This document shows positions 1 through 64,000 of a stretch of DNA of 64,000 bases, in pieces. The notes beneath the pieces were generated by a model. The model was not told the origin of the DNA. It saw nothing but the letters and a program-made list of their open reading frames with translations, and made no database searches. The DNA comes from Escherichia phage vB_EcoM-E33. How positions within the stretch are numbered: position 1 is the first letter of the stretch; every line of letters begins with the position of its first letter. A program made the translations under genes and the position numbers. The stretch is taken from sequence record OL780484.1, one strand, 5' to 3'.

Positions 1-115
1 CGGTTGGCGCTGGTTTGGTCGTGTGTCTCGTAATACAGACCGTGTTAAAAAGATTACAAATGAAATCCGCGTTAATGCTCAAGTATATCTGGAATTCCCT
101 ATGGAGGGCTGGTAA
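1..115 (+). CDS. 3' end of an upstream gene (partial, hypothetical)
   Basis: Open frame from window edge to TAA at 113-115, overlapping the next ATG (TAATG). Confidence 0.3.
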   Translation, partial: GWRWFGRVSRNTDRVKKITNEIRVNAQVYLEFPMEGW

Positions 116-708
116 TGGCCCTTTATGAACCTGGTTGTATGGGTATTGATACAAACTTCATCCGTCGGTCGGAAAATGCTGGAATTATTATCCCAAGTGG
201 TGAGAATATGATTATTAAAAAGTCCTGGCGAAATATCGATGACTGTGATGAAGGAATTTCAGCCAGTACAATAGATTGGTCAGGTTGTACTGCCGAAATG
301 AAACAGCTTTTAATTGAGGAATATAAAATGGGCTATATTGTAAACGGCTGGCAACCAGTAAAGAAAATCACTCGCACTGACGATAAGTATATTTGTCTCC
401 AAGATGGAAAGGCCAGGCTCATTGATACTGAATGGCTTACGTTCGGACGATATGTTGTAGCGTATTTTATTACTTTACTTCCAATGTTAGTGCTGAGTTC
501 ATTTTTAATCGATGCCAACTGGAATGATGCGCTAGAACGAACTATTATTGGCGCTGGATTAATGAACCTTGCCGCCGCTGGCGCTGCTTTAAGTATTTGG
601 TGCTTGGCTATTGAAATGCCATGGCGTTTACGTCGTCAACAACGTCTTTACGACGAAGGTAAAATCAAACAGAATTTAAATGAGTTTATTGAGGAATGCC
701 GTAAATGA
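115..708 (+). CDS. hypothetical protein with C-terminal hydrophobic segments
   Basis: 197-aa ORF; stop overlaps next start (ATGA); T4 e.x-region position. Confidence 0.5.
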   Translation: MALYEPGCMGIDTNFIRRSENAGIIIPSGENMIIKKSWRNIDDCDEGISASTIDWSGCTAEMKQLLIEEYKMGYIVNGWQPVKKITRTDDKYICLQDGKARLIDTEWLTFGRYVVAYFITLLPMLVLSSFLIDANWNDALERTIIGAGLMNLAAAGAALSIWCLAIEMPWRLRRQQRLYDEGKIKQNLNEFIEECRK

Positions 709-941
709 GTATTGCAATTTATATTAAATCTGAGTCATGTGATTCTTACCTGTATTCCTATGATACCGGAACATCAGAAGAGAAAATTAAAGAAGACTTA
801 GAAAGCGATATGGATATGTTCTGTCCTATTGGTGACTATATGCTTCAAGTGTCTGATAGTGAAAGTCCATCATCAGAAAATAGACTTCAAATTATTATGC
901 AAGATATTTTTAAACAATCATGGGAACGAGACGATGAGTAA
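705..941 (+). CDS. hypothetical acidic protein
   Basis: 78-aa ORF, start and stop both overlap neighbours. Confidence 0.45.
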   Translation: MSIAIYIKSESCDSYLYSYDTGTSEEKIKEDLESDMDMFCPIGDYMLQVSDSESPSSENRLQIIMQDIFKQSWERDDE

Positions 942-1383
942 GAAAGCTAAGGAATTATCGGCAGGTATTTTGTTCATGACCGTTGATAAAGAACTAGTTA
1001 TGGGTCGTGTAACAGGCTCTCGTAATCCAGAGAATATGCGTCATAAATGGGACATTCCTAAGGGTCATGTCGAACCAGGCGAAGAGCCTATTCAAGCGGC
1101 AATGCGCGAAACCGAAGAAGAGATTGGATTCACAGCATACGATCCTGCGTTCCTGAAAGACCTAGGTGAGTTCAAATATTCAAGCAATAAGAATCTACAT
1201 CTGTTCTTATATACAGTGCCTGTGGAACACGAGCAGTTCAAGGATTGCAAATGTACGGCTTACCATACGTTCCCTGATGGTCGTACTATTCCTGAATTCG
1301 ATGCTTTTGCCTTGATTAAACGGCCACAATGGGAATATGTCATGGGCCCGTCGATGTTTAAGGTTTTGGATTCACTCTTTTGA
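934..1383 (+). CDS. nudE: Nudix hydrolase
   Basis: Nudix box GHVEPGEEPIQAAMRETEEEIGF; start taken at internal ATG 934 (MSKKAKEL) overlapping upstream stop; immediately upstream of lysozyme as in T4. Confidence 0.8.
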   Translation: MSKKAKELSAGILFMTVDKELVMGRVTGSRNPENMRHKWDIPKGHVEPGEEPIQAAMRETEEEIGFTAYDPAFLKDLGEFKYSSNKNLHLFLYTVPVEHEQFKDCKCTAYHTFPDGRTIPEFDAFALIKRPQWEYVMGPSMFKVLDSLF

Positions 1384-1411
1384 TATAAATACCTCCTATA
1401 CTCAGGAGGTA
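1384..1411 (+). promoter_or_regulatory. T4-type late promoter TATAAATA (1384-1391) followed by hairpin TACCTCCT/AGGAGGTA that contains the lysozyme SD
   Basis: TATAAATA 23 nt upstream of e ATG; 8-bp inverted repeat 1390-1397/1404-1411 around SD GGAGG. Confidence 0.55.
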
Positions 1412-1413
1412 TT

Positions 1414-1908
1414 ATGGATATTTTTGATATGTTACGTCAAGACGAAGGTCTTGATTTAAATCTTTATAAAGACACTGAAGGTTATTGGACTATTGGCATT
1501 GGCCAATTGATTACTAAGAACCCTTCTAAAGATGTTGCTCGTGCTGAACTTGATAAGCTTATGGGTCGAGTTTGTAATGGTCGTATTACTATGGCTGAAG
1601 CTGAACAACTCTTTAACCGATCGGTTGAAAATGCTCGTAGAGCTATTCTGCGTAATCCTAAATTGAAACCTGTTTATGATGTACTGGACGAAGTTCGTCG
1701 TTGTGCTTTAATTAACATGGTCTTCCAAATGGGTGAAGCAGGCGTAGCAGGGTTCACTAACTCTTTACGTATGCTCCAACAGAAACGTTGGAACGATGCG
1801 GCAGTTAACCTGGCTCAATCCCGTTGGTATAAACAAACTCCTAATCGTGCTAAGCGCGTGATTTCAACATTTAAAACAGGTACTTGGAAAGCATATGAAA
1901 ACTTATAA
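1414..1908 (+). CDS. e: endolysin (T4 lysozyme)
   Basis: 164 aa; near-identical to remembered T4 lysozyme over its length (MxIFxMLRxDEGL...YKDTEGYxTIGIG...RTGTWxAYxNL). Confidence 0.95.
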
Positions 1909-2293
1909 TGAATTTATCGCAGAGAATGTAATTCCTGCATCTAAAGAACTTTTGGCGATGTTTGAATCTGAAGAGTTCACTGAAGAACTGAATGAGAACC
2001 TGACCCAGGCCACTCCTCAGGTTATTCGCGTTCGTAATGCCCTTCAGACAGGCATGCAGGCTCGTGTATCTAAGACTATGAAGCTGGCATTCACCACTTC
2101 TAAAAATGAAGACTATGGTGATGGTATTGCAATGAACACTGGGCAGTATTATGTTGAGTGGAATGGTGAAACCGGTACTGCTAAGATTCGCCAAACGAGA
2201 GCAGCGGGTGGCAAAATGTTGGACCTTAAACTGAACGTTAAAGAGAAAGACGTCGCGGCTTTGTTCAAGAATTGGATGAAGACTTACAAATAA
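1895..2293 (+). CDS. internal head protein (Ip) with capsid targeting sequence
   Basis: N-terminus [10 protein letters not shown] matches the T4 internal-protein capsid targeting sequence; 132 aa. Confidence 0.65.
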
Positions 2294-2343
2294 GTTTACA
2301 TCTCCTGTAGTCATGATACTATAGACCTATCAACTACAGGAGA
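2294..2343 (+). promoter_or_regulatory. early promoter (GTTTAC 2294-2299, TACTAT 2317-2322) with 10-bp inverted repeat TCTCCTGTAG/CTACAGGAGA covering the denV SD
   Basis: -35/-10 spacing 17 with TG extended -10; arms at 2301-2310 and 2334-2343. Confidence 0.6.
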
Positions 2344-2349
2344 TTAAAA

Positions 2350-2766
2350 ATGACTCGTATCAACCTTACCTTAGTATCTGAATTGGCTGACCAACACTTA
2401 ATGGCTGAATATCGTGAATTACCACGTGTTTTCGGTGCAGTTCGTAAGCATGTTGCTAATGGTAAACGTGTCCGTGATTTCAAAATCAGTCCTACTTTTA
2501 TCCTTGGCACAGGCCATGTTACATTCTTTTACGATAAGCTTGAATTTTTACGTAAGCGACAAATTGAGCTTATAGCCGAATGTTTAAAACGTGGTTTTAA
2601 TATCAAGGATACTACTGTCCAGGACATTAGTGACATTCCTCAGGAATTCCGTGGTGACTATACTCCACACGAAGCTTCTATTGCTATATCTCAGGCCCGT
2701 TTGGACGAAAAAATTGCACAACGCTCTACCTGGTACAAACATTACGGCAAGGCTATTTACGCTTAA
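2350..2766 (+). CDS. denV: endonuclease V (pyrimidine dimer DNA glycosylase)
   Basis: 138 aa; near-identical to remembered T4 endonuclease V ([28 protein letters not shown]...). Confidence 0.95.
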
Positions 2767-2808
2767 TTAAATCCGTGATAGAATACTTCTATCAACTTAA
2801 GGAATAAT

Positions 2809-3168
2809 ATGAAAACTTACCAACAATTTATTACTGAATCTACTCAGCGCATTAACGAAGCTATGTCTCCTGAACAATTGGCTAAGGCCAAAGAAGGGCT
2901 GAACCCATCTGAAGTTTTTAAAGTTACAGGTAAAGACTTTGCTTCCATGGCCACTAACCAGAGCTTGGCTAAAGAACTTAAATCTAAATCTAACTTCATT
3001 CATGCTACATGGAATGGTGATTCTCTTACTTCAATAAGTGTGTACAATAAAAAAGGTCTCCTTAAGAGTTCTTATGGCGCGGATGCCATCCGTGTTTCTA
3101 AATCAGATTGGCATAAAAACACTACTAAAGCAGAAAAACCTCATAACCCGGCACTAGACCATCTTTAA
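2809..3168 (+). CDS. internal head protein (Ip) with capsid targeting sequence
   Basis: N-terminus MKTYQQFITEST; 119 aa; first ~36 nt shared with the next gene. Confidence 0.65.
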   Translation: MKTYQQFITESTQRINEAMSPEQLAKAKEGLNPSEVFKVTGKDFASMATNQSLAKELKSKSNFIHATWNGDSLTSISVYNKKGLLKSSYGADAIRVSKSDWHKNTTKAEKPHNPALDHL

Positions 3169-3176
3169 GGCTTAAT

Positions 3177-3434
3177 ATGAAAACTTACCAAGAATTTATT
3201 ACAGAATCCACTTTAGTTTCTAAACGTTGGAATATGATTGTAAACGTTAAACCTTCCGGCACTGAAGTTTCTATGGCCGACCCTAATGATGACGAACTTG
3301 AGCACGCTTTTAGCTCTAAAGAAACTGACGAGAAAGTGGTTAAGCAACTGGTTGCTGATGCAGATCAACTTCGTAAAGTAGCAGATGTTGTTAAGCTGTT
3401 TACTAAGAAAGGTTTTAAACACGAAGAACGTTAA
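3177..3434 (+). CDS. internal head protein (Ip) with capsid targeting sequence
   Basis: N-terminus MKTYQEFITEST; 85 aa. Confidence 0.65.
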   Translation: MKTYQEFITESTLVSKRWNMIVNVKPSGTEVSMADPNDDELEHAFSSKETDEKVVKQLVADADQLRKVADVVKLFTKKGFKHEER

Positions 3435-3584
3435 TTAGCATTTTTAAATGGGAGCAACCTGGACCTCACAATTCTGTGAGGGACTCCCGCCAACCTGTAA
3501 TAAGGTCGAGCCCAAGTGCGGTAATGGGTAAATGCAGAAAGGGACGAATTAATGTGCCAAGGAACGGCCCTCAAAGGAAATACT
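3435..3584 (+). other. structured non-coding spacer (nested hairpins GGGAG..CCTCAC..GTGAGG..CTCCC)
   Basis: About 150 nt without a convincing ORF; nested inverted repeats; no cloverleaf recognised. Confidence 0.3.
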
Positions 3585-4112
3585 ATGAAATTTTTAACTC
3601 CCATTTATCTAACCTTAATGCACGCCTTCGCTGAACGCGCCATTGAACGTTTAGACTCAGACCAATATACCTGGTATGAACCTGCTTCAAGAATGCAAGA
3701 GTTTGGTACTCTTCGACTTGATGGCGGACGCCAAACAGGTAAAACAAGTGCCCTTGCTCAGTTCGCCGCTGATTGGGTTTCCAAGGGTAATGATGTGATT
3801 GTTATGTCGAGTTCTTCGCATCGCTCGCGAGAAATTTGTAATGTAATAAAACAGGTTTCTAAGGCACACCCACATCTCCAAGTCGAAGGTCCTGGTTTTG
3901 TTGTCTATGATACTGTGCGCAGTTTCCTTGATGAAGACAATTTCCATAAGTATCGTGGACTATCTGTTACTCGATTATTGATTATTATCGAAGAGCCAAT
4001 GCGCCTTCCAGCGATGGATAAGTTCTATGAAGCTTACCAGGTAATGATTAATAAATTTATGTGCCAAGGCGACAAGCCTTTGCCTCTGTTCTTTGTGATA
4101 GGAATGCAATGA
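3585..4112 (+). CDS. hypothetical protein with P-loop-like motif (GGRQTGKTSA)
   Basis: ORF 3552-4112; start placed at ATG 3585 after AAGGAAA SD. Confidence 0.45.
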   Translation: MKFLTPIYLTLMHAFAERAIERLDSDQYTWYEPASRMQEFGTLRLDGGRQTGKTSALAQFAADWVSKGNDVIVMSSSSHRSREICNVIKQVSKAHPHLQVEGPGFVVYDTVRSFLDEDNFHKYRGLSVTRLLIIIEEPMRLPAMDKFYEAYQVMINKFMCQGDKPLPLFFVIGMQ

Positions 4113-4405
4113 TGACTGATGAAGAACTTTTTGAGTTCTGTTATTTCTCACGTAAGGTTCGAAGAGAGGACCTTACTGCAAATTTCGAATATGCTTATTT
4201 CTACCCATTGGAATATGTATTCATGTCAGGGCCCTTTAAGGGCTCTCGTTTTAGATGTCATGCTCCTAGTATCCGATTAATGAAACAGGTTCCTTACTTC
4301 ACTCTCGAGTTCATCTCAGGGCCTTGTAAGGGTATTATTACTCGTAGTCTCTTGACTTATGACCAAGAGATTCATATGATTTCTGACTGGAAAAAATATG
4401 TCTAA
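4109..4405 (+). CDS. hypothetical protein with internal duplicated SGP(F/C)KG motif
   Basis: ATG overlaps upstream stop (ATGA); 98 aa. Confidence 0.4.
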   Translation: MMTDEELFEFCYFSRKVRREDLTANFEYAYFYPLEYVFMSGPFKGSRFRCHAPSIRLMKQVPYFTLEFISGPCKGIITRSLLTYDQEIHMISDWKKYV

Positions 4406-4616
4406 ATTGACAATTGAAGGTTCTGAAGAAGCTCTGAAAAGATTTGTTGAATGGCTTAATGGACCAGGTGAACAAGACTTTCTGGAAGTCTGGGATGGCG
4501 GTCGGTGGAATGGTAAAGAAATGATTTACCCGACTACCTATATCTCCGTGCAAGGTTGGACTGAAGGCCTTCGTTTGGTAGAATATGATATCGCAACTGG
4601 CGAGGAAGTGAAATGA
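4398..4616 (+). CDS. hypothetical protein
   Basis: 72-aa ORF in coupled gene chain. Confidence 0.4.
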   Translation: MSKLTIEGSEEALKRFVEWLNGPGEQDFLEVWDGGRWNGKEMIYPTTYISVQGWTEGLRLVEYDIATGEEVK

Positions 4617-4891
4617 TTGAAGATATCAAGGGTTATAAGCCGCATACCGACGATAAAATCGGTAAAGTAAACGCTATCAAAGATGCTGAAGTTCGTCTTG
4701 GGTTAATGTTTAAAGCTCTGGAAGAAGAACATGTTACTCATTATATGAACTTAGATACCGAAGAGGTTTCTGAACAAGAACTAGACCAGGCTCATGAACG
4801 CATCACCCAGATTCGTAATGCAATTGACCGTCTGAAAGAAGCAAGCATGTGGGCGTGTCGTTCCGTTTTCCAACCCGAGGAAAAATACTGA
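4613..4891 (+). CDS. hypothetical protein
   Basis: 92-aa ORF, start overlaps upstream stop. Confidence 0.45.
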   Translation: MIEDIKGYKPHTDDKIGKVNAIKDAEVRLGLMFKALEEEHVTHYMNLDTEEVSEQELDQAHERITQIRNAIDRLKEASMWACRSVFQPEEKY

Positions 4892-5100
4892 TGAAAATTG
4901 AAAGTTTACAAGATTTCCAGCGTATCATCGGTGAAGCCTGTACTGGCTACCACAAATACTTGCTTGACGACCAAATGGCTTGTCTCGAAGAAGGTGAAGT
5001 ACAGTATGCAGCCCAACGCCTTGAACAAGTGAAAGAGTTTTACCCTGTACTGGTAGAAATTTGTTCAGCTGCTGGAAAACTTACCCCATTCCAAGAATAA
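4891..5100 (+). CDS. hypothetical protein
   Basis: 69 aa from ATG overlapping upstream TGA. Confidence 0.4.
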   Translation: MKIESLQDFQRIIGEACTGYHKYLLDDQMACLEEGEVQYAAQRLEQVKEFYPVLVEICSAAGKLTPFQE

Positions 5101-5104
5101 AGCA

Positions 5105-5154
5105 GTTTACATCTCCTGTAGACGTGGTACTATAGACCTATCAACTACAGGAGA
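5105..5154 (+). promoter_or_regulatory. early promoter (GTTTAC 5105-5110, TG-n-TACTAT 5128-5133) with inverted repeat TCTCCTGTAG/CTACAGGAGA covering the regB SD
   Basis: Same architecture and arms as 2294-2343. Confidence 0.6.
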
Positions 5155-5161
5155 TTACAAA

Positions 5162-5620
5162 ATGTCAGAAATTAATTCAGAAGTATTCATCCGCCGCAAT
5201 AAATTACGTCGTCAGTTCGAAACCGAATTCCGTGAACTGAATACGTCCATCAAAAAAGCCGCCATCAAGAGCGGAGTCCCAGCCTTCTTTATTAAGTACT
5301 CTAATCACTTGTTGGACCGTGCTATCCAACGTGAAATCGACGAAAAATACGTTTTTGCTTTATTCAAGCAACTCCATAACCATGTTAAAGAAATTCATGA
5401 ATTTTTAATCCAGGAACCTCTACCTGATGTAGAATCCGAAATTGTCCCTGGTAAAGTGTATCGTCCATTGCGTCTCGAAATTACCGATAAAACCTTATGG
5501 CTAGGTATGACAGTAGACCGTAAACATCCTGATAAAGGATATTCCCTTAAATGTCGTATGGCATTTGTTAACTCTAAACGTTTAGAAGGTAAAACCAGCA
5601 CGAAAGTAATCTATCTTTAA
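5162..5620 (+). CDS. regB: RegB site-specific endoribonuclease
   Basis: 152 aa; EVFIRRNKLRR...HLLDRAIQREIDE...RLEITD matches remembered T4 RegB; T4-like position. Confidence 0.75.
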   Translation: MSEINSEVFIRRNKLRRQFETEFRELNTSIKKAAIKSGVPAFFIKYSNHLLDRAIQREIDEKYVFALFKQLHNHVKEIHEFLIQEPLPDVESEIVPGKVYRPLRLEITDKTLWLGMTVDRKHPDKGYSLKCRMAFVNSKRLEGKTSTKVIYL

Positions 5621-5632
5621 TAATGAGGTCTC

Positions 5633-6172
5633 ATGAAAAAAGTATTAGCCACTTTACTATTGACAGTTAGTATGTCTGCCCATAGCGTAGAGCCTACTTT
5701 CAGTAATGAACAACTCGATAATTTACATTATGCGTATGCTTTCGGTGAACAATACCAAAAGTCGGGAAAGTTCAAAGAAAACCCTAATCAAAAAGGATTA
5801 GGATATATTATGGCCGGATTACTATGGCAGGAATCATCTGCCGGAATTAATCAGGGTTTAAATAAAGATAAGCACCATGCTTATGGCATGTTCCAAAATT
5901 ACTTGCCTACGTTAAGAAGTCGTGTTCAACAGGTAGGTTGGAAGATGTCTGACAAAGAAATAATTCGTATGGTCCAAAAACGACAGAACAGTGCCTCTTG
6001 GGCCTACATTGAACTGTCTTATTGGATTGATGTTCACAAAGGTGACCTGAGAAAAGCGATTGCTTCTTATAATGCGGGCTGGAACGCCAAAGCAGGCAGT
6101 AAATATGCTTCTGAAGTTCTAGAAAAGGCCAATTACCTAAAATCTAAAAAGATGTTTGAGGCGGTGTATTAA
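5633..6172 (+). CDS. secreted lytic-transglycosylase-like protein (SLT domain)
   Basis: Signal peptide; SLT-like motifs WQESSAG, AYGMFQ, ASYNAGW. Confidence 0.5.
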   Translation: MKKVLATLLLTVSMSAHSVEPTFSNEQLDNLHYAYAFGEQYQKSGKFKENPNQKGLGYIMAGLLWQESSAGINQGLNKDKHHAYGMFQNYLPTLRSRVQQVGWKMSDKEIIRMVQKRQNSASWAYIELSYWIDVHKGDLRKAIASYNAGWNAKAGSKYASEVLEKANYLKSKKMFEAVY

Positions 6173-6529
6173 ATGATTAAGCAGATGACTATAGCGCTTA
6201 TGTTGATTGCTCCGGGAGTATTAGCGTCACAAGTTGGTGATAGTAATAATTCAATTGTCGAGTATGCTACCCGTACAGCAAAAGATTATTGTCATCCGAG
6301 TAATACTGAATGCATTATCGAATTCAGTTCAAAAATCACAGCTGCTTTTAAAGATGGGCAGAACGACGTAGAGCATCGTCGAATGAAAGAGAAAACTCTT
6401 TCTAAAAGATACGAGCAACGTCTAAACGTTACTGAATGTATTCCATCTGATAAAAAGTACAAAGAAATGTGCGCGTCTATGGTAGACAGACTCGTTGACT
6501 CTTACAACCGAGGATTAAACTCTAAATGA
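6173..6529 (+). CDS. secreted hypothetical protein
   Basis: N-terminal signal peptide MIKQMTIALMLIAPGVLASQ; 118 aa. Confidence 0.45.
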   Translation: MIKQMTIALMLIAPGVLASQVGDSNNSIVEYATRTAKDYCHPSNTECIIEFSSKITAAFKDGQNDVEHRRMKEKTLSKRYEQRLNVTECIPSDKKYKEMCASMVDRLVDSYNRGLNSK

Positions 6530-6993
6530 TTATTGATTATATTAAGGGCGATATTGTCGCCCTATTTCTTCAAGGTAATAATGTTGCACACGGGTGCAAC
6601 TGTTTCCACACAATGGGTTCAGGTGTAGCTGGACAATTAGCTAAGGCTTATCCGCCTATTCTCGCTATCGATAAAACTACTTATTTAGGTAATTTGGCAA
6701 AACTTGGCACGTTTACTCAAGCCACAGGTAATAATGGCCAAATTTGCTATAATTTATATACCCAATACGAACCAGGCCCTAATCTTGATTATGGTGCTTT
6801 AGTAAACTGTATGATAGAATTAAATCAACAAGCAAAAGGTCTTTTGTTTAAACCAAGAATTTATATCCCTCGCATTGGTTGTGGTATTGCTGGTGGTGAT
6901 TGGGACAAGGTTTATCAATTGATTAATTTGTTTACTCCTGATATTAATTTAGTGGTGGTAGATTATGAAAGCCCATTACCCGCATCCGTTTGA
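6526..6993 (+). CDS. macro-domain protein (putative ADP-ribose binding/processing)
   Basis: GDIV...NVAHGCNC...MGSGVAGQL and PRIGCGIAGG resemble macro-domain signature motifs. Confidence 0.5.
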   Translation: MIIDYIKGDIVALFLQGNNVAHGCNCFHTMGSGVAGQLAKAYPPILAIDKTTYLGNLAKLGTFTQATGNNGQICYNLYTQYEPGPNLDYGALVNCMIELNQQAKGLLFKPRIYIPRIGCGIAGGDWDKVYQLINLFTPDINLVVVDYESPLPASV

Positions 6994-7177
6994 CCCTAAA
7001 AACAAAGCGGAAATTATTCGACGCTGGACCGAAACACGAGTAACTAAATGCCCTATAAAAAGTCAACACAACACCGATAAATGGTATATTGGTGAATATG
7101 TTGAGTATACTTTTATAGATAAAAATAAACGTAAACAGCATGTAGAAGAATATTGCTTAAAGGTGCAATGGTTATGA
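6965..7177 (+). CDS. hypothetical protein
   Basis: 70-aa ORF overlapping upstream gene end. Confidence 0.35.
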   Translation: MKAHYPHPFDPKNKAEIIRRWTETRVTKCPIKSQHNTDKWYIGEYVEYTFIDKNKRKQHVEEYCLKVQWL

Positions 7178-7347
7178 GTCTGAGTAAAGAACAGAAAGAT
7201 AAATTGTTTGAGCTTATCCATGAGCTTATGGAACTCAACATAGAATGTGAATTTGATAACTCTCTGGATTGGGATTGGAGAGGTGGTGAAGAGGATGAGT
7301 TTTCTAAAAAGGAAAATGAATTAATTGCTTATGTAAATAGTCTTTAA
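7174..7347 (+). CDS. hypothetical acidic protein
   Basis: ATG overlapping upstream TGA; 57 aa. Confidence 0.4.
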   Translation: MSLSKEQKDKLFELIHELMELNIECEFDNSLDWDWRGGEEDEFSKKENELIAYVNSL

Positions 7348-7356
7348 GAAGGTAAT

Positions 7357-7929
7357 ATGGCTCAACTTTATTTTCATTATGCGGCGATGAATTCCGGGAA
7401 AACCGCTTCATTGCTAACGGCAGCTCATAACTACAAAGAACGTGGTATGGGCGTACTCCTTTTAAAGCCTGCGATAGACAATAGAGAATCAAGCCATAGC
7501 ATTTCGTCTCGTATAGGGATTAGTCAAGAGGCTAATGCCGTGACTCCGGATATGGACCTATACGAGTTCTATCGTTGGGCTGAATCTCAAAAAGATATCC
7601 ACTGCGTATTTGTGGATGAAGCACAGTTCTTAGAACCTGCACAGATAAAACAACTGGCAAAGATAGTAGACAATTATAATGTTCCGGTTATGTGCTATGG
7701 GCTAAGAACTGATTTTCAGGGTAAACTGTTTCCTGGCTCTGCTGAATTACTCGCTACGGCAGATAAACTCGTTGAGTACAAAGGTGTGTGCCATTGTGGC
7801 CGTAAAGCTACTATGACTGCTAGGGTCCAGGATGGTATCGCAATTAAGGACGGCGCCCAAGTTTCTATAGGTGGCAACGATTCTTACGTGTCATTGTGCA
7901 GGAAGCACTGGATAGAAATAACGAGTTGA
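7357..7929 (+). CDS. tk: thymidine kinase
   Basis: 190 aa; P-loop AAMNSGKTASLL, VPVMCYGLRTDF, CHCGRKATMTAR zinc motif; close to remembered T4 Tk. Confidence 0.9.
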   Translation: MAQLYFHYAAMNSGKTASLLTAAHNYKERGMGVLLLKPAIDNRESSHSISSRIGISQEANAVTPDMDLYEFYRWAESQKDIHCVFVDEAQFLEPAQIKQLAKIVDNYNVPVMCYGLRTDFQGKLFPGSAELLATADKLVEYKGVCHCGRKATMTARVQDGIAIKDGAQVSIGGNDSYVSLCRKHWIEITS

Positions 7930-7936
7930 GGGTATT

Positions 7937-8215
7937 ATGGACCTAAATTCAAAGATTTTAATTCTAGCGTTCGCTGTGGCTATTTCTTATATTGTTCTTT
8001 CGCCTATCATGGATGATGTGGCTTACAAAAGAGAGATAGAGGTTGTAGCAGCGACGTATAATGCTAATAATAAAGAGTGTCCTAATAAAAACGGGATGGA
8101 TTTAATTAAAGCGCATTATATGCTTTCCATTACCTCGCCTATACAGAGGAATTGGGTTGAATATAATTTTAACGACGTGTTCTATTCTTATTGTCGTAAG
8201 CTTAAAAAGCTATAA
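7937..8215 (+). CDS. hypothetical membrane-anchored protein
   Basis: N-terminal TM segment; 92 aa. Confidence 0.45.
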   Translation: MDLNSKILILAFAVAISYIVLSPIMDDVAYKREIEVVAATYNANNKECPNKNGMDLIKAHYMLSITSPIQRNWVEYNFNDVFYSYCRKLKKL

Positions 8216-8307
8216 ATAATAATACTAACCGTAGAGCTTTAGCTTTTGGTAATCGCTATCGGTTAAGGCCGAAAGGCAAATAGTATAAAACAACAAAGGA
8301 CTTTTGT

Positions 8308-8601
8308 ATGGATATTTTCCGTACAGCGGCTTGTATCCTTATGGCGGGATGTTTAAGCCCTACAGTTTCACTAGCAAATGGTGCCAATGATAAATTGATG
8401 GATGCATTTGCTAGTAGTGCGATGCCTGTTTATGCGCAAATGAGTAGACCCAGCGTAAAGGCCTCCGAAGACTATTGGGCCTATGTTACGGCTTCCTGGA
8501 AGATTTCAAGTTGTCGGACTATAGAAGCGTGCTCAATTGAAGGTCGGGCCATCGGAGAGCGTTATGTAAAACTAATGAAGGTGGAAGATGAAGTTCAATG
8601 A
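8308..8601 (+). CDS. secreted/lipoprotein-like 97-aa protein, possibly rI-like by position and size
   Basis: Signal peptide with LMAGC lipobox; T4 rI lies beside tk and is 97 aa; sequence itself not recognised. Confidence 0.35.
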   Translation: MDIFRTAACILMAGCLSPTVSLANGANDKLMDAFASSAMPVYAQMSRPSVKASEDYWAYVTASWKISSCRTIEACSIEGRAIGERYVKLMKVEDEVQ

Positions 8602-8971
8602 TTTCGTACCCAGTCGAGGGTCTGAAGTGGATTCTTATATTGGTTGGCTACTGGTTTCTTTAGCCTATTTTAAGTCAGCCCATTTAGAAACCAAAAGCTA
8701 TGCAAGACACAAAGCGTATGACTTCTATTATGTAGAAGTTCAAGGACCACTGGACCAATTTAGTGAGCAATATCTTGGATTCAGTGGCAAAGAATATAAA
8801 GCATCATTACCGTCTGCTTCAGACTTGCCTAAGGACCCTGTAGATTTCCTTGACGAGCTTCTTAAAGCATCTGATAAAATCTATGATACCCTTCCCAAGG
8901 CCATCCAGTCGACTTTGGACGATATCACTGGCGTCTTTTACCAGACTAAGTATTTGCTGACGTTAGAATAA
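8588..8971 (+). CDS. hypothetical protein
   Basis: 127-aa ORF followed by terminator. Confidence 0.45.
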   Translation: MKFNDFVPSRGSEVDSYIGWLLVSLAYFKSAHLETKSYARHKAYDFYYVEVQGPLDQFSEQYLGFSGKEYKASLPSASDLPKDPVDFLDELLKASDKIYDTLPKAIQSTLDDITGVFYQTKYLLTLE

Positions 8972-8976
8972 TCAAA

Positions 8977-9002
8977 GGTCTCACTTCGGTGGGACCTTTT
9001 TT
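8977..9002 (+). terminator. rho-independent terminator
   Basis: GGTCTCAC-ttcg-GTGGGACC hairpin followed by T6. Confidence 0.7.
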
Positions 9003-9011
9003 CGTTTAGGT

Positions 9012-9040
9012 GTTTACATCCTCTAGGAACATGATACTAT
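9012..9040 (+). promoter_or_regulatory. early promoter (GTTTAC ... TGATACTAT)
   Basis: -35 GTTTAC 9012-9017, extended -10 9035-9040; conserved block ATGATACTATAGACCTATCAA. Confidence 0.55.
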
Positions 9041-9068
9041 AGACCTATCAACTAATGAGGAGAACAGT

Positions 9069-9305
9069 ATGAAACTTACAAGTACTACGGTTTCATTAGA
9101 ATATGAAATCAACGGTCGTATCCTTGAGATTAAGATATTCGACGACCGAAGTATCTTCGCTGATTATCGAGGATACAGAATTCGTCTAGAAAAGGACGAG
9201 CTCAAGGAACCGTGGCTCCTTAAAGACACATTAAAGGGATGTGGATGTAAACTGAATACAGCCCAGGCCCAGGAATTGATTTCTAACATTAACAAATATT
9301 GGTGA
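9069..9305 (+). CDS. hypothetical protein
   Basis: 78-aa ORF downstream of promoter. Confidence 0.45.
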   Translation: MKLTSTTVSLEYEINGRILEIKIFDDRSIFADYRGYRIRLEKDELKEPWLLKDTLKGCGCKLNTAQAQELISNINKYW

Positions 9306-9309
9306 TATT

Positions 9310-9492
9310 ATGTTAACTACTGAACAGATTGAACAAATCCTTAAACTCGCTACTGCTATTGAACGGGATTCTTATGATATTGCAGTAGAACATTGCGAAG
9401 GCTATTCATATTCCGGAATAGAGCAGTGTAAACGAGATTTGGCTAACTCTAAAGCAGCATTGGTTGAGTATCTTAATGAGTTGAAAGCATAA
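9310..9492 (+). CDS. hypothetical protein
   Basis: 60-aa ORF. Confidence 0.4.
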   Translation: MLTTEQIEQILKLATAIERDSYDIAVEHCEGYSYSGIEQCKRDLANSKAALVEYLNELKA

Positions 9493-9749
9493 TGGCTGTC
9501 GGTTTTGCGAAGGATGGAGCCGAACAGCTCGAAATGGAAGCTGTTGTACAAGCCGCTATCACCCATGCGAGAGCACAAGTGGCTGTTGAACGTGAATCCT
9601 CTGAATTCTGTTTTGACTGCGACGAAAAAATTCCTGAAGCGCGGAGACAAGCGATTAAAGGTGTGATATATTGTGTTGGTTGTCAATCAATGCATGATAA
9701 AATTTTTAAACGTGAGCCACGAAATTGTTGGCACAGGAGCATGAGATGA
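9492..9749 (+). CDS. TraR/DksA-family C4 zinc-finger protein
   Basis: CFDCDEKIPEARRQAIKGVIYCVGCQ matches TraR/DksA zinc-finger signature. Confidence 0.5.
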   Translation: MAVGFAKDGAEQLEMEAVVQAAITHARAQVAVERESSEFCFDCDEKIPEARRQAIKGVIYCVGCQSMHDKIFKREPRNCWHRSMR

Positions 9750-9841
9750 TTTACTATCTTGAACCTTGGGCTTGGTTAACAATGACCGTAGGGCCTGTTT
9801 TAATTGGTTTATTCTTTTCGTGGTTGGCGAGGAAACTGTAA
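9746..9841 (+). CDS. small hydrophobic peptide (31 aa)
   Basis: ATG overlaps upstream TGA and its TAA overlaps next ATG; not in ORF track (too short). Confidence 0.3.
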   Translation: MIYYLEPWAWLTMTVGPVLIGLFFSWLARKL

Positions 9842-10038
9842 TGTTATATGACCCGAGTGGTAATTCTGAAGATGGTATTATTGTCCTCTTGGCAGATGTT
9901 GAAGAATCCGACGATGACATCTTTGTTAAAGATTGGGAAGAAAAAGGTGGAATCACGCTCCAACAAGAAAATGATATGATTTGTCTGAATGCAAGCCAAG
10001 TTGAAGAGCTTTATAGTATTTTAAAACATAACCGTTGA
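9841..10038 (+). CDS. hypothetical acidic protein
   Basis: 65 aa from internal ATG of ORF 9766-10038. Confidence 0.4.
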   Translation: MLYDPSGNSEDGIIVLLADVEESDDDIFVKDWEEKGGITLQQENDMICLNASQVEELYSILKHNR

Positions 10039-10048
10039 GGAATAGAAA

Positions 10049-10609
10049 ATGATTATTGAAACAACTGAATTGTTTGGCGAACTGTCCGCTGAAGTAGTTA
10101 ATAACGCAATTGAGCTTTCACAAGAAGACGATAAAATCGTACTGACTATCGCTGATATTAAACCGCTTTATGATTTAATGGTTTTGGATAGACACGATTA
10201 TCTTAATGGTCGTGCTAGTGCTCCTATTGATATCAATGATGATATGTATGCCTATATCTATAAAAACGAAAACGGGTTTAATCTGGAAAATGGTATTGAA
10301 TGTCTGAGCATCAGCGATTCTGATAAATTCTTTGATTGTATTTTCAAACTGTTCCAGGAAGAATGTAAGCCGGAAGTTGAATGGAAAGTCCCAGGCCAAG
10401 ATGCTGTGATTCGTTCTAGTGAAACGTTTGAAGGCACTGAAGAGGAATTAGATTATAATACTGAACTGACTGTGCTTCAACATAACGGCCGTGATTTGCT
10501 ATCCTTGACCCAAAGACACGACGGTGAAAATGAAGTGGTATTTACTAAGGACGAGCTCAAAGCTTTAGTCTCTTATCTGAACTCTGTTATCCCAACTATG
10601 AACTCTTAA
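10049..10609 (+). CDS. hypothetical acidic protein
   Basis: 186-aa ORF. Confidence 0.5.
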   Translation: MIIETTELFGELSAEVVNNAIELSQEDDKIVLTIADIKPLYDLMVLDRHDYLNGRASAPIDINDDMYAYIYKNENGFNLENGIECLSISDSDKFFDCIFKLFQEECKPEVEWKVPGQDAVIRSSETFEGTEEELDYNTELTVLQHNGRDLLSLTQRHDGENEVVFTKDELKALVSYLNSVIPTMNS

Positions 10610-10619
10610 GGAAAATATT

Positions 10620-11078
10620 ATGATTATCAATGCAAACTCTTGGCATGTTAAACTACATGACCGTTTTTATGCCAGTTATTCACGTCCGCGCTCATTATGC
10701 GCATACTTCTGGAAAATGGTTTGGGCGTGCTTTATATGTTCTGTGCTTGCAGGTAGTACTATTTTCGGCTTAACTGTTGCAGGTGCCGGTATATTGGAGC
10801 AGTTCTTTGTATTGAGTACTCCTGTTGGTTTAAGTTTAGGTTTTATTTTAGGACTGGTTACACTAGCTCTTATTCTAGCGGTAGCCGTTGGTATTGTGTA
10901 TTGTATAATGAATTTATGGTCCTGGTATGATTTACGTAAAGAAGAAAAGGAATGGCTACTAATTAAAGCTAAACGTGAAGGAAAGGAAATTAAAGAAAAT
11001 ATCGTTATTCAATATATCAAAGCTCGTAAATCTAAGGTCTGCCCTGTAATCCACTTCGAGAACAAAACAAACCCATAA
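10620..11078 (+). CDS. hypothetical multi-pass membrane protein
   Basis: 152 aa with several hydrophobic helices. Confidence 0.5.
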   Translation: MIINANSWHVKLHDRFYASYSRPRSLCAYFWKMVWACFICSVLAGSTIFGLTVAGAGILEQFFVLSTPVGLSLGFILGLVTLALILAVAVGIVYCIMNLWSWYDLRKEEKEWLLIKAKREGKEIKENIVIQYIKARKSKVCPVIHFENKTNP

Positions 11079-11842
11079 TGAATTATACCAAGCTTTATGA
11101 TAGTCTAATCCAAAGAGGTAAACTTAGAGGATTAGACAAATCCAAATTAAATTTTTATACAGAGTCCCATCATATACTCCCATCATGTATTGGTGGGAGT
11201 GATGAACCTAATAATTTAGTTCTGTTGACAGCCAGAGAACATTTTATAGCACACTGGCTTCTAGCTAGAATTCATTCTGATTCTTCTGGACTAATTTATG
11301 CTTGGTGGTCGTTTTATAGCTTCGGTGAGGATTCTCTAGGAAGAAATCTTAAACTAACTTCTAGAGGATACCAATTAGTTAGAGAAAAATTTTCAGAAAT
11401 TCATTCAAATGCGATGAAAGAAATATGGAAGACTGAAGAGTATAGAAATAAACGTTCTATAACTATGAGTCTACCGGAAATAAAAGATAAAATGTCTGCC
11501 GCTCAAATAGAAGCTCAAAACCGTCCTGAAGTTAAAGAGAAAATTTCTAAAGCTATTAAAGAAGCATTTAAACGCCCTGATGTTAGAGAAAGGCATTCTA
11601 ATGCTGTTAAGAAATCTCTAAATAATCCGGAAACTAAAAAGAGGCAATCTGATGCTTCTAAAGCAAAGCAAAGAATAGGAAAACATTGGCAAGATTATGA
11701 TTTGCTTTATTCTTTATGGGTTAAATTAAATAGGCCTAAGCGTGGGGCTTTTGGTACTTATATTAGTAAATTAGGATATCCCAAATCTAACTACCAACGT
11801 TTAATTATGCAATTTATTGAAGACTATGAAAGAGGTGAATAA
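11078..11842 (+). CDS. Mob-type HNH homing endonuclease
   Basis: HNH motif ESHHILPSCIGGSDEPNNLVLLTAREH; repeated basic NUMOD-like C-terminal motifs; paralog of 46719-47375; T4 mobD-like position. Confidence 0.7.
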   Translation: MNYTKLYDSLIQRGKLRGLDKSKLNFYTESHHILPSCIGGSDEPNNLVLLTAREHFIAHWLLARIHSDSSGLIYAWWSFYSFGEDSLGRNLKLTSRGYQLVREKFSEIHSNAMKEIWKTEEYRNKRSITMSLPEIKDKMSAAQIEAQNRPEVKEKISKAIKEAFKRPDVRERHSNAVKKSLNNPETKKRQSDASKAKQRIGKHWQDYDLLYSLWVKLNRPKRGAFGTYISKLGYPKSNYQRLIMQFIEDYERGE

Positions 11843-12852
11843 TGAGAACAGTTATGAAGGGATATTTTGGCTCCCACCTTTATGGAACAAGTACTCCGGA
11901 ATCTGATGTCGATTTTAAAGAAATCTTTGTTCCACATCCGCGTGATATTCTGTTAGGTACGGCTATGAACCATACCAACCTGAATACGAATAACACTGCT
12001 TCCAAAAACACTAAAGATGATGTTGACCACGAGCTTTACAGTCTGAAATATTTCTTTAAACTAGCGGCTGATGGCGAAACAGTTGCTTTGGATATGCTCC
12101 ACACTCCACCTGAACTGGTGGTTAAATCTGATTTACCTGATGTATGGAAATTTATCCAGGATAACCGTTCTCGGTTCTATACAACCAACATGAAAGCCTA
12201 TTTAGGGTACGTCCGTAAGCAAGCTTCTAAATATGGTGTTAAGGGTTCTCGTCTGGCTGCTCTGCGTGGTGTACTGGCAATCGTTAACCAGATTCCTGAA
12301 CAGTGGGTTGACTATCAAGAAGGAATCCCTGATAGACTTCGTCGTACTAAGGTAGAAGATATCAAACACAGACTCCCTGAAAATGAGTTCTGTGAATGGG
12401 TATTCCATAACCATGAGAAAACAGGCCCTCAAACGTTCTATACTGTTCTAGGACGTAAGTACCAAACTACTTTGTCTTTAATCGAGCTCAAGCAATCTCT
12501 GAATAAGCTCGATGCTGAATATGGTGAACGTGCCCGTAAAGCTGAAGCTAACGAAGGTATTGACTGGAAAGCTCTGAGCCATGCTTATCGGGCTGGGTAT
12601 CAATTGTTGGAAATCTACCAAACAGGCGACCTGGTATTCCCATTGCGCGAAGCCTCTATCATTAAGCTGATTAAGGCCGGTGAACTTCCATTTAAAGAGG
12701 TCCAAGAACTTCTTGAAGACACTGTTGATTTAGTCGAAGTACTGGCTATCCAGGCTCATAAGAACGGTATGCCTGCTAAGGTAGATATGAAGTTCTGGGA
12801 CAAGTTTGTTGAAGAGGTATACCTTGACAACCACAACTCTTATTATCGATAA
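11842..12852 (+). CDS. Pol-beta-superfamily nucleotidyltransferase-like protein
   Basis: N-terminal GSHLYGTSTPESDVD (GS..YG...SD.D nucleotidyltransferase signature); 336 aa. Confidence 0.45.
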   Translation: MRTVMKGYFGSHLYGTSTPESDVDFKEIFVPHPRDILLGTAMNHTNLNTNNTASKNTKDDVDHELYSLKYFFKLAADGETVALDMLHTPPELVVKSDLPDVWKFIQDNRSRFYTTNMKAYLGYVRKQASKYGVKGSRLAALRGVLAIVNQIPEQWVDYQEGIPDRLRRTKVEDIKHRLPENEFCEWVFHNHEKTGPQTFYTVLGRKYQTTLSLIELKQSLNKLDAEYGERARKAEANEGIDWKALSHAYRAGYQLLEIYQTGDLVFPLREASIIKLIKAGELPFKEVQELLEDTVDLVEVLAIQAHKNGMPAKVDMKFWDKFVEEVYLDNHNSYYR

Positions 12853-12859
12853 CGAAGAA

Positions 12860-13048
12860 ATGAAGGTCTTTTTATCATATGGAAGACCCCATAAAACCCG
12901 ACGTTGGTATCTTGAAGCTGTCTGTAAAGAAACCGGACGTCGAGTCAATATCAAGTACGCATGCAAACCTACGCCTAAACAGACAAGACGATTTGTTAAC
13001 TGGGCTGTAAATGATATCCGCTTCTATAATTTTTGGAGCGCAATTTAG
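12860..13048 (+). CDS. small basic hypothetical protein
   Basis: 62 aa from ATG 12860, just after the nucleotidyltransferase stop. Confidence 0.35.
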   Translation: MKVFLSYGRPHKTRRWYLEAVCKETGRRVNIKYACKPTPKQTRRFVNWAVNDIRFYNFWSAI

Positions 13049-13069
13049 GAACCTTCGGGTTCCTTTTTT
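13048..13069 (+). terminator. rho-independent terminator
   Basis: GGAACC-ttcg-GGTTCC followed by T6. Confidence 0.7.
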
Positions 13070-13088
13070 GGGTTTAGTGCAAAAAGGT

Positions 13089-13117
13089 GTTTACAACCTC
13101 GTAGAGCATGATACTAT
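13089..13117 (+). promoter_or_regulatory. early promoter (GTTTAC ... TGATACTAT)
   Basis: -35 13089-13094, -10 13112-13117, conserved ATGATACTATAGACCTATCAA block. Confidence 0.55.
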
Positions 13118-13165
13118 AGACCTATCAAATAAATGAACTGAAACAACTTAAAACGGAGATACAAA

Positions 13166-13420
13166 ATGAATATTAAAGCACCTTTCGCCGGTAATGTTAT
13201 TCGTGAAGATTCAATCGAAATCAACGGTGTGGTAGTTAAAGCGGTTTTAACTGATATCAAAACCTTGGTTAAAGTTGATTACTTAACCTTTAATTTCGAA
13301 AACATTGAAGGTTATATTAATTTCCCACCAAGCATTAAAATGCATGTACGCCATGAAACTTGGTCTAAAGCAGATCAGCAAAAAGCAGTAGATTTTATTA
13401 TTGAGTTCTTCTCAAAATAA
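13166..13420 (+). CDS. hypothetical protein
   Basis: 84-aa ORF. Confidence 0.45.
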   Translation: MNIKAPFAGNVIREDSIEINGVVVKAVLTDIKTLVKVDYLTFNFENIEGYINFPPSIKMHVRHETWSKADQQKAVDFIIEFFSK

Positions 13421-13488
13421 GTGTGTACATATGCTTTAAACGTGTTATTATAGACCTATCAAATCTACTGAGTGAAATGGAGAATATA

Positions 13489-14469
13489 ATGTTAACTATC
13501 AAAATCAACAAAGGTATCTATCGCGGTAATGAAATCTCTGGTACGTTCATGAGTTCAGGTAAAACCTGGTTCCCTAATAAAATTCATGAATCCGAAGCTC
13601 ACCTCGGTGATGGCAAGGTATTCGTACAGATTGATGGTGTTGAACGTGGTGTATGGGTGTTCAAATGTGACGTTGAAATGGAAGGTGCTGAAGCTCCTGC
13701 AGTTGTTACTGAATCCGCTGAAGAAATGAAACATCGCATTAACAAACGTTTTAAAGTAATGAACATGATGACTAATGGAATCATCGATGGTAAAATTCGT
13801 TCCCTTATCATCTCTGGTGCCGCAGGTATTGGTAAAACGTATTCTTTGGATAAAGCATTACAGAATGCCCACGAAAATGAAACTATCGAATATAAATCAA
13901 TCAACGGAAAGATTAGTGGAATCGGTCTTTACGAGCAGCTTTGGAATAACCGCGGCCCTAATAGTGTTCTTCTTATTGATGATGTTGATGTATTCTCTGA
14001 TATGGATATCCTGAACCTGTTAAAAGCAGCATTGGATACTGGTGAAAAACGTAAGGTGTGCTGGAGCACTTCAAGTTCTTATCTTGATGATAAAAATATC
14101 GATAAAGAATTTGAGTATGAAGGCACCATCGTGTTCATCACCAACGTTGATATTGACCGTGAATTAGAGCGTGGAACTAAACTTGCTCCACACCTCCAGG
14201 CTTTAGTATCGCGTTCAGTTTACTTAGACCTCGGAGTTCACTCGAACGAAGAGATTATGGTTCGTGTTGAAGACGTTATCCTGTCCACTGATATGATGCA
14301 AAACCGTGGTCTGACTGATGCCGAGACTTACCAAGCTTTAGCATGGATGAAGGCTAATGTATCTCGTCTTCGTAACGTATCATTACGTACAGCTCTTTAT
14401 CTGGCGGACTTCATTGCCACCGATAAAAATGACTGGAGCGAAATCGCTGAAGTTACACTTCTGAAATAA
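13489..14469 (+). CDS. AAA-type P-loop ATPase
   Basis: Walker A GAAGIGKT, Walker B VLLIDDVD; start at ATG 13489 after GGAG SD. Confidence 0.55.
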   Translation: MLTIKINKGIYRGNEISGTFMSSGKTWFPNKIHESEAHLGDGKVFVQIDGVERGVWVFKCDVEMEGAEAPAVVTESAEEMKHRINKRFKVMNMMTNGIIDGKIRSLIISGAAGIGKTYSLDKALQNAHENETIEYKSINGKISGIGLYEQLWNNRGPNSVLLIDDVDVFSDMDILNLLKAALDTGEKRKVCWSTSSSYLDDKNIDKEFEYEGTIVFITNVDIDRELERGTKLAPHLQALVSRSVYLDLGVHSNEEIMVRVEDVILSTDMMQNRGLTDAETYQALAWMKANVSRLRNVSLRTALYLADFIATDKNDWSEIAEVTLLK

Positions 14470-14478
14470 GGGTGAATT

Positions 14479-14820
14479 ATGTTTGAACAATTTATTTACA
14501 ATCTTTATAACGCAGGTCAGACTTTTTCCAAAGCTATGAAACAGTCCGTCGAGGACTATGATAAAGAACTTATCGATGGATATACTAATAGAGTTTATAA
14601 AACTGATTGTGAAGAAGGAGACTACAAGAGACTGCTCTTGGCCGCGAAGACCCAGGCCTTAATAAATCTAGACCATAAGCAGGTAAAGTTGGCAGGCGAC
14701 TTCCGAGATGAACTCTGCGCCATCAGGAATGAATATCGCATTCGTATTGAACACCAACGGAAAGAGAACACCCAATCCGCCTGGTTTAGTGGTCAAGCCG
14801 GTGAAAAAAGTTTCTATTAG
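14479..14820 (+). CDS. hypothetical protein
   Basis: 113-aa ORF. Confidence 0.45.
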   Translation: MFEQFIYNLYNAGQTFSKAMKQSVEDYDKELIDGYTNRVYKTDCEEGDYKRLLLAAKTQALINLDHKQVKLAGDFRDELCAIRNEYRIRIEHQRKENTQSAWFSGQAGEKSFY

Positions 14821-14822
14821 TT

Positions 14823-14872
14823 GTTTACATCTCCAGTAGAAATGATACTATAGACCTATCAACTACTGGAGG
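14823..14872 (+). promoter_or_regulatory. early promoter (GTTTAC, TACTAT) with inverted repeat TCTCCAGTAG/CTACTGGAGG covering the SD
   Basis: Arms carry compensatory changes relative to 2301-2343 (CTGTAG/CTACAG -> CAGTAG/CTACTG). Confidence 0.6.
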
Positions 14873-14877
14873 TTAAC

Positions 14878-15402
14878 ATGAACGCTAAAGATATTTTTTC
14901 ACTCATCAATTATAACAATGGTAATTTCAAATCCGAAAAACAAAGCAAGTTCTTTAACGACGTTGCTTGTGGTAATGAGATTACTGTATCTGGAGGAGAG
15001 ATTTACAAAAGCCGTTGGAACTGGATTGTTGTCATCGATTCAGTTGGTATTGTAGAGCTCTATAAAAACACTAACAAAAAACGTACTCTTCACTGGAGTC
15101 GTGAAACCAATCAAGCTTATCAAGCTGAACGTAACAAACGTTTAATGCCTACCGAATCTGACCTGGCAAACGTTAAATCTGATATCGCTTATTTCGATAA
15201 TCTGATTGCTGAACAACAAGCTGTTATTGATAAGTTTGACGAAATCAAAGCTTGTAAAGAGATTCCTGAATTCATGCGGGAATCAGTAAACGAACAGTAC
15301 GCCCTCACTTCAGGTCGTATCGAGCAGTACAAATCACAACGAGCTGAACGCCAAGCTCTGCTTCAGAAATTTGAAGAGCGTTTAAAGACGGTTCTCGCAT
15401 AA
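14878..15402 (+). CDS. hypothetical protein with helical C-terminal tail
   Basis: 174-aa ORF behind early promoter. Confidence 0.5.
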   Translation: MNAKDIFSLINYNNGNFKSEKQSKFFNDVACGNEITVSGGEIYKSRWNWIVVIDSVGIVELYKNTNKKRTLHWSRETNQAYQAERNKRLMPTESDLANVKSDIAYFDNLIAEQQAVIDKFDEIKACKEIPEFMRESVNEQYALTSGRIEQYKSQRAERQALLQKFEERLKTVLA

Positions 15403-15465
15403 ACGCTTTATACCAAGGATGGTATAATGGTTCTAGGTTCTTAATTACTTACTGAGGAAATTATT

Positions 15466-16308
15466 ATGTCACAGGCAATTAATCAAATTCGTTCTGAAGT
15501 TAAAAAAGTTGTTAAATTTGGTCGTATTCCGAGTTCTAAAGAAGTGGTTGAAAAGGTTCTATATATGATGTGGGACAAGTTCAATGTTTGTACTGTTAAA
15601 GATGACTTCACTAAAATCTTTGATAAGACCAGGTCGTTTACCTTAGAAGACCGGGTCATGAAAACTCTTCGTAAAACAGGTATGTTGTCTCGTGCTAATG
15701 CCAAAATTATTCTTAAAAATTATAACAAAGGCTACGACCTCTATGGTCGTTTAATCCCGGCGATGTCATTTGACGAAGTGGTTCAAGACCTTCATGCCAA
15801 CCAACGACGTCTACTAGCACTAGGTGCTCGCCTTGCAAAAGGTCAAGATAAACAAATGACCTTTAAGACTAATGGTTCAGGTGATTGGATTATCTTTAGT
15901 ATTGTTAACCACCCCAGAAATGAAAATGAGTATACCATTTCAACTTTTAGTGGTTGTCAATATGACAACTGGAAGTTCCATCTCCGATTAGCCTTGTCCG
16001 AATTAGAACAGCACGGTGTTCTTAGTTTTGGTGATGCCGAAACTGGGGTGGGTCAGCGTATTAAACTTTATAAAATTAAAGACCTGGCTGAAGAGCATTC
16101 AGAACAAGCTCCTAAACCGGAACCTGTGCCAGTGCGCAGCAATGAGAAGCACCAAGCTCAAATCGAGTATTTTAGCAATTTGCTTACTTGTCTTAATGTT
16201 ACAATTCAACAACAAGATGATGAGATTTTCCGACTCTCTGGTCTGAATGCTAAAGCCAAGGCTGAACGTCAAAAATATATCGATATCCTAAATCTTCTTA
16301 AGGATTAA
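15466..16308 (+). CDS. hypothetical protein with helical C-terminal tail
   Basis: 280-aa ORF; TIR ACTGAGGAAATTATTATGTCACA shared with 23290 gene. Confidence 0.5.
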   Translation: MSQAINQIRSEVKKVVKFGRIPSSKEVVEKVLYMMWDKFNVCTVKDDFTKIFDKTRSFTLEDRVMKTLRKTGMLSRANAKIILKNYNKGYDLYGRLIPAMSFDEVVQDLHANQRRLLALGARLAKGQDKQMTFKTNGSGDWIIFSIVNHPRNENEYTISTFSGCQYDNWKFHLRLALSELEQHGVLSFGDAETGVGQRIKLYKIKDLAEEHSEQAPKPEPVPVRSNEKHQAQIEYFSNLLTCLNVTIQQQDDEIFRLSGLNAKAKAERQKYIDILNLLKD

Positions 16309-16310
16309 TT

Positions 16311-16526
16311 ATGGAAATTATTGGTTTTATTCTTGCTTATCTTGTGATAGGATTTATTACTGCTTTGATTGCGCATAAAACAGGCGCGTGGAACCCGGTT
16401 AAAATTGAATCAAGCTATGATGCGGTATTCATTACATTTGTATGGCCAGTATTTTGCTTTGCCTGGTTATGTATGCTAATTCTGTGGCCTATCGCTAAAC
16501 TCTATGAAAAATTATTTGGACTCTGA
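16311..16526 (+). CDS. small membrane protein
   Basis: 71 aa, two hydrophobic helices. Confidence 0.45.
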   Translation: MEIIGFILAYLVIGFITALIAHKTGAWNPVKIESSYDAVFITFVWPVFCFAWLCMLILWPIAKLYEKLFGL

Positions 16527-16527
16527 T

Positions 16528-17397
16528 ATGAACATTAAAACACGTAAAGAATATTCCATCTATGACCATGACACGACTCGTCGTATCGCTATCGATCGGC
16601 TGGCAGACTTTGGCCATATTTGTAATGGTAATTATACTTATGGTGTAGGTCGTAAAGGGACTTATATTAGTTCTTTGAACGATTATTGCCGTTGCCCTGC
16701 TCATTTATTTGGTGCAACACTGCGAGCTAATATCAAAGACCTCTTGGCTACCGCAGGACGTATTTCTACGGTTCCTGTCAATATCAAGAATATTAATTTT
16801 ACGGCTCGTAACCTAGTCATTAATATTCTGCCTGACGGTATTCAAGTTCGTTTCCGTCCTACCTCAAAAGGTAATAAGGCCCTTCGTGAAGCATTCGAAA
16901 CCTTATTCAGAGAGGCAATGACCCGTATTAAGGCAGTAGAATCATATAAAGTTACAACCGATGAATATGCTGATTGTTTTGAGCGGGCTGATGCAGTGTA
17001 TTTTAATGTTAAACTAACTCGTGAATATCTTTTGTCTTATGCCCCTTATCAATCCCAACAAAAGGACCCACAAATGGAACGTCGTATCTCTGCAGTATCA
17101 TGTGACAGTGTAGGCCAGTATGCGGCCTATGACAAATTCAAAACCACTGCTGTACCAAGCCCATTCAATTCCGAACCGTATCATTGGAAAATTAAACCCG
17201 AGAATTCTTTGGTGGTTACTAACCCTACGATGAAACCTATCGAGAAGTATCATGAGGACCACCTCCAGGAATCAATCCACCGTTTAAACGGCCAGATCGA
17301 AGATGAGAAAAAGAGTATCCAAGACGTATTGATTCGCATCAAGAACATGGAACTCCAGCGTGACAAGCTCCGCGCGGCAGTATTAGCTCTAAAATAA
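16528..17397 (+). CDS. hypothetical protein with helical C-terminal tail
   Basis: Start at ATG 16528 just after upstream TGA (alternative 16504). Confidence 0.45.
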   Translation: MNIKTRKEYSIYDHDTTRRIAIDRLADFGHICNGNYTYGVGRKGTYISSLNDYCRCPAHLFGATLRANIKDLLATAGRISTVPVNIKNINFTARNLVINILPDGIQVRFRPTSKGNKALREAFETLFREAMTRIKAVESYKVTTDEYADCFERADAVYFNVKLTREYLLSYAPYQSQQKDPQMERRISAVSCDSVGQYAAYDKFKTTAVPSPFNSEPYHWKIKPENSLVVTNPTMKPIEKYHEDHLQESIHRLNGQIEDEKKSIQDVLIRIKNMELQRDKLRAAVLALK

Positions 17398-17454
17398 TGT
17401 TTACATCCAAGGATGGATGGAGTATAATCTTTTAAATCTACTGAGGAGAATATC

Positions 17455-18465
17455 ATGACTCGTACTGAATACATCAATGCCTTTACTACGTATATCACTA
17501 CCAACACCCCTCCGTTAACCCCATACGAGGTAATAGTTTCTAATATCAATAAATGGGTCGACCAAATTGATGATGCATTATCGCGCTGTTTCAAAGCTGA
17601 AATCGAAAAGATTGCAGGCCGTTTGTGCATTCATGATATCATTAAAACATTTAAAGGTTCTCGACTGCTTTCGCGCCTGGTCAATAAGGACATCCTTTCT
17701 GAGTTCGGTAAAGAGAAATATCCAGGTTCCAACCGTGTTGTTAGCTACAAATGGTTTGGTGATACCATAAAAGGTTATATCAAAATTAAAGGTATGGACC
17801 CTAATAGTTTATTTCCGCAACGTTGGGTTAGCGAATTCAAGGCTAACTCTGCATTAATTCTCAAAGCGGCCTCTAAAACTATAGTTTCCGGTGATTGTCG
17901 TACTATTCACCCGATGGCTAATTGCATGATTAAAACAAATAGTTATAAAGGAAAAGCTATTATTTCTGTTATTTGGTCACCTAATAGGAAACCTAAAGAT
18001 GATGCGGAAGTTGTAAAGTATCAAGATATTGCTTACGATACCTTGAATACTATCGAACAAGCTTTAGCTCTGATGGATACCGTAGAGAAATATGAGACCC
18101 AAGAAGTTAAACACCACTTAGGCTGGAAAGGATATGAGGTCTTAGTAACAGTCCGTGAAATCAAATGTACCGTTCCAAAAACTGATGCTGAAATTTACAA
18201 AGAAAAATGTGAGGAAATTGTGAACACTGATAAAGAGCCTGCTACATTAGAAGATTTGATTAACGACTTGAACAGCCCTATCATGGCCCCTACACCAATT
18301 ACTAAATCCAAGTTACCGGAAGTCGTTGCCTTGGAAAAAGCGTATAAAGACGCCCTTGCTATCAACAAAAAACTGACTGGCCAATATACTGCTGCCAAGA
18401 AACTTTGGGAAGAGTCTACCAATCGTTTAGACCGTCTTGAACAGGCTCTGGAGCTGCTGAAATGA
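17455..18465 (+). CDS. hypothetical protein with helical C-terminal tail
   Basis: 336-aa ORF. Confidence 0.5.
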   Translation: MTRTEYINAFTTYITTNTPPLTPYEVIVSNINKWVDQIDDALSRCFKAEIEKIAGRLCIHDIIKTFKGSRLLSRLVNKDILSEFGKEKYPGSNRVVSYKWFGDTIKGYIKIKGMDPNSLFPQRWVSEFKANSALILKAASKTIVSGDCRTIHPMANCMIKTNSYKGKAIISVIWSPNRKPKDDAEVVKYQDIAYDTLNTIEQALALMDTVEKYETQEVKHHLGWKGYEVLVTVREIKCTVPKTDAEIYKEKCEEIVNTDKEPATLEDLINDLNSPIMAPTPITKSKLPEVVALEKAYKDALAINKKLTGQYTAAKKLWEESTNRLDRLEQALELLK

Positions 18466-18773
18466 AACAACGTTTAGCTGAAGATATTGCTTCAGCATCT
18501 AATACTGGTTTATTGAAATTTATTAAAGCCGCGGATGTTGAAGTTGAATTGGTTGGTAAAATTCATGGTTGTGATGATTATGATGATGCCGTTAATTGGG
18601 ATGCTGTAATGGCTATGGTCGCACGACGAGAACAAGCTTCTAAGAATGTTCCTAACTGTCCTAAGTGCGGCACAGAACAGGTTCAATTGGTCCATTGGCA
18701 GACTAGTAATCTTCGTTACAAATGCCGCCATTGTAAACATAAATTTGAGCGAGAAGAAAATGGCAAAGCGTAA
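18462..18773 (+). CDS. zinc-ribbon protein
   Basis: CPKCG...17 aa...CRHCKHKF C4 zinc ribbon. Confidence 0.5.
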
Positions 18774-18996
18774 AGAATATGTAGAGGCTGCCGATAAGGC
18801 AGTCCGCGAACTTACTTTAGCTTATTATAAAGAGCATGGTAAATTTCCGGACAGTTATTCAGTATTGAAATCTGCTTTAACTCGCTCGTATAATAATATA
18901 CTATCTGATGTGTATAATTTAAAATATGAGCACATGGAAAAATATGGAACAGAACTTGACCGTTCTGAAGCATTCAAACAAATATTAGGAATTTAA
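18760..18996 (+). CDS. hypothetical protein
   Basis: 78 aa from ATG 18760 ([13 protein letters not shown]). Confidence 0.4.
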
Positions 18997-18997
18997 A

Positions 18998-19261
18998 ATG
19001 TTTAAAGTTTATGGTTATGATTCAAATATTCACCGTTGTGTTTTCTGTGATAATGCCAAACGTCTGCTTGATGTTAAGAAACAACCTTACGAATTCATTA
19101 ACGTGATGCCGGAAAAAGGCGTATTTGATGATGAGAAGATTGCTCAACTCCTGGCTGCGCTTGGTCGCGAATCTCAAATCGGTTTGACCATGCCGCAAGT
19201 ATTTGCCCCTGATGGAAGTCATATTGGTGGCTTTGACCAACTGCGAGCGTATTTCAAATGA
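18998..19261 (+). CDS. nrdC: glutaredoxin-like thioredoxin
   Basis: 87 aa; MFKVYGYDSNIHxCVxCDNAKRLL...GSHIGGFDQLRxYFK matches remembered T4 NrdC. Confidence 0.9.
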   Translation: MFKVYGYDSNIHRCVFCDNAKRLLDVKKQPYEFINVMPEKGVFDDEKIAQLLAALGRESQIGLTMPQVFAPDGSHIGGFDQLRAYFK

Positions 19262-19270
19262 TTGAATTAA
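19253..19270 (+). repeat. 18-bp direct repeat TTCAAATGATTGAATTAA (copy 1)
   Basis: Exact second copy at 19411-19428; each spans a stop/start junction. Confidence 0.7.
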
Positions 19271-19419
19271 TGTTGGTTGTTTTGTATCTTATCATCGGTA
19301 TTGGTTATGCTAAGACCCTAGCTAAATTAGATGATTCAGGTGACTTTTGTTGGTGGTTGACGTCTATGATTTGTTGGCCTTTATTTCTGGTTGGTGCTTC
19401 ATTCTGGAACTTCAAATGA
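19258..19419 (+). CDS. small membrane protein (53 aa)
   Basis: ATG overlaps nrdC stop, own stop overlaps next ATG; hydrophobic; bounded by the 18-bp direct repeats. Confidence 0.4.
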   Translation: MIELMLVVLYLIIGIGYAKTLAKLDDSGDFCWWLTSMICWPLFLVGASFWNFK

Positions 19420-19428
19420 TTGAATTAA
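19411..19428 (+). repeat. 18-bp direct repeat TTCAAATGATTGAATTAA (copy 2)
   Basis: Exact copy of 19253-19270. Confidence 0.7.
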
Positions 19429-19724
19429 ACGAACAAACCATTTTTCTAGGTGATGGTACCGAAGATGACCTGGAATATAAACTATACGAATATATGGTTT
19501 GGTTGGCTAAAGCAGAAGGTATAGACTTTGCTGTAGCCCATCCATATGGCGAGAACACTGTTGTAATCGGCGGCACCGCTTACGAAGTCCAATGGCAATA
19601 CGTTGGCCTTGAATCTGAAGAATTTGAAGAAGATGAACACGGTGATTGGCATCCAGTCGGTCCTTGGTACTGGGAACACGGTGAACCTGATTTTGAAGTA
19701 AGTAGTTGGTGGTGTGACCGTTAA
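19416..19724 (+). CDS. hypothetical acidic protein
   Basis: 102 aa from ATG 19416 (MIELNEQ...). Confidence 0.4.
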   Translation: MIELNEQTIFLGDGTEDDLEYKLYEYMVWLAKAEGIDFAVAHPYGENTVVIGGTAYEVQWQYVGLESEEFEEDEHGDWHPVGPWYWEHGEPDFEVSSWWCDR

Positions 19725-19779
19725 GCCATGGTATGTCGCTCGGTGGGATACGATAGAACCTACCGAGCCAGAGGAACCC

Positions 19780-19809
19780 GTTTACAACGATTCCGAAATA
19801 GAGTATAAT
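19780..19809 (+). promoter_or_regulatory. early promoter GTTTAC-18-TATAAT
   Basis: Consensus -35 and -10 hexamers. Confidence 0.5.
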
Positions 19810-19831
19810 GAACCTTCAAACAATGATTTAA

Positions 19832-20032
19832 TTGATATGGAATATGGGTTTTACTATGAAAACTGAACTGATTTATACTGAAAAGTTAAATGGCGGTAAA
19901 GTCTGGAAACTTCTTATTAAAGGAAGTCCTACTGATCAGTTTATGGCCACTTGTGTAGGGTTATACACCCGTCCTACCAAAAAGATGATTCGTCAATTTA
20001 AACGGTTGCATCGCTCATTTTATAATGTTTAA
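19832..20032 (+). CDS. hypothetical basic protein
   Basis: 66-aa ORF; start uncertain (19832 or 19856). Confidence 0.3.
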   Translation: MIWNMGFTMKTELIYTEKLNGGKVWKLLIKGSPTDQFMATCVGLYTRPTKKMIRQFKRLHRSFYNV

Positions 20033-20070
20033 TAAATACCTATATCTAATTATTATTAAAGGTATAGGTC

Positions 20071-21144
20071 ATGCAAGATTTCGGACATTGGGCGGTATTT
20101 GAAGAAACCGATATTAAAAACCATATTGGATTTGTATACGTAATCACTTTTGAAGATGGCAAAAAATATGTGGGTGCTAAAAAGATTTGGAAACGAATTA
20201 AAGCTGCACCTTGCACATTTAAACGCGGCCCTAAAAAAGGATTTGAAGAATCTGATTGGAAAACCTATACCTCATCATCTAATGAACTAAACGCAATGAT
20301 AGAAAAGGGTATAAGTCCTAAAGAGTACCTTATTGTAGGATGGTATCCTACTTGGGGTAAAACTCTTATGGCAGAAATGGAAATGCAATTAGCCAATGAT
20401 GTTTTACGAGACCCTATGTGGCTTAACAAGCAAATTGGCGGACATTTCAACCCTAACTGCTTTGACGATTTAACCGAAGATGATATTGCAAGATGGATGG
20501 AATTTGATAAAGGGAACGAACATGTTTCCTGGCCTATGATGTACAAAATCGGTCAGAAAACCAAATATGTTAAACCTGACGAAGTTGGCAAGTATATTAA
20601 ATCTGGGTGGCAATTTGGTCGTTCTAAAACAGAAAAACATTCTGTTACCTATAATTGCTCTAAATTTACTATATGGGACTATCAAGAAAATAAAGCAGTG
20701 GAAGTTCTAAATCAAAATGAGTTTGCTCGTAATAATGATTTAAGTAGCAACCATCTAACTAGACTACTTCAAGGAACTCTCGACCTTATTAAAGATCGCT
20801 GGGGACTTCCACCAGATATTGCTCGTCAGCGTTATAAATTTCAGGACGTTTCTTCAGGAACAAAATTTTTATCTAATTCTGAGTTAGAAGAATTTTACGG
20901 TATGACTCGCGGTCAGGCTAACAAAGCCGTTAAAGATGGAAGAGCCGTTAAATTGGTAGTCGAAAGCAAAGAAGACCACATTAAAAAACTTGGCTCTATC
21001 GAATTGGTAAAAACCGAAAAGACAAAAGTTACGTCTCAAGTAATGCTTAACAGTTTTAAAGATATAGTTAATCCTATGACCACTGCCGAAAAATCAGAAA
21101 TGATTGAATGGTTGGAAAGTTATATAACTTATTTGAAATCTTAA
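20071..21144 (+). CDS. GIY-YIG-like (Seg-type) putative homing endonuclease
   Basis: GFVYVITFEDGKKYVGAKK...WKR has GIY-x10-YIG spacing followed by basic residues; 357 aa. Confidence 0.4.
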   Translation: MQDFGHWAVFEETDIKNHIGFVYVITFEDGKKYVGAKKIWKRIKAAPCTFKRGPKKGFEESDWKTYTSSSNELNAMIEKGISPKEYLIVGWYPTWGKTLMAEMEMQLANDVLRDPMWLNKQIGGHFNPNCFDDLTEDDIARWMEFDKGNEHVSWPMMYKIGQKTKYVKPDEVGKYIKSGWQFGRSKTEKHSVTYNCSKFTIWDYQENKAVEVLNQNEFARNNDLSSNHLTRLLQGTLDLIKDRWGLPPDIARQRYKFQDVSSGTKFLSNSELEEFYGMTRGQANKAVKDGRAVKLVVESKEDHIKKLGSIELVKTEKTKVTSQVMLNSFKDIVNPMTTAEKSEMIEWLESYITYLKS

Positions 21145-21160
21145 TGAGGAAATCGCTTAA

Positions 21161-21286
21161 ATGATTAATTTTTATGGCTACACATTTTATGCTTTAGCCG
21201 AATCTCTGAATGATGCGGTGCGTATTATGGGTGTTGAGTATCCTGCTCAATGGTTATTTGTTGTAACTAACATGTGGGTTCTTTAA
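21161..21286 (+). CDS. small hypothetical protein (41 aa)
   Basis: ATG after GAGGAAA SD; stop overlaps next ATG; not in ORF track. Confidence 0.3.
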   Translation: MINFYGYTFYALAESLNDAVRIMGVEYPAQWLFVVTNMWVL

Positions 21287-21501
21287 TGAATAAATTTCGT
21301 AATGCTGTTTCTGATATCCTGGCTAATATAACATTGGTTCTGTTTATCGTATGCCTTTTAATCCTGGCTATTCCGTTTGGATTGCTGTTCATGATTATTG
21401 GTGCTCTGAGTACTGAAAAAGGTCTTGAAGGGTCCGAGTTCGACAAACGAATCCAGGCTGTTCATAGTGTTATTGCAAAAATGATGAAGGTGAAAGAATG
21501 A
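21286..21501 (+). CDS. small membrane protein
   Basis: 71 aa, hydrophobic. Confidence 0.4.
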   Translation: MNKFRNAVSDILANITLVLFIVCLLILAIPFGLLFMIIGALSTEKGLEGSEFDKRIQAVHSVIAKMMKVKE

Positions 21502-21794
21502 AACGTTTTGAAGAATATGTAGCTTTGAATTGGACCGCTTGGGACAAGTTTGGTGATGATTGGTACTTCCATGACTGTGACCTGAACCCTGAATTCTTTA
21601 AAGGTAAGGAAGACGACCTCAAGGACATCTATGCTCTGTCAGAGATTCATGGTATTAAACCTACTGTCTATTTCTCTTTTGATGATACCGGGTTCCTTAT
21701 CCAGATTTACGTCCCATACGGAACTAATGAAGACGAAGTTCTAAAAACTTGGGACTACCAAGGAGTTATTTCCTGTGGACCAAAAGTTAACTAA
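21498..21794 (+). CDS. hypothetical protein
   Basis: 98-aa ORF. Confidence 0.45.
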   Translation: MKRFEEYVALNWTAWDKFGDDWYFHDCDLNPEFFKGKEDDLKDIYALSEIHGIKPTVYFSFDDTGFLIQIYVPYGTNEDEVLKTWDYQGVISCGPKVN

Positions 21795-22092
21795 AATTGA
21801 GATTTACGGTATCCCTGAGACAGTCATGCGCTGTCCAGGGTGCATTGCTGTTCTATCGCTCCTAAATTCCCTTTCTATCCCACATACTTTCTATCCTGTG
21901 ATTAACCAGACGCCGTCAGGCGCAGTATACGACAAGCCTCTTATAGTATCATTGGCCAAACGTGCAGGCTTCAAGAGCTTAGCGATACGCTATCCTGTCA
22001 TATTTGTCGATAATAAGAAAATAGAAAATATTCCTGCCTTCAAATCGCTTTTGATTGAACTTGGTTATGACCAAGATTTAATTGAAGATTAG
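21775..22092 (+). CDS. glutaredoxin/NrdH-like redoxin
   Basis: IYGIP...CPGC CxxC motif and VIFVDNKKIENIP; T4 nrdH-like position upstream of 55. Confidence 0.4.
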   Translation: MDQKLTKIEIYGIPETVMRCPGCIAVLSLLNSLSIPHTFYPVINQTPSGAVYDKPLIVSLAKRAGFKSLAIRYPVIFVDNKKIENIPAFKSLLIELGYDQDLIED

Positions 22093-22093
22093 T

Positions 22094-22145
22094 ATTTACT
22101 TCCTCTCCTCACGTGTTATAGTCTATCCTATCAACACATGAGGAG
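22094..22145 (+). promoter_or_regulatory. early promoter (ATTTAC, TATAGT) with inverted repeat CTCCTCACGTGTT/AACACATGAGGAG covering the SD
   Basis: 13-bp arms with one mismatch flank the -10. Confidence 0.5.
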
Positions 22146-22151
22146 AACATT

Positions 22152-22334
22152 ATGACTATCCAAGATAAAGAAATTAAAGCCGACCAGTATTATTTGGTAA
22201 ATGGCTACCCTGTTCAAGTAACAAAGGTAACAAATCTCGATGTATGGTATCAACCTTTGACTCACCCTGATGCTCCATTGATGGTGTGCGACCGTTCTTT
22301 ATTTTGTTCAGTAGCTAAGGAAATTAAATCATGA
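22152..22334 (+). CDS. hypothetical protein
   Basis: 60-aa ORF. Confidence 0.4.
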   Translation: MTIQDKEIKADQYYLVNGYPVQVTKVTNLDVWYQPLTHPDAPLMVCDRSLFCSVAKEIKS

Positions 22335-22585
22335 GTCTGAAATTACATTCAATGAAAAATATCATTACCCTTAATCTGGATGATGAGCGCCTGATTTTTC
22401 TCACCGTCACTGATAAGAATATTGAAATTGCAAATGGTCCTAAGACTTATTGTTGCCCAGTGAAGAATTGGAAACATGTAACCTTTTTGACCCTGTGCGA
22501 CCGTCTGAAAGATATTAAGTTAGATTTGGATGTCAAAGATGTCCAATACATTAAAAATCTTATTGGATACAAACTGCTGAGGTAA
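22331..22585 (+). CDS. hypothetical protein
   Basis: 84-aa ORF. Confidence 0.4.
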   Translation: MSLKLHSMKNIITLNLDDERLIFLTVTDKNIEIANGPKTYCCPVKNWKHVTFLTLCDRLKDIKLDLDVKDVQYIKNLIGYKLLR

Positions 22586-22587
22586 CT

Positions 22588-22881
22588 ATGGGTAAAACTA
22601 TTCGTCGTAAAGAATTGTCTGTAAAAGATTTTTATTATTCCGGACGTCGTAAAGCACCTGACGGCGTAAGTCAGGAACTGGTTGAAGAAAATATATTCCG
22701 TTCCGACAAGTGGAAACGTATGCGCGGTGTTGATTCTGAAGTTAAGAATGAAATGAATCGCCAACTTCGTAAAGAAGTGAGAAAGCTGAAAAAAGATGTT
22801 TACAACGACGATGAACCTGATTACAATACTTCTCATCGAGTTGCAAAACGTAAATCAAACGAATGTTATCGTTATAGCTGA
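22588..22881 (+). CDS. hypothetical basic protein
   Basis: 97-aa ORF. Confidence 0.4.
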   Translation: MGKTIRRKELSVKDFYYSGRRKAPDGVSQELVEENIFRSDKWKRMRGVDSEVKNEMNRQLRKEVRKLKKDVYNDDEPDYNTSHRVAKRKSNECYRYS

Positions 22882-22888
22882 GGAAAAT

Positions 22889-23020
22889 ATGAATATCAAA
22901 CGAATGCTTTTTAAGCAAGGACTATACACTTTAAATGTTAGTCCAAAGGGCGATACAACCACGTGGTCAGTAAATGACTGGATTAAATTCATTGATAAAC
23001 ACGGAAACTGGAAAATTTAA
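22889..23020 (+). CDS. small hypothetical protein
   Basis: 43 aa from ATG 22889 after GAGGAAA SD. Confidence 0.3.
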   Translation: MNIKRMLFKQGLYTLNVSPKGDTTTWSVNDWIKFIDKHGNWKI

Positions 23021-23221
23021 ATGAATCCTGAATCTAAATTATCACAGCGAATTGCTGAAGCTCGTCGTCAGTTCTTTGAAAATATGATAGCCCAAGGTAT
23101 TGATGACGAAGTTTTTCTGAACTGGTTTTGGAACCACAAATATTCAAGTTGTTCAGGCGCTTTATTAATTTCAGCTGCATCTATGTACGAAGGCTGGAAA
23201 GGTGCAATGAGTCAAAAATAG
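23021..23221 (+). CDS. hypothetical protein
   Basis: 66-aa ORF. Confidence 0.4.
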   Translation: MNPESKLSQRIAEARRQFFENMIAQGIDDEVFLNWFWNHKYSSCSGALLISAASMYEGWKGAMSQK

Positions 23222-23289
23222 TTTACAAACTCTTGGGACCAGAGTATAATGGTCCTACGGATTATAACTTTAAAACTGAGGAAATTATT

Positions 23290-23619
23290 ATGTCACAAGC
23301 TATTAAAAACGTACTGAACTCTTTCGCTTTCGATAAAGTAAACGAACTGATGAAAACAGGTTTTGTAACTCCTCAGGTTCTTGACCAATGGGTTGCTGAA
23401 CTGTTACCAATCATGCACTCTAAAGACCAGAAAATTGGTAAGAACGGTATTCGTGAAATCCTGGTTCAATATATCCTTGATGAATTCGATGTCGCTGCCT
23501 TTGGTGTTGAATCCAAAGCTTGGTGCCCTGGCGAAATCACGGATAAAACTATCCGTCGTATGAAAAACCAACGTAAGAAAAAATTCGTTGACCTGAAAAT
23601 TGTTAAGGCAGCGAAATGA
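23290..23619 (+). CDS. hypothetical protein
   Basis: 109 aa from ATG 23290 (MSQAIKN) after TGAGGAAA SD. Confidence 0.45.
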   Translation: MSQAIKNVLNSFAFDKVNELMKTGFVTPQVLDQWVAELLPIMHSKDQKIGKNGIREILVQYILDEFDVAAFGVESKAWCPGEITDKTIRRMKNQRKKKFVDLKIVKAAK

Positions 23620-23882
23620 TTAAAATAAAACTCTCTAATTACGATAAAAACTTGGAAATGATTGCTATGAAAGAAGAACTCTTGAATGATGTCCGCTTTA
23701 CCGGTTATGCAGTTCAATTTAATGGTGATGGGGCTCTCCAGATTGAGGGTGACCACTTCATCATCGAATACGAATTTAAACAGTACTGGCTTTATGCGAA
23801 GGACGAAGTTGGTGGTGTTGATTACGTCGACGAGTTCGATAACCTGGATGATGCCTTAGAAGGAGCTCGATTCCTACAATGA
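23616..23882 (+). CDS. hypothetical protein
   Basis: 88-aa ORF. Confidence 0.45.
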   Translation: MIKIKLSNYDKNLEMIAMKEELLNDVRFTGYAVQFNGDGALQIEGDHFIIEYEFKQYWLYAKDEVGGVDYVDEFDNLDDALEGARFLQ

Positions 23883-24142
23883 AACCCATATCCACCACCC
23901 TCGCCTACGAAGGTCTCGGATTTTTCTTAATAGATAACTGTATGGATGTTGAGTTTGTTTGTGGTGAGACTTCTTTAGTATGGAAGTCTCATATTTCCAA
24001 ATACAACCATCGCGAATATCCAAGTCTTTTTAAAGAATTTTGTGGATATATGTCTGAACACGGGTGTACTGATACAATTTCTTATTCCGAGTTCACACAA
24101 ATCCTTGAAACAGTATTTCAGGCTTATTGCTTACTCCGTTGA
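23879..24142 (+). CDS. hypothetical protein
   Basis: 87-aa ORF. Confidence 0.45.
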   Translation: MKPISTTLAYEGLGFFLIDNCMDVEFVCGETSLVWKSHISKYNHREYPSLFKEFCGYMSEHGCTDTISYSEFTQILETVFQAYCLLR

Positions 24143-24177
24143 TGCTTTAAAAGGGTCTTCAAATACTATGATATAAT
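24143..24177 (+). promoter_or_regulatory. possible promoter upstream of gene 55 (TGCTTTA box, TACTAT/TATAAT)
   Basis: MotA-like box 24143-24149; -10 candidates at 24164-24169 and 24172-24177; spacing non-ideal. Confidence 0.3.
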
Positions 24178-24208
24178 AGACCTATGATTTGAGTTATCTG
24201 AGGTAACA

Positions 24209-24766
24209 ATGACCGAAATTAAACTGACTAAAAATAACTATGTAAATAATAAGGAGCTTCTGAAAGCTATCACCCAATGGAAAACAGAACTCAGAGAAAA
24301 TACCGATCCTAATAAAATAGTTCGCCAGAACGACGTTATCGGCTTGGCTATTATGCTCATTGCTGAAGGACTAAGTAAACGTTTCAACTTCTCAGGATAT
24401 ACCCAATCTTGGAAGCAAGAAATGATTGCTGATGGAATCGAAGCTTCGATTAAAGGTCTTCACAACTTCGACGAAACAAAATACGACAACCCACATGCAT
24501 ATATCACTATGGCTTGTTTTAATGCCTTCGTTCAGCGTATCAAAAAAGAACGTAAAGAAATGGCAAAGAAATATAGCTACTTCGTCCATAATGTCTATGA
24601 CAGTAATGATGACGACATGGTAGGTATTGCAGATGAAACCTTTATCCAAGATATCTACGACAAAATGACTCAGTATGAAACCTCTTTAACTAAAGCACCA
24701 GGGTCTGATAAGAGTGCCGAACCTAAAGTTGGTGAACTGGATTTTTTATATGGAACATCAGATTAA
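24209..24766 (+). CDS. 55: late-transcription sigma factor gp55
   Basis: 185 aa; YVNNKELL...[55 protein letters not shown] matches remembered T4 gp55. Confidence 0.9.
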
Positions 24767-24980
24767 TATCACTCCACTTTTAGATGGAATGGAAGACTTC
24801 GAAGCACTCCCTTATTTTATTAAATTGATATTACGGGATGTTAAAGGTCTTCCTATTGATATTGACCCACTTAACGTCAGGAATATTGAATTCACTTCTC
24901 CTGACAATAACGTAGATTACCGTTATCATGTTGAGAACGCTAATTTCTACTTCACTATTGAATTGACTCCAAAGGATTAA
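24750..24980 (+). CDS. hypothetical protein
   Basis: 76 aa; start uncertain. Confidence 0.35.
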
Positions 24981-24981
24981 T

Positions 24982-25293
24982 ATGCAAAGCCATGACATTT
25001 CTCAATTGACTGATGAGCAAATTGAAGAAGCCCAGCAACGTTTAGAAGAGCACAATATTAAAGAAGCTAATTCTCAAGCGGCTAAGATTCTTAAGAAGAA
25101 TGCTCGTGAAATCCGTCGTTTAAATCTCCATGCCCAAGGCGCTGTACTTGAAAACAACTTTGAAGCATATAAGTACGCTTTAATTAAATTACGTGGTATT
25201 TACCGTCAACCTGTTACTGATGAACTTGTTCAATTGATGTGGGAATCTACCCGCAAACAAATTTGGGAAATCGTCAATGGCCCTAGTAAATAA
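24982..25293 (+). CDS. hypothetical protein
   Basis: 103-aa ORF. Confidence 0.45.
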   Translation: MQSHDISQLTDEQIEEAQQRLEEHNIKEANSQAAKILKKNAREIRRLNLHAQGAVLENNFEAYKYALIKLRGIYRQPVTDELVQLMWESTRKQIWEIVNGPSK

Positions 25294-25477
25294 ACCCTTT
25301 AAACGGCTTCTTATTGGAGCCGCCTTTAGACTTCGCTCATACGGTAATATCTGTATTAAGCAGTCCGAAACCGAATATAAAATGGTCGGCCAGTATTCCG
25401 ATGGAATTTTTCGGATTGAGCCTGTAGCCAAGGTTTGGGTAGATTCTCATCAACTTAAGAAATGGTGGCAACGATGA
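25277..25477 (+). CDS. hypothetical protein
   Basis: 66-aa ORF. Confidence 0.35.
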   Translation: MALVNKPFKRLLIGAAFRLRSYGNICIKQSETEYKMVGQYSDGIFRIEPVAKVWVDSHQLKKWWQR

Positions 25478-25535
25478 TAACGTGGACAGGCGGCTAATGA
25501 AAGACGAATACGAAAAAGTTTAAGAGGTTGTATGA

Positions 25536-25709
25536 ATGACGAATTCGATGGATTTTGATAAGATTAAATCTGACAAAAATGAGATGATACTTCAATTTGA
25601 AGCCGCTCGTATTAAAGCAGAAAATGAAGGTACTATTACCTATAAGCCTATCAAGTTCAGGTCTAATCACGAACCTCTGTACGGTGTATTAGTTGGTAAA
25701 GGAGCTTAG
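25536..25709 (+). CDS. small hypothetical protein (57 aa)
   Basis: AAGAGG SD then ATG 25536; stop lies inside the terminator hairpin; not in ORF track. Confidence 0.3.
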   Translation: MTNSMDFDKIKSDKNEMILQFEAARIKAENEGTITYKPIKFRSNHEPLYGVLVGKGA

Positions 25710-25720
25710 GCTCCTTTTTT
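25701..25720 (+). terminator. rho-independent terminator
   Basis: GGAGC-ttag-GCTCC followed by T6. Confidence 0.65.
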
Positions 25721-25743
25721 GCTTTCTGAATGGATGATAAAAT
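25720..25743 (+). promoter_or_regulatory. possible MotA-dependent middle promoter for gene 47
   Basis: TGCTTTC box, 11-nt spacer, TAAAAT; T4 46/47 are middle genes. Confidence 0.35.
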
Positions 25744-25774
25744 AAATCTATGAAATACATTATAAAGGTAGATT

Positions 25775-26797
25775 ATGAAAATTTTGAATATAGGTGATTT
25801 GCATATCGGAGTAAAAGCCGATGACCCTTGGATTCAGGAAATCCAGCTTAACGGTATTAAACAGGCTGTAGAATATTCTAAAGCAAACAATATTGATACA
25901 TGGATTCAATATGGTGATTGGTTCGATGTACGCAAGGCTATCACCCATAAATGTATGGAATTTAATCGTGGTCTGGTGGAAATTATCAGCGATGCAGGTA
26001 TTAAAGTCCATGTTATAATTGGTAACCATGATGCAACGTTTAAAAATAGCATAACTCCTAATGCGGTTTCTGAACTTCTTACTCAGTATGAAAATTTTAC
26101 TGTTTACGAGAAACCTACTACGGTTAATTTTGATGGCACCGAAATTGATTTGATTCCATGGATGTGTGAAGAAAACACGACCGATATCATGGACCATATC
26201 AAAAATACTACAGCAGATTTCTGCATTGGCCACTGGGAATTAAATGGTTTCTATTTCTATAAAGGAATGAAATCACATGGTTTAGAACCTGATTTCCTTA
26301 AGAAGTATAAGCAAGTATGGTCTGGTCACTTCCACACCATTTCTGATGCAGCAAACGTCAAGTATATTGGTACGCCATGGACCCTGACTGCAGGTGATGA
26401 GAACGACCCTCGTGGCTTCTGGATTTTCGATACAGAAACCCATAAAATGGATTTCATCATCAATGAAACTTGTTGGCACCGTAAGATTCATTATCCAAAC
26501 GCGACTATCGATTACAAAGATTTTACAAATATCGCAGTTCGTGTTATAGTCGATAAAATTGATGACGGTCTTACTAAGTTCGAATCAGAGCTTGAAAAGG
26601 TTGTCCACTCTTTACGTATCGTGTCTAAGGTAGATAACAGTGTTGATATCGATGATTCTGAAGAGGAAGATGAAGTTAAGTCCCTCTTGGATATAATGTA
26701 TGATTATATCGATGCCCTTCCTGATGGCCACACTGAAGACGATGTTAAAGCCCTTAAGACTATGGCCGCACAACTTTATAATGAGGTTACACGATGA
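25775..26797 (+). CDS. 47: recombination endonuclease subunit gp47 (Mre11-like)
   Basis: 340 aa; calcineurin-like phosphoesterase motifs GDLH, GNHD; followed by gp46 as in T4. Confidence 0.85.
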   Translation: MKILNIGDLHIGVKADDPWIQEIQLNGIKQAVEYSKANNIDTWIQYGDWFDVRKAITHKCMEFNRGLVEIISDAGIKVHVIIGNHDATFKNSITPNAVSELLTQYENFTVYEKPTTVNFDGTEIDLIPWMCEENTTDIMDHIKNTTADFCIGHWELNGFYFYKGMKSHGLEPDFLKKYKQVWSGHFHTISDAANVKYIGTPWTLTAGDENDPRGFWIFDTETHKMDFIINETCWHRKIHYPNATIDYKDFTNIAVRVIVDKIDDGLTKFESELEKVVHSLRIVSKVDNSVDIDDSEEEDEVKSLLDIMYDYIDALPDGHTEDDVKALKTMAAQLYNEVTR

Positions 26798-27057
26798 CTT
26801 TAGATGAATTCAAAAAATCAGGCCTTGAACTAGAACACGACTGCATCGTTATTGATGACGATAACCAAACGAATATCATTAAGTTCTGGTTTGAAGCCGT
26901 GAGCACTCGCGATACCAACGAGCTTATTAAAGTTTATGTTGCTACTGATTGGGCTGTAGAATTTAGCTTTAATGTAATGGTAGATGATACTCCAGAAACA
27001 TTAATTCATATGGCTGAATCATGCATCAAGGATGCTTATAATGACGAAAATGTATAA
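26794..27057 (+). CDS. hypothetical acidic protein
   Basis: 87-aa ORF. Confidence 0.45.
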   Translation: MTLDEFKKSGLELEHDCIVIDDDNQTNIIKFWFEAVSTRDTNELIKVYVATDWAVEFSFNVMVDDTPETLIHMAESCIKDAYNDENV

Positions 27058-27256
27058 ACATGATTTTCATATTGGCGATGGCTGGTTCGGTAATGTAGAA
27101 TGGGACGTGGATGGTTCTTGGTATACCGGAACTATGTATGTCACTTCTGGATATTCTGAAGGTGTTTCATGGGCCATGGAACTTGACGACGTGTTTGCTT
27201 CTTCCGAAGAAATGCTAGAATATGCCGAACAAACAATTCGTGAGAACAATACATGA
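27041..27256 (+). CDS. hypothetical acidic protein
   Basis: 71 aa; start at ATG 27041 after AAGGA. Confidence 0.4.
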   Translation: MTKMYKHDFHIGDGWFGNVEWDVDGSWYTGTMYVTSGYSEGVSWAMELDDVFASSEEMLEYAEQTIRENNT

Positions 27257-28935
27257 AGACTTTTAAGTTAAAGAAAGTAACGTATAAAAATATCATGTCA
27301 GTAGGCCAGCAACCTATTACAATCCAACTTGATAAGGTCCAAAAGACCTTAGTCACCGGTAAAAACGGCGCTGGTAAATCTACGTTCCTTGAAGCCGTTA
27401 CATTTGCTCTGTTCGGTAAGCCTTTTCGTGATGTTAAGAAAGGGCAGTTGATTAACTCAAGTAATAAGAAAGACCTTTTGGTCGAACTGTGGATGGAATA
27501 TGATGGCAAAGAATACTATATCAAGCGCGGGCAAAAACCCAATATTTTTGAAATCTCTTGTGGCGGTGAACGTCTTGATGAATCTGCCAGCAGTAAAGAC
27601 TTCCAAGCAGAATTTGAACAGCTTATCGGAATGTCATATACCAGTTTCAAACAGATTGTCGTACTTGGTACAGCAGGGTATACCCCTTTCATGGGTTTGT
27701 CGACCCCTGCGCGCCGAAAGCTTGTGGAAGACCTCTTAGAGGTTTCTGTATTAGCGGATATGGATAAGTTGAACAAATCTTTGATTCGTGAGACTAATAG
27801 CCAAATCCAAGTAATCGACGTTAAGCAGGATTCTATTACCCAACAGATTAAAATTTATAATGACAACGAAGAACGTCAGCGTAAATTATCCGGCGAGAAC
27901 GCAGCACGTCTACAAGTAATGTATGACGAGCTAGTTAAAGAAGCCAGGACTGCGAAGGGCAATATAGAAAAACTAACTGATGAATTACTCAATGTCATCG
28001 TCGATGATGACCCTAGCAACTCTATGAGTGACCTGAGCAATAAAGGATTTGCAATCAAGAATGATATGGCAACCTTTACTAAGGTCGTGAAATTATACGA
28101 AACTGGCGGTAGCTGTCCTACGTGTATGCAAGGGTTAGAAGAGCATGGGAACATCCTTACTAAAATTAAGGACAAGAACTTTGAACTTCAAAAATCTTTG
28201 GATAAGATTAATGAGCAGTACCAAGAACTCAAGCTCATTAAGGACCAAGTAACCGAACAACGTAATAAAGCGCTGGCTATTAAATCTCAGATAGCTACTC
28301 ATAAGCAACAAGCCATTACTGCCGTAGAGAAAGCTAAAAAAGTTAAAGTATTAATAGACCAAGCCGCTGCTGAGTTCGTAAGTAATGCCGAAGAGATTGC
28401 CACGCTTCAAGCAGAGCTTGATAAAATCGTCTCTACCAAATCGTCCTTAGTAATGGAAAAATATCATCGTGGAATTCTGACAGAAATGTTGAAGGATACC
28501 GGTATTAAAGGTTCCATTATTAAGAAATACATTCCTATCTTTAATAAGCAGATAAATTCTTATTTGAAGATTATGGAAGCCGACTACGTCTTTACCCTAG
28601 ACGAAGAATTCAATGAGACGATTAAATCACGTGGACGTGAAGACTTTAGTTATGCTTCATTTTCACAGGGTGAGAAAGCACGTATTGATATCGCACTACT
28701 TTTTACCTGGCGTGATATTGCTTCAAAGGTATCCGGTGTTAATATCAGCACATTAATTCTTGATGAAGTTTTTGACAGTGCTACTGACGCCGAGGGTGTT
28801 AAGAGCATTGCAACCATCTTGAATAGCCTTGAAGATACGAACGTGTTCATTATCTCTCACCGAGACCATGACCCACAAGCTTATGGCCAACATCTTCAAA
28901 TGAAGAAAGTTGGACGATTCACGGTGATGGAATGA
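27253..28935 (+). CDS. 46: recombination endonuclease subunit gp46 (Rad50/SbcC-like ATPase)
   Basis: 560 aa; Walker A GKNGAGKST, central coiled coil and zinc hook CPTC, C-terminal LILDEVFD. Confidence 0.9.
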   Translation: MKTFKLKKVTYKNIMSVGQQPITIQLDKVQKTLVTGKNGAGKSTFLEAVTFALFGKPFRDVKKGQLINSSNKKDLLVELWMEYDGKEYYIKRGQKPNIFEISCGGERLDESASSKDFQAEFEQLIGMSYTSFKQIVVLGTAGYTPFMGLSTPARRKLVEDLLEVSVLADMDKLNKSLIRETNSQIQVIDVKQDSITQQIKIYNDNEERQRKLSGENAARLQVMYDELVKEARTAKGNIEKLTDELLNVIVDDDPSNSMSDLSNKGFAIKNDMATFTKVVKLYETGGSCPTCMQGLEEHGNILTKIKDKNFELQKSLDKINEQYQELKLIKDQVTEQRNKALAIKSQIATHKQQAITAVEKAKKVKVLIDQAAAEFVSNAEEIATLQAELDKIVSTKSSLVMEKYHRGILTEMLKDTGIKGSIIKKYIPIFNKQINSYLKIMEADYVFTLDEEFNETIKSRGREDFSYASFSQGEKARIDIALLFTWRDIASKVSGVNISTLILDEVFDSATDAEGVKSIATILNSLEDTNVFIISHRDHDPQAYGQHLQMKKVGRFTVME

Positions 28936-29123
28936 GTGATTTTATAACAGGCCAGCATTTGTTGGCCGTTCCTGAACTAAAGCGGTATGTTTTAGTTAAC
29001 AACTTCTCTGGAGACGAACATCTTGTTACTGAAGATTATCTCCGAAATGCTTTTAAGTCAGAGTATGATAGAATCATGTCGAACAGGAACCCTGCCTGGT
29101 TCGTTTATGAATACTTTGATTAA
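28932..29123 (+). CDS. hypothetical protein
   Basis: 63-aa ORF. Confidence 0.45.
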   Translation: MSDFITGQHLLAVPELKRYVLVNNFSGDEHLVTEDYLRNAFKSEYDRIMSNRNPAWFVYEYFD

Positions 29124-29131
29124 ACGTTAAG

Positions 29132-29155
29132 TGCTTTAAAATATTGATTTATAAT
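29132..29155 (+). promoter_or_regulatory. MotA-type middle promoter (TGCTTTA-11-TATAAT)
   Basis: Mot box 29132-29138, -10 29150-29155. Confidence 0.5.
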
Positions 29156-29185
29156 ACATCTACCAACCAAATGAGAGAAAATATT

Positions 29186-29599
29186 ATGTTTGCTAACGCT
29201 ATTACTGTTAAAGATATCCAAGTTAAAACCATTCGTACTGACTCCAACCCACACAATCAAAACCGTATCCGTAAATCATGGGTACTGAATATTGATACCG
29301 ACTCTGCACGTCGTCTGCAGTCTCTTCCACAAGAAACTAAGTTCATGCTCTACGGTATCATTGATAACGACGTATCTGATAAGTGGGTAGAAATTATGCG
29401 TCGCCATTATAATGATTCATTGGCCGCAGGTGCTAAACTGGTTATCGACCGTGATGGTTCTGAACGTCTCGAAGATGATTATTGCGTAGATTTTGACGAA
29501 CAACTGCTTGAAGCCGGTGCTATTGTTGCTTCCCAGATTCCAGAGTATATTGAATCTCTGCCTGAATCCATTCGTAAACAAATGATCGTTATTGCTTAA
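29186..29599 (+). CDS. RpbA-like protein (RNA polymerase binding), by position
   Basis: 137 aa between 46 and 45 as T4 rpbA; start at ATG 29186 downstream of the middle promoter. Confidence 0.4.
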   Translation: MFANAITVKDIQVKTIRTDSNPHNQNRIRKSWVLNIDTDSARRLQSLPQETKFMLYGIIDNDVSDKWVEIMRRHYNDSLAAGAKLVIDRDGSERLEDDYCVDFDEQLLEAGAIVASQIPEYIESLPESIRKQMIVIA

Positions 29600-29623
29600 T
29601 TTTTGACTTGATAAGGAAACATT

Positions 29624-30322
29624 ATGAAATTCTCTAAAGAAACTCTGAACATTCTGAAAAACTTCTCCAGTATTAACCCAGGTATCATGCTTAAGCCTGG
29701 TAACACTATTCTAACTCGTTCAGTAACGGGTGCAAGTTATGGTGAAGCTACTGTAAGTGATACCTTTGATATCGAAGCCGCAATCTATGATTTGAACGGC
29801 TTCTTAAGTATTCTGTCATTGGTATCTGATAGTGCTGAAGTTTCGGTAAGTGAAGACCAAACCACTCTAATTATTAAAGACCAACGTTCAACTATTAAGT
29901 GGCCTATTGCCGACCCAAGTACAATTGCATTCCCAAGCAAAGCTATTCCGTTCCCGGTGGCTGAAGTTATTTTTGACCTTAAAGCCGAAGATTACCAACA
30001 GTTGATGCGTGTGTCCTCTGGACTGAGTATTGACACATTTGCTATTACTGTAGACAATGGTAAAATTGTAATCAATGGCTACAAACAAGTTGATGATAAG
30101 GACCTGGCACGTCCATTGTATTCCTTAGTGGTTGCAGACCATGATGGCCCTGAATTCAAATTCATTATCAACAAAACTAATATGAAAATGATGCCTGCCG
30201 ATTACCATGTACTGTTATGGGCTCGTGGTGAAGGTCAGGACGCTCGTTTCGCAGCCAAGTTTGAAGGTTCACAAGCTTCTTATGTATTGGCTATGGAAGC
30301 AGGCTCAAGCCACTCGTTCTAA
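29624..30322 (+). CDS. 45: sliding clamp gp45
   Basis: 232 aa; colinear match to remembered T4 gp45 (KNFxxINxGIMLKxG..., FNFIINxxNMKMxP). Confidence 0.95.
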   Translation: MKFSKETLNILKNFSSINPGIMLKPGNTILTRSVTGASYGEATVSDTFDIEAAIYDLNGFLSILSLVSDSAEVSVSEDQTTLIIKDQRSTIKWPIADPSTIAFPSKAIPFPVAEVIFDLKAEDYQQLMRVSSGLSIDTFAITVDNGKIVINGYKQVDDKDLARPLYSLVVADHDGPEFKFIINKTNMKMMPADYHVLLWARGEGQDARFAAKFEGSQASYVLAMEAGSSHSF

Positions 30323-30328
30323 AGCATA

Positions 30329-30346
30329 GGGAGGAATATTCCTCCC
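30329..30346 (+). terminator. palindromic hairpin GGGAGGAAT/ATTCCTCCC (terminator-like, weak T-tract) followed by GGAGTATAATG
   Basis: 18-bp perfect palindrome after gp45 stop; TATAAT at 30353-30358. Confidence 0.4.
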
Positions 30347-30384
30347 TTGGAGTATAATGTAAAAACAAACCTGAGGAAATTAAT

Positions 30385-31344
30385 ATGCTTACAGTAAACA
30401 ATAATGAATTCATGTTCGAACAGAAATATCGTCCAGGTACTTTATCTGAGTGTATTCTGCCTGCGCATGATAAAGAAACCCTCCAAGCCATTGTTAATAA
30501 GGGCCTAATCCCTAACATTATCCTAGTCTCTGCTTCACCAGGCACAGGTAAAACTACCGTAGCTAAAGCATTGTGTGCTGATACAAATTCAGACATGTTG
30601 TTTGTTAACGGTTCTGACTGCCGTATTGATTTCGTTCGTAATGAACTTACTCGTTTTGCATCTTCCAAATCTATCGAAGGTAAACGTAAGGTAATTGTTA
30701 TCGACGAATTCGACCGCGCCGGTGTTGCTGAAGCTCAACGTCACCTTCGTTCGTTCTTAGAAGCCTATTCCTCAAACTGTTCTGTAATTATTACAGCAAA
30801 CAATATTGATGGTATTATCGGTCCACTTCAATCCCGTTGTCGTGTTATTAAATTTGGTGAAGCCACTCCGGCCGACCAAACATCCATGATGAAAGAAATG
30901 ATTCATCGTGCTGTAGCAATCTGTAAAAACGAAAATATCGAAGTCGAAGACCTTAAAGTTATTGCTGCCTTAGTTAAACAAAACTTTCCTGACTTCCGTA
31001 AAACAGTTAACCAACTAGACCGTTACTCATCCAGTGGTAAAATCGATACAGGCATTTTGAGTATTGTAATGAATACCAATTCGCCTATTGATGAAGTAGT
31101 GGCTGCACTTAAAGATAAAAACTTTAAAGAACTCCGTGCATTAGCTCCACGCCATGTCAATGACTATTCCAACTTTATTATGTCACTGGCTAACGAACTC
31201 TATGGTAAATTGCCTGGGCCAAGCATTGTTAGAATGTATGAAATTGTCGGTGAAAATAACCAATACCACGGTATTGCGGCTAACCCAGAAATTCACATGA
31301 CTTATCTGTTCATCCAACTTGCTCTGGAGCTCCAATGGCTATAA
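30385..31344 (+). CDS. 44: clamp loader large subunit gp44
   Basis: 319 aa; AAA+ motifs SPGTGKTT, VIVIDEFD. Confidence 0.95.
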   Translation: MLTVNNNEFMFEQKYRPGTLSECILPAHDKETLQAIVNKGLIPNIILVSASPGTGKTTVAKALCADTNSDMLFVNGSDCRIDFVRNELTRFASSKSIEGKRKVIVIDEFDRAGVAEAQRHLRSFLEAYSSNCSVIITANNIDGIIGPLQSRCRVIKFGEATPADQTSMMKEMIHRAVAICKNENIEVEDLKVIAALVKQNFPDFRKTVNQLDRYSSSGKIDTGILSIVMNTNSPIDEVVAALKDKNFKELRALAPRHVNDYSNFIMSLANELYGKLPGPSIVRMYEIVGENNQYHGIAANPEIHMTYLFIQLALELQWL

Positions 31345-31907
31345 GTCTTTTTGATGATGACGTTGAACTGAACGAACATGAAGTTGCTTGGAAATCACGT
31401 AACGACGCTGCAATTCAAGCCTTGGCCGATTCATTTAAAGAAAAGGCTGAAAACGAACTGTTCGCCATTATGAATGATATCACATATGGTAAGAACCAAC
31501 GTAACTTGGCTCAGTCGGAAAACTACAATCAATTTTGGCTCGATAATAGTTTGAGCCAACATGTGGATTGTATTATGCAGGCTGCAATGGTTAACTGTCT
31601 GAAACTTGATGACCAAAGTCATTTCAACTATCTTTTACACGCTGTTCCTAAGGGTAAGAGGTTTGGTAAATGGGCTAAGGCCCATGATGATGAAGTTAGT
31701 GTAGTTTTTATTACTCGTTTATTGATGAAATACCATTCAATTAATAATGATGACGCTTATCGTTATCTCGAGACTTATAAAATTAAAGGCCATCTTCCTG
31801 CAGTGCTTAAGAAGATGAAAGGGTTGGTTACGGACGAATTCCTGAAATCCGTAACTAAAAATGTTAAAGAACAAAAAGACTTGAAAAAGAAAGCATTGGA
31901 ATGGTAA
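31335..31907 (+). CDS. 62: clamp loader small subunit gp62
   Basis: 190 aa; position between 44 and regA. Confidence 0.85.
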   Translation: MAISLFDDDVELNEHEVAWKSRNDAAIQALADSFKEKAENELFAIMNDITYGKNQRNLAQSENYNQFWLDNSLSQHVDCIMQAAMVNCLKLDDQSHFNYLLHAVPKGKRFGKWAKAHDDEVSVVFITRLLMKYHSINNDDAYRYLETYKIKGHLPAVLKKMKGLVTDEFLKSVTKNVKEQKDLKKKALEW

Positions 31908-31913
31908 ATTAAA

Positions 31914-32276
31914 ATGATTGAAATTACTCTGAAACAACCTGAAGACTTCTTGAAAGTGAAAGAGACCCTAACTCGTATGGGTATCGCTAATAATAAAGAA
32001 AAGAAACTATATCAATCCTGCCACATTCTGCAAAAGCAAGGGCTATACTATATCGTCCACTTTAAAGAGATGTTGCGTATGGATGGCCGCCAAGTTGATA
32101 TCGATGGTGAAGACTACCAACGTCGTGATTCAATTGCCCAGCTTCTTAAGGAGTGGGGACTGATTGATATAGTAGACGACTCTGAGCTGTTCGAAATCAC
32201 TAATAATTTCCGTGTCATTTCCTTTAAGCAGAAAAATGACTGGGAACTACTGTCTAAGTATACCATTGGTAATTAA
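31914..32276 (+). CDS. regA: translational repressor RegA
   Basis: 120 aa; MIEITLKxPEDFLKVKETLTRMGIANNK...YYIVHFKEMLRMDGRQV matches remembered T4 RegA. Confidence 0.9.
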   Translation: MIEITLKQPEDFLKVKETLTRMGIANNKEKKLYQSCHILQKQGLYYIVHFKEMLRMDGRQVDIDGEDYQRRDSIAQLLKEWGLIDIVDDSELFEITNNFRVISFKQKNDWELLSKYTIGN

Positions 32277-32277
32277 T

Positions 32278-32493
32278 ATGATTCTTGAAATTGAAACGTG
32301 TGAACGTCTTAAAGAGGTATACGGACTTTCTCCAACTCAAACGATTTTTGACCTTTCCGAAGAGCTCCAAATAGAATTTCAAAAGGACCTCCAAAAGTTA
32401 CTACATCCTGGCCAGCAAGTCTTCCAGGCTATGATTAAAACTAAAGACGAAGATGGTAATTCAACTATTAAACGTCAGACAATAGAAATTTAA
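32278..32493 (+). CDS. hypothetical protein
   Basis: 71 aa from ATG 32278, one nt after regA stop. Confidence 0.35.
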   Translation: MILEIETCERLKEVYGLSPTQTIFDLSEELQIEFQKDLQKLLHPGQQVFQAMIKTKDEDGNSTIKRQTIEI

Positions 32494-32498
32494 GCAAA

Positions 32499-32516
32499 GG
32501 GACTTCGGTCCCTTTT
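32499..32516 (+). terminator. hairpin GGGAC-ttcg-GTCCC + T4 followed by GGAGTATAATG
   Basis: Stem-loop and T-run; same downstream motif as 30347-30359. Confidence 0.5.
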
Positions 32517-32574
32517 GGAGTATAATGATTCATCAACAAACAAAAGACAATCACTCGTCTATAAAGGAAATGAA

Positions 32575-35286
32575 ATGCAAGAATTCTATTTGACAGTCGA
32601 ACAAATCGGTGATAATATTCTCGAACGTTACATCGATAAAAATGGTAACGAACGTAGTCGTGAAGTTCCTTACAAGCCTACAATGTTTATGCATGCTAAT
32701 CCAGAGCAAGCCGTAAAATACATTGATATCTATGGTAAGGGTTGTGTTAAGAAAGAATTCGACTCTATGCGTGATGCATCCCAATGGATGAAACGTATGG
32801 ACGATATGGGTCTCGAAGCCCTGGGTATGGACGACTATAAATTAGCCTATTTGTCTGATACCTATCGTAAAGAAATCAGATATGATTCTTCTAAGATTCG
32901 TATTGCTAACTTCGACATCGAGGTAACATCTCCTGATGGATTCCCTGAACCAGCTCAGGCTAAACATCCTATCGATGCCATTACCCACTACGACTCGATT
33001 GACGATAAATTCTATGTATTCGACCTTTTAGTTTCGCCTTATGGTACTGTCGAAGAGTGGTCGATTAAAATCGCTGAGAAACTCCAAGACGAAGGCGGTG
33101 ACGAAGTTCCACAAGAAATCATTGACAAAATCGTTTATCTTCCGTTTAATTCTGAAGAAGAAATGATGCTTGAGTACTTGAATTTCTGGCAACAGAAAAC
33201 TCCTGTGATTTTGACTGGATGGAACGTTGAGTCGTTTGACGTACCGTACGTTTATAACCGTCTGAAAAATCTGTTCGGTGAGAACACTGCTAAGCGATTA
33301 AGCCCACATCGTAAAACTCGTGTTAAAGTTATTGAGAACATGTACGGGGCTCGTGAAATCATTACATTGTTCGGTATCTCTGTTCTGGATTATATCGACC
33401 TCTATAAAAAATTCAGCTTCACCAACCAGCCTTCTTATTCTCTGGATTATGTTTCTGAATATGAATTGAAAGTAGGTAAGTTGAAATATGATGGCCCAAT
33501 CTCCAAGTTACGTGAGACGAACCACCAACGATATATTTCCTATAACATTATCGACGTATATCGTGTAGTGCAGATTGATATGAAGCGTCAGTTCATTCTT
33601 CTGAGTTTGGACATGGGTTATTATGCCAAGATGCAGATTCAGTCGGTGTTCAGCCCAATTAAGACTTGGGACGCTATTATCTTTAATAGCCTTAAAGAAC
33701 AAGGCAAGGTAATTCCACAAGCTCGCTCACACGTGGTCCAACCTTATCCTGGTGCTTTCGTTAAGGAACCGATTCCTAACGCTTACAAATATGTAATGAG
33801 TTTCGACCTTACATCTCTGTATCCGAGTATCATTCGACAAGTGAATATAAGCCCAGAGACCATCGCAGGGACATTCGCTAACGCACCGATACATGAATAT
33901 ATTGCCGGAACTGCTCAGCGTCCTAGCGACACCTACAGTTGCTCTCCTAACGGCATGATGTACTATAAAGACCGTGAAGGTGTGATTCCGACAGAAATCA
34001 CCAAGGTATTCTTGCAGCGTAAAGAACATAAAGGTTACATGCTTGCAGCTCAACGTAATGGTGAGTTAATTAAAGAAGCATTGGAAAATCCTAATCTCTC
34101 AGTTGATAGTCCACTGGATATCGATTATCGTTTTGACTTCTCTGACGAAATCAAAGCCAAGATTAAAGCACTGTCAGCGCCTTCTTTAAGAGAAATGTTG
34201 AAGAAAGCCGAGCTCACTGAAGTTGCAGGTAACACTGCTCAGATTAACCGTAAGTTGCTTATCAACTCCCTTTATGGTGCACTTGGTAACGTATGGTTCC
34301 GTTACTATGACCTCAGGAACGCAACTGCAATCACATTGTTTGGTCAAATGGCCCTCCAATGGATTGAACGTAAGGTTAACGAATATCTGAATAGCGTGTG
34401 TAAGACTGAAAACCAGAAGTTCGTGCTCTACGGTGATACTGACTCCATTTATGTTAAGGCAGATGCAATCATCAATAAAGTAGGCGAAGATAAATTCCGT
34501 GATACTAACCACTGGGTCGACTTCTTAGATAAATTTGCACGTGAACGTATGGAACCAGCTATTGATGCAGGCTTCCGTGAGATGTGCGAATACATGAACA
34601 ACAAACAACACTTGATGTTCATGGACCGAGAAGCTATCGCAGGTCCTCCACTTGGTTCTAAAGGCCTTGGTGGATTCTGGACAGGCAAGAAACGTTATGC
34701 ACTTAACGTTTGGGACATGGAAGGTACTCGTTATGCTGAACCACACTTGAAAATCATGGGTCTCGAAACTCAGAAATCAAGTACACCTAAAGCAGTTCAG
34801 AAAGCTCTGAAGGAATGTATCCGTCGTATGCTTCAGGAAGGCGAGGCATCTTTGCAAGAATATTTCAAACAGTTTAATAAGGAATTTAACGAACTCGATT
34901 ATGTAAGCATTGCAGCAGTATCCAGTGCTAACAACATCGAGAAATATAATGAAGGTGGATTCCCGGGTTCTAAATGTCCATACCACATCAAAGGTTGCTT
35001 AGCTTACATGCGTGCTTCTGCAGGTGATTTGACTATGCCTCGTATCGTTGATGGTGAAAAGGTATATGTACTGCCACTTAAAGAAGGCAACCCGTTCGGT
35101 GAAGCTTGTATGGCATGGCCGTCAGGTATTGAACTTCCGGTTCAGATTCGTGACCAAGTCCTCCGTTGGATGGACTACAACGTACTGTTCCAAAAGACCT
35201 TTATCAAACCTCTGACCGGTTTTACTGAGTCTGCTAAAATCGACTACGAGAAAAAAGCAACATTATTTGATATGTTCGACTTTTAA
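32575..35286 (+). CDS. 43: DNA polymerase gp43 (family B)
   Basis: Start at MQEFYLTVEQIG; exo motifs FDIE, polymerase motifs DxxSLYPSI and YGDTDS; long colinear match to remembered T4/RB69 gp43. Confidence 0.95.
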   Translation: MQEFYLTVEQIGDNILERYIDKNGNERSREVPYKPTMFMHANPEQAVKYIDIYGKGCVKKEFDSMRDASQWMKRMDDMGLEALGMDDYKLAYLSDTYRKEIRYDSSKIRIANFDIEVTSPDGFPEPAQAKHPIDAITHYDSIDDKFYVFDLLVSPYGTVEEWSIKIAEKLQDEGGDEVPQEIIDKIVYLPFNSEEEMMLEYLNFWQQKTPVILTGWNVESFDVPYVYNRLKNLFGENTAKRLSPHRKTRVKVIENMYGAREIITLFGISVLDYIDLYKKFSFTNQPSYSLDYVSEYELKVGKLKYDGPISKLRETNHQRYISYNIIDVYRVVQIDMKRQFILLSLDMGYYAKMQIQSVFSPIKTWDAIIFNSLKEQGKVIPQARSHVVQPYPGAFVKEPIPNAYKYVMSFDLTSLYPSIIRQVNISPETIAGTFANAPIHEYIAGTAQRPSDTYSCSPNGMMYYKDREGVIPTEITKVFLQRKEHKGYMLAAQRNGELIKEALENPNLSVDSPLDIDYRFDFSDEIKAKIKALSAPSLREMLKKAELTEVAGNTAQINRKLLINSLYGALGNVWFRYYDLRNATAITLFGQMALQWIERKVNEYLNSVCKTENQKFVLYGDTDSIYVKADAIINKVGEDKFRDTNHWVDFLDKFARERMEPAIDAGFREMCEYMNNKQHLMFMDREAIAGPPLGSKGLGGFWTGKKRYALNVWDMEGTRYAEPHLKIMGLETQKSSTPKAVQKALKECIRRMLQEGEASLQEYFKQFNKEFNELDYVSIAAVSSANNIEKYNEGGFPGSKCPYHIKGCLAYMRASAGDLTMPRIVDGEKVYVLPLKEGNPFGEACMAWPSGIELPVQIRDQVLRWMDYNVLFQKTFIKPLTGFTESAKIDYEKKATLFDMFDF

Positions 35287-35288
35287 GT

Positions 35289-35318
35289 GTTTACATACCA
35301 CAAGGAACGTGGTAGTAT
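35289..35318 (+). promoter_or_regulatory. early promoter (GTTTAC ... TG-n-TAGTAT)
   Basis: -35 35289-35294, -10 35313-35318. Confidence 0.5.
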
Positions 35319-35348
35319 CCTTCCTATCAACTACATGAGGAAATTACA

Positions 35349-35585
35349 ATGGAAGCTTTAATCGTTAGTGCTGGTGTTTTAGGATTCGGTTCTCTGGTTA
35401 TTATGTTCATCGGTTACTTTTTACCATGGATTCTGGCTCTTCTGCGAGGCACTCGTAGTAATGTAGGAATTTTCTTCCTTAATCTCCTGTTAGGCTGGAC
35501 GATGATTGGTTGGGTAGTGGCTTTAATCTGGGCTATCGTCGCTGAACGTAAATCAAACGCACAAATCATTATTGTTAAACAATGA
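35349..35585 (+). CDS. small two-helix membrane protein (Imm-like by position)
   Basis: 78 aa, two hydrophobic helices; T4 imm/imm.1 follow gene 43. Confidence 0.4.
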   Translation: MEALIVSAGVLGFGSLVIMFIGYFLPWILALLRGTRSNVGIFFLNLLLGWTMIGWVVALIWAIVAERKSNAQIIIVKQ

Positions 35586-35719
35586 AAATAATTGTTTTAT
35601 TTCTTATAATGGCTGCCTTTACCGTTTATTGGGCAGTGGCAATTCCGCCAATGATTCCGACACTCATCATTGGATGGATTATTCTTATAGCACAAATTAA
35701 GTATAACTGTTTTAATTGA
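35582..35719 (+). CDS. small membrane peptide (45 aa)
   Basis: ATG overlapping upstream TGA; hydrophobic; not in ORF track. Confidence 0.3.
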   Translation: MKIIVLFLIMAAFTVYWAVAIPPMIPTLIIGWIILIAQIKYNCFN

Positions 35720-35726
35720 GGATATT

Positions 35727-36227
35727 ATGAAAAAGTTAATTATCGCAATGAGTATGCTCCTATCAGGTTGCGCGGTCCAATATGGTGATACAGTTTCGGC
35801 CGATGAAGTTGGTAAAGCTCGTATCGCAGCTGAACAGAAACAATTCGATGGCGAAATGAAATTCCGTGCAGGTTCTGGACTTGTGTACACCCGAGCTAAT
35901 AATCAATGCGGTAATAACTGTGCAAAATATGCTCAACAAGAAATCGAATTCCAACGTGAACAAGAGTCCAAGCGTGAAGCGGTACTAGCCAAACACCAGG
36001 CAGAAATGAAGCGTCAAGATGATTTGTACAAAAAGCAGAAACTGTATGCGATGTGCGTAAACCATATCAATCTACAGATTTCCATCCACGAGGCTCGTTA
36101 TTACGAAATGCTCGAAACCGAGAGCTTCGGTAAAGCTCGTGATTATAAGAAACAAATCGATAAGCTCAAGACCAAAGTACCGGCGGCAATAGAACAGTGT
36201 ATTGAAATCGGTAAAGATAAGATTTAA
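35727..36227 (+). CDS. putative lipoprotein
   Basis: Signal peptide with lipobox LLSGC; 166 aa. Confidence 0.5.
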   Translation: MKKLIIAMSMLLSGCAVQYGDTVSADEVGKARIAAEQKQFDGEMKFRAGSGLVYTRANNQCGNNCAKYAQQEIEFQREQESKREAVLAKHQAEMKRQDDLYKKQKLYAMCVNHINLQISIHEARYYEMLETESFGKARDYKKQIDKLKTKVPAAIEQCIEIGKDKI

Positions 36228-36287
36228 GCAATACCAATTTATTAAAAATAGTGTATAATGTACCTACATTCACTTGAGGAACAGATA

Positions 36288-37961
36288 ATGAAAAAGGTTG
36301 TTATTTTAGGCGCGGGTCTTGGCTCACGGTTGTATCCAATTACCAACGAAATCCCGAAGGTACTGGTTAACTACAAACAACATACTGTATTAAAACATTT
36401 GTATGATTTGTATAGTAATCAATCAGATGAAATTATTCTGGTTATTCACAGCAAATTTAACGACCTCGTTAAAGGCTATATTAAATCCATTAACATGATT
36501 AATAGTGATAAGCCTAAATTCACTATTCGTAACGTTGATGTTGCCAATGGTTCGGCTCATGCTATCGATTGCATTGCCGAAGATATCATTGGGCACAATG
36601 TCTTGTTTAACTGGTGTGATATTATTCCTGAAGGTCATAAAGTTGAGTGGGATAACGACTACTGTTATACCTATGGGACTGACTGTCGTTTTACATTTGA
36701 AGAACCGTACTTGCGTGAAATTGGTACCGGTGGTGGCGTAGTTGGCTTGTATCAGGTGGCTAATTGGACAGGTTTCGACCGTTCTAATTATGGTGAAGAC
36801 CTTGCTGACAACCTGGATTCAATGGTCCATTTGACTGAACGTAAGTTAGACTTTGTAGTTGATGTTGGTGACAAACTGAAACTGGCTAAGGCGCATGAAG
36901 ATTCTGAAATTAACCGTGAATTTAATAAATTAGAGTTCACCGAGAATCTAGCTATTAAAGTACCAACTAACGAATTGGGTAAAGAAATCCAATCTAAAGA
37001 AATCAATTGGTATAATTCTATTGATTCCGAATTCGTTCCTAGCATTGTAGACTTTGCTCCAGGCGAATTCATTAAAATGGAACGTATCTTTGGTCGAACC
37101 ATGGCAGATGCCTACCGGTTTATGTCTAAAGAAACTAAAGTCCTAATGGTTTATAAGGTTATTAGTGCATTACGTTCGTTCGGTGGAACTATCGATAATC
37201 CGTCCGATGAGCAATGGTATTCTGATGTTAAGAAAGAAGTATTGGACAAGGTCCTTATTCGTAATGCTTCTATTGCCGGATTGATTGAAGGCTTTGCTCC
37301 ACAGGGTATTACCCATGTTAACGACTTCAAGGTAGGCGACCCAGAAAAACTTCTTCGTCACGCCTTAGAAATTCTGTCTGAACATAAAGAACCGTACCAA
37401 CTTATTCATGGCGACCCGCACTACAGTAATATTATGTTGTCGGACGAAGGTAATATTAAAATCATCGACCCACGTGGTTATTTTGGTAATAGTTCTAAAG
37501 GCCCTGCGATTTATGATGAAGCTAAGGTGCTTTATTCTATCGATGGTTATGACAAATTTAACTCTGACCCTCTATGGGGTGGCTTAACTCGTAACGGAAC
37601 TCGTGTATTCGTTGATATTGAAAAGGTTATGCCTTTAGATGATATTCCGATGTGTACATTTAAGCACAAGCTCTGGATTGCTGTTATCTGGATGGCATTG
37701 GCAGGTTACTTTAAAAATAACCCTCTGAAAGCTCTGGGCGCTTATTACAATGGGCTATATCAACTGAGTGTGCTGCTGAAGCGGCATCCTCGTAAGCGTA
37801 AGCTTATCACAGGTGAATTCGTTGATGAAGTTCGCGACCCTATCACGGCTCAAATTATCACTCGTTGTCCTGATAAGTGGGTTTTGCTTGACCAGGAAAC
37901 TGGTGTAAAATATAAACCTACAGGTTCTACCGAACTCCACAAACAATGGAAGAAAATTTAA
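36288..37961 (+). CDS. bifunctional sugar-phosphate nucleotidyltransferase / kinase-like protein
   Basis: N-term ILGAGLGSRL (G-x-G-x-R nucleotidyltransferase motif); C-term HGDPHYSNIML...IIDPRG (APH/choline-kinase-like catalytic loop); start at ATG 36288 after GAGGA. Confidence 0.55.
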   Translation: MKKVVILGAGLGSRLYPITNEIPKVLVNYKQHTVLKHLYDLYSNQSDEIILVIHSKFNDLVKGYIKSINMINSDKPKFTIRNVDVANGSAHAIDCIAEDIIGHNVLFNWCDIIPEGHKVEWDNDYCYTYGTDCRFTFEEPYLREIGTGGGVVGLYQVANWTGFDRSNYGEDLADNLDSMVHLTERKLDFVVDVGDKLKLAKAHEDSEINREFNKLEFTENLAIKVPTNELGKEIQSKEINWYNSIDSEFVPSIVDFAPGEFIKMERIFGRTMADAYRFMSKETKVLMVYKVISALRSFGGTIDNPSDEQWYSDVKKEVLDKVLIRNASIAGLIEGFAPQGITHVNDFKVGDPEKLLRHALEILSEHKEPYQLIHGDPHYSNIMLSDEGNIKIIDPRGYFGNSSKGPAIYDEAKVLYSIDGYDKFNSDPLWGGLTRNGTRVFVDIEKVMPLDDIPMCTFKHKLWIAVIWMALAGYFKNNPLKALGAYYNGLYQLSVLLKRHPRKRKLITGEFVDEVRDPITAQIITRCPDKWVLLDQETGVKYKPTGSTELHKQWKKI

Positions 37962-38320
37962 TGCATCTGTGTTTTGATATCGATAATACCATTACTCACT
38001 GGCAAGATGACCGTGATTACGAAAACTTTAAACCGGACACCGAAATGGTGTCCATGATTAATAAGCTTTATGATGAAGGGTACGAGATTACCTTGTTCAC
38101 TGCCCGTGGTATGACTTCATGCGGCCCGGGTCGAATCTTGGTTGAAGTAGTTCCTGCATTAGTTAAGAACCTTGAAAAGATTGGATTGAAATATCACAAT
38201 CTGCTTACACATAAGCCGAGTTATACTTTTATCATCGATGACCGAGCAATCCGTCCTGACCACTTTAAAGAAATGGTTCGTGAAGGAACTCTTGAAACCT
38301 ATAAGGCATATCATCCGTGA
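37961..38320 (+). CDS. HAD-superfamily phosphatase-like protein
   Basis: Motif I FDIDNTIT (DxDxT), LFTARG, IIDDR; TAATG overlap with upstream gene. Confidence 0.5.
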   Translation: MHLCFDIDNTITHWQDDRDYENFKPDTEMVSMINKLYDEGYEITLFTARGMTSCGPGRILVEVVPALVKNLEKIGLKYHNLLTHKPSYTFIIDDRAIRPDHFKEMVREGTLETYKAYHP

Positions 38321-38853
38321 AACCAAAAATCATTGTTATCGACGGCCCGGATAATTCCGGGAAGTCTACTTTAATTGAATCACTTTTATCTGATAAGAAA
38401 TATCGTCTTATTGATTTCCCTAAAAAGATTAATGGCAAATGCATTTCATTAGGGACCGATAATGACAAGGCTTTAGTCGAGACGTTGTATAAGTTTTTAG
38501 ACCCTAATTTCGTTTACATCCTTGACCGTGGTTATCCAAGTAATATTGTTTACTCGGGATTCCTTCGCGGTGAAATGGACCCTTATGTAGAACTGGAAGA
38601 TTGGAAAAGGTTTAAATCTGAATTCAATATTATTGAGGTTATTTTAACCCGTAATCCACTGGATAAAGACTTTGAAGATGACCTTATTAAATTAACCAAA
38701 GATGAGTTCAACCTAACTATCCGCCAATACGAAACATGTTTTGAAAACGTGTTTAAAATCTTAAATCACGACGGCCATAATAACTTGCTTAACGTCGATA
38801 TGGTAGAATTAAAACGTCTGAATGAATATATTGAAAATAAGGTGAATAAATGA
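38317..38853 (+). CDS. thymidylate-kinase-like P-loop nucleotide kinase
   Basis: IVIDGPDNSGKSTL Walker A, RLIDFP and LDRGYPSNIVYSGF resemble TMPK motifs. Confidence 0.5.
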   Translation: MKPKIIVIDGPDNSGKSTLIESLLSDKKYRLIDFPKKINGKCISLGTDNDKALVETLYKFLDPNFVYILDRGYPSNIVYSGFLRGEMDPYVELEDWKRFKSEFNIIEVILTRNPLDKDFEDDLIKLTKDEFNLTIRQYETCFENVFKILNHDGHNNLLNVDMVELKRLNEYIENKVNK

Positions 38854-39548
38854 AACACATTACCGCTGTTAGTTTTGAAAACGCGTTTAAGCAAATGAAC
38901 GAAGAAATCCTGGAAGCTCCACAGTTTGCAGTTGATTCTCGTATCGGCCGTTGTTATGAAATTGGTTCTGCTTCGGTAGAAGTACTGGATGCAAGCACCT
39001 ATAAATTCACCGACCCTCGTATTAATCGTATCAACTATGATTATGCCGAATCTTTCTGGAAGTTTATGATTTCTGGTGGTACTGACGCCGCCGAAGCATT
39101 TAAGGAATACCCTAATGTTGCTAAGTTCATTGATAAGCCGAAAAGTGACGTATTGCCTGCAAACTTCAACACTTTCTATGGACCTAGAATTGTGGCCCAA
39201 CTCCCAGCCTTACTTAAAGAGCTTAAAGAGAAGCCTAACTCAAGACGAGTTGTGTTCCAAATTCTCCAAGAACAAGACCAAGCCCTCCTTGATTCTGACG
39301 AATCCTTAGAATATCCATGTACTGATTCAGTGACATATTATATTCGTGATGGACGTCTTTATGCACATACCCATATGCGTTCACAGAACTGTGCTATTGT
39401 TATGCAGCTGGATTTCTATCTGCAGGGTAAACTGATGGCCTTTATTGCTGAACAGTGTGGTGTTGGTCTGGGTACGTATTCCCATACTATGGTTAGTGCA
39501 CACGTATTTGAACGTGATTTTGACTACGTTCGAGGATTCCTGAAATGA
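38850..39548 (+). CDS. thymidylate-synthase-family pyrimidine hydroxymethylase (divergent gp42-like)
   Basis: KPNSRRVVF, catalytic-Cys motif YPCTDSVTYYIRD, MRSQN, SAHVF align to remembered T4 gp42 motifs; low overall identity. Confidence 0.5.
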   Translation: MKHITAVSFENAFKQMNEEILEAPQFAVDSRIGRCYEIGSASVEVLDASTYKFTDPRINRINYDYAESFWKFMISGGTDAAEAFKEYPNVAKFIDKPKSDVLPANFNTFYGPRIVAQLPALLKELKEKPNSRRVVFQILQEQDQALLDSDESLEYPCTDSVTYYIRDGRLYAHTHMRSQNCAIVMQLDFYLQGKLMAFIAEQCGVGLGTYSHTMVSAHVFERDFDYVRGFLK

Positions 39549-40438
39549 GTTTGTTTATCGTTCCTATTTTCAGTATGCGTAGTTACGAAACAGGTGAATA
39601 TGCCGTCCTTAAGGACGGTAATTTTCAACTCCATTTAAACCGTGCTTGCCAAGGTGATTATCTGGCTTATCCTAGAAATTCGAGCGATATCAAAGAATGC
39701 ATTGAATTATTTCCTGAACTGAATTTTGTACCTCTTTGGTATAAAGAAAATGCTTATGAAACTCGTAAACATTTTTGGTCTGAAAATGAGTTCGTTGTTG
39801 ATTCGTTAATCGAATACTATGACTGCTCAGGATTGGTAACCGATATCACAGGTTATGATGGCACTCAGACTGTACAATTCAACTTTAACATTACAATGGA
39901 CCCTGAAGTTCCTCGTTATTATATCGACGAGTTTATTGATACCGACGTGTCCTCAGTTGAACGTTCGATTTATACCACAGTCCTGAATCAATGCCAGAAA
40001 GACGTCCTGGTGTCACGAGGTGCGTCCTCTGATAAGATTTTTGTAGACCAAAAGGTAATTAATCCGGCAGTAATTGAGCGTTACTCTGAAGGCCTAGCGC
40101 CTATTAAAATTGATGGTATTTTCCATCCATTCCGTATCTCTGATAAATGTTATCAATTCGAAAGAGTTGTAGACCAAGCTGCGGCTGAAGGTTCTCGCCT
40201 TTATATCACCGATCCGAATGATTCATTTAAGCGTGAAGACTATCGTCCTGATGTAGAGATTATTAAATTCAAACCGAGTAAGGTTGAATATTATCAGATT
40301 CTGAAATCAAGACCTCATATCATTTATCATGAGAATCCCAGTTTAGTATTTCATCCTGGCCTGGCTGAATTCATTTATTTCGGTGCCCACATCCATTCTG
40401 AGCACGAAATGCCAAGTTATGAGGACGTGGTCCTTTAA
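39545..40438 (+). CDS. hypothetical protein (occupies T4 beta-glucosyltransferase slot)
   Basis: 297-aa ORF coupled to the upstream gene; no motif recognised. Confidence 0.45.
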   Translation: MSLFIVPIFSMRSYETGEYAVLKDGNFQLHLNRACQGDYLAYPRNSSDIKECIELFPELNFVPLWYKENAYETRKHFWSENEFVVDSLIEYYDCSGLVTDITGYDGTQTVQFNFNITMDPEVPRYYIDEFIDTDVSSVERSIYTTVLNQCQKDVLVSRGASSDKIFVDQKVINPAVIERYSEGLAPIKIDGIFHPFRISDKCYQFERVVDQAAAEGSRLYITDPNDSFKREDYRPDVEIIKFKPSKVEYYQILKSRPHIIYHENPSLVFHPGLAEFIYFGAHIHSEHEMPSYEDVVL

Positions 40439-40515
40439 CGCTGTAAATGTGAAGTGATATAATTACCCTATCTTAAAACGTGAGTAAAATATAATGATGC
40501 CTATGGAAAAATATA

Positions 40516-41688
40516 ATGTCTGATTTAAAATCCCGTTTGATTAAAGCTTCTACTTCTAAAATGACCGCCGACCTGACCAAATCTAAATTGTTTAATGGTC
40601 GTGACGAAGTTCCTACTCGTATCCCTATGCTGAATATTGCATTAGGCGGTGCGTTGAATGCAGGCTTACAATCAGGTTTGACAATCTTTGCTGCTCCATC
40701 TAAACACTTTAAAACGTTGTTTGGACTTACCATGGTTGCGGCATATATGAAGAAATATCCAGACGCAATTTGTTTGTTCTATGACTCTGAGTTTGGTGCT
40801 TCAGAATCTTATTTCCGTTCGATGGGTGTTGATTTGGAACGTGTGGTTCATACACCAATCCAGTCAGTCGAACAGCTTAAAGTTGATATGACCAACCAGT
40901 TAGAAGAAATTACTCGTGGCGAAAAGGTTATTATCTTTATCGACTCCATTGGTAACACTGCTTCTAAGAAAGAAACCGAAGATGCTTTGAACGAGAAAGT
41001 TGTAGGTGATATGACTCGTGCTAAATCACTGAAATCTCTGTTCCGTATCGTAACACCTTATCTGACCATCAAAGATATCCCTTGTGTAGCAATTAACCAC
41101 ACGGCTATGGAAATTGGTGGAATGTACCCTAAAGAGATTATGGGTGGTGGTACTGGTATTCTGTACTCTGCTTCTACCGTGTTCTTTATCTCTAAACGTC
41201 AGGTTAAAGATGGTACTGAGCTCACTGGTTATGACTTCACACTGAAGGCCGAGAAATCTCGTACGGTTAAAGAGAAATCAACGTTCCCGATTACAGTGAA
41301 CTTCGAAGGTGGTATCGACCCATTCAGTGGATTGCTTGAAATGGCTACTGATATTGGCTTTGTCGTGAAACCTAAAGCTGGCTGGTATAATCGTGCATTC
41401 CTTGACGAAACCACAGGCGAAATGGTTCAAGAAGAAAAAGCATGGCGTGCTAAAGCTACCGATTGTGTCGAGTTCTGGGGACCGCTGTTTAAACATGCCC
41501 CGTTCCGTGAAGCAATCGAGAATAAGTATAAGCTCGGTGCAATTAATTCTATTAAAGAAGTTGACGATGCAGTGAACGACCTTATTAACTCTCGTGTCTC
41601 TAAGAACGTTGCTGTTAAATTAGGTGGTAATGCCCAAAGCGCCGCTGATATCGAAAACGATTTGGAAGAGATGAATTTAGATGACTGA
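40516..41688 (+). CDS. uvsX: recombinase UvsX (RecA-like)
   Basis: 390 aa; MSDLKSRLIKASTSK..., Walker A GPSKxFKT, colinear with remembered T4 UvsX. Confidence 0.95.
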   Translation: MSDLKSRLIKASTSKMTADLTKSKLFNGRDEVPTRIPMLNIALGGALNAGLQSGLTIFAAPSKHFKTLFGLTMVAAYMKKYPDAICLFYDSEFGASESYFRSMGVDLERVVHTPIQSVEQLKVDMTNQLEEITRGEKVIIFIDSIGNTASKKETEDALNEKVVGDMTRAKSLKSLFRIVTPYLTIKDIPCVAINHTAMEIGGMYPKEIMGGGTGILYSASTVFFISKRQVKDGTELTGYDFTLKAEKSRTVKEKSTFPITVNFEGGIDPFSGLLEMATDIGFVVKPKAGWYNRAFLDETTGEMVQEEKAWRAKATDCVEFWGPLFKHAPFREAIENKYKLGAINSIKEVDDAVNDLINSRVSKNVAVKLGGNAQSAADIENDLEEMNLDD

Positions 41689-42010
41689 TTTATCTGATTT
41701 AGATAATTTCGTTAAAGATACCGAAGAGGGTCCTAGTGACCCTCGTTATTATGAGAAATCATTAGATATAATCCGTAAGTCAATGGGTTCTGTTAAGCAG
41801 GAAATTATGCTTACTTTACCCGATGGCACTGCTCACATCGTTTATGTGATGAATATTGTTATTGAGAAAGATGGAAAAGTGTCGGTTGATTTCGGAACAC
41901 CTTCCGAAGACCGAAAAGAAGAGCTAGCGCTTCATGTAGAAAAATGTGTTACAATGCAAATACAAGAAGAACTGGATAAAATTAAATCTAAGAGGTGGTG
42001 GAAGTGGTAG
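41681..42010 (+). CDS. gp40-like protein (by position between uvsX and 41)
   Basis: 109-aa ORF overlapping both neighbours. Confidence 0.4.
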   Translation: MTDLSDLDNFVKDTEEGPSDPRYYEKSLDIIRKSMGSVKQEIMLTLPDGTAHIVYVMNIVIEKDGKVSVDFGTPSEDRKEELALHVEKCVTMQIQEELDKIKSKRWWKW

Positions 42011-43434
42011 AAACTATTTTGGCTCAACTGCTAGGCAATAGTGATTATTTCACTAAGGTCTGGCCTTATATGAATGATTCTTATTTTGACCAGGGTCCTG
42101 CAAAGACCCTTTTCAAAGAAATTAAAAAACACGTCAATGAATATAATGCAGTGCCTTCTAAGAACGCATTGAGCATTGCATTAGATAACAGTACGCTTTC
42201 AGAAGTTGAACATCAAGGCGCTAAAGAGCTTTTAAGTTCGCTGAACGCCGGGCCTGAAGACCAAGAATGGTTGGTTAAAGAGACGGAGAAATACGTTCAG
42301 AAAGCAGCGATGTATAATGCAACTTCAAAAATCATTGAAATCCAAACTAATGCCGACCTTCCAGTTGAGCAACAAAATAGAAAACTTCCAGGTATTGGTG
42401 CTATTCCAGATATCATGCGTGATGCATTATCGATTTGTTTCGATTCTGAATTAGGTCATGACTGGATGGATGACTATGAAGAACGATTCAAAAGTTATTC
42501 CGATAAAGCACGTAAGGTTCCGTTCCGTCTTAATATTCTGAATAAGATTACCAAAGGTGGTGCTGAGTTTGGTACTGAAAACGTATTGTTGGCAGGAACA
42601 AACGTAGGTAAGTCTCTTGGTCTTTGTTCATTGGCTGCTGATTACCTTCAATCTGGTTACGATGTTCTTTATATCTCCATGGAGATGGCAGAGGAAGTAT
42701 GTGCTAAGCGTATCGATGCCAACCTTCTGGACGTGTCGCTGGATGATATCGATGATGGTCACGTCTCGTGGCCTGAATATAAAGCTAAGATGGATAAATG
42801 GCGTTCAACTGCTACTTTAGGTCGTTTAAAGATTAAACAGTATCCTACTGGCGGTGCTAATGCCGATACATTCCGTGCATTATTAAACGAATACAAGCTC
42901 AAACAAAACTTTGTCCCACAGGTCGTTATCGTTGACTACTTGGCTATCTGTGCATCGTCTCGTACGAAAGTTTTCTCTGAAAACAGTTACGGATTGATTA
43001 AGATGGTTGCTGAAGAACTACGTGGACTTGCAGTAGAGAAGAAATTACTGTTGTGGACTGCAGCCCAGACTACTCGTGGTGCGAACGTTGCAGCCGAAAT
43101 CGATATGGCCGATATTGCTGAATCCTTTGGTATTGCACATACTGCAGACTTCATGTTGGGTGTGGTCGAGACAGAAGAGTTCGCTCAGATGGGTATGCAG
43201 ATGGTTAAGCAGCTTAAATCTCGTTATGGCGATAAGAGCTACTACAACAAATTTAAGATTGGTGTTAAGAAAGGAAATCAACGTTGGTACGAAGTTGAAG
43301 ATGATTCCAACCCAGGCCCAGTGAACACTGTTCGTGAGGCTACAGGTGAGATGAATCGCCAGGCCGAGGTCAATCGACAGACGCGTGTTAATAGAAGTGA
43401 TTTGGACGATTTAGCAGCATCTATCAAATTTTAA
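41995..43434 (+). CDS. 41: replicative DNA helicase gp41
   Basis: 479 aa; Walker A GTNVGKS, YISMEMAEEVCAKRIDAN, colinear with remembered T4 gp41. Confidence 0.95.
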   Translation: MVEVVETILAQLLGNSDYFTKVWPYMNDSYFDQGPAKTLFKEIKKHVNEYNAVPSKNALSIALDNSTLSEVEHQGAKELLSSLNAGPEDQEWLVKETEKYVQKAAMYNATSKIIEIQTNADLPVEQQNRKLPGIGAIPDIMRDALSICFDSELGHDWMDDYEERFKSYSDKARKVPFRLNILNKITKGGAEFGTENVLLAGTNVGKSLGLCSLAADYLQSGYDVLYISMEMAEEVCAKRIDANLLDVSLDDIDDGHVSWPEYKAKMDKWRSTATLGRLKIKQYPTGGANADTFRALLNEYKLKQNFVPQVVIVDYLAICASSRTKVFSENSYGLIKMVAEELRGLAVEKKLLLWTAAQTTRGANVAAEIDMADIAESFGIAHTADFMLGVVETEEFAQMGMQMVKQLKSRYGDKSYYNKFKIGVKKGNQRWYEVEDDSNPGPVNTVREATGEMNRQAEVNRQTRVNRSDLDDLAASIKF

Positions 43435-43454
43435 GGAGCTTCGGCTCCTTTTTT
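43435..43454 (+). terminator. rho-independent terminator
   Basis: GGAGC-ttcg-GCTCC followed by T6. Confidence 0.7.
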
Positions 43455-43463
43455 GTTTTAAGG

Positions 43464-43492
43464 GTTTACATCTCCTGTAGGCGTGATACTAT
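43464..43492 (+). promoter_or_regulatory. early promoter (GTTTAC ... TGATACTAT)
   Basis: -35 43464-43469, -10 43487-43492, conserved block. Confidence 0.55.
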
Positions 43493-43516
43493 AGACCTAT
43501 CAACTTGGAGAACAAA

Positions 43517-43834
43517 ATGAAAACCATCGACTGTAAAGCAGAATATAAAGTGTATTATCATGGAAGTTGTAGTGTTGCTAATATCGGTAATATGCTTTGT
43601 CCTCCTGAGGAAACAGGAGTTCTGTCTGAAACCAGTCGTAAGAAAAACCTGAATCGTGTGTTCTTTACTGAAGATATCGGTTTGGCTAAGATTTATGCTG
43701 GACGTGCAGCCCGTTCAGTGGGAGGAGAACCTCGTCTTTATCGTGTAATTGCTCCGGTAGATGTGGTTTGTTTAAATGATACTAAAGGCGCTACGGTTTA
43801 TCATGCTGAATGGGCCTTCTGTGAGGAAATCTAA
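43517..43834 (+). CDS. hypothetical protein
   Basis: 106 aa from ATG 43517 after GGAGA SD; lies between 41 and dmd. Confidence 0.45.
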   Translation: MKTIDCKAEYKVYYHGSCSVANIGNMLCPPEETGVLSETSRKKNLNRVFFTEDIGLAKIYAGRAARSVGGEPRLYRVIAPVDVVCLNDTKGATVYHAEWAFCEEI

Positions 43835-44038
43835 ATGCCTAAATTAGAGAAAGTAGTGTTTATTGGTTGGTTTGAAAATGGTAATATGTTTACCAAAGAA
43901 ACCGTTCTGGATGTTAGTGACCAAAATATGATTGAATGGGTTACAGTGCAGTATGCAGAAGTGAATAATGCGCTGGTGAAAGCCTTTGTTGATGACAATA
44001 AAGTTTTTGAGTGTGATTACCGTTCTAACGAAAAATAA
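43835..44038 (+). CDS. dmd: Dmd antitoxin (anti-RnlA/LsoA)
   Basis: 67 aa; KVVFxGWFxNxxMFTKE...TQYAEVNxALVKAFxDDxKV matches remembered T4 Dmd; position between 41 and 61. Confidence 0.6.
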   Translation: MPKLEKVVFIGWFENGNMFTKETVLDVSDQNMIEWVTVQYAEVNNALVKAFVDDNKVFECDYRSNEK

Positions 44039-44040
44039 CA

Positions 44041-44070
44041 GTTTACATCAAAGGGATAATGCAGTATATT
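44041..44070 (+). promoter_or_regulatory. early promoter (GTTTAC ... TATATT) with inverted repeat GGGATAAT/ATTATCCC
   Basis: -35 44041-44046, -10 44065-44070. Confidence 0.5.
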
Positions 44071-44098
44071 ATCCCTATCAACTACCGAGGAGAACATT

Positions 44099-44392
44099 AT
44101 GAAAAAGTTATTAATCGCAGCAATTCTTGCCGTAGCATCATGTGGTACAGCCCCAGTTACTGCTGGACTTGATAAAGACCTTTGTGAATGGTCTATGACT
44201 GCAGACCAAGAATCAGTCGAACATCAGATTTATGCTGATATCATGAACATCACTAAACGTGACCGCCCTGATATGGTTAAAGAAGTGTCAGACCAATTGG
44301 CTTCAAGCGGCGTTATGCAGTATAACTATGTTCTGTATTGTGACGCTAATTTCGATAACAAAAACATCGTTAAAGAGGTGACAGGTGAATAA
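44099..44392 (+). CDS. Spackle-like periplasmic protein
   Basis: 97 aa with signal peptide/lipobox VASC; size and position match T4 sp (61.3). Confidence 0.4.
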   Translation: MKKLLIAAILAVASCGTAPVTAGLDKDLCEWSMTADQESVEHQIYADIMNITKRDRPDMVKEVSDQLASSGVMQYNYVLYCDANFDNKNIVKEVTGE

Positions 44393-44825
44393 GATTAACA
44401 GAAATTTAGTTATCAAAAAACTTCGTTGTAAAAATCCAAATGCACAGGCATACAGGATGTTTTGGAGCGACGACCACCAATACCTAGGTTATTTTCTTGT
44501 TGATAGTGATGATAGAATTACAATGGCTCATAAACTTCTTAACAGAGAATTAAACCATTGGCAAGAACTTATTGCGGTGAGGTCTAAATTATTTTCATGC
44601 AATACAATGCACCAATTGGTTTATTTTTTCGCCGATGGTATTCCTGACAAGGTTGAGTTTGATGGGTTTGAATTTAAAGACATCCTCCCGGACAACGAAT
44701 TGAACGACTGTGTTAATATGGATATCCCTAGCAAGTATATCAAAAACAGTCTGTTGAAAATTCTGGAAGCTCCGGTTTATTCAATTGACGACCAGATTTT
44801 TAATGCCTTTATGAATCGAGGTTAA
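44385..44825 (+). CDS. hypothetical protein
   Basis: 146-aa ORF. Confidence 0.45.
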   Translation: MNKINRNLVIKKLRCKNPNAQAYRMFWSDDHQYLGYFLVDSDDRITMAHKLLNRELNHWQELIAVRSKLFSCNTMHQLVYFFADGIPDKVEFDGFEFKDILPDNELNDCVNMDIPSKYIKNSLLKILEAPVYSIDDQIFNAFMNRG

Positions 44826-44826
44826 T

Positions 44827-45048
44827 ATGTTTGTTTTAACTCAATTCTCTAAAGCGGTATATGGTTACTCCTGCCAGTGGGAAGTCTTTATCGATTCTCC
44901 TTCACCTAAGTACGGTGTTTTTGGACGAGTAACTACTCAAGCTTATGTTGCACGGCCGACTAAGCGCCAGCTTCGTAAACTTAAAAAGGCCCATCGCCAA
45001 CTGATTGAAAGAAGGGAACAATATGAGTGCAATGTGTACGGGCTCTAA
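44827..45048 (+). CDS. hypothetical basic protein
   Basis: 73-aa ORF. Confidence 0.4.
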   Translation: MFVLTQFSKAVYGYSCQWEVFIDSPSPKYGVFGRVTTQAYVARPTKRQLRKLKKAHRQLIERREQYECNVYGL

Positions 45049-45214
45049 GATTTCTGTATTCGAGTTATTCGAAGAATATGAAATCATATCAAAAGACCAA
45101 GAAGCTATCCATATTATTGCTGATGATGGTGTGACTTGGATTATTCCACTTTACCACGAAGATACCTATGAAGTCACTGATGCAAATGGTGATAAAGCTA
45201 TTTTCGTAATATAA
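45023..45214 (+). CDS. hypothetical acidic protein
   Basis: 63 aa; start uncertain (45005 or 45023). Confidence 0.3.
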   Translation: MSAMCTGSKISVFELFEEYEIISKDQEAIHIIADDGVTWIIPLYHEDTYEVTDANGDKAIFVI

Positions 45215-45217
45215 ATA
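45210..45217 (+). promoter_or_regulatory. T4-type late promoter TATAAATA
   Basis: TATAAATA followed by GGAG SD and ATG 45231. Confidence 0.4.
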
Positions 45218-45230
45218 AGGCCAGGAGCCT

Positions 45231-45392
45231 ATGAAATCTTTTAAAGAAGTTATGAACGAAGATATGGTCGCAGGCGATGCAGGTGGTAACCCATCTAATA
45301 TTGCCTCCGGAACTACCTCAGGCGCGGTCGTCAACAAAGGGCCTGAACAAATCCCATCTAAAAAGCGTAAAGAAAAATCCGAAAACGAATGA
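45231..45392 (+). CDS. small hypothetical protein (53 aa)
   Basis: Strong SD AGGAG 4 nt upstream; late-promoter motif just upstream; not in ORF track. Confidence 0.35.
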   Translation: MKSFKEVMNEDMVAGDAGGNPSNIASGTTSGAVVNKGPEQIPSKKRKEKSENE

Positions 45393-45430
45393 TATAATGG
45401 CTCTATTAATTTAGAGCCCAAGGAAAAATA

Positions 45431-46459
45431 ATGTCATATGTCGATAGAGAATTTGCTGTACGTGCCTTGAATTACCAACCTAAATTCAGACAAGTAACCG
45501 GTAGTGATTTTAAATTAAACTGCCGTTGTCGTGTATGTGGCGACTCCCTAAAAGATGAGAACAAAGCTCGTTTTTGGGCCTATCCGGCCAATGACGGCTC
45601 CGTAATGCTGCACTGTTTTAACTGTGACTATTCAGCAGGAATTAAGAAGTATCTATACGAATATGAGCCTGATTTATATCGAGAATATATTCTTGAGAAA
45701 CATAAAGAGCAATCGTTCGGGAGACAAGCTGCACCTAAGGTGGAGATATCAGAAAAGATTAAAGCCAAGATGCCTGTCATCGAAAAGCTTAATTTCTGTG
45801 AACGTCTGGATAGAATGCCAAAGGACCATCCTATTATCAAATATGTAACACTACGTTGCATTCCTGAAAACAAATGGAATCGCTTATGGTTTACTAAAGA
45901 ATGGCCGGCATTGGTGAACTCTGTCAATCCAGGGACCTATTCTAAAGAAATGCCTGAGCCTCGTTTGGTTATTCCAATTTTCAATAAGAATAAACAAATT
46001 GAAAGTTTTCAGGGTCGAGCCTTACGTAAAGATGCTCCACAAAAATATATTACAATAAAAGCTCATGACCAAGCTACAAAAATATATGGAATGGATACAG
46101 TTGACGAACGTCAGTTGGTGTGGGTAATGGAAGGCCCTATTGACTCTTTGTTTGTTCCGAATGCAATAGCAATTACTGGCGGGTCGTTGGACTTGGCTAT
46201 GGTTCCATGTAAAGAAACTCGTGCCTGGGTAATGGACAATGAACCCCGCCATCCTGACACAATTAAGCGTATGCAACGATTAGTTGATGCTGGCGAAAGG
46301 GTTCTATTCTGGGACAAGGCTCCATGGCCTTCTAAAGATATAAATGATATGATTATGAAAGATAAAGCTGATATAAATGATGTACTGGCATATATGAAAG
46401 CTAATATAGCCCAAGGTCTAATGGCTAAAATGAGACTTTCAAAATATTCTAAAATTTAG
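45431..46459 (+). CDS. 61: DNA primase gp61
   Basis: 342 aa; zinc-ribbon CRCRVCGDS...CFNCDY and EPDLYREYI match remembered T4 primase. Confidence 0.9.
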   Translation: MSYVDREFAVRALNYQPKFRQVTGSDFKLNCRCRVCGDSLKDENKARFWAYPANDGSVMLHCFNCDYSAGIKKYLYEYEPDLYREYILEKHKEQSFGRQAAPKVEISEKIKAKMPVIEKLNFCERLDRMPKDHPIIKYVTLRCIPENKWNRLWFTKEWPALVNSVNPGTYSKEMPEPRLVIPIFNKNKQIESFQGRALRKDAPQKYITIKAHDQATKIYGMDTVDERQLVWVMEGPIDSLFVPNAIAITGGSLDLAMVPCKETRAWVMDNEPRHPDTIKRMQRLVDAGERVLFWDKAPWPSKDINDMIMKDKADINDVLAYMKANIAQGLMAKMRLSKYSKI

Positions 46460-46656
46460 GCAGGAACTCCGCTAAAGAATCCAATTATGCTTAATACGTG
46501 TTCCATTGTAACCGCTGGTAAAATTATCCCTTGGCTAGCGGCTACAGGGACTACTAGAAGATTCCAAAGGAATACGTCTAGCGCAAGAAAACCTAACATC
46601 ATTTTCTTGTCTTTCTTTTCGGCCAATTTCCAGATTTGGTAAAAAATACTGCCCAT
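46456..46656 (-). CDS. small membrane protein (minus strand)
   Basis: 66 aa; AGGAGG SD 5 nt upstream of ATG on minus strand; hydrophobic; lies in an otherwise intergenic gap. Confidence 0.5.
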   Translation of the reverse strand: MGSIFYQIWKLAEKKDKKMMLGFLALDVFLWNLLVVPVAASQGIILPAVTMEHVLSIIGFFSGVPA

Positions 46657-46677
46657 GTTATCCTCCTGTTAAATTAA

Positions 46678-46685
46678 TATTTATA
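46678..46685 (-). promoter_or_regulatory. T4-type late promoter TATAAATA (minus strand)
   Basis: Reverse complement of TATTTATA, ~10 nt upstream of the SD of the minus-strand gene. Confidence 0.4.
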
Positions 46686-46688
46686 ACT

Positions 46689-46712
46689 TGCTTTACAAAT
46701 TAATGATACAAT
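46689..46712 (+). promoter_or_regulatory. possible MotA-type middle promoter (TGCTTTA-11-TACAAT)
   Basis: Mot box 46689-46695, -10 46707-46712; very short leader before ATG 46719. Confidence 0.3.
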
Positions 46713-46718
46713 TATCCC

Positions 46719-47375
46719 ATGAATTACGAAAAAATATACCAGGAATTAATATCTAAAGGAAAATTAAGAGGTTCTAAGCGGTCTTTATCATATTATACGG
46801 AAGAACACCATGTTATACCTAGATGTATGAATGGTTCTGATGATAAAAACAATTTAGTTGCTTTATTGCCAAGAGAACACTTTGTAGCTCATAGGCTTTT
46901 AACAAAAATATATCCCGAAGTAAAAGGTCTACATTATGCTGTTAATTTAATGAGATATAATAAAGGAGTTAAATTAACTAGTAGAACTATAGCCACGTTA
47001 AGAGAAAATAACGCTAAAGCATTTTCAGGAAAAAATAACCCGATGTTTGGTAAACCTTCCTGGATTAGAGGGATGAAAACTCCTGAAGAAACTAAAGCCA
47101 AAATGCGCCTGGCTCATAAAGATAAAATTATATCTGATGAAGCCAAGGCCAATATGAGTAAAGCTAGAAAAGGAAGATTTAGTGGTAAAGATTCCCCTAG
47201 ATATGGTTTGCCGAATCCTAGGCGTGGAGAAATATGGAATAGTTACGATATGCTTTACGAATTATGGGTTTACAATAATAAACCTAAACGCACCAAATTT
47301 AATAAAATAGCTGTTGATAATGGATATCCTGATATTTGTTATCGACGAATGATAGAAAACTTTAATAGGAAATAA
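46719..47375 (+). CDS. Mob-type HNH homing endonuclease
   Basis: HNH motif EEHHVIPRCMNGSDDKNNLVALLPREH; NUMOD3-like GKNNPMFGK; AT-rich; paralog of 11078-11842. Confidence 0.7.
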   Translation: MNYEKIYQELISKGKLRGSKRSLSYYTEEHHVIPRCMNGSDDKNNLVALLPREHFVAHRLLTKIYPEVKGLHYAVNLMRYNKGVKLTSRTIATLRENNAKAFSGKNNPMFGKPSWIRGMKTPEETKAKMRLAHKDKIISDEAKANMSKARKGRFSGKDSPRYGLPNPRRGEIWNSYDMLYELWVYNNKPKRTKFNKIAVDNGYPDICYRRMIENFNRK

Positions 47376-47379
47376 TATA

Positions 47380-47901
47380 ATGGCATTTTTTAACGAATGT
47401 AGTGGTTTGATTTCTGGTGTTGATAAAGCTGAGGAAGCTTATTTTAATGCTCTGATTCATGAAGATAAAGACCCTCTGCAGGTTATGCTTGATATGCAGA
47501 AATCATTACAGGTCCGTTTGGCTACTGAAAAATCTGAATTTAACTCTAACCCCGATGAACTGGCTACTGCAGGTCAAGTTGTCGATTGGCTTCGCAACCA
47601 GAAAGATTATATTGATGACGAATTCCGTGAACTGTTGACTTCTCTTGGTGGCATGAGTAATGGTGAGAAAGCCGCATCTAGCGTCTGGAAGCCTTGGAAA
47701 GCTCAGCACGGTGAATTCCGTAACCGTCGTATTGACGAACTCTCTCCTGAAGACCAGCTTGAAATTAAATTCGAGATGATTGATATTCTGCACTTTGTTC
47801 TGAATATGTTCCAAGGTCTTGGTCTGTCAGCCGAAGAAATCTTTAAGTTGTATTACCTGAAAAACGCTGAGAACTTTGCTCGTCAAGACCGAGGTTATTA
47901 A
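47380..47901 (+). CDS. 56: dCTP pyrophosphatase gp56 (MazG-like all-alpha NTP-PPase)
   Basis: 173 aa; DDEFRELL and EMIDILHFVL resemble MazG-type motifs; T4-like position next to 61. Confidence 0.6.
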   Translation: MAFFNECSGLISGVDKAEEAYFNALIHEDKDPLQVMLDMQKSLQVRLATEKSEFNSNPDELATAGQVVDWLRNQKDYIDDEFRELLTSLGGMSNGEKAASSVWKPWKAQHGEFRNRRIDELSPEDQLEIKFEMIDILHFVLNMFQGLGLSAEEIFKLYYLKNAENFARQDRGY

Positions 47902-48041
47902 TGCCTCGTTTAAATAAACGTCAACTAAAAAAGTTGAATAAGAAAAGGGCGAAAGCCTTTACTGCCTTATTACGTAATGAAATAACTAAAGAAATAGACC
48001 AAGAGATTATTGAACAACTTTGGAAAGCCGCCAAATTGTAA
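47901..48041 (+). CDS. small basic hypothetical protein (46 aa)
   Basis: TAATG overlap with gp56 stop; not in ORF track. Confidence 0.3.
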   Translation: MPRLNKRQLKKLNKKRAKAFTALLRNEITKEIDQEIIEQLWKAAKL

Positions 48042-48043
48042 GT

Positions 48044-48051
48044 TATAAATA
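48044..48051 (+). promoter_or_regulatory. T4-type late promoter TATAAATA upstream of soc
   Basis: TATAAATA 31 nt upstream of soc ATG; soc is a late gene. Confidence 0.45.
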
Positions 48052-48082
48052 CACCTGTAATTAAACAACAAAGGAGTTAATT

Positions 48083-48316
48083 ATGGGTGGTTTCGTTAAT
48101 ATCAAAACCTTTACACATCCAGCTGGTGAAGGTAAAGAAGTTAAAGGTACTGAGGTTTCGGTTCCGTTTGAGATTTATTCAAACGAGCACCGTATTGCAG
48201 ACTCTCATTATCAGACTTTCCCTTCGGCCGTTGCAGCCTATACTACTGTAGTGACTGATGCAGCCGATTGGCGAACTAAGAACGCAGCAATGTTCACGCC
48301 GACCCCAGTAGTTTAA
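48083..48316 (+). CDS. soc: small outer capsid protein Soc
   Basis: 77 aa; VNIKTF...HYQTFPS...AAY matches remembered T4 Soc. Confidence 0.65.
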   Translation: MGGFVNIKTFTHPAGEGKEVKGTEVSVPFEIYSNEHRIADSHYQTFPSAVAAYTTVVTDAADWRTKNAAMFTPTPVV

Positions 48317-48322
48317 TTATAA

Positions 48323-48345
48323 GGAACCTTCGGGTTCCTTTTTTT
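48323..48345 (+). terminator. rho-independent terminator
   Basis: GGAACC-ttcg-GGTTCC followed by T7. Confidence 0.7.
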
Positions 48346-48411
48346 GGTTTTAAGGGTTTACTTTCTAGGAAGGCCGTGTTAAGATGGTCTTATCTTATAG
48401 AGGAGAACACT

Positions 48412-48621
48412 ATGTTAAATCGTTGGATTAAACCAAATAAAACTTTGGATGAAATTATCGCTAATCATGTATTGAAAAAGTACTTTTATACTCCTTGGTA
48501 TACCGAAGTTATTGTCCATTCATTTATGATGCATGAAGACGGTTCTATCGAATTTAATGCTGAAATCCGTCACGAGACTGATGATAACGATAAAGTTGAA
48601 TTTAAACGAGGTTTCCTATGA
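48412..48621 (+). CDS. hypothetical protein
   Basis: 69 aa from ATG 48412 after GAGGAG SD. Confidence 0.4.
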   Translation: MLNRWIKPNKTLDEIIANHVLKKYFYTPWYTEVIVHSFMMHEDGSIEFNAEIRHETDDNDKVEFKRGFL

Positions 48622-48953
48622 TTCGTTGGCTTAAGAATTTTTTCAAGATTACCCCTGGCGAAGGGCCGGTTCCTATTAGTCCATCAGACGTTAAGTTAAG
48701 GGAATATGTTTATGTGGGCGATGGTATGATGGAAGAAGTTATCCGTCAACCTGAAAAAGCCGGTAATGTAGGCCCGGGTGCCCTTCCTTTGAATTCTAAA
48801 AAGTTTAAAGAGCATCTAGAAGCTCGTCGCACAAGCCATATTGATACTACTCCTATTATGGTTGCGGCTGCTGTCAGTTCTTGGACTGGTGATTCTTCTT
48901 ATTCGTCTTATGACTCAGGAAGCTGTGACTCATCGTCCGGCTCGTGTGATTAA
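48618..48953 (+). CDS. hypothetical protein with Ser/Cys-rich C-terminal tail
   Basis: 111 aa; tail SSWTGDSSYSSYDSGSCDSSSGSCD. Confidence 0.45.
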   Translation: MIRWLKNFFKITPGEGPVPISPSDVKLREYVYVGDGMMEEVIRQPEKAGNVGPGALPLNSKKFKEHLEARRTSHIDTTPIMVAAAVSSWTGDSSYSSYDSGSCDSSSGSCD

Positions 48954-49153
48954 TGAAACCTTTATCATGGCTTAAAGATTGGCTGGACCGTCCTGGTGAT
49001 TATCTTGATGACGGGTGGTTGGACCAAGCTAATGCAGAAATGAAACGCGAGTCCGAAGAATGGATTCTTAAAGGTATCCGTGAAGAACGCGAAAAGAAAT
49101 TAGAACGCGAAGCTCTTAGAATTATGCGTGACATCTATGGGGATAAATCATGA
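48953..49153 (+). CDS. hypothetical protein
   Basis: 66-aa ORF. Confidence 0.4.
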
Positions 49154-49317
49154 CTACTGAAGAGGCCGAAAAACAAGCTAAAGAGGCACTGGATTTGCTT
49201 CTTAAAATTGGTAGTAAAATGATGAAAGAAAACGAGAAATACATCCAAGAAAATAAAATTCCGGATGGTCCTTTAGTAGGTAAACTAAGAAGAGGAAATC
49301 ATAATGAAAGTTTATGA
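49150..49317 (+). CDS. small hypothetical protein (55 aa)
   Basis: ATGA overlap with upstream stop; not in ORF track. Confidence 0.3.
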
Positions 49318-49792
49318 ACTAGAATTCCATGTACGTGATTCATCTGGACAGACACGTCCTTATGATGCTACAGTGTGTCTTATCTTTGTCGACAATGGTA
49401 CGAATTCTATAACCCAGTTAGAAACACGATTAAAAGATATTAAGCTTCCAGAAAATATTATGATGAAGGCTTACCATAACAAAAATGTTGATGTTGCTGA
49501 AGATTGTCCTTTTAGCCTGGCTGAAGCATTACATATCAAGGGTTATCGCCATCCGGACCCGTATGGCGAAGGAACAATGGACATTTTCTATAAAGATACC
49601 GATAGAATGTCCAACGAACGTCTTAAAGGTCGTACTTATCTTATTTCCGCTACCGAAGACCTTATTGAAGTTGAACGTCAGATTTGGAAGCACTTTGATA
49701 TTGGATTGCGCTTTACCATGACTGAAGACGCTATTCGTGATGCTAAGGTACGAGCTCGTATGTACGAGTACGGTCCTATCGGTGGTTACTAA
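49304..49792 (+). CDS. hypothetical protein
   Basis: 162-aa ORF. Confidence 0.45.
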
Positions 49793-49980
49793 TGGACTTA
49801 TTTGATATGTTTGTCATTCCGGACCCTGAGCCTGAAACAACTCAGGAGCCGCCTGTTGACCTTGTCAACGAACTTGATATGATTATACAGAAGCATGGTT
49901 TTAAGTTGCCTAAAGATGTTCTTAGTGACCTAGCTTCTTATTACTTAGACCCTCCACCCTGGGCTCCTTGGGTAAAATAA
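49792..49980 (+). CDS. hypothetical acidic protein
   Basis: 62-aa ORF. Confidence 0.4.
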   Translation: MDLFDMFVIPDPEPETTQEPPVDLVNELDMIIQKHGFKLPKDVLSDLASYYLDPPPWAPWVK

Positions 49981-49982
49981 AG

Positions 49983-50034
49983 TTTTACACCTCCTCCCTT
50001 CATGTTATAATGACCTCTAAATCACTGGAGGTCA
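49983..50034 (+). promoter_or_regulatory. early promoter (TTTTAC ... TATAAT 50006-50011) followed by inverted repeat TGACCTC/GAGGTCA containing the SD
   Basis: 7-bp arms at 50011-50017 and 50028-50034; SD GGAGGT lies in the 3' arm. Confidence 0.5.
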
Positions 50035-50035
50035 T

Positions 50036-50605
50036 ATGAACATCGAACAAAAATGTCTTTATCAAGACCGAATCAATTCCAAATTCTCAAAACACGAACA
50101 GAATCTTTTAGAAAAATGTCTGGATGCTAAAAAAGACCCTAACTTCCATTACGACCTTGACAAACTGGTTCGCAAGCATGTTACTTCAGCGGTTCCAGTA
50201 GAGTTGTATCGTGGGATTACCACCAGAGAACTTGAGCAATTAGAGCTCCTTTCAGTAGGGTGTCAATGGTCTCCTGGTCGAGTTACTTCTTTTAGTACAC
50301 AATACTCTCAGGCTCGTCAGTTCGCAGGGGCGTGGGAATATGGAACCAAAACCATTTTAAGTCTCAGGAATGCACCGTTCATTTTCGACTACTACAACCA
50401 TGCTATAGACCTTGTTCTTGCAGGGAATGTAGACGCCCTTGAAATTGATGAAACTCGTATTGACCTCTATGATATGGTCGAAACTGAATGTGAGTTCATG
50501 GTCTCTAGCCAATCGCGATTTGAGATTGTTGCAATCGAAACCGTCAAAAGAGACCCGTATGATATCGAGTACAAAACAATTCATTTAAAAATGTTGGATT
50601 TTTAG
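50036..50605 (+). CDS. Mod-type ADP-ribosyltransferase (ModA/ModB family)
   Basis: R-S-E motifs: LYRGI, SFS, ECEF; tandem paralog of the next gene; T4 mod-like position. Confidence 0.55.
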   Translation: MNIEQKCLYQDRINSKFSKHEQNLLEKCLDAKKDPNFHYDLDKLVRKHVTSAVPVELYRGITTRELEQLELLSVGCQWSPGRVTSFSTQYSQARQFAGAWEYGTKTILSLRNAPFIFDYYNHAIDLVLAGNVDALEIDETRIDLYDMVETECEFMVSSQSRFEIVAIETVKRDPYDIEYKTIHLKMLDF

Positions 50606-50659
50606 TTTACAGGCAAGGAAGCTTGTGGTACTATCTTTCTACCAACTGAGGAGAATAAT

Positions 50660-51274
50660 ATGTTATACCCTAACCACAGATTATCAGAGTTCTATGACAA
50701 TGTTAAGTGCGATGATTTCCGTGAAAACATTCAGTGTGAAATCGACCAGCAGTATTCTGATTTAGAACAGAGTACCCTCTGGCTGTGTATGGAAAATAAA
50801 CCGGATTGCATCCAAGAAACTCTGAATAAAATTATCCGTAAGAATCTGACTTCTGTAGTGCCTGACAAGCTGTACCGTGGAATTTCTAAGAAAACTTTGA
50901 AATACCTTGAATCGGTAGGATGTGTCGGCGCTACTATTGAATTTGACAGGGTAATGAGCTTCTCTAAAGATTTTAAGATTGCCCGTAATTTTGCTTCATA
51001 TAATTTTTACGGAACTAAAAATATTTTCTGTATTAACGATGCCCCCTTTGCATTTGATTATCAGGAAGCAATCTTTAAAATGATTTGTGGCGCTCCTCCC
51101 GAAGAGTTCAACGGGCCGTATCCTGAAATAACTCGAACTTCAAACTTACAACTAGTGAATGATGAGGATGAGATGATGTTCCCTGCGGGAACTACGCTGC
51201 GCGTAGACTCTATTGAGAAGGTTTATGGATGGCAAGATTATACATTATGGAATCTTTCCGTTCTTTCTTACTGA
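50660..51274 (+). CDS. Mod-type ADP-ribosyltransferase (ModA/ModB family)
   Basis: LYRGIS, SFS, DEDEMMF; paralog of 50036-50605. Confidence 0.55.
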   Translation: MLYPNHRLSEFYDNVKCDDFRENIQCEIDQQYSDLEQSTLWLCMENKPDCIQETLNKIIRKNLTSVVPDKLYRGISKKTLKYLESVGCVGATIEFDRVMSFSKDFKIARNFASYNFYGTKNIFCINDAPFAFDYQEAIFKMICGAPPEEFNGPYPEITRTSNLQLVNDEDEMMFPAGTTLRVDSIEKVYGWQDYTLWNLSVLSY

Positions 51275-51343
51275 ACCACCCGGTTTAATTGAAAGGCAAA
51301 GTCCTTGATTCATTATACCGTCGAAAATTTAAAGCAAAAAAGT

Positions 51344-51372
51344 GTTTACTTTATCAAGCAACATGATACTAT
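51344..51372 (+). promoter_or_regulatory. early promoter (GTTTAC ... TGATACTAT)
   Basis: -35 51344-51349, -10 51367-51372. Confidence 0.55.
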
Positions 51373-51414
51373 AGACACCTATCAACTAATCGTCCGTAAG
51401 ATGAGAAAAATACC

Positions 51415-52149
51415 ATGACCCCTGAATTTGAATTAAAGGTTTACAAACGTCGCGAACACACTAAAGCCTCTGCCAAAAAACGTGGTAAGGACTTCAATCT
51501 GTCTAGTAATTATGTTCGTAGACTTCTCGAACAAAAAGTGTGTGCTTATTCAGGCGAACGTTTTGATGAGAATTCAGTTAGTGATAAGATTTCATTTGAA
51601 CGTTTTAATAATGATATTGGTTATATCGAAGGTAATGTAATCCCAGTTAAAGTCAAGTACAATAGCTTACGTGCTGATTTGTCTTTAGATGAATTGAAAC
51701 GTGCACAGACTCGTTTAGCGTCCCGTATTTCAGGTGGTTCTAAAATGCCTAATAGTTTTAAAGTTACCCCAGATAATTATTATAAAATTCGTAAAATAGT
51801 TAAAAATATTAAAGATACCCAAAGAGGTCTTAAAAAGCGTGAAAAACGTCTTAAGGACCTTATTAAATCAGGAGCTACTGATAAGACCCCTTCTGTCATC
51901 GCGGTTAAGGCCCGTATCCATGGTTCTAACGCTTCAATAGGTACTATGGAAAAGGGTCTTAAATCTTTAATTGGTGGGCCTGATTGGCGTGTCAAGTTTA
52001 AATTGTCTGAAGCAGAAACGCGTTACGATATGTATGATAAAATTATTCAAGGTCTGGAGCGTTTAGAACACCTTTCTTTTATTGACAAAATGAAGTTGAA
52101 AAAAGGTCTTCCGCTGAATGCTTCAATTTTTTCACTGATTAGAGGTTAA
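51415..52149 (+). CDS. hypothetical protein (Srd-position)
   Basis: 244 aa between mod genes and dda, where T4 has srd; sequence not recognised. Confidence 0.4.
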   Translation: MTPEFELKVYKRREHTKASAKKRGKDFNLSSNYVRRLLEQKVCAYSGERFDENSVSDKISFERFNNDIGYIEGNVIPVKVKYNSLRADLSLDELKRAQTRLASRISGGSKMPNSFKVTPDNYYKIRKIVKNIKDTQRGLKKREKRLKDLIKSGATDKTPSVIAVKARIHGSNASIGTMEKGLKSLIGGPDWRVKFKLSEAETRYDMYDKIIQGLERLEHLSFIDKMKLKKGLPLNASIFSLIRG

Positions 52150-52150
52150 C

Positions 52151-52450
52151 GTGATGTACTATGCATACGTATTAGTTCACAAGGACAAAGACGGGTACGA
52201 AATTCCATTAGAAGAGGCCGGTGAGGTGACTTTGTATTCGACAAAGATTGGAGCCGATACCGCTCTATCCGTTTATGAAATGTCAACAAAAAGATATCTT
52301 CGGCTTGGACGCCTTGAAACGGTGTGCACACCTAGAAAATGGTGGTTTGATAAGTGGGAAACTAAAACAGTATATCCTACCGAAGAACGAGCCCGAGAAC
52401 TTAAATTAGTTTTAGACACTTTATATGTTAAGCGAGTAAAATTGGCATGA
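52151..52450 (+). CDS. hypothetical protein
   Basis: 99-aa ORF upstream of dda. Confidence 0.4.
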   Translation: MMYYAYVLVHKDKDGYEIPLEEAGEVTLYSTKIGADTALSVYEMSTKRYLRLGRLETVCTPRKWWFDKWETKTVYPTEERARELKLVLDTLYVKRVKLA

Positions 52451-53778
52451 TTACATTTGAAGACTTGAACATCGGCCAGAGGACGGCCTTTAAAGAAATC
52501 ATTGAAGCTATTAAACGACGTAAGGGCGAATGGATTACATTGAACGGCCCTGCTGGTACGGGTAAAACAACCCTTACCAAATTTATTCTTGACCATCTAG
52601 TCAAGAATGGTGAACTCGGAGTTATTTTGACTGCACCTACCCATGCGGCCAAAAAGGTGTTGTCGAAACTCGCAGGTCAAGAAGCATCAACAATCCATAG
52701 AATCTTAAAGATTAACCCTACTACGTACGAAGACCAGGACATCTTTGAACAACGCGAAGCTCCTGACTTGAGCAAATGTAACGTTCTGGTTGTTGATGAA
52801 GGCTCGATGATTGACGGTAAGCTGTTTAAGATTATCGAATCTTCAGTGCCACCATGGTGTACTGTATTAGGGATTGGCGACAGAGCTCAGCTACAGCCAG
52901 TGGAACCTGGAAGTGATGGTAGTCCACAGTTGTCTCCGTTCTTTACCCATCCAAAAATCAAGCAATTGCATTTGACCGAAGTAATGCGTAGCAATGCTCC
53001 AATCATTGAGGTTGCTACTGAAATCCGTAATGGTGGGTGGTTTAGAGATTGTGTATTCGAAGGACATGGTGTCCATGGTTTTAAATCCCAAACAGCATTA
53101 AAAGATTTTATGATGAATTATTTTTCCATTGTAAAAGATGCTGATGCCCTGTTTGAGAATAGGATGTTTGCTTATACCAATAAATCGGTTGAAAAGCTGA
53201 ATAGCATTATTCGTAAAAAGCTTTATGAAACCGATGCACCTTATATCAAGGGCGAAATCCTAGTGATGCAAGAGCCTTTTATGAAGGAACTTGAATACGA
53301 TGGTAAGAAATTCTCTGAAACCATTTTTAATAATGGACAAATGGTTCGTATTCTGGATGTGAACCATACCTCGTTGTTTTTGTCTGCTAAGGATGTAGGC
53401 ACTCGTCAAATGATTAATTACTGGGACCTGCAAGTAGAATCTGTTGATGAAGACGACGAGTACTATGTAGAGCATTTAAAGGTTATCGATGAGGCTTCAG
53501 TTGAGAAGTTCCATTATTTCTTGGCTAAGGTTGCTACAGAGTACAAAGCCATGCGTGGTAGTGGTAAGAAACCTAAGTGGGCTGATTTCTGGAAAGCCAA
53601 GCGAATGTTCAGTAAGGTTCGAGCTCTTCCTGTGAGCACTGTTCATAAATCCCAAGGACTTACAGTCCAAAACAGTTTCATCTATACTCCATGCATGCAT
53701 ATGGCTGATGCGAATTTAGCTTCACAGCTGGCTTATGTTAGTATTACTCGTGCTCGTACTGACGCCTACTACGTTTGA
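52447..53778 (+). CDS. dda: Dda DNA helicase (SF1B)
   Basis: 443 aa; Walker A GPAGTGKTT, AAPTHAAKK, colinear with remembered T4 Dda. Confidence 0.9.
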   Translation: MITFEDLNIGQRTAFKEIIEAIKRRKGEWITLNGPAGTGKTTLTKFILDHLVKNGELGVILTAPTHAAKKVLSKLAGQEASTIHRILKINPTTYEDQDIFEQREAPDLSKCNVLVVDEGSMIDGKLFKIIESSVPPWCTVLGIGDRAQLQPVEPGSDGSPQLSPFFTHPKIKQLHLTEVMRSNAPIIEVATEIRNGGWFRDCVFEGHGVHGFKSQTALKDFMMNYFSIVKDADALFENRMFAYTNKSVEKLNSIIRKKLYETDAPYIKGEILVMQEPFMKELEYDGKKFSETIFNNGQMVRILDVNHTSLFLSAKDVGTRQMINYWDLQVESVDEDDEYYVEHLKVIDEASVEKFHYFLAKVATEYKAMRGSGKKPKWADFWKAKRMFSKVRALPVSTVHKSQGLTVQNSFIYTPCMHMADANLASQLAYVSITRARTDAYYV

Positions 53779-53785
53779 GGAAAAT

Positions 53786-54025
53786 ATGATTAAAGTAACT
53801 AAAGACCAATTTTATAAGTTGAAATTCGAAACCGAACATATTATTAAAGTCAACCAAAATAATATCAGCATTAGGCAAAAGGCCCATACTGTCCTGAACT
53901 CTCTTAAAGAGATTGAAAGTGATTTTATTGCAGTACAAAATCTGATGGACGACAATATCTCTTCGGTTTATATTGAAGACTACACTGTTGGCCAAATCCG
54001 AGACCTTATGAGGTACGTTAAATGA
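53786..54025 (+). CDS. hypothetical protein
   Basis: 79 aa from ATG 53786 after GAGGAAA SD. Confidence 0.4.
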   Translation: MIKVTKDQFYKLKFETEHIIKVNQNNISIRQKAHTVLNSLKEIESDFIAVQNLMDDNISSVYIEDYTVGQIRDLMRYVK

Positions 54026-54696
54026 AAGATATAATTATTGACTTTGAAACCTTTGCCACTACTCAAAATGCAGCGGTTATCGACCTAGCCGTAATTGCTT
54101 ACGACCCTAATCCAGAGGTTGTAGAAACGTTTGAAGAGCTTACTCAACGAGGCCTTCGTATTAAATTTGACCTCGCTTCTCAACGTGATAAACGACTGTT
54201 TTCTAAAAGCACGTTGCAGTGGTGGAAAGAGCAAGGGCCTGAAGCGCGTAAAAACCTGGCTCCATCTGAAATTGATGTGTCCACTTCTATTGGTCTCGGT
54301 AATTTCCTGGAATACTGCCGTAAAAACGAAGTGGACCAATGGAAATCTCAGATGTGGTGCCGTGGAATGTCCTTTGACTTTCCTATCTTAGTAGACCTAA
54401 TCCGTGATGCTTATCGTTCTGAAGGTGTTCCTGAGAATGAAATTGATACCAGTAAATTAGAACCGGTTAAATTCTGGAACCAACGTGACATCCGTACAGC
54501 TATTGAAGCATATTCACTAACTCGTGGATTGAGCATGTGTCCTCTGCCTAACGGAACATTGAATGGCTTTGTTGCTCATGACTCCATCCATGACTGTGCT
54601 AAGGATATCTTGATGCTTAAATATGCCCAACGATACGCCTTGGGTCTGGAAGATGTCCCTGAGAATCCTGACCCATTAAGTATAAAAAATCGATAA
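54022..54696 (+). CDS. dexA: exonuclease A (DnaQ-like 3'-5' exonuclease)
   Basis: 224 aa; Exo I motif IIIDFET; position next to dda. Confidence 0.75.
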   Translation: MKDIIIDFETFATTQNAAVIDLAVIAYDPNPEVVETFEELTQRGLRIKFDLASQRDKRLFSKSTLQWWKEQGPEARKNLAPSEIDVSTSIGLGNFLEYCRKNEVDQWKSQMWCRGMSFDFPILVDLIRDAYRSEGVPENEIDTSKLEPVKFWNQRDIRTAIEAYSLTRGLSMCPLPNGTLNGFVAHDSIHDCAKDILMLKYAQRYALGLEDVPENPDPLSIKNR

Positions 54697-54700
54697 AAGT

Positions 54701-54751
54701 GTTTACTTCTCCTCATGACATGATATTATCTACCCTATCAACATGAGGAGA
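54701..54751 (+). promoter_or_regulatory. early promoter (GTTTAC, TG-n-TATTAT) with 10-bp inverted repeat TCTCCTCATG/CATGAGGAGA covering the SD
   Basis: Arms at 54708-54717 and 54742-54751; differ in sequence from 2301/2334 but keep complementarity. Confidence 0.6.
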
Positions 54752-54756
54752 ACAAA

Positions 54757-55266
54757 ATGAAAATTTATCGAGTGGAGTCATCGTTCAGTATCTTAGATAA
54801 CAGCGATGTTATAGCAATCACTCACCAACAGTGCCGCCAATTAACACCGTATAGAGGCTCGTTTGATGAATGGAGCGAAGGTTGGTTATTAGAAGTAGGT
54901 TTCGACAAACCTAATTTTAGACACCACCATACCAATAATAAAAATATTCCACTACCAGGTCAAGACAAGTTGTTGGTGGAAAATTCTAATAAAACCATTC
55001 GAACTAAGTGGAACCAGCCTGATTATGAAGGCTGTGATGATTATATTCCAGGTTGGTTTGTTAATCTCTACCATTTTGCTTTTGCCAGTGAGTATGATAT
55101 GATGCGCTGGTTCACTCGTGAAGAGCGTGAAGAATTATCTTCTAAAGGATTCTATCTTGCCGTTTACGAAATCCCTGAAGATGAGGTTGTCATTGGTGGC
55201 CACCAAGTAATGTTCCGCAAATCCCATGCTGAACTCGTAGATTTTATTGAATTGAGAACAATATGA
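54757..55266 (+). CDS. hypothetical protein
   Basis: 169-aa ORF. Confidence 0.45.
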   Translation: MKIYRVESSFSILDNSDVIAITHQQCRQLTPYRGSFDEWSEGWLLEVGFDKPNFRHHHTNNKNIPLPGQDKLLVENSNKTIRTKWNQPDYEGCDDYIPGWFVNLYHFAFASEYDMMRWFTREEREELSSKGFYLAVYEIPEDEVVIGGHQVMFRKSHAELVDFIELRTI

Positions 55267-55811
55267 AATTTAATTACAACCCTAAATACACCCCGAATCC
55301 GGCAGCTAAACTGATTGATTTTGATGTTTTAAGCACTTATGTATGCCCTGTTAAACCACTGGAAATTAAGGAACCTGCTATGAATACTCAGACTATCGAA
55401 ATCGGCAAAACCTACAAACTGGTTGAACCTGAAATTAAAACTAAGGCCTTGATTTCTGGCCATAAAACTCTGACTGAGGTTTTTGGCGAAGGCGAATTTA
55501 TTGTTGAAGAATTTACCAAAAGTGACTGGTTTACTAAATCTTACGTCATCCACGGCCGTCGATTAGATAATAACAAAATAGAGAAAATCTTGGTTTATGA
55601 AGATGAGTTCATCCTGTTCCAAGAAGTTGAAGAACAAGAACCTACCGACCTTCTGTGTGCTGCTGTGTCTATCCGTCGTCCTTTTGATAATCCTATCTGT
55701 GGTTGGGTAACAGACCAGTGGGTTGAAGACGGTGTTGAGCTGCTGAACGTTGTACATGCTGGTGATTTTAGCGTAGTACCTCGTAGTGCAGTGGTTAATG
55801 TATTGAATTAG
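55263..55811 (+). CDS. hypothetical protein (paralog A)
   Basis: C-terminal TDQWVEDGVELLNVVHAGDFSVVP shared with the next gene. Confidence 0.45.
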   Translation: MKFNYNPKYTPNPAAKLIDFDVLSTYVCPVKPLEIKEPAMNTQTIEIGKTYKLVEPEIKTKALISGHKTLTEVFGEGEFIVEEFTKSDWFTKSYVIHGRRLDNNKIEKILVYEDEFILFQEVEEQEPTDLLCAAVSIRRPFDNPICGWVTDQWVEDGVELLNVVHAGDFSVVPRSAVVNVLN

Positions 55812-55813
55812 TA

Positions 55814-55849
55814 GTTTACTTTATCGAGAGCCATGTTATAATGGCTCTC
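55814..55849 (+). promoter_or_regulatory. early promoter (GTTTAC ... TATAAT) inside inverted repeat GAGAGCCAT/ATGGCTCTC
   Basis: -35 55814-55819, -10 55837-55842. Confidence 0.5.
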
Positions 55850-55884
55850 ATGGAGAATAAACTTATTAACCAAGAGAGAAAATT

Positions 55885-56436
55885 ATGATTACTATCGGTG
55901 AAATTGTTCGTGTATCCAAAGAATCTCGCTCAAAAGCCGCGGGTCGTTTTGTTGAAGTTGCTGGTATTCGTACTAATTTAGTAGGTGGAATTAAAGAAGT
56001 TAAAGTGCGTATTATTCCTAAAAATGGCCAGACTGAAACTCAATTCGCTTATGTGCATCCTAAATTCCTGGAATCAACTGAATTCACTGGACACATCGCT
56101 CCTGTAGTTGAAGAAGTTGAATCCCATGATGGGTATGTATGTGAAAGCAATGATATCCGTGGCGTAGTAGCTCAAGACGTTGAAACTATTGACCAATCTC
56201 ATGTTGGTGTTGATTTCAAATGGAAATTAGGTAAAGGTGTCTTTTTCGTTTCACCTAAACCGTTTGAATACAATTGCAAGTATGGTCCGACTTATGAAAC
56301 CACTAGTATGTCCGGTTACATCACAGACCAATGGGTTGAAGAAGGTGTTAAGCTGTATAACATCGTGTTCCTTGGCACCTTTAAAGTAGTTCCTGAAAGT
56401 TTTATTGTTGAGTACGCTGATATTCATTTTGCATAA
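55885..56436 (+). CDS. hypothetical protein (paralog B)
   Basis: C-terminal TDQWVEEGVKLYNIVFLGTFKVVP shared with the previous gene. Confidence 0.45.
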   Translation: MITIGEIVRVSKESRSKAAGRFVEVAGIRTNLVGGIKEVKVRIIPKNGQTETQFAYVHPKFLESTEFTGHIAPVVEEVESHDGYVCESNDIRGVVAQDVETIDQSHVGVDFKWKLGKGVFFVSPKPFEYNCKYGPTYETTSMSGYITDQWVEEGVKLYNIVFLGTFKVVPESFIVEYADIHFA

Positions 56437-56448
56437 AGTTTAAAAACA

Positions 56449-56478
56449 GTATACAACAGGGTAGTAGTGTGATACTAT
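56449..56478 (+). promoter_or_regulatory. early promoter (GTATAC ... TGATACTAT)
   Basis: -10 56473-56478. Confidence 0.45.
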
Positions 56479-56508
56479 TACCCTATCAACAAATGAGAGG
56501 AAAATAAA

Positions 56509-56727
56509 ATGGCTAAAGTTACTGTGAACTCGACTCGTGAAGAATTTGAAGATGTTCTGTTCAACCCTGATTTAATCGTGGTTCAAAAGGAACATTCTGA
56601 TACGTTTTCTCATTTATCGTCGGTTTATGTATACGAAAACCAAGGTGATGAAAACCCTATCTATGCGGTGTTCCGTGAAATCACTGCTGAAGGCACCGAC
56701 TTCTGGAAGGAAACTTATAATGCTTAA
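56509..56727 (+). CDS. hypothetical protein
   Basis: 72-aa ORF. Confidence 0.4.
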   Translation: MAKVTVNSTREEFEDVLFNPDLIVVQKEHSDTFSHLSSVYVYENQGDENPIYAVFREITAEGTDFWKETYNA

Positions 56728-57157
56728 TCAAGAACTTGAATTTGAAAAAGGTAAATGGTACTATTTTAAAGATGATGCGGCAGAAGCTGAATTCCGTAAG
56801 CTGAATTCCCATAATATTAGGAATCCTAATAATTCTTCTATAGCAGATATCATTGTCAATTCTGAAGGTTTTTGCCCTGTTAGATTAGCGGCAGGTTATG
56901 TGATGAACGTGGACTTGGCTTATGGTGATAACACTGATATGGTTTTATATCCAAGCGAGCGTAAATTCTTTACGGAAATGGTTGTAGTTGACAGTGAAGA
57001 CGAATGGGCCGAAGATGGTTTCTCTGAAGACGAAGACACGTCTGAAGATGCAGCTCCATTCGAACCGAGTGATTTTCCTTTAACTAAAATCACTATCTCT
57101 AATAATTCTGAAGCCTGGTCAGTTTTCCAGATGTTGAAAGCTCACTTTAAGGAATAA
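56720..57157 (+). CDS. hypothetical acidic protein
   Basis: 145 aa from ATG 56720. Confidence 0.4.
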   Translation: MLNQELEFEKGKWYYFKDDAAEAEFRKLNSHNIRNPNNSSIADIIVNSEGFCPVRLAAGYVMNVDLAYGDNTDMVLYPSERKFFTEMVVVDSEDEWAEDGFSEDEDTSEDAAPFEPSDFPLTKITISNNSEAWSVFQMLKAHFKE

Positions 57158-57158
57158 T

Positions 57159-57335
57159 ATGCCACTTTATGATTACAAATGCCAATCTGAAGACTGTGCA
57201 AAAGAATACGAAAAAATCAAGAAAATCTCTGAAAGAGATAATGATGTTTGTCCTGATTGCCATCGGCTGGCTGTTCGGTTAGTCTCGGCTCCTAAACATG
57301 TTAATGGCGGTTTTTACGACCTGCTGACTAAGTGA
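57159..57335 (+). CDS. small zinc-ribbon protein (58 aa)
   Basis: YKCQSEDC...CPDCH zinc ribbon; not in ORF track. Confidence 0.4.
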   Translation: MPLYDYKCQSEDCAKEYEKIKKISERDNDVCPDCHRLAVRLVSAPKHVNGGFYDLLTK

Positions 57336-57341
57336 GAAATT

Positions 57342-57602
57342 ATGAAATATATTAATCGTTCTATTGCAGCTCTCGTATTAGCAGTTTCTTTGGTTGGATG
57401 TACTGATGCCGATAATGCTACCCGTGTATTGGATGCAAATGGCTACGAACAAATCCAAATCACAGGATACAACCTATTTGGCTGCTCTGAAGATGATTTC
57501 CAACGTACAGGCTTTATTGCTGTGGGTCCGACAGGTAAAAGGGTTGAAGGAACTGTTTGTTCTGGATTATTCTTTAAAAAGTCGACCATTCGATTTGATT
57601 AA
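57342..57602 (+). CDS. putative lipoprotein
   Basis: Signal peptide with lipobox LVGC; 86 aa. Confidence 0.45.
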   Translation: MKYINRSIAALVLAVSLVGCTDADNATRVLDANGYEQIQITGYNLFGCSEDDFQRTGFIAVGPTGKRVEGTVCSGLFFKKSTIRFD

Positions 57603-57618
57603 GGGCTTCGGCCCTTTT
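57603..57618 (+). terminator. rho-independent terminator
   Basis: GGGC-ttcg-GCCC followed by T4. Confidence 0.55.
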
Positions 57619-57619
57619 A

Positions 57620-57644
57620 TGCTTTAAGTGAAATGGGATAATAT
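57620..57644 (+). promoter_or_regulatory. MotA-type middle promoter (TGCTTTA-12-TAATAT) upstream of gene 39
   Basis: Mot box 57620-57626, -10 57639-57644. Confidence 0.45.
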
Positions 57645-57668
57645 TCTCCTACTACATGAGGAAATAAC

Positions 57669-59486
57669 ATGATTAAGAATGAAATTAAAGTACTGTCCGA
57701 CATTGAACATATCAAAAAACGTAGTGGGATGTATATTGGCTCAAGTGCTAATGAAGCTCACGGTCGATTCCTGTTTGGTAATTTTACACAGGTAAACTAT
57801 GTTCCTGGACTGGTTAAATTAATTGATGAAATCATTGATAACTCTGTCGATGAAGCTATTCGTACCAATTTTAAATTCGCAAATAAAATTGATGTTCAAA
57901 TTAAGAATAACCAGGTTTCAGTTTCTGATAATGGTCGTGGTATTCCACAAGCAATGGTCACCGACCAAAATGGTGAACAGATTCCAGGTCCTGTAGCTGC
58001 ATGGACTATTCCAAAGGCAGGTGGTAACTTTGGAGATGACGCTGAGCGTAAGACAGGCGGCATGAATGGTGTCGGTAGTAGTTTAACTAATATCTTCTCT
58101 GTTTTGTTCACAGGCATCACCTCTGATGGTGAGAATGAGATTACTGTTAACTGTTCAAACGGAATGGAAAACAAAGGTTGGTCTACTAAGAAATCTAAAG
58201 GTAAGGGTACTTCGGTTATATTCACCCCAGACTTTAATCATTTCGAAGAAAATAGCCTGTCACAAATTTATCTGGATATTACATTAGACCGATTGCAAAC
58301 TCTGGCCGTAGTTTATCCTGATATTCAATTTACTTTTAATGGTAAAAAAGTAGATGGCAACTTTAAAAAGTATGCTAAGCAATTTGGTGAAGACTTTGTA
58401 ATCCAAGAAACCGATAATGTTTCGATGGCGTTCACTCCTTCTCCGGATGGATTCCGTCAACTGACTTATGTAAACAATATCCACACCAAGAATGGTGGCC
58501 ACCACGTTGAATGTGTATTCGATGATATTTGTGAACACCTTCTGCCAGGCATTAAAAAGAAATACCGTGGAATTGAAGTAACTAAAGCTCGTGTTAAAGA
58601 ATGCCTTACGATGGTGATGTTCATTCGTGATATGAGCAACATGCGTTTTGATTCACAGACTAAAGAACGTTTGACCTCTCCTTTTGGTGAGATTCGCAAT
58701 CATATCCAAATTGATGCTAAAAAAATTGCTCAAGCCATTCTTAAAGTTGATGGGTTGATTATGCCTATCGTTGAAGCTGCTTTAGCACGTAAATTAGCAG
58801 CTGAAAAGGCTGCCGAAACTAAAGCCGCTAAGAAAGCTTCTAAAGCCAAGGTCCATAAGCATATTAAAGCTAACCTATACGGCAAAGATGCTGATACAAC
58901 CCTGTTCCTAACCGAAGGTGATTCCGCTATGGGTCCTTTCATTGAAGTCCGTAATAAAGACCTTCAAGGTGGCTATCCATTACGTGGTAAGGTTATGAAT
59001 ACCTGGGGAATGACAGCAACAGATATCATGAAGAACAAGGAACTATTTGATATCTGTGCAATCACTGGATTGGTTATTGGTGAACCCGCAGAGAAAACCA
59101 ACTATCGTAATATTGCTATTATGACCGATGCCGATGTGGATGGTACTGGTTCGATTTATCCATCATTGCTAGCCTTCTTTAGTCAATGGCCTGAATTGTT
59201 CGAACAAGGCCGAGTACGTTTCTGTAAAACTCCGGTAATTATTGCCCAGGTTGGTAAAGAACAGGAATGGTTCTATGATGTGCCTAGTTATACCAAAGCT
59301 AAGGATTCTCTACCAAAACATTCTATTCGTTATATCAAAGGACTAGGTTCTCTTGAGAAAGCTGAATACCGTCGAATGATTCAAGACCCTAAATTTGATG
59401 TGGTTCAATTACCTGAAGATTGGAAAGAACAGTTCGAAATGCTCCTTGGTAATGACCCTCAACTCCGTAAGGCCTGGATGTCGTAA
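57669..59486 (+). CDS. 39: DNA topoisomerase II large (ATPase) subunit gp39, fused 39/60 size
   Basis: 605 aa; GHKL ATPase N-terminus MIKNEIKVLSDIEHIKKRSGMYIGS matches remembered T4 gp39; TOPRIM-like C-terminus. Confidence 0.9.
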   Translation: MIKNEIKVLSDIEHIKKRSGMYIGSSANEAHGRFLFGNFTQVNYVPGLVKLIDEIIDNSVDEAIRTNFKFANKIDVQIKNNQVSVSDNGRGIPQAMVTDQNGEQIPGPVAAWTIPKAGGNFGDDAERKTGGMNGVGSSLTNIFSVLFTGITSDGENEITVNCSNGMENKGWSTKKSKGKGTSVIFTPDFNHFEENSLSQIYLDITLDRLQTLAVVYPDIQFTFNGKKVDGNFKKYAKQFGEDFVIQETDNVSMAFTPSPDGFRQLTYVNNIHTKNGGHHVECVFDDICEHLLPGIKKKYRGIEVTKARVKECLTMVMFIRDMSNMRFDSQTKERLTSPFGEIRNHIQIDAKKIAQAILKVDGLIMPIVEAALARKLAAEKAAETKAAKKASKAKVHKHIKANLYGKDADTTLFLTEGDSAMGPFIEVRNKDLQGGYPLRGKVMNTWGMTATDIMKNKELFDICAITGLVIGEPAEKTNYRNIAIMTDADVDGTGSIYPSLLAFFSQWPELFEQGRVRFCKTPVIIAQVGKEQEWFYDVPSYTKAKDSLPKHSIRYIKGLGSLEKAEYRRMIQDPKFDVVQLPEDWKEQFEMLLGNDPQLRKAWMS

Positions 59487-59530
59487 TAAATATGTATGGT
59501 ACTAATTGGTGCCATACAAAAGGAGACTTT

Positions 59531-59692
59531 ATGAGAAAGTACTGGGTTACGCTCGTCACCGGTGAATACGGTTATATCTGGACTGATACTAGACCTCAGT
59601 TTGCAGAATACGTGACTATTACAGTCGAGACATGGGACGGCGAAGTTTACCAAACCCGCGGACAAGTCTATAAGGTCGATTCAAGTAACTAA
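59531..59692 (+). CDS. small hypothetical protein
   Basis: 53 aa from ATG 59531 after AAGGAG SD. Confidence 0.35.
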   Translation: MRKYWVTLVTGEYGYIWTDTRPQFAEYVTITVETWDGEVYQTRGQVYKVDSSN

Positions 59693-59700
59693 ACTAATAA

Positions 59701-59718
59701 GGGCCTTCGGGCCCTTTT
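59701..59718 (+). terminator. rho-independent terminator
   Basis: GGGCC-ttcg-GGCCC followed by T4. Confidence 0.6.
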
Positions 59719-59722
59719 CGGG

Positions 59723-59747
59723 GTTTACAAAGACCTGTGGTTATGAT
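59723..59747 (+). promoter_or_regulatory. early promoter (GTTTAC ... TATGAT)
   Basis: -35 59723-59728, -10 59742-59747. Confidence 0.45.
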
Positions 59748-59769
59748 AGGATTATCTAGAGGTGAGAAT

Positions 59770-60093
59770 ATGATTATGCAAGATAACAGTATAGTGAACA
59801 CTGACAATCTAGCTTTATCCTTTATGGAAACGGCCATTCGTAACTGTAAAGATGAAGGAGTAGTGACTACAAGCGGTAAGGGACTTGAATACCTTAAGGC
59901 TGTAAAATCTATTGCCTTAAAGATTAAAGATAACCAGGCGCTCTCTCCTGTGGTCCAGGAAAAGGTTTTAGAGATAATGTATCGCCACAGAGAGCACAAA
60001 AGTACAATGGGTTCTATGAGAAGAATTCTGGCTGAACTAGGTTCTACCAGAGAATATGTTCAACATGAGGTAGTTAAAAATGACAAACTTTAA
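59770..60093 (+). CDS. hypothetical protein (rIIA.1 position)
   Basis: 107 aa from ATG 59770. Confidence 0.4.
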   Translation: MIMQDNSIVNTDNLALSFMETAIRNCKDEGVVTTSGKGLEYLKAVKSIALKIKDNQALSPVVQEKVLEIMYRHREHKSTMGSMRRILAELGSTREYVQHEVVKNDKL

Positions 60094-60283
60094 AGTGAAT
60101 ATTGATTTGTTCGATAAAGCCGTCCATAAAGAATTCCGGTTAATCCAACGATTTTTTGATATCAATGCGGCTGAGGATTTTAAAGAACGCTTTAAAGAAA
60201 TCAGATATAAAATACTCAACGACATCGCTACTAAGGACGAGCTCCTTGAAGTGGCAGACATTTTTAAACGTAACCTGAATTGA
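60080..60283 (+). CDS. hypothetical protein
   Basis: 67-aa ORF. Confidence 0.35.
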   Translation: MTNFKVNIDLFDKAVHKEFRLIQRFFDINAAEDFKERFKEIRYKILNDIATKDELLEVADIFKRNLN

Positions 60284-60290
60284 GAAAAAT

Positions 60291-62501
60291 ATGATTATTG
60301 AAACCGAAAAAGAACAAATCATTGGTAATGGTGCTAAGTCCACAGGCTTTACTATTCAGGCATCGCCTAAGGTCTTTAAAATTTTGTCATCAGACCTTTA
60401 TAGTAATAAAGTACGTGCCGTAGTTCGTGAACTAATTACCAACATGATTGATGCCCATATTCTAAATGGTAATAAAGAACGTTGGAAAGTACAGGTTCCT
60501 GGTAAACTAGACCCTCGCTTTGTATGTCGTGATTTCGGTCCGGGTATGAGTGATTTCCAAATTCGTGGTGATGAAAACGAAACAGGTTTGTATAACTCTT
60601 ATTTCGCGTCGTCCAAAACCGCTTCTAACGATTTCATCGGCGGCTTTGGCCTTGGTTCAAAATCTCCGTTCAGTTATACCGAAACGTTTAATATTACCTC
60701 ATGGCACAATGGCGAAGTTCGCGGTTATGTAGCATATATGGATGGTGATGGCCCGCAGATTAAACCTACTTTCGTAGAACCTATGCAGCCAGGTGATAAA
60801 ACAGGTATCGAAATCACGGTTCCTGTTGATGAAGAAGATTTCCGTAAGTTTGAAACTGAAGTTCGTTATATCATGCGGCCTTTCATTGGTCTTGGTGATG
60901 TAGACGGTGTTGAAGTTGATTATTTCCCTGAATTTGACGATTACCATCCTGTAACCACTACAAATTATGGCAGCTTCGAACGTTCAGGACTTTATGCAGT
61001 TTATGGTGGTATTGTTTATCCATTGGATTCTGCCTATAATAAAGGCACATGGATGCGTACTCGCCATGATGTAGTTTATATTAAGTTCCCTATGGGTTCA
61101 CTGGATATTGCTCCGTCTCGTGAAGTGTTGTCTCTTGATAAACGTACGATGGAAAATATTGCAACCCGTATCGAAGCACTGGATGCAGTGGTCTTTAAAA
61201 ACGATACACAGGAATGGGTTGAATCTGATAATCCACGCCATGTTTATCGTGACCTTTCTAACCTTGGTTACAGTGCTCGTGACTATCTTACCAAAAAAGG
61301 TGGAACTAGCCTGTTTACTACAGAAAAATTGACATATGAGAAATTATACCAGCGTTATACCCTTCAAAACGACCTTATTAATTTAGGTGTGGTTTACGAA
61401 GTCGTTTCAGACCCACGTTTGAAACGAATTAAGTCAAGTGGTAATACTTCTTCGGTAGCAGGACTTAGTAATTTATTAGGCATTAATAAGAAAGAAATCC
61501 ATGTTGTTTATGATGATGAAAAAGGTCGTGTGCCATTAGTTCGAGGTCTTTGGGCTCTGGCAATGGACAACAGTGCTTCGGCTAAGAAAATTGTTAAAGA
61601 GAACAATATTCCTAAATACGGAACTGACCTTATTTTTGTCGACCCAAATTCAATGTTGCAAATGCAACAACTTGAAAAGGTTAAAGAACTTTTTAAAGGT
61701 GACACAATTCATTTTTATAAAGTCTCTGAACTGAATAAAATTGTTAAGCCATGGATTCCGGTTACTGTCCGTTCATCAGAACCGCGTCCTAAAACACCGA
61801 GTGCTTATCGTTGGTTCATTAAAGACGGGCGCTGGCAACAAGAGACCATGTATTTGACTGCTGCCGAAGCAGAAGAAATTACAGGTTATGTTCTGTTTGG
61901 CAGTCGTTCTGATATTATGGGAATGGATGAAGCTTATGGTATCTTTGACATCAATACCACTACCATGTGTCGTATGGCTAATTTGATTGGTGCTACCGAA
62001 TTCCATATCATTCGCCCTCAGATTGCCAAAAAGATTAAAAAGTTAGGCCAATGCGAATGCTTGATGGAAGCTACATTAGAAGCTTATGCTGAAGCCTTAG
62101 ACGCGGTAGATGTTGATGACTACCTTGGTAGCAATACTCGAGCTCGGTATTACCTTGAAATCATTGCTAAGTTCCCTCAGCTTAATTTCATGACCAAGTA
62201 TTTCAGTGATAAGCCGGTGACTGAAGCATATACTCGTCTGAGTAATTTCTATGATATATTCCGTTATATGAATTTCGGCGGATATATCACTGATGATAAG
62301 CTTTCCGTTATCAAGAAAATTTGTAACAATACTTTTTTTAAGTTGACTGATAATGCTTCAAGCAACAATGATAAAATGACTGTACAGTTTGAATCTGATT
62401 ACCATTTAGTTTCAGACTACATGTATCGTCGTGGAACATCCATTACCGAGGCTTCTGTAGCTCAAATTGTTAAATTCATGAAAGCCGTGGAAGCGGCTTA
62501 A
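60291..62501 (+). CDS. rIIA: rIIA protein
   Basis: 736 aa; HATPase-like N-terminus (RELITNMIDA, GGFGLGSKSPF); size and position before rIIB. Confidence 0.8.
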   Translation: MIIETEKEQIIGNGAKSTGFTIQASPKVFKILSSDLYSNKVRAVVRELITNMIDAHILNGNKERWKVQVPGKLDPRFVCRDFGPGMSDFQIRGDENETGLYNSYFASSKTASNDFIGGFGLGSKSPFSYTETFNITSWHNGEVRGYVAYMDGDGPQIKPTFVEPMQPGDKTGIEITVPVDEEDFRKFETEVRYIMRPFIGLGDVDGVEVDYFPEFDDYHPVTTTNYGSFERSGLYAVYGGIVYPLDSAYNKGTWMRTRHDVVYIKFPMGSLDIAPSREVLSLDKRTMENIATRIEALDAVVFKNDTQEWVESDNPRHVYRDLSNLGYSARDYLTKKGGTSLFTTEKLTYEKLYQRYTLQNDLINLGVVYEVVSDPRLKRIKSSGNTSSVAGLSNLLGINKKEIHVVYDDEKGRVPLVRGLWALAMDNSASAKKIVKENNIPKYGTDLIFVDPNSMLQMQQLEKVKELFKGDTIHFYKVSELNKIVKPWIPVTVRSSEPRPKTPSAYRWFIKDGRWQQETMYLTAAEAEEITGYVLFGSRSDIMGMDEAYGIFDINTTTMCRMANLIGATEFHIIRPQIAKKIKKLGQCECLMEATLEAYAEALDAVDVDDYLGSNTRARYYLEIIAKFPQLNFMTKYFSDKPVTEAYTRLSNFYDIFRYMNFGGYITDDKLSVIKKICNNTFFKLTDNASSNNDKMTVQFESDYHLVSDYMYRRGTSITEASVAQIVKFMKAVEAA

Positions 62502-62515
62502 TCTAAGGAAATATT

Positions 62516-63484
62516 ATGTACAATATTAAGTGTTTGACCTCCGCTGAGCAAGTTGAAATCGCTAAGTTATATATTTCTGGTAATTATACTCAGAATGAGT
62601 TGGCTGACTGGTACAGTGTATCAGTTGATACAATCCGTAAAGTCCTGAAAAATGCTAAAGGAGCTGGACAGGCCCAGGTAGTTATTACCGGAAATATCAA
62701 AGTAACAGTTCCTAACGAGCCTCGTGAAGTTCCCGTTGAAGTTACTATTGGCGGCTCTCGCCCTGAAATTATCTGGAACGCGAGTTCTAAATTCGTATCC
62801 ATCACTGAAGGTCGTACAGTATGGAACACCACTAATAAGAACAAACATTTTGATGCCATCGTACAGGCTCTTAAAGAATCTCGTTTCGATGACGCGATTA
62901 AACTGATTTCCATTAAAGAAGCCGTTAAGGCCTTTGTTAAAGGCAACGTTCGTATTGAAGGTGGACGTCTGGTTTACCAAGGCATTGAATTGCGTTCAGG
63001 GTTGATTGACCGTATTATCACTTCAATGGAAAACGGTGAAGACTTCGAATTCTACCTGCCGTTCCTTGAGAACCTGTTAGAAAACCCAAGCGAAAAAGCT
63101 GTACAACGTTTGTTCGACTTCTTGGTGGCAAACGACATCAAAATTACTGAAGATGGTCACTTTATTACGTGGAAGGTGGTTAACTCCGATTACACCGACT
63201 GCCGTACCGGTACGTTTGATAACTCACCAGGCAAACCGGTTAAAATGCCTCGTTCTCGTGTAAATGACGATGATGAAGTAACCTGTTCAAGTGGTCTGCA
63301 CGTTTGCTCTCGTAGTTATATCAGTCATTTTGGTAACTCAAGCTGTAAAGTGGTTTCATGTAAAGTTAACCCACGTGATGTTGTTAGTATTCCGGTCGAT
63401 TACGGTGATGCTAAAATGCGTGTATGTTATTATGAAGTTCTAGAAGACGTCACCGAACAGTTCGCAAACGAATACAAATACTAA
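62516..63484 (+). CDS. rIIB: rIIB protein
   Basis: 322 aa directly downstream of rIIA. Confidence 0.75.
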   Translation: MYNIKCLTSAEQVEIAKLYISGNYTQNELADWYSVSVDTIRKVLKNAKGAGQAQVVITGNIKVTVPNEPREVPVEVTIGGSRPEIIWNASSKFVSITEGRTVWNTTNKNKHFDAIVQALKESRFDDAIKLISIKEAVKAFVKGNVRIEGGRLVYQGIELRSGLIDRIITSMENGEDFEFYLPFLENLLENPSEKAVQRLFDFLVANDIKITEDGHFITWKVVNSDYTDCRTGTFDNSPGKPVKMPRSRVNDDDEVTCSSGLHVCSRSYISHFGNSSCKVVSCKVNPRDVVSIPVDYGDAKMRVCYYEVLEDVTEQFANEYKY

Positions 63485-63493
63485 ATCAATAAC

Positions 63494-63509
63494 GGAGGCT
63501 TCGGCCTCC
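63494..63509 (+). terminator. stem-loop GGAGGC-ttcg-GCCTCC (terminator-like, no T-tract)
   Basis: 6-bp GC-rich stem immediately after rIIB stop. Confidence 0.35.
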
Positions 63510-63521
63510 TAATGAGGAATT

Positions 63522-63719
63522 ATGTTAGGTTACCAAGCACGTGTAGTTGAAGAATACGACCAGTTGGTTCTTAAAATTAACGCACTAGAAACCTTTATTG
63601 AAGGTGGTGTTTTTGAAACTCTTGATATCCGTCAACAAGGGTTACTGATTGCACAACTGGATGCGATGGGCGCTTATGCTCATTGTTTAGAGGTTCGTAT
63701 TTCTTATTTCGGTGAGTAA
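63522..63719 (+). CDS. hypothetical protein
   Basis: 65-aa ORF. Confidence 0.4.
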   Translation: MLGYQARVVEEYDQLVLKINALETFIEGGVFETLDIRQQGLLIAQLDAMGAYAHCLEVRISYFGE

Positions 63720-63720
63720 A

Positions 63721-64000
63721 ATGATTAATTACCTGAATGTCGGTGAACGTGGTATCAAGATTTCTAATTTGCGTGGATTCCATAAAGCAGGTACTGTTTA
63801 TTGTGCTAAGCTCGTTAAACACCCGGGTGATGTTCATTACGCTTTTCTAGAATGCGATGAGGTGGTCGAAGGCGAATTTCCTTTAGCAGATTCTGATACT
63901 TTAGAACCCGACGACCGAATTTATTACGGTGAACTTCATATTCGAGGCATTTATGGTGAAGACGAACCCGGGACTACTCCGATTGGCAGCGATGCCGACA
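63721..64000 (+). CDS. hypothetical protein (5' part, runs off window end)
   Basis: ATG one nt after upstream stop; frame open to end of window. Confidence 0.35.
   Translation, partial: MINYLNVGERGIKISNLRGFHKAGTVYCAKLVKHPGDVHYAFLECDEVVEGEFPLADSDTLEPDDRIYYGELHIRGIYGEDEPGTTPIGSDAD

Follow-up and report, generated by a model that had tools for sequence, protein, structure and literature searches.

Results

Genomic context of the locus

Which enzyme occupies the gene-42 slot of this T-even phage, between gene 43/imm and uvsX? The DNA analysed here is one stretch of 64,000 nucleotides from Escherichia phage vB_EcoM-E33 (hereafter, the window). It belongs to a Dhakavirus, i.e. a T-even phage of the JS98/Bp7/IME08 type, and the 20 kb around the ORF in this slot (Table 1) are 95–98% identical in DNA sequence to IME08, QL01, WG01, LHE83 and others. 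The initial annotation had read this ORF as a hydroxymethylase far more divergent than the replication proteins around it, and had described gp43, UvsX, gp41, gp45 and lysozyme as close to their T4 counterparts. Comparison with the T4 genome (NC_000866) bears out both statements. By BLASTP, the ORF product shares 25% identity with T4 gp42 over 159 aa, confined to the C-terminal two thirds (E = 7e-12, as a single pair), whereas identity over the full length is 59–66% for gp43 (61%), UvsX (66%), gp41 (65%) and gp45 (59%), and 67% for gp44. The lysozyme ORF (1414–1908) matches T4 lysozyme from end to end (E = 1e-81).

A canonical gp42 could also be sought elsewhere in the window. When the whole 64 kb was searched by tblastn with T4 gp42 and E. 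coli ThyA, no match was obtained besides the ORF in the slot, so a canonical gp42 is not encoded elsewhere in this stretch. The T4 beta-glucosyltransferase gene (beta-gt) was likewise sought across the 64 kb and had no match. The collinear region of IME08 carries no alpha-gt annotation, with only a-gt.2 to a-gt.4 left. Genes of the gp42 and glucosyltransferase types are thus absent from the window. At 0.387, the GC content of the locus does not differ from that of the rest of the window, and there is therefore no sign of a recent foreign origin. The position between gene 43/imm and uvsX is shared with T4 gene 42, but a shared slot carries no implication that its occupants are orthologous.

Table 1 Coordinates of the genes discussed in the text
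Feature	Position	Strand	Length (aa)	Remarks
AfhE-like bifunctional enzyme (N-terminal sugar-1-phosphate nucleotidyltransferase, C-terminal APH-fold sugar kinase)	36258–37961	+	567	
AfhF-like HAD-family sugar phosphatase	37946–38320	+	124	DxDxT motif FDIDNTIT
TMPK-like/YorR-like P-loop nucleotide kinase	38317–38853	+	178	GTG start; P-loop GPDNSGKST; DRGYxSNxVY motif
5-hydroxy-dCMP synthase (dCMP C5-hydroxylase), predicted	38850–39548	+	232	ATG start; thymidylate-synthase fold
DNA arabinosyltransferase 1 (Aat1) homolog, RB69 gp47:46 / DLP3 gp79 type	39545–40438	+	297	
gp56 dCTPase/dUTPase homolog	47380–47901	+		Outside operon; collinear with IME08 gene 56; Pfam dUTPase_2 1.8e-6

Family assignment

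Membership in a protein family was assessed with Pfam and with phmmer searches of the PDB. The sole Pfam family matched by the product is PF00303 (4.8e-14; 52.6 bits against a cutoff of 24.3), and the match covers residues 114–229 only. The best PDB matches, which extend over the full length (E = 1e-125), are the entries 9iqu, 9iqc and 9ir2, proteins of 234–238 aa titled 'Thymidylate synthase'. At lower ranks follow MilA (2.5e-14), thymidylate synthases (5e-10 and weaker) and T4 gp42 (1b49/1b5d; 4.7e-6). With PF00303 and PDB matches to ThyA, MilA and gp42, the protein is a member of the thymidylate synthase superfamily. Since T4 gp42 ranks below both MilA and ordinary thymidylate synthases, these searches place the product on a separate branch of the superfamily and argue against a drifted gp42.

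The same picture emerges from an alignment (A1) of the window protein with RB69 gp48, homologs from Lazarusvirus and from a Rhizobium phage, T4 gp42 and E. coli ThyA. RB69 gp48 is 78% identical to the window protein, and the Acinetobacter Lazarusvirus counterpart of DLP3 gp80 (gp076) is 71% identical, with identity falling to 33% for the Rhizobium phage (Pootjesviridae) homolog, 22% for T4 gp42 and 18% for ThyA. Counterparts in the Escherichia phages Bp7 and UGJNEcP3 are 99.6–100% identical, and those in JS10 and EcWhh-1 are 98% identical. High identity to canonical gp42 orthologs from related phages had been named beforehand as the observation that would speak against a different family member. 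The product does align at 70–87% identity with related-phage entries labelled 'dCMP hydroxymethylase' or 'thymidylate synthase', but these labels are wrong. A single-sequence AlphaFold2 model (mean pLDDT 45.3, pTM 0.45) was too poor for inspection.

Signature residues

Four sequence determinants of the hydroxylating enzymes have been published, in E. coli ThyA numbering: the catalytic C146, N177D (dCMP over dUMP), L143D/E and D169N (Lee et al., PMC13326640). D169N is the residue that separates hydroxylases from hydroxymethylases, and all nine further D169N homologs (9/9) gave 5hodC (PMC13326640). In alignment A1, the window protein has all four, with C157 at the position of C146, E154 at L143 (L143E), D188 at N177 (N177D) and N180 at D169 (D169N), whereas both T4 gp42 and ThyA have Asp where the window protein has N180. 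In ThyA, Asp169 contacts folate. Also invariant in A1 are the phosphate-binding pair R132/R133, C157, R177, S178 and H218; the position of ThyA W80 is Ala91, in a stretch where the alignment is gappy. Among 48 IMG/VR relatives with identities as low as 30%, E154, C157, N180 and D188 are invariant, although the invariance of N180 is partly by construction, as the MRSQN peptide was one of the two search seeds.

The initial annotation had stated that the enzyme keeps only the catalytic signature. All four of the quoted motifs (KPNSRRVVF, YPCTDSVTYYIRD, MRSQN and SAHVF) are indeed found in the ORF, but the last residue of MRSQN is N180, so that a motif taken as part of the conserved signature includes the very residue that marks the switch. 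Asn at the Asp169 position, together with an identity of 22–25% to gp42 against 78% to RB69 gp48, upholds the earlier suggestion that this is a different family member.

Published chemistry of the orthologs

The activities of several homologs have recently been reported. RB69 gp48 and gp80 of Acinetobacter phage DLP3 convert dCMP to 5-hydroxy-dCMP, as shown in vivo, with the oxygen derived from 18O2 and FMN bound to the purified enzymes (Lee et al., NAR 2026, PMC13326640). In the same assay, the RB69 gp48 product 5hodC was told apart from 5hmdC, the product of T4 gp42 (PMC13326640). In the characterised orthologs, FMN and O2 hydroxylate C5 and no carbon is transferred (PMC13326640, section 24). 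For the homolog of coliphage HY126, a flavin-bound structure and a reconstituted reaction are described by He et al. (Nat Chem Biol 2026), as relayed by Lee et al. The FMN/O2-dependent chemistry was established by Lee et al. and by two studies cited there, those of He et al. and of Mahler et al. (Cell Host Microbe 2025). Dhakaviruses are named by Lee et al. among the genera with a syntenic cluster (PMC13326640), and the assignment as 5hodCMP synthase is repeated for Mosigvirus in an independent paper (PMC13390438).

Based on this homology, the ORF most probably encodes a 5hodCMP synthase with a ThyA fold in which the folate cofactor is replaced by flavin, a reading to which we assign a probability of roughly 0.9. 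Its synthase activity, its cofactor and the ensuing DNA modification are all read across from homologous proteins. The initial annotation had proposed an altered substrate or altered one-carbon chemistry. A difference in chemistry is supported, but of a kind other than the one envisaged: hydroxylation would proceed without carbon transfer, and dCMP would be kept as the substrate, as D188 suggests.

The oddity of this ORF is therefore real but already known, being explained in the 2025–2026 literature. JS98-type phages appear in Petrov et al. (2010) as carriers of gene 42 alleles that are without glucosyltransferases, and the nature of their modification is posed there as a question (PMC2993671). 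For RB69, arabinosyl-hmC was proposed by Thomas et al. (2018); the 2025–2026 papers corrected the modification to arabinosyl-5-hydroxycytosine and identified the enzyme.

Operon and accessory enzymes

Five plus-strand genes lie between 36258 and 40438, each overlapping the next by 4–16 nt, which indicates that they form an operon. In order, they are homologs of RB69 gp53:52, gp51, gp45, gp48 and gp47:46. A promoter and terminator scan of positions 35000–40700 returned no more sites than were found in shuffled sequence.

The first gene product matches the Pfam families NTP_transferase (2.5e-8, residues 13–110) and APH (9e-6, residues 356–427), as well as PHROG 4098 at 5e-269, with a match that begins at residue 11; translation probably starts at M11, at position 36288. 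It is 43–47% identical to RB69 gp53:52 and Lazarus gp078 and is predicted to function in UDP-arabinofuranose synthesis. The second gene product (PHROG 1238, 5e-41) shares 62% identity with RB69 gp51 and 57% with Lazarus gp077, with D11, D13 and T17 invariant, and is predicted to convert Araf-1,5-bisphosphate to Araf-1-phosphate. In HY126, AfhE first transfers a phosphate to C1 of arabinofuranose-5-phosphate and at a later step forms UDP-Araf, and AfhF removes the 5-phosphate between these two AfhE steps, according to the account of He et al. relayed in PMC13326640.

The last gene product is 68% and 64% identical to the two halves of RB69 gp47:46 and 51% identical to Lazarus gp075, and it matches PHROG 3891 at 4e-158; Pfam and PDB sequence searches gave no match. 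The RB69 gp46:47 / DLP3 gp79 type is arabinosyltransferase 1 (PMC13326640, section 25, Table 1), and the window homolog is predicted to transfer the first arabinofuranose onto 5-hydroxycytosine in DNA. Another ORF of 297 aa (16504–17397) was considered as a second glycosyltransferase and rejected, as it belongs to DUF7235 and is unrelated. Outside the operon, the gp56 homolog, whose IME08 counterpart is annotated 'nucleoside triphosphate pyrophosphohydrolase', would be a supporting part of the pathway, supplying dCMP and removing dCTP.

Among 50 viral-contig loci that were examined, about 40 have the genes for the synthase, the Aat1-like protein and the TMPK-like kinase next to one another; in the Straboviridae-like loci, AfhE/AfhF-like genes join these three. 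Nearby genes of the Aat1, kinase or AfhE/F type are lacking for some IMG/VR relatives that share the signature.

The TMPK-like kinase

A P-loop kinase does adjoin the synthase, in agreement with the initial annotation, in which it was taken to fit phosphorylation of a non-canonical dNMP. Its product matches PHROG 761 'thymidylate kinase' at 9e-40; Pfam gives AAA matches below threshold only, and the best PDB sequence match, SPbeta YorR, is weak (E = 0.03). At 36% identity to its homolog RB69 gp45 and 40% to Lazarus gp074, it is, by these comparisons, the fastest-evolving member of the cluster. Fast evolution and tight linkage to the synthase fit action on a nucleotide specific to the pathway, and phosphorylation of a non-canonical dNMP is plausible. 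Such a role is nevertheless only a candidate one, since the RB69 and DLP3 homologs, for which TMPK/YorR fold matches are reported, are labelled only 'nucleotide kinase' (Lee et al., PMC13326640), since a gp1-type dNMP kinase converts 5hodCMP to 5hodCDP in RB69 (PMC13326640, section 24), and since Dhakavirus IME08 also carries gene 1. The kinase that adjoins the synthase of Rhizobium phage AF3 is only 20% identical to that of the window, and conservation across phage families is therefore not claimed.

A reduced cluster in Dhakavirus

Three further RB69 proteins, namely gp55 (arabinose-5-phosphate isomerase), gp50 (U32-like) and gp3 (arabinosyltransferase 2), have no homologs in the 64-kb window. 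In the phage collection, gp3 homologs fall into two groups, one of at least 95% identity (Mosigvirus) and one of less than 60% (essentially all from Acinetobacter), and none lies at 60–95%, the range in which a Dhakavirus ortholog of gp3 would be expected. Since gp55, gp50 and gp3 homologs are missing from the window and no gp3 homolog of intermediate identity is present in the collection, Dhakavirus is predicted to place a single arabinose on 5hoC, with arabinose-5-phosphate provided through a host isomerase. The E. coli arabinose-5-phosphate isomerases are KdsD and GutQ. Because the Dhakavirus cluster is without gp55, gp50 and gp3, the final sugar decoration may differ from that of RB69.

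Proposed pathway

From the known chemistry of ThyA and gp42 and from published work on orthologs, a sequence of steps can be proposed by analogy for the Dhakavirus system, in which the cofactor, the product and each step are carried over from the orthologs. Cys157 would attack C6 of dCMP, with Asp188 selecting cytosine, and the activated C5 would then take an oxygen derived from O2 via reduced FMN, instead of a carbon unit from methylene-tetrahydrofolate. Elimination of the cysteine would yield 5-hydroxy-dCMP. 5-hydroxy-dCMP would then be phosphorylated, in RB69 by the gp1-type dNMP kinase, and the adjacent TMPK-like kinase may contribute. During replication, gp43 would put the 5-hydroxy-dC nucleotide into DNA in place of dC as gp56 depletes dCTP. 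The Aat1 homolog would finally add arabinose to the 5-OH in DNA from the donor UDP-arabinofuranose, which the AfhE-like and AfhF-like enzymes would make starting from host arabinose-5-phosphate.

Discussion

Alternative explanations

Two other activities could be assigned to the ORF. It might be a genuine T4 gp42 ortholog that evolves fast, i.e. a folate-dependent dCMP hydroxymethylase that makes 5hm-dCMP. The gene does occupy the slot of gene 42, flanked by gp43/imm and uvsX. Like gp42, its product retains the catalytic Cys, the Asp that selects cytosine and, where ThyA has L143, an acidic residue. The literature has pointed the same way: JS98-type phages were listed with gene 42 alleles (Petrov et al. 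2010, PMC2993671), and T4-phage reviews and several GenBank records say 'dCMP hydroxymethylase' for relatives. Yet MilA and ordinary ThyA are closer than gp42 in the PDB search, RB69 gp48, at 78% identity, makes 5hodC, and the Asp169 of gp42 and ThyA is replaced by Asn, a substitution with which every tested homolog gave 5hodC (PMC13326640). Glucosyltransferases are also absent (beta-gt from the window, alpha-gt from the collinear IME08 annotation), and we regard gp42 orthology as very unlikely. A conventional thymidylate synthase converting dUMP to dTMP is what the names suggest, as PF00303 is the only Pfam family matched and both PHROG and RefSeq (Bp7 and many relatives) use 'thymidylate synthase'. 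The Pfam match is, however, limited to residues 114–229, identity to E. coli ThyA is 18%, the dUMP determinant N177 is Asp (D188), the hydrophobic L143 is Glu (E154), and the gene lies inside a sugar-nucleotide/glycosyltransferase operon. This assignment is hardly credible.

Alternatively, the enzyme could belong to the hydroxylating clade while the Dhakavirus pathway ends differently from that of RB69, with another base product, another sugar, or 5hoC that is largely undecorated. Such an outcome would be in keeping with a reduced cluster that has one glycosyltransferase and is without gp55, gp50 and gp3 homologs in the window, with the confinement of gp3 homologs in the collection to Mosigvirus-level (at least 95%) and Acinetobacter (below 60%) matches, and with the same-signature IMG/VR relatives that are devoid of Aat1-, kinase- and AfhE/F-like genes nearby. 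Against it, genes of the AfhE, AfhF and Aat1 types are all there in intact form and show translational coupling to the synthase gene, and the host supplies an arabinose-5-phosphate isomerase, so that mono-arabinosyl-5hoC, as a pared-down version of the RB69 system, is the most economical reading. A different pathway end is accordingly judged improbable, and a 5hodCMP synthase feeding an arabinosylation pathway remains the preferred reading of the locus. A more specific and tentative proposal, which we consider possible but rather doubtful as a whole, is that the Dhakavirus locus represents a minimal natural 5-hydroxycytosine arabinosylation system that makes mono-arabinosyl-5hoC only, with the TMPK-like kinase dedicated to 5hodCMP or 5hodCDP. 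If true, one synthase, one arabinosyltransferase and AfhE/AfhF would suffice in combination with the host arabinose-5-phosphate isomerase, and the dedicated kinase would supplement the gp1 dNMP kinase or be used ahead of it.

Comparison with known systems

The closest known systems are those of RB69 gp48 and DLP3 gp80, which have a synthase of the same length with identical Cys, L143E, D169N and N177D, are accompanied by AfhE-, AfhF-, Aat1- and TMPK-like partners, and occupy the same slot between gp43 and uvsX. They differ in gene order, as the kinase of the window lies upstream of the synthase and theirs lies downstream of Aat1; the upstream order is also seen in Klebsiella- and Proteus-phage-like contigs. 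They also differ in content, since the window is without a phage arabinose-5-phosphate isomerase, a U32-like gp50, and a second or third arabinosyltransferase. Two arabinoses are added in RB69 and three in DLP3, whereas one is predicted for Dhakavirus.

The T4 gp42 system (PDB 1b5d/1b5e/1b49) shares the ThyA fold, the catalytic Cys, Asp at N177, the acidic residue at L143 and the genomic slot, and in both systems a modified dCMP is made before replication and glycosylated later on the DNA. In contrast to the hydroxylating clade, in which Asn is found and FMN plus O2 add a hydroxyl, gp42 keeps Asp169 and adds a hydroxymethyl from CH2-THF (PMC13326640). The sugar differs as well, with glucose on the hydroxymethyl in T4 and arabinofuranose on the ether oxygen in the hydroxylating clade. 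Outside phages, the closest relative of solved structure, as judged by sequence, is the CMP 5-hydroxymethylase MilA (PDB 5jnh, 5b6d); it can be aligned to residues 5–226 of the window protein, the N-terminal half included, and has Asp at both the N177 and the L143 positions (PMC13326640, section 24). MilA differs in that it depends on folate and has the ribonucleotide CMP as its substrate; it is also longer, by about 100 residues, and serves antibiotic biosynthesis. E. coli ThyA shares the fold and the covalent-catalysis scaffold with the window protein but has none of N177D, L143E and D169N.

Significance

The enzyme family is one in which the scaffold of a folate-dependent methyltransferase has been turned into a flavin-dependent pyrimidine hydroxylase, and the hydroxylated pyrimidine offers a new handle for glycosylation of phage DNA and for evasion of restriction and CRISPR. 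The discovery of the hydroxylase is already published for RB69, DLP3, HY126 and others. The additions made by the window are modest: phages of the JS98/Bp7 type are confirmed to carry a complete but reduced cluster, the public labels 'thymidylate synthase', 'dCMP hydroxymethylase' and 'phosphoheptose isomerase' are shown to be misleading, and the anomaly could be flagged from motifs alone by a reader of the sequence only. What remains novel are the predictions specific to Dhakavirus, namely one sugar, a minimal cluster and a role for the kinase. The practical bearing is on phage therapy and on the engineering of Dhakavirus genomes, as the DNA of these phages is expected to withstand many restriction enzymes and Cas nucleases.

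Unequal divergence within the arabinosylation operon

Evolutionary rates are strongly unequal inside the single arabinosylation operon, as seen when each product is compared with its homologs in the reference phages RB69 and Lazarus. The disparity is evident between the TMPK-like kinase and the synthase, the predicted dCMP hydroxylase of the ThyA fold.

Identity of operon products to RB69 and Lazarus homologs, and position of the ThyA Trp80-equivalent site
Feature	Window position	Residues	Identity, RB69 / Lazarus
Synthase	38850-39548		78% / 71%
Transferase (Aat1-like)			64-68% / 51%
Phosphatase (AfhF-like)			62% / 57%
AfhE-like			43-47% (both)
TMPK-like kinase	38317-38853		only 36% / 40%
ThyA Trp80-equivalent site	39117-39122	V90-A91 of synthase ORF	

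For the AfhE-like ORF, the true start (36258-36290 region) is probably the second ATG, M11, at position 36288; MKK(A/V)VILGAG forms the first residues of the PHROG profile and of both the RB69 and Lazarus AfhE homologs. The longer form is used in the RefSeq annotation of Bp7.

Public records of the cluster (L001 from Bp7, L007 from IME08, and records of related phage proteins) are misleading. 'Thymidylate synthase', 'dCMP hydroxymethylase' and 'hypothetical' all occur as names for the synthase; the HAD phosphatase appears as 'phosphoheptose isomerase' and the transferase as 'hypothetical'.

Other window ORFs

Several further ORFs were observed in the window. With imm on one side and the arabinosylation operon on the other, a 166-aa ORF (35727-36227) matches PHROG 1754 and has a lipoprotein-like N-terminus, MKKLIIAMSMLLSGC; among the viral-contig loci (~4 kb flank), it is seen only beside Dhakavirus-type clusters. 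The 297-aa ORF at 16504-17397 equals the arabinosyltransferase in length by coincidence; its product is a DUF7235 protein over the full length (2.8e-121) and is unrelated to the modification cluster. At 13423-14469, the only matches of a 348-aa ORF are one to HTH_37 and sub-threshold ones to AAA/STAND-NTPase families. Two homing-endonuclease-type genes are also present (20071-21144 and 46719-47375), one encoding a SegE-like GIY-YIG protein (Pfam 9.5e-34) and the other, directly upstream of gene 56, being HNH/NUMOD3 mobE-like.

A possible second hydroxylase marker, and homologs outside the usual cluster

Opposite ThyA Trp80, which is retained as Trp in T4 gp42, an invariant Ala is found in all four aligned hydroxylase-clade sequences, in a gappy part of the alignment. 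This Ala could represent a second marker of lost folate binding; the position was not singled out by Lee et al. (NAR 2026, PMC13326640).

The full E/C/N/D hydroxylase signature (E154, C157, N180 and D188 of the window ORF) is also present in ThyA homologs from seven IMG/VR loci (L042-L045, L048, L050 and L056), which share 47-51% identity with the window ORF (match ~4001-4690 in each). Within 4 kb on each side of these homologs, no Aat1-like, TMPK-like or AfhE/F-like gene was found. In the viruses that carry these homologs, decoration of 5-hydroxycytosine may fall to unrelated enzymes, or the base may remain undecorated.

Follow-up and report, generated by a model that had tools for sequence, protein, structure and literature searches.

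The DNA of many T4-like phages carries arabinosyl-5-hydroxycytosine, a hypermodification recognised only lately, with a structure corrected in 2025-26. It shields them from type I CRISPR systems, restriction enzymes and the Brig1 glycosylase. Among the phages so protected are some that are candidates for therapy directed at E. coli, Klebsiella and Acinetobacter. The closest described pathways are those of phages RB69, DLP3 and HY126. As reported by Lee et al. (NAR 2026, PMC13326640), the ThyA homologues of all three were shown to hydroxylate dCMP, and the steps to UDP-arabinofuranose were shown for HY126 AfhE, whose activities include that of a UDP-arabinose pyrophosphorylase, and AfhF, which converts Araf-1,5-P2 to Araf-1-P. 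The same paper showed the 5hodCMP kinase step for RB69 gp159, reported that 5hodCTP is made and incorporated, and described the addition of second and third arabinoses on DNA in vitro. The second and third arabinosyltransferases, RB69 gp3, the HY126 glycosyltransferase (PDB 9iqz) and DLP3 gp76-77, act on an arabinose hydroxyl and not on the base; they are probably the 'Aat' of Mahler et al. 2025. The family that concerns us was named "arabinosyltransferase 1" by Lee et al., the assignment being a prediction. In RB69 DNA, cytidine is described as completely replaced by mono- and poly-arabinosylated forms.

The window that we analysed is a 64,000-nucleotide stretch of Escherichia phage vB_EcoM-E33 (OL780484.1), a Dhakavirus that shares about 98% identity with phage QL01. 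An operon of five translationally coupled genes lies within it (Table 1). The last of these is the Dhakavirus copy of a phage enzyme family that was proposed in 2025-26 to attach the first arabinose to 5-hydroxycytosine and in this way to guard the phage DNA against host nucleases; it is a gene of a known kind. An earlier note on this DNA had called its product unknown, but the family already bears the predicted name given above. Dhakaviruses were placed in the syntenic arabinosylation group by synteny only (PMC13326640). Compared with the clusters of RB69 (gp46:47), DLP3 (gp79) and HY126 (299-aa protein), the Dhakavirus cluster is minimal, without isomerase, U32-like gene or gp3-type transferase; its kinase-like gene lies upstream of the transferase gene, whereas in the other clusters it lies downstream, and its activation enzyme is much more diverged. 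One sugar per base is expected here; RB69 has two and DLP3 three. Thanatos, which is described as mono-arabinosylated (PMC13326640), resembles the present phage in having a single GT-fold protein, TH1_063.

Table 1. Positions of the operon genes, associated signals and the dCTPase gene in the window
Feature	Position	Strand	Basis
Bifunctional NTP-transferase and sugar kinase (AfhE / RB69 gp52:53 / TH1_060 type)	36288..37961	+	Pfam, PHROG, orthology
HAD-family sugar-phosphate phosphatase (AfhF / RB69 gp51 type)	37961..38320	+	Orthology, PHROG
Thymidylate-kinase-like P-loop nucleotide kinase (RB69 gp45 / TH1_064 type)	38317..38853	+	PHROG, orthology
ThyA homologue, 5-hydroxy-dCMP synthase type (RB69 gp48)	38850..39548	+	PDB, orthology, alignment
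Predicted 5-hydroxycytosine O-arabinosyltransferase 1, 297-aa GT-B glycosyltransferase	39545..40438	+	RB69 gp46:47 / DLP3 gp79 / TH1_063 family, PHROG 3891
dCTPase (T4 gp56 type), dCMP supply and dCTP removal	47380..47901	+	Pfam dUTPase_2; QL01 'gp56 dCTPase' at equivalent position
Candidate extended -10 element (TGTATAAT) of likely operon promoter	36252..36259	+	By eye
Shine-Dalgarno GAGGA of the transferase gene, within 3' end of preceding gene	39531..39535	+	Read from sequence
Promoter-like site TTAACG-17-TATAAT with TG	40435..40463	+	Consensus scan, 10/12 matches; consensus only

The transferase gene and its family

An ORF check confirmed the exact limits of the transferase gene, which runs from ATG to TAA over 297 codons. 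It follows directly on the gene of a ThyA homologue, with an overlap of 4 nt (ATGA) that includes the stop codon of the latter, and its ATG lies 9 nt downstream of the GAGGA. In a tblastn search of 50,697 phage records, homologues were found in 350; the family forms 117 clusters at 90% identity and has 238 representatives among 1.84 billion proteins. In our alignment of 227 members, some 17 positions show the same residue in 90% or more of the sequences. Because of these homologues and conserved positions, and of a confident AlphaFold2 model (see below), the ORF is a real gene and not a chance ORF.

The protein matches PHROG 3891 over residues 1-296 (E 4e-158). It is 66.7% identical to the HY126 299-aa protein, 68.7% to RB69 gp47, 64.0% to RB69 gp46 and 50.8% to Thanatos TH1_063, and is the orthologue of the HY126 protein, of RB69 gp47 and gp46 together, and of TH1_063. 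A Pfam search with the protein gave no match, no Pfam family was matched by 53 family members at E≤1, and searches of PDB sequences with the protein (phmmer) and the family profile (hmmsearch) were equally negative. One distant family member, P0251, had a sub-threshold match to Glyco_transf_4 (E 2e-4). The predicted first-sugar enzyme, which would catalyse the key step of the pathway, defines a sequence-orphan transferase family of about 240 representatives. Some 350 phage genomes label it 'hypothetical' and its neighbour 'dCMP hydroxymethylase' or 'thymidylate synthase'; both annotations can now be improved.

Fold and conserved residues

The AlphaFold2 model (mean pLDDT 95.1, pTM 0.89) has two Rossmann-like domains with an inter-domain cleft, and in fold searches of three libraries its best matches were GT-B/GT4-like. 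The KARL-1 orthologue compares to it with a TM of 0.95. We read the modelled protein as a very diverged two-domain GT-B glycosyltransferase. The earlier note, which had itself proposed a fold search on an AlphaFold model, had recognised no β-gt (GT-B) signature; this holds for the sequence, which matches nothing in Pfam or the PDB, but not for the fold.

The fold has a bearing on the possibility that the protein is the equivalent of T4 β-glucosyltransferase (β-gt), glucosylating hydroxymethylcytosine (hmC) in DNA from host UDP-glucose. Both proteins share GT-B, and both genes occupy the slot between the gene-42 homologue and uvsX. Yet the closest structural neighbour in the fold search is not β-gt, and comparison of the two sequences gave a best E of 12 in blastp and a probability of 0.2% in hhalign; neither β-gt (GT63) nor the T4 α-glucosyltransferase (GT72) is a sequence homologue. 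The T4 enzymes transfer to a 5-CH2OH group from host UDP-glucose, whereas the acceptor here would be a 5-OH, whose enol/phenol-like oxygen sits on the ring itself, and the donor a phage-made UDP-pentose. T4 β-gt is also basic (pI 9.05), the present protein acidic (pI 4.83). Three observations largely refute a β-gt equivalent, which we consider extremely improbable: the gene-42 homologue is of the N169 hydroxylase type, so that no hmC is expected; the transferase gene is coupled to a module devoted to pentose activation (for both see below); and in phage SP1 a genuine β-gt coexists with a member of the present family, both within the 42-to-uvsX interval.

Bacterial retaining GT4-type enzymes (sucrose-phosphate synthase 6kih, BshA 6n1x, PglA 8dqd, PimA 2gej, MshA 3c4q) are 8-11% identical to the protein and about 70-100 residues longer; unlike them, it has no Pfam GT4 match, E-x7-E motif or conserved Lys partner. 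That the canonical GT4 motifs are lacking is new here; together with the unmatched Pfam GT models, it counts against the pathway proposed below. When motifs are placed on the fold by predicted secondary structure, R197 (99% conserved) falls where the donor-diphosphate arginine is expected, after the first strand of the C-domain. K201, at the Lys place of R-x4-K, is lysine in only 45% of members, and K/R246 (95% basic) may substitute for it. H270 occurs in 226 of 227 members and position 275 is always acidic, giving H-x4-E in place of the GT4 E-x7-E; E263 is acidic in 87%, but lies 12 residues away.

All near-invariant residues (R12, D24, N26, R74, Q151, R197, D200, Y203, N225, H270, E275) are kept in the Dhakavirus protein, as they are in a family member from a jumbo-phage locus (L007). 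In contrast, the SP1 member, which stands beside a D169 hydroxymethylase, has lost R12, N26, R74, Q151, R197, Y203, K246 and H270. The intact catalytic signature tracks the N169-type ThyA. The coexistence of a degenerate paralogue with a true β-gt in Muldoonviruses is new here. We also considered whether net charge could tell a DNA acceptor from a nucleotide acceptor and rejected this criterion, as known DNA-acting phage transferases range from -7 to +6 and overlap the family.

The acceptor

The ThyA homologue matches three 2026 PDB entries (9iqu, 9iqc, 9ir2) with an E of 1.5e-125, but T4 dCMP hydroxymethylase (gp42, 1b49) with an E of only 5e-6. Its identity to the enzymes of HY126 and RB69 (gp48) is 79%, and it is nearly the same as the hydroxylase for which structure and biochemistry have been characterised. 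In a multiple alignment it shows the catalytic Cys157, N180 (E. coli D169N) and D188 (N177D), whereas T4 gp42 retains D169. PMC13326640 gives D169N, with activity, as diagnostic of 5-hydroxy-dCMP synthases. We therefore class the ThyA homologue, on its sequence, as a predicted 5-hydroxy-dCMP synthase and not a hydroxymethylase, which would make 5-hydroxycytosine (5hoC) the acceptor. The earlier note had assumed hmC and proposed an assay on hmC-containing DNA; with a neighbour of the 5-hydroxy-dCMP synthase type, that substrate would be the wrong one. We saw no further ThyA-like hydroxymethylase in the neighbourhood of the cluster, and the only other TS homologue of QL01 is annotated as td, dTMP synthase. 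The dCTPase encoded downstream belongs to the same cytosine-replacement pathway as the operon.

The sugar donor

The first protein of the operon has NTP_transferase (E 2.5e-8) and APH (E 9e-6) matches in Pfam and matches PHROG 4098 (E 5e-269). It is 43-44% identical over its full length to the HY126 562-aa protein and to TH1_060, with alignments that begin at residue 11 of the ORF-lister's 567-aa version (start 36258), and the QL01 annotation begins the gene at the position that corresponds to 36288; translation thus probably starts at the ATG at 36288 (557 aa). The HAD phosphatase shares 62% identity with its HY126 and RB69 (gp51) counterparts and matches PHROG 1238 (E 5e-41), its Pfam HAD matches being weak. 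Both proteins match UDP-arabinofuranose-making enzymes in sequence, and the fusion is a predicted UDP-arabinofuranose synthase. The kinase-like protein matches PHROG 761, 'thymidylate kinase' (E 9e-40), and is 37-45% identical to RB69 gp45, the HY126 kinase and TH1_064.

Among the 50,697 phage records, the genes of the module occur in 350, 371, 343 and 367, with matching per-genus counts; the kinase-like gene (343) has the same counts per genus as the transferase gene. In about 350 phages the latter co-occurs almost 1:1 with the sugar-activation, ThyA-homologue and kinase-like genes. The protein is very probably a transferase that decorates a modified cytosine with a sugar activated upstream: of the earlier proposal, a DNA-modifying transferase using a donor made by the upstream enzymes, this part is borne out by fold, co-occurrence and gene fusions (see below), and the hmC acceptor has to be given up. 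That it is a 5hoC pentosyltransferase, at whatever acceptor level, we consider likely.

In Dhakaviruses, and in those Klebsiella and Proteus phages that carry this form of the cluster, the pentose itself could differ from arabinose and derive for example from ribose-5-phosphate. This variant has no arabinose-5-phosphate isomerase, a gene carried by 270 other phages, and the divergence from Mosigvirus is uneven, with 43% identity for the activation enzyme and 37% for the kinase-like protein against 79% for the hydroxylase and 67% for the transferase. The missing isomerase and the 43% identity to the characterised activation enzyme also count against the arabinose pathway that we propose below. 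The gene order differs as well, and our literature search found no measured DNA modification for any Dhakavirus. However, E. coli makes its own arabinose-5-phosphate for Kdo synthesis (KdsD/GutQ), so the isomerase is dispensable. The transferase has kept all family-invariant residues, AfhF and the HAD phosphatase share 62% identity, and Dhakaviruses fall within the syntenic arabinosylation group (PMC13326640). A pentose other than arabinose is thus improbable.

A different role has been published for TH1_063, which is 51% identical to the Dhakavirus protein, of the same length and in the same slot. His-tagged TH1_063, given UTP and xylose-1-phosphate, yielded a UDP-xylose peak that was absent without enzyme, and was described as a UDP-xylose pyrophosphorylase (PMC12838424); on this precedent, the present protein would make a UDP-pentose from sugar-1-phosphate and UTP instead of transferring it. 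Its fold is GT-B, however, and not the GT-A-like fold of nucleotidyltransferases, and it has no NTP_transferase match, whereas the operon fusion already contains such a domain and has an HY126 orthologue described as a UDP-arabinose pyrophosphorylase (PMC13326640). The sole control in the TH1_063 assay was 'no enzyme', and the peak may stem from an E. coli pyrophosphorylase that came through the purification, or from a side reaction of a reverse or phosphorylase-like kind. Furthermore, phages with a single GT-fold protein (Thanatos, the X20/LC53 type, the present Dhakavirus) would be left with zero transferases. We regard a pyrophosphorylase as unlikely to be the physiological role of TH1_063, and very unlikely to be that of the Dhakavirus protein.

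Proposed pathway and number of sugars

In the pathway that we propose, the dCTPase would produce dCMP, which the flavin-dependent ThyA homologue would turn into 5-hydroxy-dCMP; a gp1-type dNMP kinase and host NDK would then yield 5hodCTP, used by the phage polymerase instead of dCTP. Host arabinose-5-phosphate (KdsD/GutQ), the presumed source since the phage has no isomerase, would receive a C1 phosphate and later a uridylyl group from the 557-aa fusion, and the HAD phosphatase would strip the 5-phosphate, the end product being UDP-arabinofuranose; these steps are transferred from HY126 AfhE and AfhF at 43% and 62% identity. The C-terminal Rossmann domain of the transferase would bind the UDP-sugar (candidate residues R197, D200, Y203, N225, H270 and acidic 275), the N-terminal domain would hold 5-hydroxycytosine (candidates R12, D24, N26, R74 and Q151), and arabinofuranose would move to O5 of the base. 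As acceptor, our best guess is 5hoC that replication has already built into the new DNA, which would follow the T-even paradigm.

The whole genome of QL01 contains no homologue of α-gt, β-gt, gp3-type transferase, arabinose-5-phosphate isomerase or U32-like protein. As a second transferase, the isomerase and the U32-like gene are missing, we predict mono-arabinosyl-5-hydroxycytosine made from host arabinose-5-phosphate as the product, and the protein is apparently the first and only glycosyltransferase of the pathway in this phage. The gp3-type enzymes, absent here, show no sequence or profile homology to it (blastp and hhalign with RB69 gp3), are longer (366 against 297 aa) and form a narrower family (5 clusters against 117; 212 phage records against 350). 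One transferase for one sugar has precedent in that LC53 is mono-arabinosylated and Bas46 di-arabinosylated. The Winklervirus X20 cluster likewise has a single transferase, and Serratia phages have no gp3 homologue. Mono-arabinosyl-5hoC should be proof against restriction enzymes and against some CRISPR systems.

Glycosylation of DNA or of the nucleotide

Two published results stand against this pathway. Single purified DLP3 transferases gave no product from 5hoC-DNA with either UDP-Araf or UDP-Arap (PMC13326640), and TH1_063 showed no transfer, although all acceptors offered lacked the 5-OH (PMC12838424). In addition, the second kinase of the cluster has no role in the scheme, given that a gp1-type kinase already handles 5hodCMP. 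It would gain one if the transferase arabinosylated free 5-hydroxy-dCMP, the kinase-like protein phosphorylated the resulting arabinosyl-5hodCMP, and the polymerase incorporated a glycosylated dCTP analogue. ThyA homologue, transferase and kinase would then form a three-step nucleotide line, the footprint of which could be seen in gene fusions.

Fusions of distant relatives of the transferase to a kinase-like protein, a KdsC-type phosphatase or an SIS-like domain are new here. The fusion to a kinase occurs in at least nine distant representatives, and the fused kinase-like domains are homologous to the operon kinase (hhalign 88.7%, E 2.5e-6); the match of the SIS-like domain is weak. The fusion partners were found by profile-profile and PDB-profile searches, single-sequence phmmer searches of the long family members with the operon kinase, HAD, ThyA and AfhE-like proteins having found nothing. 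A jumbo-phage contig also holds a ThyA - transferase - kinase triad with no sugar-activation genes nearby, and the kinase-like gene accompanies the transferase gene 1:1. Yet the transferase is also fused to the phosphatase of a non-adjacent step, and the fusions may mirror operon neighbourhood only.

Glycosylation before incorporation would have a rationale, as 5-hydroxycytosine left bare in DNA causes mutations and is attacked by the host's Endo III/VIII. The near-invariant N-domain arginines R12 and R74 could grip a 5'-phosphate, and the protein is strongly acidic (net charge -18.7), a weak argument as the DNA-acting T4 α-gt and Acinetobacter gp3-like enzymes are acidic too. The UDP-Araf that failed with the single DLP3 transferases worked with gp76+gp77, and Lee et al. 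cannot separate the nucleotide from the DNA level (PMC13326640). On the other hand, the phage DNA glycosylations characterised so far are all post-replicative, and DNA is what receives the second and third arabinoses (PMC13326640); since 5hodCTP is incorporated, an enzyme that acted on nucleotides alone should leave some 5hoC bare in the genome, and RB69 is not reported to contain any. We consider transfer to the free nucleotide possible but doubtful; if true, it would be the first pre-replicative nucleotide glycosylation in phage DNA hypermodification. Our full statement, that the enzyme arabinosylates 5hoC on DNA, with 'arabinose' and 'on DNA' both included, stands evenly balanced between right and wrong. 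The Dhakavirus cluster is the smallest complete version, with five coupled genes, one transferase and no isomerase, and for this reason the cleanest system for reconstituting the pathway; it could settle both the level of glycosylation and the role of the second kinase.

Operon layout and signals

The locus reads 43 - imm - 166aa - (operon ending in ThyA homologue - transferase) - uvsX, as compared with 43 - imm.1 - imm - 42 - β-gt - segA - uvsX in T4, so that the gene sits in the T4 β-gt slot as first noted. Its description as the last gene of a coupled operon is likewise right: the three upstream junctions overlap as well (~37961, 38317/38320 and 38850/38853), and a promoter-like site follows its stop, ahead of uvsX. 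By its sequence, this site would mark where the operon ends and the uvsX unit begins. No terminator was found after the transferase gene, the three terminator-like matches being fewer than expected from shuffling. At the other end of the operon, the candidate extended -10 element (TGTATAAT) was missed by the consensus scan because its -35 is poor; a Shine-Dalgarno sequence, GAGGAA, follows downstream at 36276-36281.

Gene, operon and genomic position

The gene of the 297-aa protein is real. Its reading frame runs from the ATG at 39545 to the TAA at 40438 on the plus strand (297 codons), as the earlier note had placed it, with a GAGGA Shine-Dalgarno sequence 9 nt 5' of the start codon, which shares the overlap ATGA with the stop codon of the gene before it. 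The family comprises 117 clusters at 90% identity, with 238 representatives among 1.84 billion proteins, and an alignment of 227 members has about 17 positions at which 90% or more of them agree. The upstream junctions within the operon are overlaps too, so that the five genes (36288-40438) constitute one translationally coupled unit; as had been claimed, the target gene is its last, with a promoter-like site between it and uvsX. The window comes from a T4-like phage of the genus Dhakavirus, ~98% identical to Escherichia phage QL01. Since the T4 order (43 - imm.1 - imm - 42 - beta-gt - segA - uvsX) places beta-gt between 42 and uvsX, describing the locus as the glucosyltransferase position was correct.

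In the first operon gene, homologues align from residue 11, the annotated QL01 start is the equivalent of ATG 36288, and this codon is preceded by a GAGGAA Shine-Dalgarno sequence; the product probably has 557 aa, not 567. The start chosen by the ORF lister, ATG 36258, falls within the -10 element.

Features discussed in the text (window positions unless a contig is named)
Feature	Location or members	Strand	Context or basis
Second 297-aa ORF	16504-17397	+	Pfam DUF7235, E 3e-121
SegE-like GIY-YIG ORF	20071-21144		QL01 alignment gap
166-aa ORF	35727-36227	+	between imm and operon
Extended -10, TGTATAAT	36252-36259		5' of first operon gene; by eye
Thymidylate-kinase-like gene	38317-38853	+	in operon
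Thymidylate-synthase (ThyA) homologue	38850-39548		directly 5' of target
Promoter-like site			after last operon gene, ahead of uvsX; consensus match
NUMOD3-motif ORF	46719-47375		homing-endonuclease-like
dCTPase gene	47367-47901		beside NUMOD3 ORF
HAD-GT fusions	P0131, P0144, P0151, P0155, P0167, P0175, P0190, P0210		KdsC-type phosphatase
GT-kinase fusions	P0197, P0207, P0218, P0223, P0229, P0241, P0247, P0249		thymidylate-kinase-like domain
Kinase-GT fusion	P0216		thymidylate-kinase-like domain
GT-SIS fusion	P0251		SIS-like isomerase domain, weak match
Flavodoxin_2 (NAD(P)H-dependent FMN reductase-like), jumbo phage	L007:6426-6932		two genes 5' of N169 ThyA homologue
Remote target-family member, SP1	L014:7001-7927		after D169 hydroxymethylase; HMM E 1e-25
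U32-like gene, RB69 (gp50)	L004:4493-5662	-
U32-like gene, HY126	L001:6845-8005
U32-like gene, X20	L015:6796-7965
U32-like gene, metagenomic phage contig	L008:9049-10125		adjoins family member L008:8001-9038

Fold, family and candidate active site

Neither the target protein nor any of 53 relatives has a Pfam family, phmmer and the family profile retrieved no PDB relative, and the sole label is PHROG 3891, "unknown function". The AlphaFold2 model (pLDDT 95.1, pTM 0.89) predicts a GT-B fold. The remark that no GT-B signature could be recognised thus held for the sequence (Pfam and PDB searches) but not for the modelled fold.

Direct comparisons gave 66.7% identity to the 299-aa protein of phage HY126, 68.7% and 64.0% to RB69 ORF047c and ORF046c, which represent a single gene divided through a sequencing error, and 50.8% to Thanatos TH1_063; by these comparisons the target is the orthologue of all of these.

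Across 227 members, R12, D24, N26, R74 and Q151 are near-invariant in the N-terminal half and R197, D200, Y203, N225 and H270 in the C-terminal half, where position 275 is always acidic. In GT-B enzymes the N-terminal half is the acceptor domain and the C-terminal half binds the donor; in GT4 enzymes the diphosphate-binding arginine sits after the first strand of the C-domain, a place that R197 would occupy. GT4 enzymes further have an E-x7-E motif and an Arg/Lys pair, whereas the target has H270-x4-E275 and a partner lysine position (K201) that is only 45% conserved. Departing from the first of these sequence-defining features and, less clearly, from the second, it resembles the GT4 type by fold only; it may work like such an enzyme, and we left it out of GT4. 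The assignments of residues to sites follow the predicted secondary structure and are putative.

Donor and acceptor

The first operon gene product combines an NTP_transferase with an APH-type kinase domain (Pfam) and aligns from end to end with HY126 AfhE and TH1_060 at 43-44% identity; the second, a HAD phosphatase, shares 62% of its residues with AfhF. In the account of He et al. 2026 relayed by PMC13326640, AfhE acts twice, first as a kinase on arabinose-5-P and later in the uridylylation of arabinose-1-P; AfhF takes off the 5-phosphate, and together they yield UDP-arabinofuranose.

The suggestion of hydroxymethylcytosine (hmC) as acceptor does not agree with the adjoining ThyA homologue, which matches the 2026 PDB entries 9iqu/9iqc/9ir2 with E 1.5e-125 but T4 dCMP hydroxymethylase with only E 5e-6, and shares 79% identity with the HY126 and RB69 gp48 enzymes. 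In a multiple alignment it carries the catalytic cysteine, N177D (cytosine specificity) and, decisively, D169N; the aspartate is retained in T4 gp42 and in E. coli ThyA. D169N is diagnostic of flavin-dependent 5-hydroxy-dCMP synthases, an activity demonstrated for RB69 gp48 and DLP3 gp80, including by 18O2 labelling (PMC13326640). The RB69 modification, originally reported as arabinosyl-hmC (PMC6024577), has since been revised: the arabinose is attached through an ether bond to 5-hydroxycytosine (5hoC). Judged by its neighbour's sequence, the target's acceptor should not be hmC.

Co-occurrence, fusions and genomic contexts

Phage records contain the transferase (350), ThyA homologue (371), kinase-like (343) and AfhE-like (367) genes with essentially identical per-genus counts (Escherichia 176 in all four; Acinetobacter 57, Shigella 15, Enterobacter 9, Proteus 7, Yersinia 6). 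Fusions occur among distant family members: in eight, the N-terminal part is a KdsC-type sugar-phosphate phosphatase (PDB matches reaching E 5e-13); at least nine contain a homologue of the cluster's kinase-like protein as a domain (hhalign 88.7%, E 2.5e-6); and one has a SIS-like domain (weak Pfam match, E 9e-5) with a sub-threshold Glyco_transf_4 match.

A 383-kb jumbo-phage contig has the order Flavodoxin_2 - x - ThyA homologue (N169) - transferase - kinase-like, and its transferase keeps every near-invariant residue. The Flavodoxin_2 gene is plausibly a dedicated flavin reductase for the hydroxylase; the window's operon contains no gene of this type.

Serratia phage SP1 (Muldoonvirus) offers a natural negative control, since its hydroxymethylase is of the genuine D169 type and shares 58% identity with T4 gp42. 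The family member next to it lacks R12, N26, R74, Q151, R197, Y203, K246 and H270 (substitutions include R12Q, R74V, Q151S, R197N, K246L and H270D) and is either a decaying relic or repurposed. Because this neighbour of a D169 enzyme has lost near-invariant residues, the intact catalytic signature tracks the 5-hydroxy pathway. Next come a gene annotated as alpha-GT and then a genuine beta-gt with 52% identity to that of T4. Since SP1 has both a family member and this counterpart of T4 beta-gt, beta-gt is a separate gene, non-orthologous to the target; a beta-gt-like hmC glucosyltransferase, which the T4 gene order might suggest, is effectively excluded.

Proposed activity and alternatives

We propose that the target would be a 5hoC O-arabinosyltransferase working on newly replicated DNA. 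It is probably the base-proximal pentosyltransferase; for the full statement of a 5hoC transferase, including both "on DNA" and "arabinose", we see about an even chance.

Besides the operon's thymidylate-kinase-like gene, the phage has a T4 gp1-type dNMP kinase, QL01_146; in RB69 the orthologue of this kinase already accepts 5hodCMP as substrate (PMC13326640). As the main alternative, the same chemistry could act on the free nucleotide, which we consider rather unlikely. For 5hodC to enter DNA, a gp1-type kinase and the hydroxylase are enough (PMC13326640), so that the cluster's second kinase is left without a step; that kinase nevertheless accompanies the transferase 1:1 across phages and recurs in fusions with it, and the DLP3 transferases gave a negative result when assayed on DNA (PMC13326640). 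Yet 5hodCTP is made and incorporated, later sugars go on at the DNA level (both PMC13326640), and RB69 DNA is reported to be fully glycosylated. Net charge does not separate DNA from nucleotide acceptors.

TH1_063 was published as a "UDP-xylose pyrophosphorylase" from one LC-MS assay (PMC12838424), and this annotation may spread to the family. For the target such an activity is highly improbable: it conflicts with the GT-B fold, a dedicated uridylyltransferase domain is already present, and the only control of the assay was "no enzyme". The acceptors in the TH1_063 transfer assays had no 5-hydroxyl group (PMC12838424).

The Dhakavirus variant of the cluster

Compared with HY126, RB69 and X20, the window's cluster lacks their arabinose-5-P isomerase and U32-peptidase-like gene and has its kinase-like gene upstream. 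Its AfhE-like (43%) and kinase-like (37%) proteins are far more diverged than the hydroxylase (79%) and transferase (67%). The isomerase occurs in 270 phage records; among phages with the module, it is missing from the 39 non-Mosigvirus phages of Escherichia and from those of Klebsiella and Proteus. That this isomerase-less variant transfers a different pentose seems improbable to us.

When the complete genome of QL01 was searched by local tblastn, neither T4 a-gt or b-gt, nor RB69 gp3 or the gp3-like proteins of Acinetobacter phages, nor the isomerase or the U32-like protein had a homologue there, and the classical a-gt (47..55) and gp3 (rIIA..39) sites hold just small ORFs. RB69 gp3 homologues are restricted to Mosigvirus, Acinetobacter phages and one Tegunavirus. 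Bas46, with two transferases, bears two arabinoses and LC53 one; with this precedent and a single transferase found, we predict mono-arabinosyl-5hoC, made from host arabinose-5-P, for the window's phage.

The Peptidase_U32-like gene, absent from the window, is a regular companion of the cluster in both Mosigvirus and Winklervirus; the metagenomic contig, where it adjoins the transferase, has no ThyA homologue nearby. RlhA, TrhP and UbiU/V, all of the U32 family, hydroxylate their substrates independently of oxygen; the product of RlhA is 5-hydroxycytidine in rRNA. By analogy with RlhA, the gene may be an anaerobic route to 5hoC that complements the O2-dependent ThyA-type enzyme; its label in PMC13326640 is just "sugar or heterocycle reductase".

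Relation to published work and other observations

Publications of 2025-26 already describe the family together with its position and proposed role, and include Dhakaviruses by synteny (PMC13326640); the target therefore adds a member, not a new system. In the literature surveyed, with He et al. 2026 and Mahler et al. 2025 outside it, we did not find the evidence from gene fusions, the degenerate paralogue in Muldoonvirus, the lack of canonical GT4 motifs, the minimal isomerase-less cluster inventory or the unassigned-kinase argument.

The second 297-aa ORF has the same length as the target, yet is unrelated. The N-terminus of the 166-aa ORF, MKKLIIAMSMLLSGC, resembles a lipoprotein signal; this ORF has no above-threshold Pfam family and no T4 counterpart at the same position. 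The NUMOD3-motif ORF is missing in QL01 (alignment gap), and the dCTPase gene beside it is 86.5% identical to QL01 versus 96-99% for the flanks, a pattern expected of homing-associated gene conversion. The SegE-like ORF likewise falls at a QL01 alignment gap.

Follow-up and report, generated by a model that had tools for sequence, protein, structure and literature searches.

Gene-sized signals around a 53-codon frame that lies immediately upstream of the primase gene of a T4-like phage raise the question of what so small a protein does. The window, by which we mean the whole 64,000-nucleotide stretch of Escherichia phage vB_EcoM-E33 DNA (OL780484.1) that was analysed, comes from a T4-like phage of the genus Dhakavirus and is ~98% identical to MX01, WG01 and IME08; its plus strand is the direction of early transcription. 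An initial annotation of this DNA had singled out five ORFs below a 60-aa cut-off as having expression signals of their own, and had placed them among the small phage proteins that often serve host takeover or anti-defence. All five are present, with the coordinates, lengths and Shine-Dalgarno sequences it gave, and all are genuine small genes equipped with translation signals of their own, each matching a PHROG family (E values from 1e-11 to 5e-32; Table 1). The description of them as unannotated holds for the 60-aa track of that annotation but not beyond it, as every one of them has been annotated in the GenBank record of one or more relatives. None of the five is novel: three bear T4 gene names (61.1, a-gt.2 and 39.2) and two are hypothetical proteins. 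Most of the original finding is ordinary, in that it concerns real ORFs that were already catalogued. The lead ORF yields a hypothesis that is specific and cheap to test, for a conserved T4 gene that has long lacked an assignment. For this ORF the sequence signs (the match with the cleavage site and N-fist of gp23, an N-terminus like a capsid targeting sequence, CTS, and a late promoter) point towards head morphogenesis and away from host takeover.

Table 1. Gene 61.1 and its parts, the comparator genes and the four other short ORFs of the window (positions count from the first nucleotide of the window).
Feature	Position	Strand	Description
Late-promoter motif before e	1384	+	TATAAATA; lysozyme gene e starts at 1414
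Internal-protein-type genes	1895-2293, 2809-3168, 3177-3434	+	Canonical targeting sequences (comparators)
31-aa ORF	9746-9841	+	Hydrophobic peptide; phrog_12165; annotated as hypothetical protein in phage CUA3
a-gt.2 ortholog of T4	25536-25709	+	57 aa; Pfam DUF5486
Terminator-like hairpin	25698-25717		Followed by a T-run; contains the a-gt.2 stop codon (25707-25709)
Late-promoter motif before 61.1	45210-45217	+	TATAAATA; exact T4-type late-promoter consensus, -13 to -6
Shine-Dalgarno sequence of 61.1	45223-45227	+	AGGAG; 3-nt spacer to the 61.1 ATG
61.1 ortholog	45231-45392	+	53 aa, MKSFKEVMNEDMVAGDAGGNPSNIASGTTSGAVVNKGPEQIPSKKRKEKSENE; ATG at 45231
61.1 residues 1-10	45231-45260	+	MKSFKEVMNE; CTS-like propeptide ending in M8-N9-E10, putative gp21 site
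61.1 residues 11-39	45261-45347	+	DMVAGDAGGNPSNIASGTTSGAVVNKGPE; homolog of gp23* N-fist (gp23 66-94)
61.1 residues 40-53	45348-45389	+	QIPSKKRKEKSENE; tail with Lys/Arg cluster
Gene 61	45431-46459	+	DNA primase; downstream neighbour of 61.1
46-aa ORF	47901-48041	+	Basic protein; phrog_14392; soc late promoter follows
Late-promoter motif before soc	48044	+	TATAAATA; soc starts at 48083
39.2 ortholog of T4	57159-57335	+	58 aa; FmdB-type zinc ribbon; Pfam Zn_ribbon_8, E=2e-11

The lead ORF belongs to the T4 61.1 family, and the gene is known but uncharacterised. IME08 is annotated with '61.1' at the same place, and the T4 copy likewise sits beside gene 61. The protein matches phrog_1823 over profile positions 1-53 of 54 (E=5.1e-32); a family of longer relatives forms phrog_2086. 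The window copy and the 54-aa T4 copy are the same gene in the same place with the same three-part layout and are ~80% identical over the core. They differ in that the N-terminus is more diverged in the window, and in that an exact TATAAATA precedes the gene in the window and is absent in T4. The surrounding region is 96-98.5% identical to that of phages LHE83, MX01, WG01, QL01 and IME08. Relatives were found by tblastn in 1476 phage records (hosts including Escherichia, Klebsiella, Acinetobacter, Aeromonas and Vibrio) and a further relative is carried by a Pelagibacter phage. An exhaustive profile search of 1.8 billion representatives returned 57 clusters of 61.1 relatives at 50% identity. 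In the list of Nolan et al., 61.1 is one of a small number of ORFs that are conserved in the T4 family but have no assigned function (PMC1524935). Literature searches for functional data on gp61.1 turned up genome-annotation tables and no functional study.

61.1 is under strong purifying selection. The 27-codon core shows 18 synonymous against 2 nonsynonymous differences at 74% nucleotide identity, and 14 against 4 when compared with the T4 type. Counted by codon position, differences in 61.1 fall 507, 319 and 1637 times at the first, second and third position. The initial annotation had named conservation of the reading frame in related phages as a check on these ORFs, and for 61.1 that conservation is strong, with synonymous changes far exceeding nonsynonymous ones.

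The genomic position is equally constant. Wherever the downstream gene could be found, it is gene 61, directly 3' of 61.1 and in the same orientation; 37 of 42 loci have a primase-like ORF, 339-357 aa long, that begins 2-47 nt after 61.1. In the window a 38-nt spacer separates the 61.1 stop from the start of gene 61, which has its own Shine-Dalgarno sequence, and in T4 the stop codon of 61.1 and the start of gene 61 are 2 nt apart. On the other side, 61.1 of the window is directly 3' of dmd and sp (Dmd and Spackle were confirmed there), and T4 61.1 is directly 3' of adfA.

Part of the peptide has a counterpart in the major capsid protein. Residues 2-39 of 61.1 are homologous to residues 57-94 of gp23, that is, to the gp21 cleavage site together with the N-fist. 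By BLASTP, residues 2-46 of 61.1 and residues 57-101 of T4 gp23 are 40% identical (E=3e-9). A profile of the 61.1 family matched gp23 chains in the PDB (E=2.5e-7 and 7e-6) at residues 58-94 of the precursor and residues 4-29 of gp23*, and hhalign of the 61.1 family against gp23 gave a probability of 96%. The exhaustive search with the 61.1 profile retrieved true gp23 proteins, and some members of the 61.1 family bear the gp23-specific motifs E↓AE(I/V)xGD or GDHG(Y). The two proteins are in register at the cleavage site, Glu10 of 61.1 aligning with Glu65 of gp23 (LTE65↓A66).

The N-fist comprises gp23 residues 66-91 according to PMC7136217. As described in PMC7136217, PMC9546572 and PMC9958956, it faces the prohead interior, where it probably contacts the scaffold, and moves to the outer surface on expansion; PMC9546572 and PMC9958956 describe it as disordered, as making contacts with four subunits and as part of the Soc site. 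The corresponding segment of 61.1 is compositionally simple, rich in Gly, Ser, Thr and Ala, and the 61.1 core on its own is predicted to be disordered, as the N-fist is. Beyond the shared propeptide junction and N-fist the proteins differ: 61.1 is without the HK97-fold body, the I domain and the Delta-domain of gp23, and a Lys/Arg tail, present in essentially all members of the 61.1 family, replaces the N-arm. The 53-aa protein matched no Pfam or NCBIfam entry, and Pfam Gp23 (PF07068), which includes the HK97 body, was likewise unmatched. 61.1 is not a capsid protein. The label 'major capsid domain-containing protein' that some databases attach to these proteins of 50-160 aa misleads, since they have no HK97 body, and it is in such automatic names, and only implicitly, that the similarity to gp23 has been noticed so far.

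Several other comparisons were set aside. The prohead core protein gp68, which combines the sequence LVE-NMIADGD... with a K/R tail, is not a homolog by hhalign (probability <1%), and the repeat protein P0109, which the exhaustive search ranked first, is unrelated. A test of whether 61.1 co-varies with the N-fist of its own phage's gp23 gave no signal, the gp23 N-fist being almost invariant between T4 and IME08.

[quoted passage not shown] The consensus of the 61.1 family is MKTYKEFxKE and the T4 copy reads MKTFKEFIKE; T4 IPII and IPIII start with MKTYQEFIAE, and the three internal-protein genes of the window begin with MKTY(Q/N)(E/Q)FI(T/A)E, one of them with MKTYQEFITE. Across the window the CTS-like pattern is matched only by these three genes and by 61.1. 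When N-termini were scored against the CTS alone, the window copy, identical to MKTYQEFIAE at 4 of 10 positions, ranked 5th of 882 N-termini in the window and fell within the top 0.7% of background N-termini. The T4 copy scored above all 1001 background ORF N-termini, and the median score was 13 for short-form N-termini and 0 for the background (p=2e-10). The resemblance is clear at the level of the family and only moderate for the diverged copy of the window.

IPI, IPII and IPIII offer a close comparison to this arrangement. They and 61.1 are small and have a basic cluster, and at family level 61.1 resembles them in an N-terminus of about 10 residues of the MKTYxEF(I/V/L)xE type that ends in hydrophobic-x-Glu. 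The putative 'cargo' behind it differs, being a mimic of the capsid protein in 61.1 and an unrelated globular protein in the internal proteins. 61.1 also lies beside the primase gene, outside the internal-protein cluster, and in most genera a helical domain of ~100 aa takes the place of the decapeptide. A denV-like ORF (2350-2766, plus strand) lies between the internal-protein genes of the window.

The decapeptide ends at the position of the putative cleavage. gp21 cuts after Glu, as at ITE-6 and LTE-619 of Alt (PMC5694885). All 54 representatives with a recognisable core have a Glu 0-2 residues N-terminal to it, and in 44 of these P3 is L, I, V, M or F, mostly L or I, counts that are not independent because the representatives are mutually related. 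Variants of 61.1 with a two-residue insertion restore L-x-E. Conservation within the protein is highest on the P' side (DMVAGD...). The window copy has M-N-E, with Met rather than Leu or Ile at P3, which is not a documented gp21 preference, and Asp at P1', which is not documented among gp21 sites.

Expression signals also set 61.1 apart from its surroundings. The sequence TATAAATA upstream of the gene had been listed as one of its signals; it is no generic promoter box but the gp55-dependent T4 late-promoter consensus, spanning -13 to -6 (PMC1524935). Transcription of T4-type late genes depends on gp55, gp33 and gp45 and begins about 6 nt past the motif. It overlaps the stop codon of an upstream 69-aa ORF and predicts a late transcript start at ~45223, the first base of the Shine-Dalgarno sequence, which would leave a leader of 8 nt. 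A search near 61.1 on the plus strand found no sigma-70-type promoter. The window holds five copies of TATAAATA where 6.6 are expected by chance, a number not above chance, so that the weight rests on placement and conservation. As to placement, four of the five copies lie ~20-40 nt before a start codon, those of e, soc, 61.1 and a 66-aa ORF on the minus strand; among the 128 plus-strand ORFs of at least 60 aa in the window, only e and soc have a copy within 42 nt upstream. As to conservation, 36 of 42 loci have a NNTAAATA motif (TAAATA-type) 20-35 nt 5' of the 61.1 start; counted over distinct upstream contexts, 22 of 25 contain it for 61.1, compared with 13 of 287 for the remaining ORFs of the same loci. 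The loci without it are of the T4 type, in which 61.1 abuts 61.2, and one further locus (L047). T4 61.1 has no late-promoter motif and its transcript is classed as early.

In sharing TATAAATA at 20-40 nt from the start codon within an otherwise early region, 61.1 resembles e and soc. It differs from them at the ribosome-binding site, which strong hairpins mask in the early read-through RNA of e (-14.1 kcal/mol, z=-2.9) and soc (-12.9 kcal/mol, z=-2.8). The fold around the 61.1 site (45195-45245) has -5.5 kcal/mol and is no better than that of shuffled sequence (z=+0.28), and hairpin gating as in e and soc was rejected. Because its site is unmasked, unlike theirs, 61.1 probably has its translation supported by read-through RNA early in infection as well as by late RNA. 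The T4 ipII and ipIII transcripts are also classed as 'early', and early transcription is thus compatible with packaging. An Rfam scan of the whole window returned no matches.

In most genera 61.1 is considerably longer, ~155 aa, as in RB43, KP15, CC31, phage 133, KVP40-like phages and the Pelagibacter phage. The long forms are present as a single copy per genome at the same locus. They open with a conserved helical N-domain of ~100 aa (predicted pLDDT 76-87), followed by the Glu motif, the N-fist-like core and the K/R tail, and contain an invariant E95 (ITE) and E109 (LFE). Short forms, of the T-even and Dhakavirus type, have the CTS-like decapeptide where the long forms have this domain, and the two may share one job, targeting. 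The N-domain gave no match in Pfam or NCBIfam and no fold match in the PDB. It was also considered as a copy of the gp23 Delta-domain and this was rejected, since nothing aligns outside gp23 54-97. Word-indexed search and tblastn of phage genomes found no larger proteins with the 61.1 module. BFVD contains matches to the module of 387-913 aa, A0A411BBR2 and A0A1B1IT15 being among its entries.

We propose, tentatively, that gp61.1 is a prohead-targeted peptide processed by gp21. From the motifs described above we infer its targeting to the prohead, its cleavage, and what then becomes of the product and what it does, as follows. gp61.1 would be recruited to the prohead scaffolding core, as are the internal proteins and the inward-facing N-terminus of gp23. 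During head maturation gp21 would cut it after Glu10, freeing a 43-residue peptide that resembles the N-terminus of gp23*. The new N-terminal semi-tryptic peptide would be DMVAGDAGGNPSNIASGTTSGAVVNK for the window copy and DMVAGDSGGNPENISTGTTSGAVVNK for that of T4. The freed peptide may then stay in the head or act on maturation. Several observations speak against the proposal. gp61.1 escaped detection in the proteome of T4-infected cells and is unmentioned in a T4 head mass-spectrometry study; T4 61.1 has no late-promoter motif and an early transcript; the window copy combines Met at P3 and Asp at P1' with a moderate CTS match and a predicted 8-nt leader; the N-fist-like segment is compositionally simple; and the gene lies among anti-toxin genes.

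What the released peptide might do can be sketched with much less assurance. It is something of a long shot that, once released by the protease, it acts in trans as a free N-fist, either competing for or occupying the pockets for gp23 N-fists, which also belong to the Soc site, and so controlling the timing or stability of capsid expansion, or being delivered with the DNA as a capsid-mimicking decoy against capsid-sensing immunity. In both cases a structural element of the capsid protein would have been duplicated into a stand-alone gene; a role of gp61.1 as capsid mimic would connect head assembly with anti-defence.

The proposal that gp61.1 is targeted to the prohead has wider consequences if it is correct. 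A protein processed by gp21 and carried into the prohead would be a nearly universal addition to the head-internal proteins of T4, and a role in the prohead would explain a late promoter on a gene of the 'replication region'. A natural second variant of the CTS would be useful for T4 protein-packaging technology. The literature searched contained no description of three features of 61.1: its alignment in register with the gp23 cleavage site and N-fist, its CTS-like start and its conserved late promoter.

The neighbourhood of the gene could point to a different function. In place of a packaged peptide, gp61.1 could be an unpackaged, cytoplasmic anti-defence factor of the dmd/tifA/adfA 'anti-TA island', for example one that presents a decoy of the gp23 N-terminus to a host sensor or toxin. 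We regard this as unlikely, though it deserves serious attention. 61.1 adjoins dmd and sp in the window and adfA in T4, where its transcript is early, and Srikant et al. named the region an anti-TA island and flagged its remaining genes as candidates (PMC9391042). Major capsid proteins are, moreover, known to trigger bacterial immunity (PMC9712102). What 61.1 has in common with Dmd, TifA (61.4) and AdfA (61.2) is neighbourhood and small size, with no sequence relationship: homology to Dmd (phrog_2102), TifA or AdfA was not found, and 61.1 matches only phrog_1823 and phrog_2086. Its head-related features and late promoter are not known for those genes. A simple early decoy would leave both the conserved late promoter and the in-register hydrophobic-x-Glu unexplained. 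The only gp23-derived trigger of immunity that we found described is the Gol peptide, an activator of Lit. A link of 61.1 to Gol and the Lit protease was considered and dropped, as we take Gol to lie just downstream of the gp23 N-fist. A review places Gol in a 29-residue region within the first quarter of gp23.

The homology to gp23 and the cleavage motif would apply equally to a regulator of head maturation that acts in trans. Such a gp61.1 would be a pseudo-substrate or competitor, of gp21 or for N-fist sites, that tunes the timing of cleavage or expansion without being a stable component of the head. The strong conservation of the P' side would fit recognition of that side by the protease or by a binding pocket, and N-fists touch four subunits and help to build the Soc site. 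We nevertheless consider a purely regulatory role fairly improbable. The CTS-like N-terminus of the short forms speaks for physical targeting to the core, and lineage-specific co-variation of 61.1 with the gp23 N-fist, itself almost invariant, was not seen. The accessible parts of the capsid structure papers mention no unassigned density.

The constant position of 61.1 immediately 5' of gene 61 (2-47 nt, and 2 nt in T4) is what would be seen if it were mainly an upstream ORF that delivers ribosomes to gene 61 or regulates it, the peptide itself having little function. This is very improbable. It is the amino-acid sequence that is under strong purifying selection, the peptide motifs are kept across the 57 clusters, including the long forms with their extra folded domain, and in the window gene 61 has the 38-nt spacer and a Shine-Dalgarno sequence of its own. 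That 61.1 is what is left of a partly duplicated 5' end of gene 23, decaying and without function, as the confinement of the homology to a short stretch of gp23 might suggest, is scarcely credible and effectively refuted by the pattern of selection, in which third-codon-position changes dominate, the gene being kept in phages of Enterobacteria, Acinetobacter, Aeromonas, Vibrio and Pelagibacter with its own promoter and Shine-Dalgarno sequence retained.

The four remaining ORFs are largely as first described. The a-gt.2 ortholog is preceded by AAGAGG and its stop codon does fall within a terminator-like hairpin. The 39.2 ortholog had been read as a zinc ribbon with two CxxC pairs; the ribbon itself is borne out by the Zn_ribbon_8 match, but its first Cys pair is CX4C, the second being CPDC. 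The 31-aa hydrophobic peptide is part of a coupled chain, as had been noted, its start codon overlapping the ORF before it (ATGA) and its stop codon the gene after it (TAATG). The start of the 46-aa basic ORF overlaps the stop codon of gene 56 (TAATG), to which it is translationally coupled. Two faint similarities of this ORF to gp23, a Pfam Gp23 match under the curated cut-off (E=0.012) and a BLASTP match across 13 residues (E=0.033), were treated as noise. It is annotated in some Tequatroviruses, as a hypothetical protein in Tequatrovirus KMB40. The segment that carries it is mosaic, being ~96% identical to many Tequatroviruses, yet few Dhakaviruses have it.

The N-terminal helical domain and N-fist-like core of the long-form gp61.1 proteins may form a module that is also present inside bigger proteins. 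When the structural model of the long form (m59ee3bfe34e3) was compared with BFVD, it matched the N-terminal parts of larger viral proteins (387-913 aa; A0A411BBR2, A0A1B1IT15, A0A7S5R3P1 and A0A6J7WVK5) at 21-37% identity. In some members of the 61.1 family (representatives P0124, P0145 and P0148), the K/R tail is followed by an additional domain of about 100 aa at the C-terminus. This domain begins with a second stretch resembling the capsid targeting sequence, CTS (…NFKQFVEGLE…), which suggests gene fusions or tandem CTS-bearing genes. Elsewhere in the window, the top CTS match outside the internal proteins is the N-terminus of a 98-aa ORF; it scores higher than that of 61.1 and lacks Glu at position 10.

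In the region 45390-45429, the stop codon of 61.1 lies within TGATATAAT, which resembles an extended -10 element, and a short hairpin follows just 5' of the Shine-Dalgarno (SD) sequence of gene 61. This arrangement could act as a weak promoter, or as an RNA element that regulates primase translation. On the other side of gene 61, a hydrophobic ORF lies on the opposite strand, between the primase gene and a mobE-like endonuclease. It possesses an AGGAGG SD and is preceded by an exact copy of the late-promoter motif TATAAATA; a T4 record has an annotated minus-strand ORF at the equivalent position. These features look like those of a small, late-expressed membrane protein encoded antisense within an early region.

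Features of the 61.1 neighbourhood and related elements in the window
Feature	Position	Strand	Remark
6-bp hairpin	45400-45419		GGCTCT...AGAGCC; after TGATATAAT
66-aa hydrophobic ORF	46456-46656	-	phrog_2024 match, E=6e-28
Exact TATAAATA	46678-46685	-	29 nt upstream of 66-aa ORF
Fifth TATAAATA copy	8211-8218		overlaps stop codon of ORF 7937-8215
98-aa ORF	21498-21794		phrog_2749 (unknown function); MKRFEEYVAL N-terminus

Between the fifth copy of TATAAATA and the next ORF (start 8308) lie about 90 non-coding nucleotides (8216-8307), in which a tRNA search found none and an Rfam search gave no match. This copy may drive late transcription of the genes downstream or of a small RNA. The ribosome-binding sites of lysozyme e (1375-1425; -14.1 kcal/mol, z about -2.9) and soc (48035-48095; -12.9 kcal/mol, z about -2.8) are both contained in strong hairpins immediately 3' of TATAAATA, the classic T4 design in which translation proceeds from late transcripts only.

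In the related phage IME08 (locus L001, 3001-3240) the tifA-like gene 61.4 sits between dmd and sp. In the window only 60 nt (44039-44098) separate dmd (43835-44038) from sp (44099-44392), thus 61.4 appears to be missing from vB_EcoM-E33. Between gene 56 and soc, where T4 carries the homing endonuclease gene segF, the window instead has a 46-aa ORF within a mosaic segment (47880-48060). Most of the best matches of this segment are Tequatroviruses (~96%); Dhakavirus-like records are few among them. Taken with the presence of segF at this position in T4, the mosaic matches indicate that the junction seems to be an exchange hotspot.
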